DNA of 8,242 nucleotides from positions 1-8,242 of the forward strand of contig JAEOSI010000089.1 of assembly GCA_016840425.1 (NCBI GenBank), in the 5' to 3' direction. Position numbers and translations under genes: made by a program. This DNA comes from Candidatus Wukongarchaeum yapensis. GTDB lineage: Archaea > Asgardarchaeota > Wukongarchaeia > Wukongarchaeales > Wukongarchaeaceae. Of this stretch, positions 1-8,242 are shown piece after piece. How positions within the stretch are numbered: position 1 is the first letter of the stretch; every line of letters begins with the position of its first letter. Under the pieces are notes generated by a model. That model had not been told where the DNA came from, ran no database searches, and was given only the letters and a program-made list of their open reading frames with translations.

Positions 1-1
1 A

Positions 2-265
2 ATCTTGGAAAAAATTCTTTATAACGTGAAAATAACTTATAACAAAGCAAAAATTATTCATTCAGACCTTTCCGAACATAACGTGGTAATTACACCAGAA
101 GAAGACATTTTAATAATTGATTGGCCACAGTTTGTCGTTATCACCCATCCAAATTCCGAATTTTTATTAAGGAGGGATTTAGAAAACATCATAAACTTCT
201 TTCACAGAAAATTTCACATAGAAAAACTTGATGTTCAAACGGTATTAGAATATATATGGGAGTAA
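2..265 (+). CDS. rio2: RIO2-type atypical Ser/Thr kinase, C-terminal part (5'-truncated by window edge)
   Basis: Catalytic loop IIHSDLSEHNV and metal-binding loop IIDWPQ (the DWPQ form is typical of RIO2), followed by HPNSEFLLRRDLENI; TAA at 263-265; frame open to the left edge. Confidence 0.9.
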   Translation: MLEKILYNVKITYNKAKIIHSDLSEHNVVITPEEDILIIDWPQFVVITHPNSEFLLRRDLENIINFFHRKFHIEKLDVQTVLEYIWE

Positions 266-549
266 ATTTTCCCTTATAGAGGTCGAGGTAGTTTTTTTCT
301 TGCTTTGATGTTCTTTCTTCTTTTCCGCTGTGTTTTTTCGTTTTTCTGCGTGGAAACCTGTTTTTTCATCATTTTAGTTTCTTTTTAAAGGTTGTTTTTG
401 TTCTTCATTGTTTTTTCTTTTTTTCGTGAACTTAGAATTTAGAATTTCACTTTCGCTTTTTTTAGTTTTTCTTTTTTATTCGTTTTTAAGCCTAATATAT
501 TCCCTTTTACCCCCCTCTCCTACATAAATAAAAAGGGAGAGACGGAAGT

Positions 550-816
550 AGAGGATATAACCGAACCGTCGTCGGGGTTCAGATCCTACCTCGTTGACCT
601 AACACGTTCGATCCTCGAAAACACTGAAGAACTACGTGAGAATCGTAGCACCAGCCGCAAACAGGTACTATGCGGTGTCGTAGATCTTATAAAGAATGAA
701 GGTCTTTTTACCTTCGAAGGTCAACGATCCAAAGAAAAAACCCTCAAAGGATCAAAGCCTTTAAAAGAGCTCATAAAGGCTTCTGAGGGCGGTTTTCCAG
801 TACCGAGGTAGTACCT
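550..816. ncRNA. Candidate structured non-coding RNA, family unassigned
   Basis: Complementary segments (+ coordinates): 591-600/718-727 (10 bp), 586-593/804-811 (8 bp), 663-670/809-816 (8 bp), 755-763/774-782 (9 bp), 741-746/784-789 (6 bp), 627-636/679-688 (9 of 10), 655-659/671-675, 698-703/710-715, 610-615/748-753, 563-567/576-580. No tRNA, RNase P, SRP or riboswitch signature recognised. Confidence 0.45.
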
Positions 817-856
817 TTTGGCGAGTTTTGAAAACGAGGATGGAGAACACCTAGGT

Positions 857-2971
857 GTGGACATACTGGGCGTGGATATATTAGCAGGCTCTTCTGTTTT
901 TTCAAGACCAAGATATGCCGCGGTTCTTCTGCAAGAAGGTGAGATAATTGACCGTTATCCCGATCTCAGTAAGCGGAGACTTTTAAGACTGATAAGAGAG
1001 TTGTCCCCCTCTTATGTGGCTTCAGACAACATTTTTGAACTGGTTGATGATAGAAGGAAGCTTAGGGCCTTATGCGCTGCTTTTCCGCTCAAAACGAAGC
1101 TGGTACAAGTTACTGGAAGTCCCTATCACGGGTTTAAACCCCTAAGAGAGATCAGTAAGCTTTACAACATCCCCTTCTCAGGGAAACCTAATCCGATGCA
1201 AACAGCAGAAATTGTAGCAAGGCTCGTAGATTTAGGAATAGGTTTCATAGTAGCGCCTTTCACAGATGAAACAAAAATAATCGTATCAAAGAGTCGCCAT
1301 CTAGGCCCTGGAGGTTGGTCTGAAAAACGTTATGCCCGAAAAATTCGGGGCGCAATACAAAAAATGGCAAGAGAAATAACTGAAAAACTTGAAGAAAAGT
1401 CCCTAGATTTTGATTATTATGAAAAACGTTCAGAATTCGGTCTTGATAAAGCGGTTTTTCATGTCTATGCCCCGAAAAAAGAGATTGATTCCTTTATTAA
1501 AAGAATGCGGACAAGCTTAATACAGGTCAAAGTTGAACCAGTGCCAAGTAAAACTACAACTTACCGCCCTATTAATGAAGAAATATTAACGGATTTAGAC
1601 CTTTTTCCTTGGCCTGTTGGAGGAGAAGAAGAAAGGAGGCTTTTACCCTTAATAGTGGGGATAGATGCAGGCACTACGACCGCCATTGCCATAATGGACT
1701 TTTCAGGCAATCTCCTTCACTTGTCAAGTAGTCGTGAATGTTCGAGAAGCGAGATAATAAAACTAATAATAAGGTATGGAAAACCTGCAATAATCGCGTC
1801 AGATGTTCCCCATACCCCCTCATTGTTAGCGAAGTTAGCTGCAACCTTTCAAGTAAAAGTACATAATCCTAAAGAGGATATCGCCGTCAGTGCAAAAACC
1901 GAACTAGTAAACAGTTTTCTCGAGGAAAATATCTTCATAAACGATAAACCAAGTAATGCCCATGAACGTGATGCCTTAACAGCAGCAATCCTTGTCTTTA
2001 AAAACTATAAAAACCTCTTTCAAAAAATAGATTCAAAAATAGAATTACAAAAACTTGGTATAAATCCTGAAGCTGTAAAAGTTTTAGTCATACAAGGAAT
2101 GAAAATCAGTGATGCTATAATGCGAATAGCAAACGAAAAAGCAAAGGAAAAAGAACTCTTAGAAACTATAAGATCAAAAGAAGTTCCACAAGAAAGAGAA
2201 ATCCAAAATGGAGAAAAAATAGACGAAGATACTGACCAGCGCTTAGTTAACCGGTTAAAACGGCGTTTGGACGCCTCAAGAAAACAATATGACTTCCTTG
2301 AACAGCAAAATGAAGAACTTAAACATAAATTAGAAGCAAATCAAAACCGCATATCTGAACTTGAAAAACAGTTGGAATATCTCCGATCAGAAAAAGCTAA
2401 AGATTTAACCATTAAAAGATTGCATATCCAACATCAATTTGAAGTAAAAAGGCTTGAAGAAGGCAAAAAGAATCTCTTTAAAGAGACAGAACTATTAAAA
2501 GATGAAATAAATAGGTTAAAAGAAGCAATATTATTAGCTTCAGATCCCGAATTAGTACCAATAAAAGTTATCCCTGACTTTTCCCTTGAAACAATCGAAA
2601 AAGCTATCACCGAGCTGAAAATCGCGGAAAAAGACATAGTTTTGATAAAAAGTCTTTCAGGGGCAGGTAGTTCCACAGCAAAAATCCTCGCAGAAACTGG
2701 CATAAAAACGATCATAGTCCCAAAATCATCCTCCATCCCTCAAAACGCCCTCTCAATATTAAAAGAAAAAAACACCATCTTACTTGAAGAAGAAAAATTA
2801 GAAATCCTGTTTAAAGAACCTTTTGCTTTCATGAGAAAAAACCTCTTTGAAGAGGCCGTAAAGCAAGCAGAACAAAAACTAGAAGAAGAACAAGAAGGAC
2901 TTCTTAAAGAACGTTTAGGAAAAATGGTAAGCGAATACAGGTTTCTACGCCGAAAAGAACTCACAGAATGA
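857..2971 (+). CDS. DUF460 / COG2433 family protein (two RNase H-like folds plus long coiled coil; predicted RuvC/YqgF-like nuclease)
   Basis: N-terminal ILGVDILAG strand, central IVGIDAGTTTAIA, ASDV and NAHERDALTAA motifs, heptad-rich region around aa 475-575 of the listed ORF. Frame is open from TTG 818; GTG 857 preferred because homologues typically start just before the ILGVDI motif. Confidence 0.85.
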   Translation: MDILGVDILAGSSVFSRPRYAAVLLQEGEIIDRYPDLSKRRLLRLIRELSPSYVASDNIFELVDDRRKLRALCAAFPLKTKLVQVTGSPYHGFKPLREISKLYNIPFSGKPNPMQTAEIVARLVDLGIGFIVAPFTDETKIIVSKSRHLGPGGWSEKRYARKIRGAIQKMAREITEKLEEKSLDFDYYEKRSEFGLDKAVFHVYAPKKEIDSFIKRMRTSLIQVKVEPVPSKTTTYRPINEEILTDLDLFPWPVGGEEERRLLPLIVGIDAGTTTAIAIMDFSGNLLHLSSSRECSRSEIIKLIIRYGKPAIIASDVPHTPSLLAKLAATFQVKVHNPKEDIAVSAKTELVNSFLEENIFINDKPSNAHERDALTAAILVFKNYKNLFQKIDSKIELQKLGINPEAVKVLVIQGMKISDAIMRIANEKAKEKELLETIRSKEVPQEREIQNGEKIDEDTDQRLVNRLKRRLDASRKQYDFLEQQNEELKHKLEANQNRISELEKQLEYLRSEKAKDLTIKRLHIQHQFEVKRLEEGKKNLFKETELLKDEINRLKEAILLASDPELVPIKVIPDFSLETIEKAITELKIAEKDIVLIKSLSGAGSSTAKILAETGIKTIIVPKSSSIPQNALSILKEKNTILLEEEKLEILFKEPFAFMRKNLFEEAVKQAEQKLEEEQEGLLKERLGKMVSEYRFLRRKELTE

Positions 2972-2982
2972 TCTCAATCCCT

Positions 2983-2987
2983 TTTAA
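2983..2987 (+). other. Left cleavage site / transposon-adjacent motif TTTAA of mini-element copy 1
   Basis: Identity between the two repeat copies begins at TTTTAA (2982 / 5983); TTAA is the cleavage site predicted from the AAGT guide tetranucleotide at the foot of the left hairpin. Confidence 0.7.
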
Positions 2988-3050
2988 CTTCTTCGGCGAG
3001 AAGTCCCCTCGCGAAAGCTGGGGGATGAAAGCCGAACAATAATAATAAAC

Positions 3051-3058
3051 TATTTATA
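3051..3058 (+). promoter_or_regulatory. Archaeal TATA-like box inside mini-element copy 1
   Basis: TATTTATA after an A-rich tract, about 26-30 nt upstream of the first scaffold hairpin (3087); conserved in copy 2. Confidence 0.5.
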
Positions 3059-3083
3059 GTCATAAGAATAACAAGATAGAAGA

Positions 3084-3131
3084 GTAGGACAGGGACTGTC
3101 CGAATTTACGCCTGTGAAGATGGATGAATAA
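3084..3131 (+). pseudogene. tnpB: tnpB C-terminal relic (VGQGLSEFTPVKMDE*)
   Basis: Translation resembles the G-Q-G-x-x-E-x-T-P-V-E tail common at the end of IS605/IS1341 TnpB proteins; upstream in-frame TAA at 3069, no RuvC or zinc-finger coding sequence left. Confidence 0.7.
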
Positions 3132-3206
3132 TGATGATCCCGTCGTTGAAACAGGAAGCTCCCTGCAAAAGCTGGGAGTAGTTCACATTAGTAGTCCGCG
3201 TCTCCA
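3084..3206 (+). ncRNA. Predicted TnpB omega-RNA (reRNA): ~103-nt scaffold plus flank-derived guide ATTAGTAGTCCGCGTCTCCA
   Basis: Hairpin GGACAG/CTGTCC (3087-3101), stem CCTGT/ACAGG (3111-3115/3151-3155) with inner GGAT/ATCC, right-end hairpin, and TGAA(3147-3150)/TTCA(3182-3185) pairing as in the terminal pseudoknot of TnpB reRNAs. The 5' end and guide length are inferred. Confidence 0.7.
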
Positions 3207-3256
3207 CAATACCCCCTAAAAAACAACTAAAAACAAACCATCCATTATTCTTTATT

Positions 3257-3502
3257 CTAATCAATAAATGTTGAATCTATTTGTATCCAAAGCACATTAT
3301 TACCCCGAAGAAAAACCTCTCCATACCTCGAAGATGGTTCTCCGTCTATGTATTCAATCGCATCATCAAGCTCTAAATTCATGAAATTATCCATCGCTCT
3401 AAGTTGCCCTTTGATTTCGCGTCCATCCTTTAATTTAACTTTTATTATGTTACCTTGAATTTTTTCCAAAACTTTTATTGGTTGTTTTTGAGATGAGGAC
3501 AG
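3257..3502 (-). CDS. Sm-like archaeal protein (SmAP/Lsm), 81 aa, probable CTG start
   Basis: Sm1 motif IKVKLKDGREIKGQLRAMDNFMNLELDDAIE and Sm2 motif YGEVFLRGNNVLWI. Frame extends upstream of the listed TTG (3469) through the conserved-type QPIKVL helix to CTG at 3502-3500, 7 nt after GGAGGTG. Stop is TAG. Confidence 0.93.
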   Translation of the reverse strand: MSSSQKQPIKVLEKIQGNIIKVKLKDGREIKGQLRAMDNFMNLELDDAIEYIDGEPSSRYGEVFLRGNNVLWIQIDSTFID

Positions 3503-3509
3503 CCTTTTA

Positions 3510-3516
3510 CACCTCC
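3510..3516 (-). promoter_or_regulatory. Shine-Dalgarno GGAGGTG of the Sm-like gene
   Basis: + strand CACCTCC at 3510-3516 reads GGAGGTG on the minus strand, 7 nt upstream of CTG. Confidence 0.75.
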
Positions 3517-4017
3517 ATTATAAAACAAAAGATTTGTAGAGGACAATCTTTTTAAGCATTATGCAAACCACATGCTCCTTCTTTAACCAACATCTATTTT
3601 TTATTAGCCTTTCTAAGCAGTCTTCAAAGATCTTTAAACAGACTAAAAGTAAACAAAGACTACGAAAAAATTTTTAGAATATAATACACAAAGAAATAAT
3701 TTAATAATATATTTATTTTCTGAGCTTCATCTTCTTTTTCAATTATTCTATTTAAAAATATACCGTTTTTTATTAAAATTCTTTTCTTCCTAATCTATCT
3801 ATCCTTAAGTGATTAATTAAAAAATTTTAAAAATTTAAGGCAATTTCTCTGAAAAATACAATAAACTTAGCTTTTATATTGCTATTTAAGACTTAAAAAA
3901 AGTTAAAAGTTATGCCATCATATAATAACAGATGAGGGATGTCAGGATTAGTAGGCAAAAAGATCTACTCAGTAAAACAAAGAAACATGTAAAGGGGCGA
4001 AATAGGGACTGAAAACA

Positions 4018-5871
4018 ATGAAATCTGAAGAAATAACTGAAGAAAAAACAGTCAAAGTAGAAGAGGAGGAAGAAAAAGAGGAGGAAATCATCAAGAAAAA
4101 AGGATTACGCTTACTTGTTGAACATTCCGACACCGAAGATATAATACTAGGTTCAAAAAACGAACTAAAAAACTATGAGGCTAAAGACACTGCAAGCATA
4201 ATAAACCCCGCAGTAAAAGAAAATGTCTGGAAAATACGTTTTGATGTAGAATCCTCAAACACGAATATGAACCCAGGTTCCTATGCGGTTGGAGACATTT
4301 TAGCTGCAACACACTGGTCCCGAGGGTACGCGCTCAAAACTACTTCTCCCCTCTTAAACCTCAAAGAAGAGATAGACACTGACTTTTCAGACGAAGAGGA
4401 GCTAAACTTTGCAAGAAAAGACTTTATATTCAACAAAATGTGCAAAACACTATTCCGAATAACATTAGAAAATACCCATGAAAACCTCAAATTATCAAAC
4501 ATAAATCTTCAGAAAAAAATGCCCGAAATTCTTGATTTTCCACCAAGAATCCTAGAGCCCTTTAAAGGCAGTATCAACTTTGATGACTTAAACAACTCAA
4601 TAGATTGGAAAATTAAAGAACTAAACCCCGGAGAAACATCAGTTTTAAACGTTGTGGGAGTAGGAAAGATTAACAAATCAGAAAAAATAGGCGCCGGCGA
4701 CATAAACGTAGATTATGAAGTTCATGACGGCGATATATCCAACATAAAATTCTCCCTAGACTCTTTGTGTAGGATAATGTTCTATGTAGAATCAAGCGAA
4801 GCAGAAGAACCTGGAGTCTGGAACTGTATAGCCCAATTTGACGGCAACGATGAATTCGAAACCCTACTAGAACACGTAAAAATTACAAAAGAAGACCAAC
4901 TAGTTCTTGATGAATACCCAAACAAAATAGTGTCTGCCGGAGGAAGTTGGAGTAGCGGATTCCAAGTTAAAAGCGAAGAACTACCTGTTTTCACAAAATC
5001 AATAAAATATCGCATACCTTGGGATATCAAACGCTTAGTTAAAAGCCATATAAGAAAGATTGGGGACCAAATTTCCGTAGTACGCATTACATGTCAAAAA
5101 ACCTTTGTTCCAGAAACTGTGAGAACCTATGCAAGGACAAAAGTAACTATAACCTCCACAGTAACAAACCAAGGAACCTCTAAAATAGACCTCCTAAAAA
5201 TCAAAGAAACAATCCCACCGTATTTCACCTTGGATCCAACTTCAGTCACCGTTACAGCAAATGGTTTTGATTTAAAAGACGCTTTTAGGCTAGAAGGCGG
5301 AACCGGTGATCCTTTGGAAAATAAACCTGTAACTTTCATCCTCGAAAATCTAATCAACAGTAATATAGGGGGTTTAAAGCCAGGATTAACCCTTGCCCTA
5401 AAATACGAAGTAGAAGCAGTAAAACCCGTACCCGGTGAATCATATCATTTTCCCTTAGAAGTTGAAGCTTTTCCTTCACCCTCTACAAAAAACCCTGCCA
5501 CAGCAATAGTCTACACTCCAAAAGGAACGTCTCCAGAAGTCCAGGTCATATACACAAAAAGAAGTATAGGTGTAGGAAAGTCCATAACACATATAGCCGG
5601 AGGAGCTTTCGAAGTAATGCTCTTAATTAAAAACCCCGGCGCAGTAACCCTCGAAGAAATCTTAGTAGAAGACGCCATACCCTACGGCTTTGATTTTGAA
5701 AATTACGAACCAAAAAGCCTTGTTTGCGAATCAAAGGAAGAGGGAAAAGAAAAAACATTCACTTGGAAAATACCAAAAATAGATCCTGGAGCAAAAATCA
5801 TCATAACTTACAATGTAAAAGGAGCGGGAGAACTCCCAAACAAAGAACCAAAAGCAACAGTACTAGGCTAA
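4018..5871 (+). CDS. Hypothetical 617-aa protein with repeated DUF11-like Ig/beta-sandwich modules, acidic N-terminus
   Basis: Long ORF with ATG start. Three segments share the pattern (V/I)xxxxxN...(I/L)xxxxxxxxxP..F...(W/L)xIxx(L/I)xPGxxxx(L/I)x(Y/V)xV at aa ~145-216, ~374-470 and ~531-602. No signal peptide or transmembrane stretch visible. Confidence 0.8.
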   Translation: MKSEEITEEKTVKVEEEEEKEEEIIKKKGLRLLVEHSDTEDIILGSKNELKNYEAKDTASIINPAVKENVWKIRFDVESSNTNMNPGSYAVGDILAATHWSRGYALKTTSPLLNLKEEIDTDFSDEEELNFARKDFIFNKMCKTLFRITLENTHENLKLSNINLQKKMPEILDFPPRILEPFKGSINFDDLNNSIDWKIKELNPGETSVLNVVGVGKINKSEKIGAGDINVDYEVHDGDISNIKFSLDSLCRIMFYVESSEAEEPGVWNCIAQFDGNDEFETLLEHVKITKEDQLVLDEYPNKIVSAGGSWSSGFQVKSEELPVFTKSIKYRIPWDIKRLVKSHIRKIGDQISVVRITCQKTFVPETVRTYARTKVTITSTVTNQGTSKIDLLKIKETIPPYFTLDPTSVTVTANGFDLKDAFRLEGGTGDPLENKPVTFILENLINSNIGGLKPGLTLALKYEVEAVKPVPGESYHFPLEVEAFPSPSTKNPATAIVYTPKGTSPEVQVIYTKRSIGVGKSITHIAGGAFEVMLLIKNPGAVTLEEILVEDAIPYGFDFENYEPKSLVCESKEEGKEKTFTWKIPKIDPGAKIIITYNVKGAGELPNKEPKATVLG

Positions 5872-5983
5872 AACTAAAAATACCAAAAATAAGACATCCC
5901 TCAACCCCTAACTATCCTTTTCGTAAAACAAGAATATTAGGCGGCTTTTCTCCTTCTTTTTCCCTTAAATTTTTGAAAATCTT

Positions 5984-5988
5984 TTTAA
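5984..5988 (+). other. Left cleavage site / transposon-adjacent motif TTTAA of mini-element copy 2
   Basis: Same TTTAA immediately before CTTCTTCGGCGAG as in copy 1; sequence further upstream is unrelated. Confidence 0.7.
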
Positions 5989-6190
5989 CTTCTTCGGCGA
6001 GAAGTCCCCTTGTGAAAACTGGGGGATGAAAGCCGAACAATAATAATAATCAACTATTTATAATCATAAGAATAACAATATAGAAGATTAGGACAGGGAC
6101 TGTCCGAATTTACGCCTGCGGAGATGGATGAATAATGATGATCCCGTCGTTGAAACAGGAAGCTCCCTGCAAAAGCTGGAAGTAGTTCAC
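5989..6190 (+). mobile_element. Non-autonomous IS200/IS605-family mini-element (PATE/MITE-like), copy 2, 202 bp
   Basis: Aligns to 2988-3186 with 9 substitutions and a 3-nt insertion (6050-6052); identity stops sharply after GTAGTTCAC (6190). Confidence 0.9.
6055..6062 (+). promoter_or_regulatory. Archaeal TATA-like box inside mini-element copy 2
   Basis: TATTTATA(A), same position relative to the scaffold as in copy 1. Confidence 0.5.
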
Positions 6191-6210
6191 AAACCATAAC
6201 TTTTCTAAAA
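6088..6210 (+). ncRNA. Predicted TnpB omega-RNA, copy 2: scaffold plus flank-derived guide AAACCATAACTTTTCTAAAA
   Basis: Same helices as copy 1 (GGACAG/CTGTCC 6091-6105, CCTG/CAGG, TGAA/TTCA); overlaps relic frame LGQGLSEFTPAEMDE* (6088-6135). Confidence 0.65.
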
Positions 6211-6345
6211 ATAGCATATTACTCTGCCTTTTGTTCTGTTAAAAGACTCTTTTTTTAATCTAAAAGTTAAGTAAAAGAACCATATTATGGTTCATCAAGA
6301 TTTCATACCGTTTTGTTTTTAAAGGTCTTTTACTCTTTTAGAGTA

Positions 6346-6492
6346 AAAAAATGCGGTAGAGGTGTAAGTTCAGAATTTGTTTTTTGTTCTTTTTGCGCAA
6401 GTCCTTCTCACGTTTGCCGGTAGTGTAGAAAAGTTTTGGATCTGGATTGGATAGAATGTCCTTATTGCGGTTCTTTGGTTAAGAATTATTGA
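6346..6492 (+). pseudogene. Degenerate double zinc ribbon (DZR-like) ORF with in-frame TAG
   Basis: Reads KKCGRGVSSEFVFCSFCASPSHVCR*CRKVLDLDWIECPYCGSLVKNY*; TAG at 6421-6423 lies inside a CxxC; first knuckle lacks its first Cys; no ATG start. Confidence 0.65.
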
Positions 6493-6569
6493 TCAAAAAG
6501 TTAAAAGATCACCACTTTAATCTGATATTTATCCGAATAAAAAAATGTTTTTTTTCAGAGTGTGTTAAA

Positions 6570-7847
6570 ATGAGCCTTAATATTGAAAGTACTACAGTAA
6601 AAAAGCTTGCTGAAACAGAAGGAGTCGAAGAGGAGTTTATCAAGAAAGGCTTAAAAAACGGATACATCGTTTTGCTTCAAAACGTTGCCCGCGAAGATGT
6701 TAAAATTTGCGGGATAGGCTTAGGCTTACACACTAAAGTTAACGCTAATCTAGGAACCTCCGCGGACCTAATAGACCCAGTACTAGAAAAGGAAAAAGCT
6801 AAAGTAGCCGTGAAAAGCGGGGCAGACTCCATTATGGACCTAAGCTCCGCAGGATCCCTTGACGAAATAAGAAGAATGATCCTGAAAACGGTAAAGGTTC
6901 CCCTAGGCACGGTTCCAGTATATCAAGCAGCCCTAGAAGCTAGAGAACAAAAAGACGCCATAATCAACATGGATGAAGACGACATTTTCCGATCCATAGA
7001 AAAACATGTGAAAGATGGAGTCGACTTCATCACCGTCCATTGCGGCGTAACAAAAAACACCGTAGAAGAGATCATTAAAAGAGGACGTTTAATGGGTATT
7101 GTAAGCAGGGGAGGTGCTTTTCACGCAGCCACTATAATCCACACCGGAGAAGAAAACCCGCTCTATAAAAACTACGACTATCTCCTAGAAATCTGTAAAG
7201 AATACAACACAACTCTGAGCCTTGGAGACGGCATAAGACCCGGTTGCTTAGAAGATGCAAACGACTCGCCACAAATCGCCGAAATGCTAGTAATAAGCGA
7301 ACTCGTAGAGAGGGCCAGAAAAGCAGGGGTACAAGCAATGGTCGAAGGCCCAGGACACATACCCCTCCACGAGGTTGAACCTATAGTTAAAATGTATAAA
7401 GCTTCATGTAAAAACGCCCCTCTATACCTCCTAGGCCCCCTTGTCACAGATATAGCAGCAGGATACGATCATATAGCAGGAGGCATAGGAGGAGCAATTG
7501 CTGCCGCCGCTGGAGCCGACTTTTTATGCGTTATAACCTCCTCAGAACACTTAGGACTCCCAGGAGTCGAAGAAATAAAAGAAGGCGTGATCGCCGCAAA
7601 AATAGCAGCTCACGCTGCAGACATAGTAAAACTAGGAAAAAAAGCTTCAAAATTAGATAAAAGAATGTCCATCGCAAGAGCAAACCTAAACTGGAAAACC
7701 CAACTCAAGCTCGCACCAGACCCAGAAAAAGCACGAAAAATCCACGAAAACATAAAAGCAGAACACGACCCAGAAACATGTTCAATGTGTGGAGACGTTT
7801 GTGCCATTAAACTACTTTCAGAAAAATTAACAAGAAAAAAAGAATAA
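6570..7847 (+). CDS. thiC: ThiC-family radical SAM enzyme (phosphomethylpyrimidine synthase; BzaB/BzaF-type paralogue not excluded), 425 aa
   Basis: KVNANLGTS, GADSIMDLS, GTVPVYQA, VDFITVHCG, SRGG, LSLGDGIRPG, EGPGH, GYDHI, EHLGLP and C-terminal CSMCGDVC cluster motif. ATG 6570 preferred over the listed TTG 6489, whose extension is low-complexity. Confidence 0.9.
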   Translation: MSLNIESTTVKKLAETEGVEEEFIKKGLKNGYIVLLQNVAREDVKICGIGLGLHTKVNANLGTSADLIDPVLEKEKAKVAVKSGADSIMDLSSAGSLDEIRRMILKTVKVPLGTVPVYQAALEAREQKDAIINMDEDDIFRSIEKHVKDGVDFITVHCGVTKNTVEEIIKRGRLMGIVSRGGAFHAATIIHTGEENPLYKNYDYLLEICKEYNTTLSLGDGIRPGCLEDANDSPQIAEMLVISELVERARKAGVQAMVEGPGHIPLHEVEPIVKMYKASCKNAPLYLLGPLVTDIAAGYDHIAGGIGGAIAAAAGADFLCVITSSEHLGLPGVEEIKEGVIAAKIAAHAADIVKLGKKASKLDKRMSIARANLNWKTQLKLAPDPEKARKIHENIKAEHDPETCSMCGDVCAIKLLSEKLTRKKE

Positions 7848-7870
7848 AAAACCCTAACTTTATTAAGCGA

Positions 7871-8242
7871 TTAACTTTTTTTCACGCAAATCGCGCATAC
7901 ATCCTCAACACTCGCAGGGAAAACATCTAAAACAGAAAGCCCTGCTTCCAAACAAACTTTCTTAAGTTCTTCACCATCCAACCTTTTTTTCAAAACAGTA
8001 ACCACGACTTTTCCATCCTTTTTAACAACCCTACTCATCTCCCTTAAAGAAGCAAGAGGATCGGGCAAATTTTGCAAAACTGTAAAAGAAAAAACACCAT
8101 CAAAAACAGAATCACGTAAAGGCAACCAATCAGAATCTCCCAAAACAAGAAAACAAGGAAATTTTTTCTCCCTAATAACCTCCAACATCCCTAAAGAAAA
8201 ATCAAGACAAACAACTTCACAATCAGGAAGAAAAGGCAAAAG
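7871..8242 (-). CDS. Class I SAM-dependent methyltransferase (Methyltransf_11-like), C-terminal part, 5'-truncated by window edge
   Basis: VVCLDFSLGML (motif II), VLGDSDWLPLRDSVFDGVFSFTVLQNL and LREMSRVVKKDG motifs; TAA at 7873-7871. Confidence 0.85.
   Translation of the reverse strand, partial: LLPFLPDCEVVCLDFSLGMLEVIREKKFPCFLVLGDSDWLPLRDSVFDGVFSFTVLQNLPDPLASLREMSRVVKKDGKVVVTVLKKRLDGEELKKVCLEAGLSVLDVFPASVEDVCAICVKKS

Follow-up and report, generated by a model that had tools for sequence, protein, structure and literature searches.

A probable protein-less TnpB-related element with an omega-RNA-like scaffold upstream of a DUF460 gene in an Asgard archaeon

Positions 292-811 of the window, the whole 8,242-nt stretch of archaeal DNA that was analyzed, probably represent a protein-less, internally deleted TnpB-related element whose core (605-804) most likely encodes a + strand scaffold of the omega-RNA type. 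The window is contig C77 of an archaeal metagenome-assembled genome (G000; 2.16 Mb, 38% GC) and carries, besides the genes listed in Table 1, genes for a DUF11 protein and ThiC. The nearest named relative, G001 (‘Candidatus Hodarchaeota archaeon DZ1B.339’), is a sister species of the same genus. The repeat family to which the element belongs, its insertion boundaries, the empty site in the sister species, the covarying structure of the core together with its strand, and the fold of the partner protein are direct observations. The initial annotation had flagged part of this stretch, whose G+C content is the same as that of coding DNA, as a densely paired RNA-like element on account of its pairing in a single sequence.

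The rationale for treating this stretch as an insertion is based on comparison with the sister species. In G001 (contig C18), the region of the spacer between the RIO kinase and DUF460 genes matches window positions 1-291 (91% identity) and 808-1398 (92% identity) without a gap between them and contains no element, such that window positions ~292-811 are a 520-nt insertion that is absent at the orthologous site. The empty site in G001 reads ...tagaggttggagtag/gcccttttggcgag..., and the filled site in the window reads ...tagaggtcgaggtag/TTTTTTTC...CCAGTACCGAGGTAG/taccttttggcgag..., with slashes marking the joints. The sequence CGAGGTAG(T) stands on either side of the insertion, and the region is present as a single copy at the empty site. 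Moreover, the region of the TATA-like box at 273-280 lies just upstream of DUF460 in G001. Judged from sequence, this box is probably the former native DUF460 promoter, now 520 nt further from its gene.

Both ends of the element are kept, the gene is gone, and presence differs between close relatives, as in a protein-less mini-element. The homology of the left-end region (292-434) with the left ends of the copies on contigs C189, C89 and C208 and of canonical TnpB elements is weak and of low complexity. The adjoining promoter piece contains a TATA-like TAATATAT at 493-500, reaches the internal deletion junction of this copy at 515-519, and is also found before the ATG of the genes of a 607-aa protein family and of canonical TnpB genes. 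Contig C208 is bounded by repeat copies, with the same left-end sequence in opposite orientations at its two ends (2-38 and 14669-14705), and the assembly broke there. The locus is present in 20 public runs, and the filled site was recovered on marine-sediment, mangrove and soil metagenome contigs. The empty-site joint was not seen in the DNA contigs of three other studies, all of which carry the filled site. In the single RNA run (metatranscriptome X20), contigs span only positions 873-1200, which are part of DUF460.

Table 1 Coordinates of the element, its parts and its neighbors in the window
Feature	Position	Strand	Remarks
RIO kinase, gene end	2-265		
TATA-like box CTTATAGA of the original spacer	273-280	+	Read from sequence
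Left direct repeat GTCGAGGTAG	282-291	.	CGAGGTAG(T) recurs at 804-812
Whole mini-element, 520 nt	292-811	+	T-rich left end, promoter piece and 3' guide-RNA-like module; no protein gene
T-rich left-end region	292-434	+	Many T5-T8 runs
Left-end promoter piece	435-519	+	94% identical to C110:11566-11651
Open frame, 122 codons	443-811	+	No ATG/GTG/TTG; closed by TAG 809-811; same frame as DUF460
One side of the proposed closing stem, CTACCTCG	586-593	+	Complementary to 804-811 (tRNA nt 3-10 in other copies)
Conserved core, putative omega-RNA scaffold	605-804	+	Covariance model R1, 216 bits, E 2e-63
Hairpin P1 (632-636/644-648)	632-648	+	CTACG/CGTAG, sequence-invariant
SL1, ‘nexus’-like hairpin (655-659/671-675)	655-675	+	Loop with variable hexamer 664-669 (GGTACT)
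SL2, stem 677-688/717-728, inner hairpin 699-702/711-714	677-728	+	94% paired
SL3, right-end hairpin, 735-739 and 741-744 with 786-789 and 792-796	735-796	+	
AGTACC, scaffold 3' end	799-804	+	Pseudoknot with 664-669
Right direct repeat ACCGAGGTAG	802-811	.	Resembles the first 10 nt of tRNA-Phe (GCCGAGGTAG)
Putative guide	805-824	+	Placed by position only
DUF460 gene	818-2971	+	TTG start and first codons common to G001; context, outside the element

The empty site bears on two readings that arise from the position of the element next to DUF460. One hypothesis, put forward in the initial annotation, is that the DUF460 nuclease has the element as its cognate RNA or is regulated by it in cis; the only observations in favor of this view are that the element lies immediately before the gene and that its structure is real. 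However, the sister spacer lacks the element although DUF460 is 92% conserved there, which rules out an RNA dedicated to this gene. Moreover, all 16 other copies of the element precede tRNA genes and none precedes DUF460, the conservation anticipated upstream of DUF460 orthologues failed to appear as a covariance-model match near any other DUF460 gene in 41 Asgard genomes, and the element can be traced to the 3' end of a TnpB-like ORF. A link to DUF460 is therefore highly improbable, and a false lead is removed in that a DUF460-specific RNA does not exist.

A second hypothesis is that the stretch is coding, either as an N-terminal extension of DUF460 through the TAG at 809-811 or as a separate small protein. 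A single frame (443-2971) is open for 2.5 kb with this TAG as its sole break, an observation in favor of this hypothesis. Yet the 443-811 portion has no start codon, Pfam finds nothing in it, and the sister species has the same TTG start for DUF460 but lacks the stretch. Variation across the family by codon position is 0.43/0.41/0.37, and this lack of any excess at the third position indicates constraint on nucleotides rather than on an encoded protein. The frame from about position 512 is inherited from a TnpB-like ORF and is a remnant of its C-terminal tail, and its phase with DUF460 is coincidental. A coding role is barely conceivable, and the long frame is a coincidence rather than a read-through.

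A fundamental question is what the element is a copy of. The core was found ten times in G000, five times in the sister genome and twice elsewhere, and the G000 copies of the window stretch show 81-86% identity. Two full-length copies of ~2 kb (C110:~11566-13559 and C189:~11155-13110) carry intact ORFs of 607 and 615 aa, respectively, and the module comprises the last ~300 nt of these ORFs plus ~10-40 nt beyond. The promoter piece of the window corresponds to the region just upstream of the C110 ORF, and window 515-811 corresponds to C110 13266-13559, which holds the last ~90 codons of the ORF (~295 nt) and the right end. Since a left-end piece is fused to a C110-type 3' end, the window copy is an internal-deletion derivative. 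Other copies share the 3' end and retain the interior from aa 266 (C89), aa 464 (C137), aa 495 (C3) or about aa 547 (C123, C232, C268 and C259), and the short copies start at or just upstream of the 5' end of the core.

In G000, canonical TnpB genes (MKIGYQVISYKFRLYPTKEQ...) lie at C34:~9135-9914, C19:1-1115, C180:~4700-4926 and C109:85-1108, the last being broken into pieces of 129 and 122 aa, and they have the T-rich left end and the promoter piece in common with the 607-aa family, which lacks a Zn ribbon. The full-length C110 copy lacks the left repeat and the greater part of the T-rich left end; a small + strand ORF, assigned by eye as ribbon-helix-helix-like (...ISLPESIANKFREKAYALFGLGKGSLSEAAEEAITDWL...), is found there instead (C110:~11270-11545; L009 ~770-1045).

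A tree of the modules pairs the window copy with that of C189 (support 0.93), and the branch of the window copy is three times longer than that of its sister. Identity between orthologous copies of the two species is 87-95%, whereas no other copy exceeds 86% identity to the window copy. For this reason, a recent jump and an ancient insertion later lost cleanly from G001 are equally likely. The window copy may be a decaying relic, and its long branch was counted against the omega-RNA reading.

A covariance-model search of 41 Asgard genomes located the module in G000 and G001 only, and among the genomes searched the element family is restricted to one Hodarchaeales (Asgard) genus. Protein relatives with 25-33% identity occur in several other Asgard genomes. 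Those in genome G013 (33% identity) belong to ordinary ~1.77-kb TnpB-only elements with no adjoining tRNA and no repeats, which makes association with tRNA genes a trait of a genus-level subfamily. A metagenome scan with a 17-mer yielded one true copy (L095) among the 80 matches listed, and a search for encoding contigs led from P0012 to L183 and from P0007 to none.

The 607-615-aa ORF has no match in a local copy of Pfam, and its NCBIfam matches fall below the cut-offs (TIGR01765, 1e-9; guided_TnpB, 1.6e-5; TIGR01766, 2e-4). Homologues with 37-42% identity are named ‘IS200/IS605 family accessory protein TnpB-related’ or ‘IS605 OrfB’, and more distant homologues gain the OrfB Zn-ribbon domain. 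The AlphaFold model has mostly high pLDDT for residues 1-447 and values below 50 for residues 448-607, a genus-specific tail that overlaps with the repeat module. The top 11 Foldseek matches to this model are all Cas12f (E 1e-9 to 6e-8, prob 1.00), matches to Cas12k and Cas12g structures follow (overall E 1e-9 to 1e-5, prob 1.00), and a PDB profile search returned Cas12f at 3e-4. The assignment of the protein to the TnpB/Cas12 type is based on this fold and on the named homologues, the curated NCBIfam cut-offs being unmet. Alignment of the family shows D294, E356, H423 and R432/R433 to be invariant. The Zn ribbon is missing and the third RuvC Asp is replaced by His-Glu (Gln in some relatives). 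These departures leave the nuclease activity putative and were counted against the omega-RNA reading.

The structure of the module was derived from RNAalifold and a covariance-model alignment of 17 copies. Mean column identity in the core is 87% (14 copies), and the most invariant part is the 5' half of the module (~617-650), located ~155-190 nt from the flank. The strongest structural feature is the pairing of the variable hexamer at 664-669 with positions 799-804. Across the family, 13 of 15 copies pair at all six positions using 13 distinct hexamers, a result that none of 20000 permutations matches, and double changes are seen at five of the six pairs. Because the hexamer resides in the SL1 loop, its pairing with the six bases that immediately precede the flank forms a pseudoknot. 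The SL1 stem, a helix already drawn in the initial annotation, is paired in 94% of family cells, and its closing pair occurs in four types (GC in seven copies, AT in four, CG in three and GT in one). SL2 contains two pairs with double changes and carries an invariant TTATAAA (687-693) on its loop side, and SL3 contains inner stems at 748-750/780-782 and 758-761/776-779 with a TATA-like TTTAAAA in its loop at 760-766.

Statistics over the whole structure were calculated from a family alignment that was fitted to the model, which favors its structure. Of the cells in 53 pairs, 95.3% are paired, compared with 91.8 ± 0.4 in shuffles (17 copies plus a spurious partial row, A4). Double-sided changes are observed in 14 pairs (32 cells), compared with 6.8 ± 2.0 pairs in shuffles. 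None of the 500 shuffles reaches the observed paired cells, double-change pairs, double-change cells or covariation score, and slid controls are at most 51% paired. In the consensus helices, G.T cells number 82 and A.C cells 12, the former including an invariant G.T that closes SL2. This imbalance places the RNA on the + strand, which is the sense strand of the TnpB-like gene, and contradicts the minus-strand preference voiced initially. Inspection by eye revealed no bulge-helix-bulge around the hexamer helix, and a paper on circular archaeal omega-RNAs likewise reports none. A second AGTACC, found at 810-815, 5 nt past the one at 799-804, is absent from all other copies.

How much of the structure proposed from the window by itself is retained by the family? 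The structured RNA-like element as such is conserved and covaries family-wide beyond shuffles, and it is the folding of the single sequence that is weak, since folding of 540-830 gave z values of -2.17 on the + strand and -2.65 on the - strand, which are unremarkable and not decisive. In keeping with the initial description as unassigned, no Rfam family matches at gathering thresholds (HEARO, RNase P, SRP and the IS605-orfB motifs included), and the sole match at E<10 is a chance snoRNA at 418-552, outside the core; this negative outcome was counted against the omega-RNA reading. Helices 698-702/711-715 and 610-615/748-753 are kept across the family, the latter in 96% of cells; this last helix competes with an inner stem of SL3 and could be a second pseudoknot. 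The proposed closing stem, 586-593/804-811, is also kept (86% of family cells paired); it is present in the long copies only, and both of its sides are nearly constant, which places it beyond the reach of covariation. In the long hairpin at 741-789, the outer and core parts, which make up most of it, are retained across the family. Helix 593-600/718-725 is paired in 61% of cells, with two positions paired in 0-1 of 11, and helix 627-636/679-688 shows no covariation and conflicts with the covarying 677-688/717-728; both were dropped. The suggested pairing of 663-670 with 809-816 was correct in recognizing that the loop pairs and incorrect in its register (47% paired), the true partner of 664-669 being 799-804. 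The misregister can be traced to the two occurrences of AGTACC in the window, which allow an 8-bp alternative.

Published omega-RNAs contain three consecutive stem-loops, the first of which (‘nexus’) has a loop that pairs with the 3' end of the scaffold (bioRxiv 10.1101/2023.11.20.567912). TnpB activity requires this pseudoknot, which compensatory mutations can rescue (bioRxiv 10.1101/2023.11.20.567912). Archaeal omega-RNAs show a pseudoknot between a hairpin loop and a transposon-encoded motif together with a right-end hairpin (PMC12558985). With SL1-SL3 and the pseudoknot, the module matches this universal omega-RNA design. The system is consequently not the undescribed one suggested at first: its architecture and its location at the 3' end of a gene with a TnpB/Cas12f fold match those of TnpB omega-RNAs.

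An alternative hypothesis is that the helices belong to a single-stranded DNA right end, recognized by Y1 TnpA, in which an internal DNA guide pairs with the terminal cleavage motif (TEM) as in IS608/IS605. According to passages of bioRxiv 10.1101/2023.11.20.567912, such pairing of an internal guide with the TEM does occur in IS605 right ends. G000 contains one intact Y1 transposase gene, on contig C70 and outside the elements (PF01797, 1.4e-40), the left end is common to canonical TnpB elements, and the clean empty site of the sister species fits seamless excision. However, the IS605 guide abuts the foot of the terminal hairpin, whereas the hexamer described here is in a loop ~65 nt upstream of SL3. 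The abundance of G.T wobble cells, with the SL2-closing G.T invariant, also speaks against this hypothesis, as do the 10-14-nt repeats without a constant 4-5-nt left motif, which are unlike TnpA insertion. We consider a DNA right end distinctly improbable and retain the omega-RNA-type scaffold as the preferred reading.

The flanks of the other copies are of one kind. In an alignment of 15 copies, each of the 14 besides the window copy stops a few bases short of GC[CG]G[GA]GGT, the start of an intron-containing tRNA gene. Two more copies, one from a metagenome and one from another Asgard MAG, are also located before a tRNA, which in the MAG is an intact tRNA-Phe(GAA). A tRNA 5' end thus adjoins all 16 other copies, and the window copy is the one non-tRNA copy. 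The flanks, all of them tRNA 5' ends, differ between these copies only after ~nt 8-10. In G000 the module is found at nine tRNA genes with the GC[CG]G[GA]GGT start and at none of the 19 other tRNA genes detected. A tenth gene with such a start, tRNA-Leu(CAG) (G000:C70:3990-4110, - strand), is intact and begins with GCGGGGGTGACCGAG. Of the module, its final 11 nt (GTTTTTGAGCG) are all that stand before this gene, with an ordinary AT-rich region further upstream; this looks like the footprint of an almost completely deleted element. ARAGORN detects 28 tRNA genes in G000 with the intron option and four without it, and nearly all of them contain at least one intron, often at non-canonical positions. 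Where the others have a tRNA 5' end, the window copy has a tRNA-like decoy, CGAGGTAG, at the promoter of DUF460, and within the genome 12-16-nt seeds of its putative guide are unique to the window site.

Direct repeats of 10-14 nt surround eight copies, with matches of 14/14 (C189), 13/13 (G1_C1), 12/13 (C3), 11/12 (G1_C121), 10/11 (C268 and C259) and 9/10 (C89) and 8-9 nt in the window; these lengths are lower bounds, since the repeat of C89 is shorter than that of its orthologue. A partial second tRNA start is located beside a TATA-like box, upstream of the T-rich left end. IS200/IS605 transposition makes no target-site duplication and inserts 3' of a constant 4-5-nt TAM. The present elements do not carry this TnpA-Y1 signature, as direct repeats are present and the left-junction motif is not constant: the left flanks show no consensus that would qualify as a conserved TAM, the junctions following GTAG, TGAC, AACC, GGCT or CCGA. 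The bases before the would-be target are alike in filled and empty sites (..GC); this likeness, the direct repeats and the absence of a conserved TAM were counted against the omega-RNA reading. The association with tRNA starts, combined with 10-14-nt repeats, is unusual and outside textbook IS200/IS605 behavior, and no TnpB association with tRNA starts was found in literature searches.

Is the module then retained for the benefit of the downstream gene? One hypothesis, which is compatible with a guide RNA, is that the host has exapted the 3' end of the element as a promoter and leader, keeping it for a TATA box and the 5' leader of the gene that follows, once the insertion had severed the tRNA genes (in the window, DUF460) from the promoters they had before. 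The TTATAAA at 687-693 is invariant, and the TATA-like sequence at 760-766 is positioned ~40 nt before the flank, a distance within the range of the boxes before element-free tRNA genes. Long T runs in the left end would stop transcription from the displaced native promoter, and the module is kept at nine of nine tRNA sites, with ORFs that decay differently in the two species. However, the most invariant block and the covarying pseudoknot begin upstream of both TATA boxes, the covariation requires one RNA or one strand spanning 655-804, and tRNA-Leu(CAG) on C70 makes do with 11 nt of the module and an ordinary upstream region. Given an invariant 5' half so far from the flank, a promoter role alone is insufficient, and exaptation is unlikely to be the explanation of the module.

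Transcription, protein binding, guide function and homing of the proposed TnpB-related element can be modeled by analogy with known systems. A + strand RNA would start at the left-end TATA (493-500; predicted start ~520-526) or arise by processing of a longer transcript, and it would fold into the scaffold with the flank, from position 805 onward, in guide position. The TnpB/Cas12f-fold proteins of the intact C110 and C189 copies would bind this RNA in trans. The resulting RNP may cut alleles that lack the element, such that repair from another chromosome copy would restore it, as for IS605 TnpB. RNase P cleavage at tRNA +1 would strip the guide from a module-tRNA co-transcript, and this was counted against the omega-RNA reading. 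A box within the module, either 760-766 or 687-693, probably now drives DUF460, since the element separates the gene from its native TATA (273-280) and starts with T runs. The window copy would in this way illustrate how an element can replace the promoter of a host gene.

We further hypothesize, tentatively and with more doubt than conviction, that the elements carry a built-in address consisting of the first nucleotides of a tRNA. All tRNA genes in the genus that start with GCSGGGGT would have been colonized, the 10-14-nt duplications would keep each tRNA intact, and two intact genes would supply the protein-less cassettes in trans. An off-target jump to the decoy CGAGGTAG would have produced the window copy, and the TATA boxes of the element itself would now drive DUF460 there. 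If this is true, the duplications imply an insertion route other than TnpA, for example staggered RNA-guided cutting followed by capture. As a non-tRNA copy with a matched empty site, the window provides the cleanest material on target choice and entry. Asgard archaea are the group closest to eukaryotes, and the module offers a covariation-backed structure for the putative guide-RNA scaffold of a divergent TnpB clade in this group, which has no Zn ribbon and carries His-Glu at the third RuvC position.

Comparison with known systems places the module closest in design to the TnpB omega-RNAs (reRNAs) of IS200/IS605 and IS607 (ISDra2, PDB 8H1J/8EXA; CboIStron), which are read from the sense strand, overlap the 3' end of a TnpB-type gene and extend to the right end. 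The same holds here, as do the three stem-loops, the pairing of the first loop with the 3' end of the scaffold and the TnpB/Cas12f fold of the partner. However, the module has no sequence or covariance match to Rfam, its scaffold of ~200 nt includes an extra invariant 5' hairpin, and the proteins form a clade without a Zn ribbon and with His-Glu at RuvC-III. The flank, moreover, is nearly always a tRNA start, with 10-14-nt repeats and no evident TAM. PATEs, the protein-less IS200/IS605 mini-elements of Haloquadratum and Natronomonas, resemble the window copy in keeping both ends and the omega-RNA after deletion of the gene and in varying in presence between close relatives. In contrast to PATEs, the copies described here belong to a different TnpB clade and each have a different deletion junction, which suggests separate decay of each copy rather than amplification of a single mini-element.

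Two further systems share the protein fold. Cas12f, which works with an sgRNA (tracrRNA:crRNA), is what the protein most resembles in structure (Foldseek E 1e-9), and passages of bioRxiv 10.1101/2023.11.20.567912 describe a pseudoknot adjacent to the guide in Cas12-family guide RNAs. Unlike Cas12f systems, the present elements have no CRISPR array, repeat or adaptation genes, and the guide would be fixed by the insertion site. TldRs likewise derive from TnpB and use a fixed guide against the 5' region of a host gene, which is the likeness to the arrangement proposed here, and with its altered RuvC-III the present protein might bind without cutting, as in TldR. In contrast to TldR, residues D294 and E356 do not vary, the elements exist in multiple copies with transposon ends and differ in presence between species, and no repression target is evident. 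Ty3 and Dictyostelium TRE5 are retrotransposons that home upstream of tRNA genes by means of Pol III factors. The present elements occupy the same ‘safe haven’ directly before tRNA genes; however, their association follows the first eight bases of the tRNA itself, which points to recognition of nucleic-acid sequence.

Follow-up and report, generated by a model that had tools for sequence, protein, structure and literature searches.

Two protein-free repeats in an Asgard archaeal genome as probable PATE-type derivatives of a tnpB transposon with a retained omega-RNA module

Introduction

An 8,242-nucleotide stretch of Asgard archaeal DNA (hereafter, the window) contains two repeats of about 200 nt that resemble the ends of an IS200/IS605 transposon with nothing between them. 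The first-pass annotation, made from the sequence alone, described them as protein-free mini-elements. Palindrome-associated transposable elements (PATEs) were described in Haloquadratum walsbyi and Natronomonas (Dyall-Smith et al. 2011, PMC3119063), and a later study stated that PATEs "often encode omega RNAs", which act in trans (Meers et al. 2023, PMC10055086). Are the repeats in the window mobile elements of this kind, from what parent did they arise, and do they carry a guide-RNA scaffold that proteins encoded elsewhere could use?

Results

Copy 1 occupies positions 2988-3186 of the window (199 nt) and copy 2 positions 5989-6190 (202 nt), both on the + strand. Re-analysis reproduced the repeat pair as first described: the copies differ by nine substitutions and one 3-nt indel, each lies directly 3' of TTTAA (2983-2987 and 5984-5988) and has GTAGTTCAC at its terminus, and their identity breaks off exactly at the TTTAA and TCAC borders. 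The flanks are unrelated, the 3' flank being ATTAGTAGTCCGCGTC for copy 1 and AAACCATAACTTTTCT for copy 2. Copy 2 is located upstream of thiC.

The hairpins, the relic TnpB peptide and the lack of internal genes were likewise seen again. Neither copy contains tnpA or tnpB, 199 and 202 nt being too short for a transposase, and the ORFs that overlap the edges are all chance ones. Translated in the relic frame, copy 1 gives VGQGLSEFTPVKM and copy 2 gives LGQGLSEFTPAEM; the C-terminus of the parental TnpB is LGQGLSEFTPVEIEPLPREI... In the DNA fold of copy 1, imperfect subterminal hairpins were found at 3005-3023 and 3159-3178; terminal inverted repeats are absent. The left and right hairpins resemble each other, and compensatory changes preserve both across copies. 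The features of the two copies, all on the + strand, are as follows.

2983-2987, +: TTTAA target site of copy 1, presumed TnpB TAM; outside the element and not duplicated, as judged from the empty site and the contig joint
2988-3037, +: left end of copy 1, comprising a 17-nt tip, the hairpin and then GATGAAAGCCGAAC; from the DNA fold and left-end alignments (own genome and other Asgard genomes)
3001-3004, +: AAGT, predicted TnpA left 'guide' tetranucleotide, closing the 17-nt tip of copy 1
3005-3023, +: imperfect left hairpin of copy 1, CCCC..GAAA..GGGG with a T.T mismatch
3051-3058, +: TATTTATA, TATA-box-like motif of copy 1, inherited from the parental left-end promoter
3081-3186, +: predicted omega-RNA scaffold of copy 1, from the match to covariance model R1 and covariation
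3087-3092/3096-3101, +: scaffold stem 1, copy 1
3111-3114/3152-3155, +: scaffold stem 2, copy 1, CCTG paired with CAGG
about 3120-3144, +: variable stem, shortened, copy 1
3155-3158, +: right 'guide' GAAG, copy 1
3159-3178, +: right-end hairpin, copy 1
3179-3186, +: terminal TAGTTCAC of copy 1, with the cleavage site TCAC at 3183-3186
3187-3206, +: 3' flank of copy 1 (ATTAGTAGTCCGCGTC...), presumed guide of a read-through RNA by analogy with ISDra2/IS605 biology
5984-5988, +: TTTAA target site and presumed TAM, copy 2
5989-6084, +: left end and AT-rich spacer of copy 2, with the hairpin at 6006-6024, TATTTATA at 6055-6062 and a 3-nt insertion relative to copy 1
6085-6190, +: predicted omega-RNA scaffold and right end of copy 2, from the match to covariance model R1
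6191-6210, +: 3' flank of copy 2 (AAACCATAACTTTTCT...), presumed guide by the same analogy

Copy 1 was inserted precisely, 3' of TTTAA, and its target was not duplicated. The empty allele that had been predicted for it, TTTAA followed by ATT(A/G)GTA..., was found both in a sister genome of the same genus (G001) and in contigs of three metagenome runs. At the syntenic place in G001 the empty site reads ...CC TTTAA ATTGGTAAG, i.e. TTTAA joined to ATTGG. In the empty allele of G001 and of the metagenome contigs, exactly 199 nt are absent and there is no target duplication, and the flank that follows copy 1 is the sequence that follows TTTAA. The joint from 2987 to 3187, skipping 2988-3186, was present in contigs from three independent studies, including an empty-allele contig of 3303 nt with just six differences from the copy 1 flanks. 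Independent metagenome assemblies hold the filled allele as well as the empty one. Empty sites at the orthologous locus and in populations thus show that the repeat is a precise insertion. Contig depth over the element was approximately 5-30x that of the flanks in all four runs, a figure that is summed over all aligned contigs and does not represent copy number. A paralogous empty site was found for the copy on contig C177. At the locus of copy 2, the sister genome has a rearranged orthologous intergenic region, and a clean empty site was therefore not readable there. The mini-elements are polymorphic in natural populations, which implies recent activity, and have been recently mobile.

In IS608 of Helicobacter pylori, the cleavage site can be predicted from the four nucleotides that precede each hairpin. 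When this rule was applied here, the left AAGT predicted TTNA, where TTAA was found, and the right GAAG predicted TCNC, where TCAC was found. In a sister family, AAGA goes with the TAM TTTAT, a covarying change. Judged by these tetranucleotides, the element ends conform to the IS608 rule. They also share with IS608 the imperfect subterminal hairpins and the spacing, left cleavage lying ~17-19 nt 5' of the left hairpin and right cleavage ~8-10 nt 3' of the right one, whereas the target is TTTAA here and TTAC in IS608.

The host genome is a 2.16-Mb Hodarchaeota (Asgard) MAG, 92% complete and in 277 contigs. It contains 45-51 matches to the element, with ~9 near-full copies at 84-97% identity, five related minis besides these close copies, and more than 12 further copies on other contigs; the close copies alone number at least nine. 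The expectation that other copies would keep the TTTAA ... GTAGTTCAC borders held for all of them, every copy terminating in (G/A)GTAGTTCAC, with TTTAA before nearly all left ends (~25 in the genome). Independent deletion derivatives of 280, 325, 880 and 930 bp occur as well, and two 46-nt derivatives, on C104 and C160, consist of a single hairpin without scaffold. A small TIR repeat, element 'Z', is inserted in the left-end loop on C253, C175 and C121.

A tnpB-bearing parent with matching ends had been postulated, and several candidates were found in the same genome, which has 31 matches to the TnpB Zn-ribbon. The minis share their ends with tnpB-bearing elements on C137, C59, C143, C205 and other contigs. 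C137 carries a full-length, tnpB-only element of about 1.3 kb, TTTAA ... GTAGTTCAC. C137 and C59 each encode an intact TnpB of 397 aa with PF12323, PF01385 and PF07282. The C137 protein aligned with ISDra2 TnpB over residues 6-361 (E 6e-48) and, in the printed alignment to its top match, a designed ISDra2 TnpB relative, retains the motifs GxDxG, AVExLN and RD, which we take to be the RuvC triad. Family-A TnpB ends in ...LGQGLSEFTPVEIEPLPREISASSVVESGSSLQ, its stop codon lying within the right-end hairpin. In another Asgard genome (G040), an element with both tnpA and tnpB has the same left-end type and TEM. A cognate TnpA is absent from the 92%-complete, 277-contig assembly; its sole full Y1 transposase, on C70, shares 35% identity with the TnpA of the matching G040 element and is preceded by a different left-end hairpin.

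The right part of the minis can be aligned to the terminal ~110-130 nt of family-A tnpB elements, GQGLSEFTP codons included. As the first reading had proposed, the conserved scaffold is retained whole, both copies matching the entire right-end covariance model R1 (positions 1-120 of 120; copy 1, 105.4 bits, E 3e-24; copy 2, 102.8 bits, E 1.4e-23). Compensatory changes were found in 29 of 30 pairs among 56 right ends from many archaea. Paired cells reached 93.9%, compared with 30-45% when partners were slid (n=56 sequences), although fitting of this alignment to the model somewhat inflates pairing; in the own-genome set the values were 89% and 28-43%. In the right-end hairpin, the demands of TnpA on the DNA would be enough to cause covariation, and covariation cannot separate RNA from single-stranded DNA. 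Among the mini copies (6-8 copies only), pi was 0.02-0.06 in the scaffold core and 0.06-0.10 in the spacer. In the diverged minis on C147 and C201 (84-86% overall), the core is nearly unchanged and the left ends are much altered. The third stem is shorter in the main mini subfamily than in tnpB-bearing copies, and a search of Rfam with the scaffold gave no match. The right part of the minis has a structure, supported by covariation, that it has in common with the right ends of archaeal tnpB elements across a wide clade.

In both C137 and the tnpA-tnpB element of G040, a TATA box occupies the matching left-end position, ~29-36 nt ahead of the first gene's start codon. In copy 1, this motif would place transcription start near 3076-3082. 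No RNA run turned up among the sequencing runs listed as containing the stretch. Each presumed guide (3' flank) is unique in the genome, in which a search found no second target. The 3' flank of copy 2 has a run of four T at +12 to +15 that could end archaeal transcription.

Discussion

The minis keep the left end, the TATA box and a right end of ~106 nt that matches the full model, and it is therefore probable that both repeats are protein-free PATE deletion derivatives of an ISDra2-like tnpB element, with an intact omega-RNA module that is served in trans. One internal deletion would have taken out the entire coding region and fused the left end, with its 17-nt tip, hairpin, TATA box and short leader, to the final ~110 nt, which would comprise the complete omega-RNA scaffold, the right-end hairpin and the cleavage site. 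Service by TnpA and TnpB would presumably be in trans. A Y1 transposase (TnpA) may move the minis as single strands ('peel and paste'), and the left-end TATA box may drive an RNA that starts just upstream of the scaffold, by a few bases, and reads into the 3' flank. Family-A TnpB from elsewhere in the genome (intact on C59 and C137) could bind this RNA and cut the TTTAA-flanked empty site left by excision, whereupon recombination with the sister chromosome would restore the mini-element. With both proteins acting in trans and the guide in the flank, each copy would be a small guide cassette dependent on the proteins of other elements.

It is possible, if unlikely, that the minis are instead mobile PATEs with an inert omega-RNA relic, produced by a chance deletion endpoint ~110 nt from the right end and spread by TnpA only, with a scaffold that is not transcribed and that TnpB does not use. 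At 94-97% identity, the copies are young and have therefore had little time for decay so far, but the scaffold core is nearly constant on C147 and C201 as well, despite their much-changed left ends. Decay without selection is common in this genome, as indicated by short open frames around the Zn-ribbon in the family-A tnpB copies C54, C143, C180, C125 and C239 (concatenated stop-to-stop scan) and by further IS605-type tnpB genes that are broken; nevertheless, the full scaffold from stem 1 on was kept by at least four independent derivatives (199, 280, 325 and 880 nt). For an IS608-type TnpA, by comparison, the hairpin together with some 10-20 nt of adjoining sequence is sufficient. The scaffold-less 46-nt derivatives do persist, but as two copies against at least nine of the scaffold-bearing form. 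Finally, the deletion set the TATA box about 25-30 nt ahead of the scaffold.

We regard as very improbable a second alternative, in which the structure acts as DNA, with TnpA or a host factor recognising the single-stranded right end, or as a host-adopted regulatory RNA, e.g. the guide of a nuclease-dead TnpB-like repressor, and not as a homing guide. The covariation would fit RNA and single-stranded DNA alike, but the structured region occupies the known omega RNA position of ISDra2-type elements. Bacteria are known to have RNA-guided repressors derived from TnpB (bioRxiv 10.1101/2023.11.30.569447), and copy 2 lies upstream of thiC; however, the family-A TnpB of C137 has the three RuvC-type motifs in its alignment to the designed ISDra2 TnpB relative, the presumed guides are local flanks that are unique in the genome and have no second target there, and near-identical strains differ in whether they carry the insertion, a pattern that speaks against a host function that is fixed. 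A local segmental duplication or assembly artefact without transposon insertion, as the presence of two copies within 3 kb of each other on a short contig of a fragmented MAG might suggest, can be dismissed given the exact TTTAA/TCAC identity limits, the unrelated flanks and more than 12 copies on other contigs, and was rejected on the sister-genome empty site and the filled and empty alleles of independent metagenome assemblies.

As PATE-type derivatives, the minis resemble the haloarchaeal elements (PMC3119063) in being protein-free, with near-terminal palindromes and no terminal inverted repeats; in their 4-5-nt targeting sequence, lack of target duplication and strain-specific insertions; and in having arisen by deletion of the core and kept ends that also occur in IS1341-type (tnpB) transposons. 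The ~50-bp terminal-only versions and the small TIR repeats that insert in palindromes also have counterparts here, namely the 46-nt elements and element 'Z'. The host, in contrast, is an Asgard archaeon and not a haloarchaeon. Moreover, the 2011 study precedes omega RNA, and the retained tnpB 3' part (HqIRS71) was not read as a guide scaffold, whereas the part retained here is a full covarying scaffold behind a TATA box. The PATE-like IS605 elements of Geobacillus stearothermophilus (PMC10055086) are similarly minimal, non-autonomous and gene-free, with a left and a right end, and the same logic was proposed for them: TnpA in trans moves them and TnpB in trans drives homing. That system is bacterial, with other TAM/TEM motifs, and TnpB homing was demonstrated for its full elements, whereas for the Asgard minis it is predicted from sequence. 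The novelty first claimed for the minis was thus too high, as protein-free IS605 derivatives with omega RNAs for in-trans use were already published in these two studies, and current understanding is therefore unchanged.

In ISDra2 of Deinococcus radiodurans (PDB 8BF8, 8EXA, 8H1J), as proposed here, the scaffold overlaps the tnpB 3' end and the right end, the guide is the 3' flank, and the scaffold length is similar (about 105-130 nt). The TAM differs (TTGAT in ISDra2, TTTAA here), the window elements have no gene, and the scaffold nucleotides are unrelated. TTTAA was shown experimentally to be the TAM of SisTnpB1, an archaeal IS200/IS605 TnpB of Sulfolobus islandicus (bioRxiv 10.1101/2023.03.06.531077), and is the left-end target motif of the minis. 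SisTnpB1 belongs to a thermophilic crenarchaeal full-length element.

The minis represent a clean, well-bounded natural case of IS200/IS605 modularity, in which both proteins were shed and the ends, a predicted promoter and the guide scaffold were kept, and their filled and empty alleles both occur in wild populations of the Hodarchaeota host. They offer a minimal scaffold (about 106 nt) whose third stem has been shortened in nature, a defined TAM (TTTAA, presumed) for an ISDra2-like archaeal TnpB, and a covariance model that recovers the same scaffold in the DPANN, methanogen and Asgard MAGs searched. More tentatively, and with a probability well below even, the 199-nt form would be more than a decayed transposon, namely a selected, self-promoted guide-RNA cassette (left-end promoter plus trimmed scaffold), a hyperparasite of TnpA and TnpB that competes with full-length elements for TnpB and is able to land inside rival tnpB genes, as in the C177 case. 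If so, this Asgard genome would be a natural arena for RNA-guided transposon conflict.

Two protein-free elements in the window

The window contains two same-strand copies of a protein-free IS200/IS605 mini-element, as the first-pass annotation had claimed, and their alignment gave 9 substitutions and one 3-nt indel. Identity between the copies runs from the base directly 3' of TTTAA to the end of GTAGTTCAC; their flanks show no relation to each other, and one hairpin lies close to either end in both copies. The description of the copies as protein-free was borne out: neither contains a gene, and the relic reading frame that had been noticed is present in each (VGQGLSEFTPVKM in copy 1, LGQGLSEFTPAEM in copy 2). 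When the whole window was compared with Rfam at E<=1, no omega-RNA family was returned, the sole match being a chance lncRNA.

Features of the window (R1, covariance model of the right-end scaffold)
2-265, RIO kinase fragment
2983-2987, TTTAA preceding copy 1
2988-3186, copy 1, 199 nt
3005-3023, left hairpin of copy 1, CCCC-T-(C)GC-GAAA-GC-T-GGGG
3081-3186, scaffold of copy 1, R1 match over 120/120 positions, 105 bits
3159-3178, right hairpin of copy 1, CTCCC-T-GC-AAAA-GC-T-GGGAG
5984-5988, TTTAA preceding copy 2
5989-6190, copy 2, 202 nt
6085-6190, scaffold of copy 2, R1 match over 120/120 positions, 103 bits
7871-8242, - strand, methyltransferase

Copy 1 separates the DUF460 gene (818-2971, +) from the LSm gene (3257-3469, -), two genes whose 3' ends converge on it, and copy 2 lies ~300 nt upstream of thiC (6489-7847, +; product ThiC). 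The syntenic locus in the sister genome G001 lacks a separate block of ~515 bp (292-807), with window position 291 directly adjoining 808. The block's 3' ~290 bp (515-811) occur at least 10 times in the source genome, G000, at 80-86% identity, and several times in G001. The 292-807 block gave no ORF of at least 50 aa and no Rfam match; situated immediately 5' of the DUF460 gene, it resembles a second mobile repeat, as yet unexplained.

Precise insertion and polymorphism at TTTAA

G001 ('Candidatus Hodarchaeota archaeon isolate DZ1B.339', same genus) is ~90% identical to the window and syntenic with it over its full length. At the copy-1 site it reads ...CAATTCC TTTAA ATTGGTAAGTCACGTCTCC...., where the window reads ...CAATCCCT TTTAA [199 nt] ATTAGTAGTCCGCGTCTCC...; judged from this comparison, copy 1 inserted precisely 3' of TTTAA and without duplication. 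The empty allele that the earlier reading had proposed to look for was thus found in G001, and was found again in public metagenome contigs aligned to window 2300-3900. In each of 3 runs from 3 studies (sediment, mangrove and marine sediment), one contig joined 2987 to 3187 ('skips 199, CT..AC'); a 3303-nt contig with the empty allele matched the flanks at all but 6 positions. The filled allele was present in a fourth metagenome run. Contig depth over the element was ~5-30x that of the flanks, a value that is the sum over all aligned contigs and not a copy number. No clean empty allele of copy 2 was found in G001, because the intergenic region is rearranged there, with window ~5925-6300 replaced by ~35 nt.

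Another 199-nt mini (G000:C177:4059-4257, -) sits antisense within a family-C tnpB, at TTTAA followed by TGCAATGCCTACTCTT. In the paralogues of this tnpB on C61, C212, C97, C144 and C246 the TTTAA site is uninterrupted, and they show 2-4 mismatches to the would-be guide (the 3' flank) of the C177 copy within its first four positions. With these mismatches, a reading in which the C177 guide is aimed at sibling tnpB copies is weakly supported. These paralogues serve as a further empty-site control.

The family in the source genome

The source genome is a MAG of 2.16 Mb (277 contigs, 92% complete, 38% GC) with 45-51 matches to the element, many of whose right ends lie directly 3' of tnpB genes. 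Nine copies, 84-97% identical, form the 199-nt subfamily.

Members of the family in G000, by contig
199-nt subfamily: C77 (x2; the window), C88, C168, C177, C160, C147, C201, C253
Minis with a long third stem: C268, C175, C5
280-bp variants: C154, C144
Larger derivative, 880 bp, tnpB internally deleted: C143
Larger derivative, 930 bp: C232
46-nt elements: G000:C104:~5105-5155 (-); G000:C160:797-847 (+)

The expected boundaries recurred in the other copies: TTTAA precedes about 25 left ends (TTTTA is rare), and (G/A)GTAGTTCAC is the terminus of every right end. The guides of 14/14 minis occur once each in G000, and no TTTAA+12-nt match was found elsewhere in that genome. In IS608, bases 1, 2 and 4 at the foot of the hairpin pair with bases 2, 1 and 4, respectively, of the cleavage site. 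By this rule the left foot AAGT gives TTNA (observed, TTAA) and the right foot GAAG gives TCNC (observed, TCAC). A sister family in G000 combines an AAGA foot with a TTTAT target, a matching double change.

The 46-nt 'nano' elements consist of TTTAA followed by CTTCTTCGGC(T/G)A(G/T)AAG-single hairpin-TAGTTCAC, with the left and right hairpins fused and the scaffold gone. On C160, a mini (-, 1855-2080) and a 46-nt element (+, 777-847 with flank) are preceded by the same 20 nt (ACTTACTAACATACTTTTAA), inverted relative to each other, which may reflect inversion, recombination between copies or an assembly effect. A further element, 'Z' (~270-300 bp, terminal inverted repeats CAGTCTACGCGCATGTTA ... 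TTAACACGCGGGTAGAC), lies within the GAAA loop of the left-end hairpin, flanked by GAAA on both sides, in three different IS605-type/PATE copies (C253:10003-10271; C175:~3570-3875; C121, left end at about oriented 5915).

Gene-bearing elements with the same ends

G000 has 31 TnpB Zn-ribbon matches, as compared to one full Y1 transposase. The tnpB-bearing parent with the same ends, called for by the first-pass annotation, exists on C137; this element is tnpB-only, complete and about 1.3 kb long. In 5'-to-3' order it shows TTTAA, the hairpin of the left end, a TTTATAAAA box located 36 nt upstream of the ATG, an ORF of 397 aa and the right end. C59 carries a second intact copy of this family-A tnpB, and both proteins contain PF12323, PF01385 and PF07282. 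The C137 protein matches ISDra2 TnpB (8BF8, 8EXA, 8H1J) with E 6e-48 over residues 6-361. GIDMG, AVEKLN and GRDYN, which we take to be the RuvC triad, are kept in alignment to its top match, 9yyg, a designed ISDra2 TnpB relative. The family-A C-terminus is ...FVVLKRGLEEVLGQGLSEFTPVEIEPLPREISASSVVESGSSLQ, its stop codon falling within the right-end hairpin loop and followed by TAGTTCAC; the final ~36 codons are not part of the conserved protein and occupy the same stretch as the RNA scaffold. Relatives that are 45-60% identical were found in many MAGs of DPANN, methanogens and other archaea.

In G040, another Asgard genome, the left-end type of the minis precedes tnpA (142 aa) and tnpB (427 aa), with a TATA box 29 nt before the tnpA start; this genome additionally has tnpB-only and protein-free versions. 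The autonomous tnpA-tnpB IS with this left-end type (G040:C7:192721-196086) has the right end ...GGGGTAGTTCAC, and its own left end opens with the same 10 nt that follow this right end (ATAGACTTGG), a pattern that a remnant of a tandem copy or of a right-end/left-end junction would give. The cognate TnpA was not found in G000, a fragmented and 92% complete MAG, or in G001. The TnpA on C70 belongs to another subfamily, is 35% identical to the G040 TnpA and stands behind a different hairpin.

Conservation of the scaffold

The left end makes up the left part of the mini, from 2988 to about 3075, with tip, hairpin, GATGAAAGCCGAAC, AT-rich stretch and TATTTATA. Derivation of TTTATAGTC from the tnpB codons TTTGTAGTC (FVV) was considered and set aside, since a by-eye comparison with the G040 left end favours a left-end promoter plus leader. 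A MAFFT alignment sets the TTTATAGTC bases differently, and this disagreement leaves the position of the deletion junction (about 3070-3080) uncertain.

R1 was constructed from right ends in G000 and G001 (31 sequences), and about 50 tnpB loci of other archaea have right ends that match it as well. In the set of matches that includes other archaea, aligned by fitting to R1, compensatory changes occurred in 29/30 pairs and 93.9% of cells were paired, as compared to 30-45% with slid partners; double-change cells numbered 342, against 100 +/- 8.5 in shuffles. The own-genome set alone gave 89% paired cells, against 28-43%. For stems 1 and 2, which invariant neighbours keep in register, the changes can be read directly from the raw sequences (CCTG/CAGG to CTTG/CAAG, CCTA/TAGG and CATC/GATG). 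Clade-wide nucleotide conservation begins at stem 1; thus, the minis contain the whole conserved scaffold. In the main mini subfamily the third stem is shortened (GGAT...ATCC) relative to the parental ~45-nt stem-loop, and in the 280-bp variants it is replaced by pairing with an upstream segment. RNAalifold added a long-range helix, GAAUU (3102-3106) with AGUUC (3180-3184); because it is invariant, covariation neither backs nor rejects it.

The scaffold is retained in each of four independent deletion derivatives. In the diverged copies C147 and C201 the left ends have changed and the scaffold core is nearly constant. Diversity among the minis, of which there are few copies, was lower in the core (0.02-0.06) than in the spacer (0.06-0.10). 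In this small sample, the four derivatives, the diverged copies and the low core diversity suggest that retention of the scaffold is not accidental.

Proposed mechanism and relation to known elements

These comparisons establish precise TTTAA-directed insertion, recent mobility and multiplication; they also show that tnpB and tnpA elements share the ends of the minis and that the scaffold is complete and conserved in structure. By analogy with IS608 TnpA, ISDra2 TnpB and the elements of Meers et al. 2023, the mini would be mobilised in single-stranded form by TnpA acting in trans. From the TATA-box motif at 3051-3058 (6055-6062 in copy 2), transcription of a putative RNA would start at about 3076-3082 (6080-6086), 5-10 nt upstream of stem 1, and this RNA would continue past TCAC into the flank. 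Of the public sequencing runs listed as matching, one was an RNA run, with a small share of the sequence; a further listing gave no RNA run that contains the stretch. Family-A TnpB, also in trans, could then use the mini RNA to cut TTTAA plus flank after excision, and such a cut of the empty site would favour restoration of the mini by recombination. TTTAA is an experimentally proven TAM (target motif) of another archaeal TnpB (bioRxiv 10.1101/2023.03.06.531077).

PATEs are protein-free elements with near-terminal palindromes and a short targeting sequence, which insert with no duplication and derive from IS1341-type elements through core deletion (Dyall-Smith et al. 2011, PMC3119063). The window minis are PATEs in this sense. 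PATEs also have ~50-bp terminal-only versions (PMC3119063), whose counterpart here is the 46-nt single-hairpin elements; those of Haloquadratum, which the 46-nt elements resemble, are ~52 bp and arise from repeat-mediated core deletion. Element 'Z' recalls haloarchaeal SMR-A, small TIR repeats that insert into PATE palindromes.

The observation made in the first pass is confirmed, and its interpretation as a protein-free IS605 derivative with an omega-RNA scaffold is supported. The interpretation is right yet not new, since the kind was already known from PATEs (PMC3119063) and from the PATE-like elements of Geobacillus stearothermophilus, for which omega RNAs used in trans have been described (Meers et al., PMC10055086). 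The present analysis adds an Asgard host lineage (Hodarchaeota), both the filled and the empty allele at the population level, the promoter-to-scaffold geometry, and a scaffold model backed by covariation.

Follow-up and report, generated by a model that had tools for sequence, protein, structure and literature searches.

How could a transposable element of about 200 nt that encodes no protein obtain a guide RNA? This question is raised by an 8,242-nt stretch of DNA (the window), which lies on contig C77 of a genome assembly of 2.16 Mb (38% G+C, 277 contigs, 92% complete) and carries two copies, A and B, of such a mini-element, each with a TATA-box-like octamer upstream of a predicted omega-RNA scaffold. 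The genes of the window are archaeal (Sm, RIO kinase, DUF460 and ThiC), and the host population is an Asgard archaeon sampled from marine sediment and mangrove. A first-pass annotation had proposed that the box is placed to start transcription at the scaffold, so that each copy would form a guide-RNA cassette of its own, and had offered as an alternative that the box is the parental left-end promoter fused by deletion.

The mini-elements, their ends and their relatives

Direct reading of the window confirmed the octamer, the hairpin and the guide flanks of both copies as the first-pass annotation had given them. The hairpin GGACAG-GGA-CTGTCC occupies 3087–3101 in copy A and 6091–6105 in copy B, and TTCAC closes the two elements at 3186 and 6190, respectively. 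The octamer TATTTATA occurs at only two sites in the window when both strands are scanned, with approximately 0.56 expected by chance. As 20 of 200 shuffled windows contained at least two matches, the octamer alone is not significant, and its weight lies in its recurrence at the same place within a repeated element, not in the motif itself. Alignment of the two copies revealed 94% identity over approximately 200 nt. Neither copy contains an ORF on the element strand, both are too short for a transposase gene, and copy A is touched by a single ORF, a 52-aa frame on the minus strand that leaves the element.

Comparison of the window with contigs of three DNA metagenomes that other studies had produced (runs X2, X6 and X8) revealed the empty sites of both copies. 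Both joints, 2987 to 3187 and 5988 to 6191, are found on one contig of X6; X8 contains the copy B joint, 5988 to 6191, together with a variant of the copy A joint; and X2 contains the empty site of copy A with the exact joint 2987 to 3187. Because these contigs join the outer flanks, the boundaries of the elements are fixed at 2988–3186 (199 nt) and 5989–6190 (202 nt). Both elements lie directly 3′ of TTTAA, with no target-site duplication and no inverted terminal repeats; in the genome as a whole, nearly every copy follows TTTAA, and one follows TTTTA. Both copies are thus absent from related populations, and this insertion polymorphism demonstrates recent mobility, the insertion style being that of the IS200/IS605 family. 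The coordinates of the features are collected in Table 1.

Table 1. Features of the two mini-elements in the 8,242-nt window.
Feature	Positions	Strand	Basis
TTTAA target/TAM of copy A	2983–2987	+	Kept beside the guide in the empty-site joint 2987 to 3187
PATE copy A, protein-less IS200/IS605 derivative, 199 nt	2988–3186	+	Empty-site contigs; other copies 94–97% identical
Left-end subterminal imperfect palindrome (putative TnpA recognition hairpin)	2992–3035	+	DNA fold
AAT-rich linker, 12–21 nt among copies	3036–3050	+	Copy comparison
TATA-box-like octamer TATTTATA, inherited left-end promoter (putative activity)	3051–3058	+	Homologous boxes on full-length left ends; direct reading
26-nt spacer, predicted start at about 3078–3086	3059–3084	+	Archaeal TATA-to-start distance
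Omega-RNA scaffold of copy A, through the right-end hairpin to TTCAC	3085–3186	+	Alignment A2, consensus fold
Right-end hairpin of copy A	3158–3179	+	Consensus fold
Guide-equivalent flank of copy A, beginning ATTAGTAGTCCGCGTC	3187–3202	+	Directly after TTTAA in the empty site
TTTAA target/TAM of copy B	5984–5988	+	Joint 5988 to 6191, runs X6 and X8
PATE copy B, 202 nt	5989–6190	+	Alignment to copy A, empty site
Octamer TATTTATA of copy B	6055–6062	+	Direct reading
Omega-RNA scaffold of copy B; right-end hairpin weakened by G-to-A	6089–6190	+	Alignment, fold
Guide-equivalent flank of copy B, beginning AAACCATAACTTTTCT	6191–6206	+	Empty site

In total, the genome contains about 12 mini-element copies, and tnpB is matched about 30 times (the TnpB zinc-ribbon domain 31 times). 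The element of about 200 nt is present in eight copies with 86–97% identity, one of which (C253) bears a nested insertion, and an additional site (L109) is known from a metagenome contig only. Three more diverged copies form two subfamilies (C201, and C175 with C268), and longer variants are also present. The right 100 nt or so of the mini-element match the 3′ end of TnpB genes of about 398 aa (C137, C59, C205 and others), in which three TnpB Pfam domains are present; both full-length copies checked, C137 and C59, have retained the RuvC D-E-D residues and the zinc ribbon. The last 46 nt of the mini-element are identical to the full-length copy on C205. The left-end and right-end hairpins are common to the mini-elements and to the tnpB elements on C137, C143, C97 and C205, and the same left-end type is found on full-length tnpB elements of this genome and of other Asgard genomes. 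Copies A and B are thus PATE-type (palindrome-associated transposable element) elements, i.e., protein-less, non-autonomous IS200/IS605 derivatives of a tnpB-only (IS1341-type) element. The assembly, which is 92% complete in 277 contigs, contains no cognate tnpA for these ends; its one intact tnpA, on C70, has a different left end.

Several further forms were observed in the same genome. Two terminal-only elements of about 52 nt (L026:1491–1541 on C104 and L027:796–847 on C160) consist of a left-end half joined to a right-end half via a common GCGAAAGCTGGG, with neither TATA box nor scaffold. The C253 copy (L007:1501–1979) carries an insertion of about 280 nt with inverted terminal repeats inside its left-end palindrome, and ends related to this insertion remain in two other copies, C175 and C121. 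Two PATEs of 275–281 nt, on C154 (L012:1500–1780) and C144 (L021:1502–1775), combine the same left end and scaffold with a TATA-like box; about 110 extra nt separate box and scaffold, with compensatory stem changes between the two copies, and the extra stretch has no other copy in the genome. Within the window itself, positions 515–800 belong to another repeat family of at least nine copies with 80–86% identity, the T-rich stretch 450–515 recurs upstream of several tnpB copies (C19, C34, C110 and C189), and metagenome depth is elevated across 276–825.

Beyond this genome, searches at the class and phylum levels, the latter with two candidates scored per genome, found no complete PATE of this architecture outside the genus. 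A metagenome scan for the left end plus scaffold with any spacer returned four contigs and no independent lineage, as all four belong to the same population, three being loci of this genome and one a new site.

Position and ancestry of the TATA-like box

In archaea, transcription begins about 22–27 nt past the TATA box, whose centre lies about 26–27 nt before the start. The octamer is separated from TAGG, the first bases of the scaffold (3085 in copy A), by 26 nt in each of the seven PATE copies measured in this genome, which represent three subfamilies, and by 24 nt in a copy of the sister species (G001, a Hodarchaeota genome of the same genus). The box is therefore positioned to start transcription near the scaffold, as the first-pass annotation had proposed. 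That annotation had also suggested comparing the TATA-to-scaffold spacing among copies, taking a motif and spacing that are not conserved as fatal to the idea; within this lineage the spacing holds among family members.

The same constancy bears on a rival reading, possible but rather doubtful, in which the TATA box is a relic. The PATE would then persist by TnpA transposition alone, its RNA would arise from read-through or not at all, and box and scaffold would be carried along, with the deletion end points happening to fall there. Against a relic speak the constant length of the spacer next to a hairpin-to-box linker that ranges from 12 to 21 nt among copies, and the sister-species copy, whose octamer is identical despite a spacer of only 54–68% identity. 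Box and scaffold are also the least variable parts of the element: in the main family, variable columns make up a fraction of 0.12 in the box and 0.11 in the scaffold, compared with 0.31 in the spacer, 0.45 in the left end and 0.54 in the linker, figures that are only suggestive because one recombinant-looking copy inflates the count. On the other side, the main-family copies are young (94–97% identity), which makes conservation within that family weak evidence, and the fusion is probably of single origin. The conserved spacing is probably a matter of inheritance, since all PATE subfamilies of the genus probably descend from one fusion. The octamer TATTTATA is identical in five of the seven measured copies, the sister-species copy among them; the mutated box of the C147 copy, with TATTTGTA in its place, would suit a relic, as would an independent left-end-to-scaffold fusion (L117) without a clean TATA box. 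The 52-nt scaffold-less elements speak for a relic too, and comparable forms in Haloquadratum may be mobile (PMC3119063); nevertheless, the scaffold-bearing form numbers about 12 copies versus two for the 52-nt form, and the deletion end point coincides with the conserved 5′ boundary of the scaffold.

The ancestry of the box was traced on related left ends. Full-length left ends of this genome contain TTTATAA shortly after the hairpin and 24–29 nt before the first ATG, and a full-length element of G001 has the same arrangement; judged from sequence, this placement corresponds to leaderless or short-leader archaeal promoter geometry. In five other Asgard genomes, from other families, the same left end bears TTTATATA or TTTTTATAA 4–8 nt after the hairpin regardless of cargo, and the box is thus an ancestral part of the left end. 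The alternative offered by the first-pass annotation, a parental left-end promoter fused by deletion, is borne out by these homologous boxes. Its main idea gives the geometry and its alternative gives the origin, and both describe one fact.

Some features argue against an active promoter held at a fixed distance. The two rare subfamilies on C154 and C144, with about 110 nt more between box and scaffold, count against a fixed-spacing promoter, and the main reading set out in the next section is also weakened by the match to a BRE, which is only approximate (A-rich ATAAAC upstream of the octamer), and by the different left end of the only intact tnpA. A promoter consensus of the genome itself offered no standard of comparison: upstream of 804 long ORFs, TATA-like words form no sharp peak and only a Shine-Dalgarno peak appears, and the tRNA genes detected (four without and 18 with intron search, most with introns) are too few for a consensus.

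Two related elements from other genomes and one rejected candidate may be mentioned here. In the sister genome G001, a full-length element (L069:592–830) with the same left-end type has a TATA-like box, then a small ORF (about 45 aa) and then a second-family tnpB starting MQLTQK. The fusion L117 (G046, another Asgard family; about 1370–1545, minus strand) forms a PATE some 170 nt long, in which the left end is related and the scaffold is a variant one; its T-rich spacer contains no canonical TATA box. The microhomology AGAAGAG, found in a parental 5′ leader and again ahead of the parental scaffold, was considered as the deletion junction and rejected: it is not common to the older subfamilies, the A-rich linker of bacterial elements looks similar, and the junction lies within 3059–3084.

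Scaffold, guides and proposed function

A 22-base core of the scaffold was found on three contigs of the sister genome G001, in one Micrarchaeota genome and in many Lachnospiraceae genomes. Alignment of 46 distinct archaeal and bacterial scaffold sequences (alignment A2) revealed that the conserved block starts exactly at TAGG, i.e., at 3085 in copy A and 6089 in copy B. Upstream of TAGG the groups have nothing in common: the sequence is coding in the archaeal parents, an A-rich linker after the tnpB stop in bacteria, and left-end sequence in the PATEs. The consensus fold contains compensatory changes in 10 of 26 pairs, including three of the six pairs of hairpin 1 and many in the right-end hairpin; its other parts are an invariant closing helix (GAAUU/AGUUC), a CCUG/CAGG helix and a stem 2 of very variable length. 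Folded as a single sequence, copy A adopts the consensus structure (z = -3.0). Stem 2 measures about 26 nt in the PATE, 44 nt in the archaeal parents and 17 nt in bacteria, so that the PATE falls inside the natural range, and no conserved part of the scaffold is absent from it. An Rfam scan of the whole window at E-values up to 1 returned one chance lncRNA match only and none to HgcC (RF00062); by this model, the window elements are therefore not HgcC members.

In Lachnospiraceae, the scaffold core of contigs L087, L090, L095, L102 and L103 agrees almost base for base with that of the archaeal elements. Protein-less fusions were also seen there. Some 60 nt upstream of the matched pattern, these have a left-end hairpin, then GATTATATA and, immediately after it, TAGGGCAGGG; by its sequence, this fusion looks like an independent event at the same scaffold boundary.

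As TTTAA stands directly before the right flank in the empty sites, each guide is the flank of its insertion. The guide of copy A has no other match with up to two mismatches in the genome, and neither window guide has a second TAM-adjacent target there, so that the first-pass observation of no second match to either guide in the window extends to the whole genome for TAM-adjacent targets. The copy B guide has one TAM-adjacent near match, on C54, which is off by one base and looks like chance. Among all right ends in the genome, only that of the C177 copy has real secondary targets; these are paralogous tnpB genes and are explained by the insertion of that copy in a tnpB gene with paralogues. 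The C177 PATE (L004:1501–1705) sits inside a tnpB gene of another family, and the paralogous genes on C61 (near 1015) and C212 (near 1831) contain TTTAA plus the 16-nt sequence without interruption, with two TAM-proximal differences from the C177 guide. In principle, the guide of a mini-element could thus aim at other tnpB genes, to judge from these matches.

These guides are pertinent to the further suggestion of the first-pass annotation that dispersed guides might load nuclease-dead TnpB derivatives for regulation. The copies are indeed many and their guides differ, and nuclease-dead TnpB repressors with their own guide RNAs are described in bacteria (10.64898/2026.09.22.753285). A TldR-like repertoire repressing guide-matched genes is, however, extremely improbable here: each guide is simply an insertion flank, the window guides have no second TAM-adjacent target, and the real secondary targets are confined to the paralogous tnpB genes of the C177 copy. 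Since both parent-family TnpB copies that were checked keep the D-E-D residues, nothing points to a use of dead TnpB, and this suggestion found no support.

It is also very unlikely that the box serves as an outward mobile promoter changing the expression of neighbours, with the scaffold as a transcribed leader. Outward promoters borne by insertion sequences are common, and copy B lies 298 nt upstream of thiC (6489) on the same strand. Yet archaeal transcription would be expected to stop at the T7 run that lies some 60 nt beyond copy B, and copy A has no gene downstream, as it points into the 3′ end of the convergent Sm gene. Populations with empty sites exist as well, and insertion sites elsewhere have no common gene context.

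The reading preferred here, which is on balance probable, is that the PATE uses its own left-end promoter to make a guide RNA as a primary transcript, which is loaded by TnpB in trans and directs cutting of the vacated site. In this mechanism, an internal deletion removed tnpB from a parental IS1341-type element and joined the left end, with its TnpA hairpin and BRE/TATA promoter, to the last 100 nt or so of the element, which comprise the complete minimal omega-RNA scaffold and the right-end hairpin. The first conserved base of the scaffold now stands approximately where the parental start codon stood relative to the TATA box, and a transcript start is predicted on this ground at 3078–3086 (6082–6090 in copy B), 1–9 nt before hairpin 1. 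If the guide measures 16 nt, the primary transcript would be about 120 nt long, in agreement with the estimate of the first-pass annotation; it would run through the scaffold into the flank, which would supply the guide. TnpB from full-length sister elements would be supplied in trans and load this RNA, and after excision the loaded TnpB would cut the vacated TTTAA-plus-guide site, whose repair would restore the mini-element by homing or retention. We infer TnpB loading and cleavage of the vacated site from published TnpB biology (PMC10055086, PMC10691335); the promoter activity and the start site are likewise putative.

Transcript data came from the one RNA run containing part of the window, X20, a metatranscriptome represented by assembled contigs that carry no strand or end information. 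One contig of 201 nt runs the full length of a C201-type copy, with its left end, and its depth does not exceed that of the adjacent genes; carry-over of DNA or read-through may account for it, and it gives no start site.

A stronger version of the preferred reading is quite possible, although short of probable, namely that the mini-element is a selected, self-transcribing guide-RNA gene in which the box is held at a fixed distance, the polymerase initiates on the scaffold's first base, and the TnpB of relatives is parasitised. If so, a mature 5′ end would be obtained with neither tnpB mRNA nor TnpB processing, and, as in the case of C177, paralogous tnpB genes could even become targets of the element.

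Relation to known PATEs and TnpB systems

PATEs of the IS200/IS605 family were defined in Haloquadratum walsbyi (PMC3119063). The copies described here resemble them in being protein-less, in having subterminal palindromes that resemble those of tnpB elements, in strain-specific insertion, in the absence of inverted terminal repeats and target duplication, and in their derivation by internal deletion of IS1341-type elements. The 52-nt terminal-only forms mirror the 52-bp core-deleted PATEs of Haloquadratum, and the nested insertion of C253 resembles the SMR-A elements that target PATE palindromes there (PMC3119063). In contrast to those PATEs, the present copies come from another archaeal phylum (Asgard, Hodarchaeota) and are unrelated in sequence; the Haloquadratum account predates guide RNAs and names neither promoter nor scaffold (PMC3119063).

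More recent accounts describe PATEs as frequent carriers of omega-RNAs that depend on TnpB supplied in trans (PMC10055086), and stand-alone omega-RNAs as acting in trans (PMC10691335, citing Altae-Tran 2021). Like the elements treated there, the mini-elements are mobilised, carry neither effector nor transposase, and retain the scaffold with the flank as guide, and the genome likewise holds compatible TnpB copies (PMC10055086, PMC10691335). The corresponding parts of both accounts do not address the transcription route of such RNAs, for which the present elements offer a left-end TATA box at a fixed 26 nt; conversely, function in trans is demonstrated for the systems treated there and would here be expected by analogy (PMC10055086, PMC10691335).

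The closest archaeal comparison is provided by Halobacterium salinarum, in which sotRNAs derive from the 3′ end of IS1341-type tnpB (HgcC family, RF00062) and the expressed VNG_R0052 is a PATE-derived RNA of fused left and right ends (PMC4615843). The RNA predicted here would belong to the same archaeal type, from the 3′ end of an IS1341-type tnpB. Upstream of the tnpB-linked RNAs of Halobacterium, a classical BRE-TATA was not found and processing from tnpB mRNA is favoured (PMC4615843, PMC12558985), which by analogy argues against the promoter reading preferred for the present elements.

PATEs, an expressed PATE-derived RNA, PATE omega-RNAs needing TnpB in trans and stand-alone omega-RNAs have thus been published, and the known picture of TnpB biology is unchanged by this element family. 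New are the fixed promoter-to-scaffold geometry with a box ancestral to the left end, and the precise 5′ boundary of a cross-domain scaffold, with its core common to Asgard archaea, Micrarchaeota and gut Firmicutes, together with the empty sites, which document recent transposon activity in Hodarchaeota populations. The mini-element also provides a scaffold that has been shortened in nature, to about 100 nt, and whose ends are known exactly. To the question of how an RNA could be supplied without tnpB mRNA, it offers a concrete candidate answer in the form of a left-end promoter that stands, through fusion, at a fixed distance ahead of the first base conserved in the scaffold.
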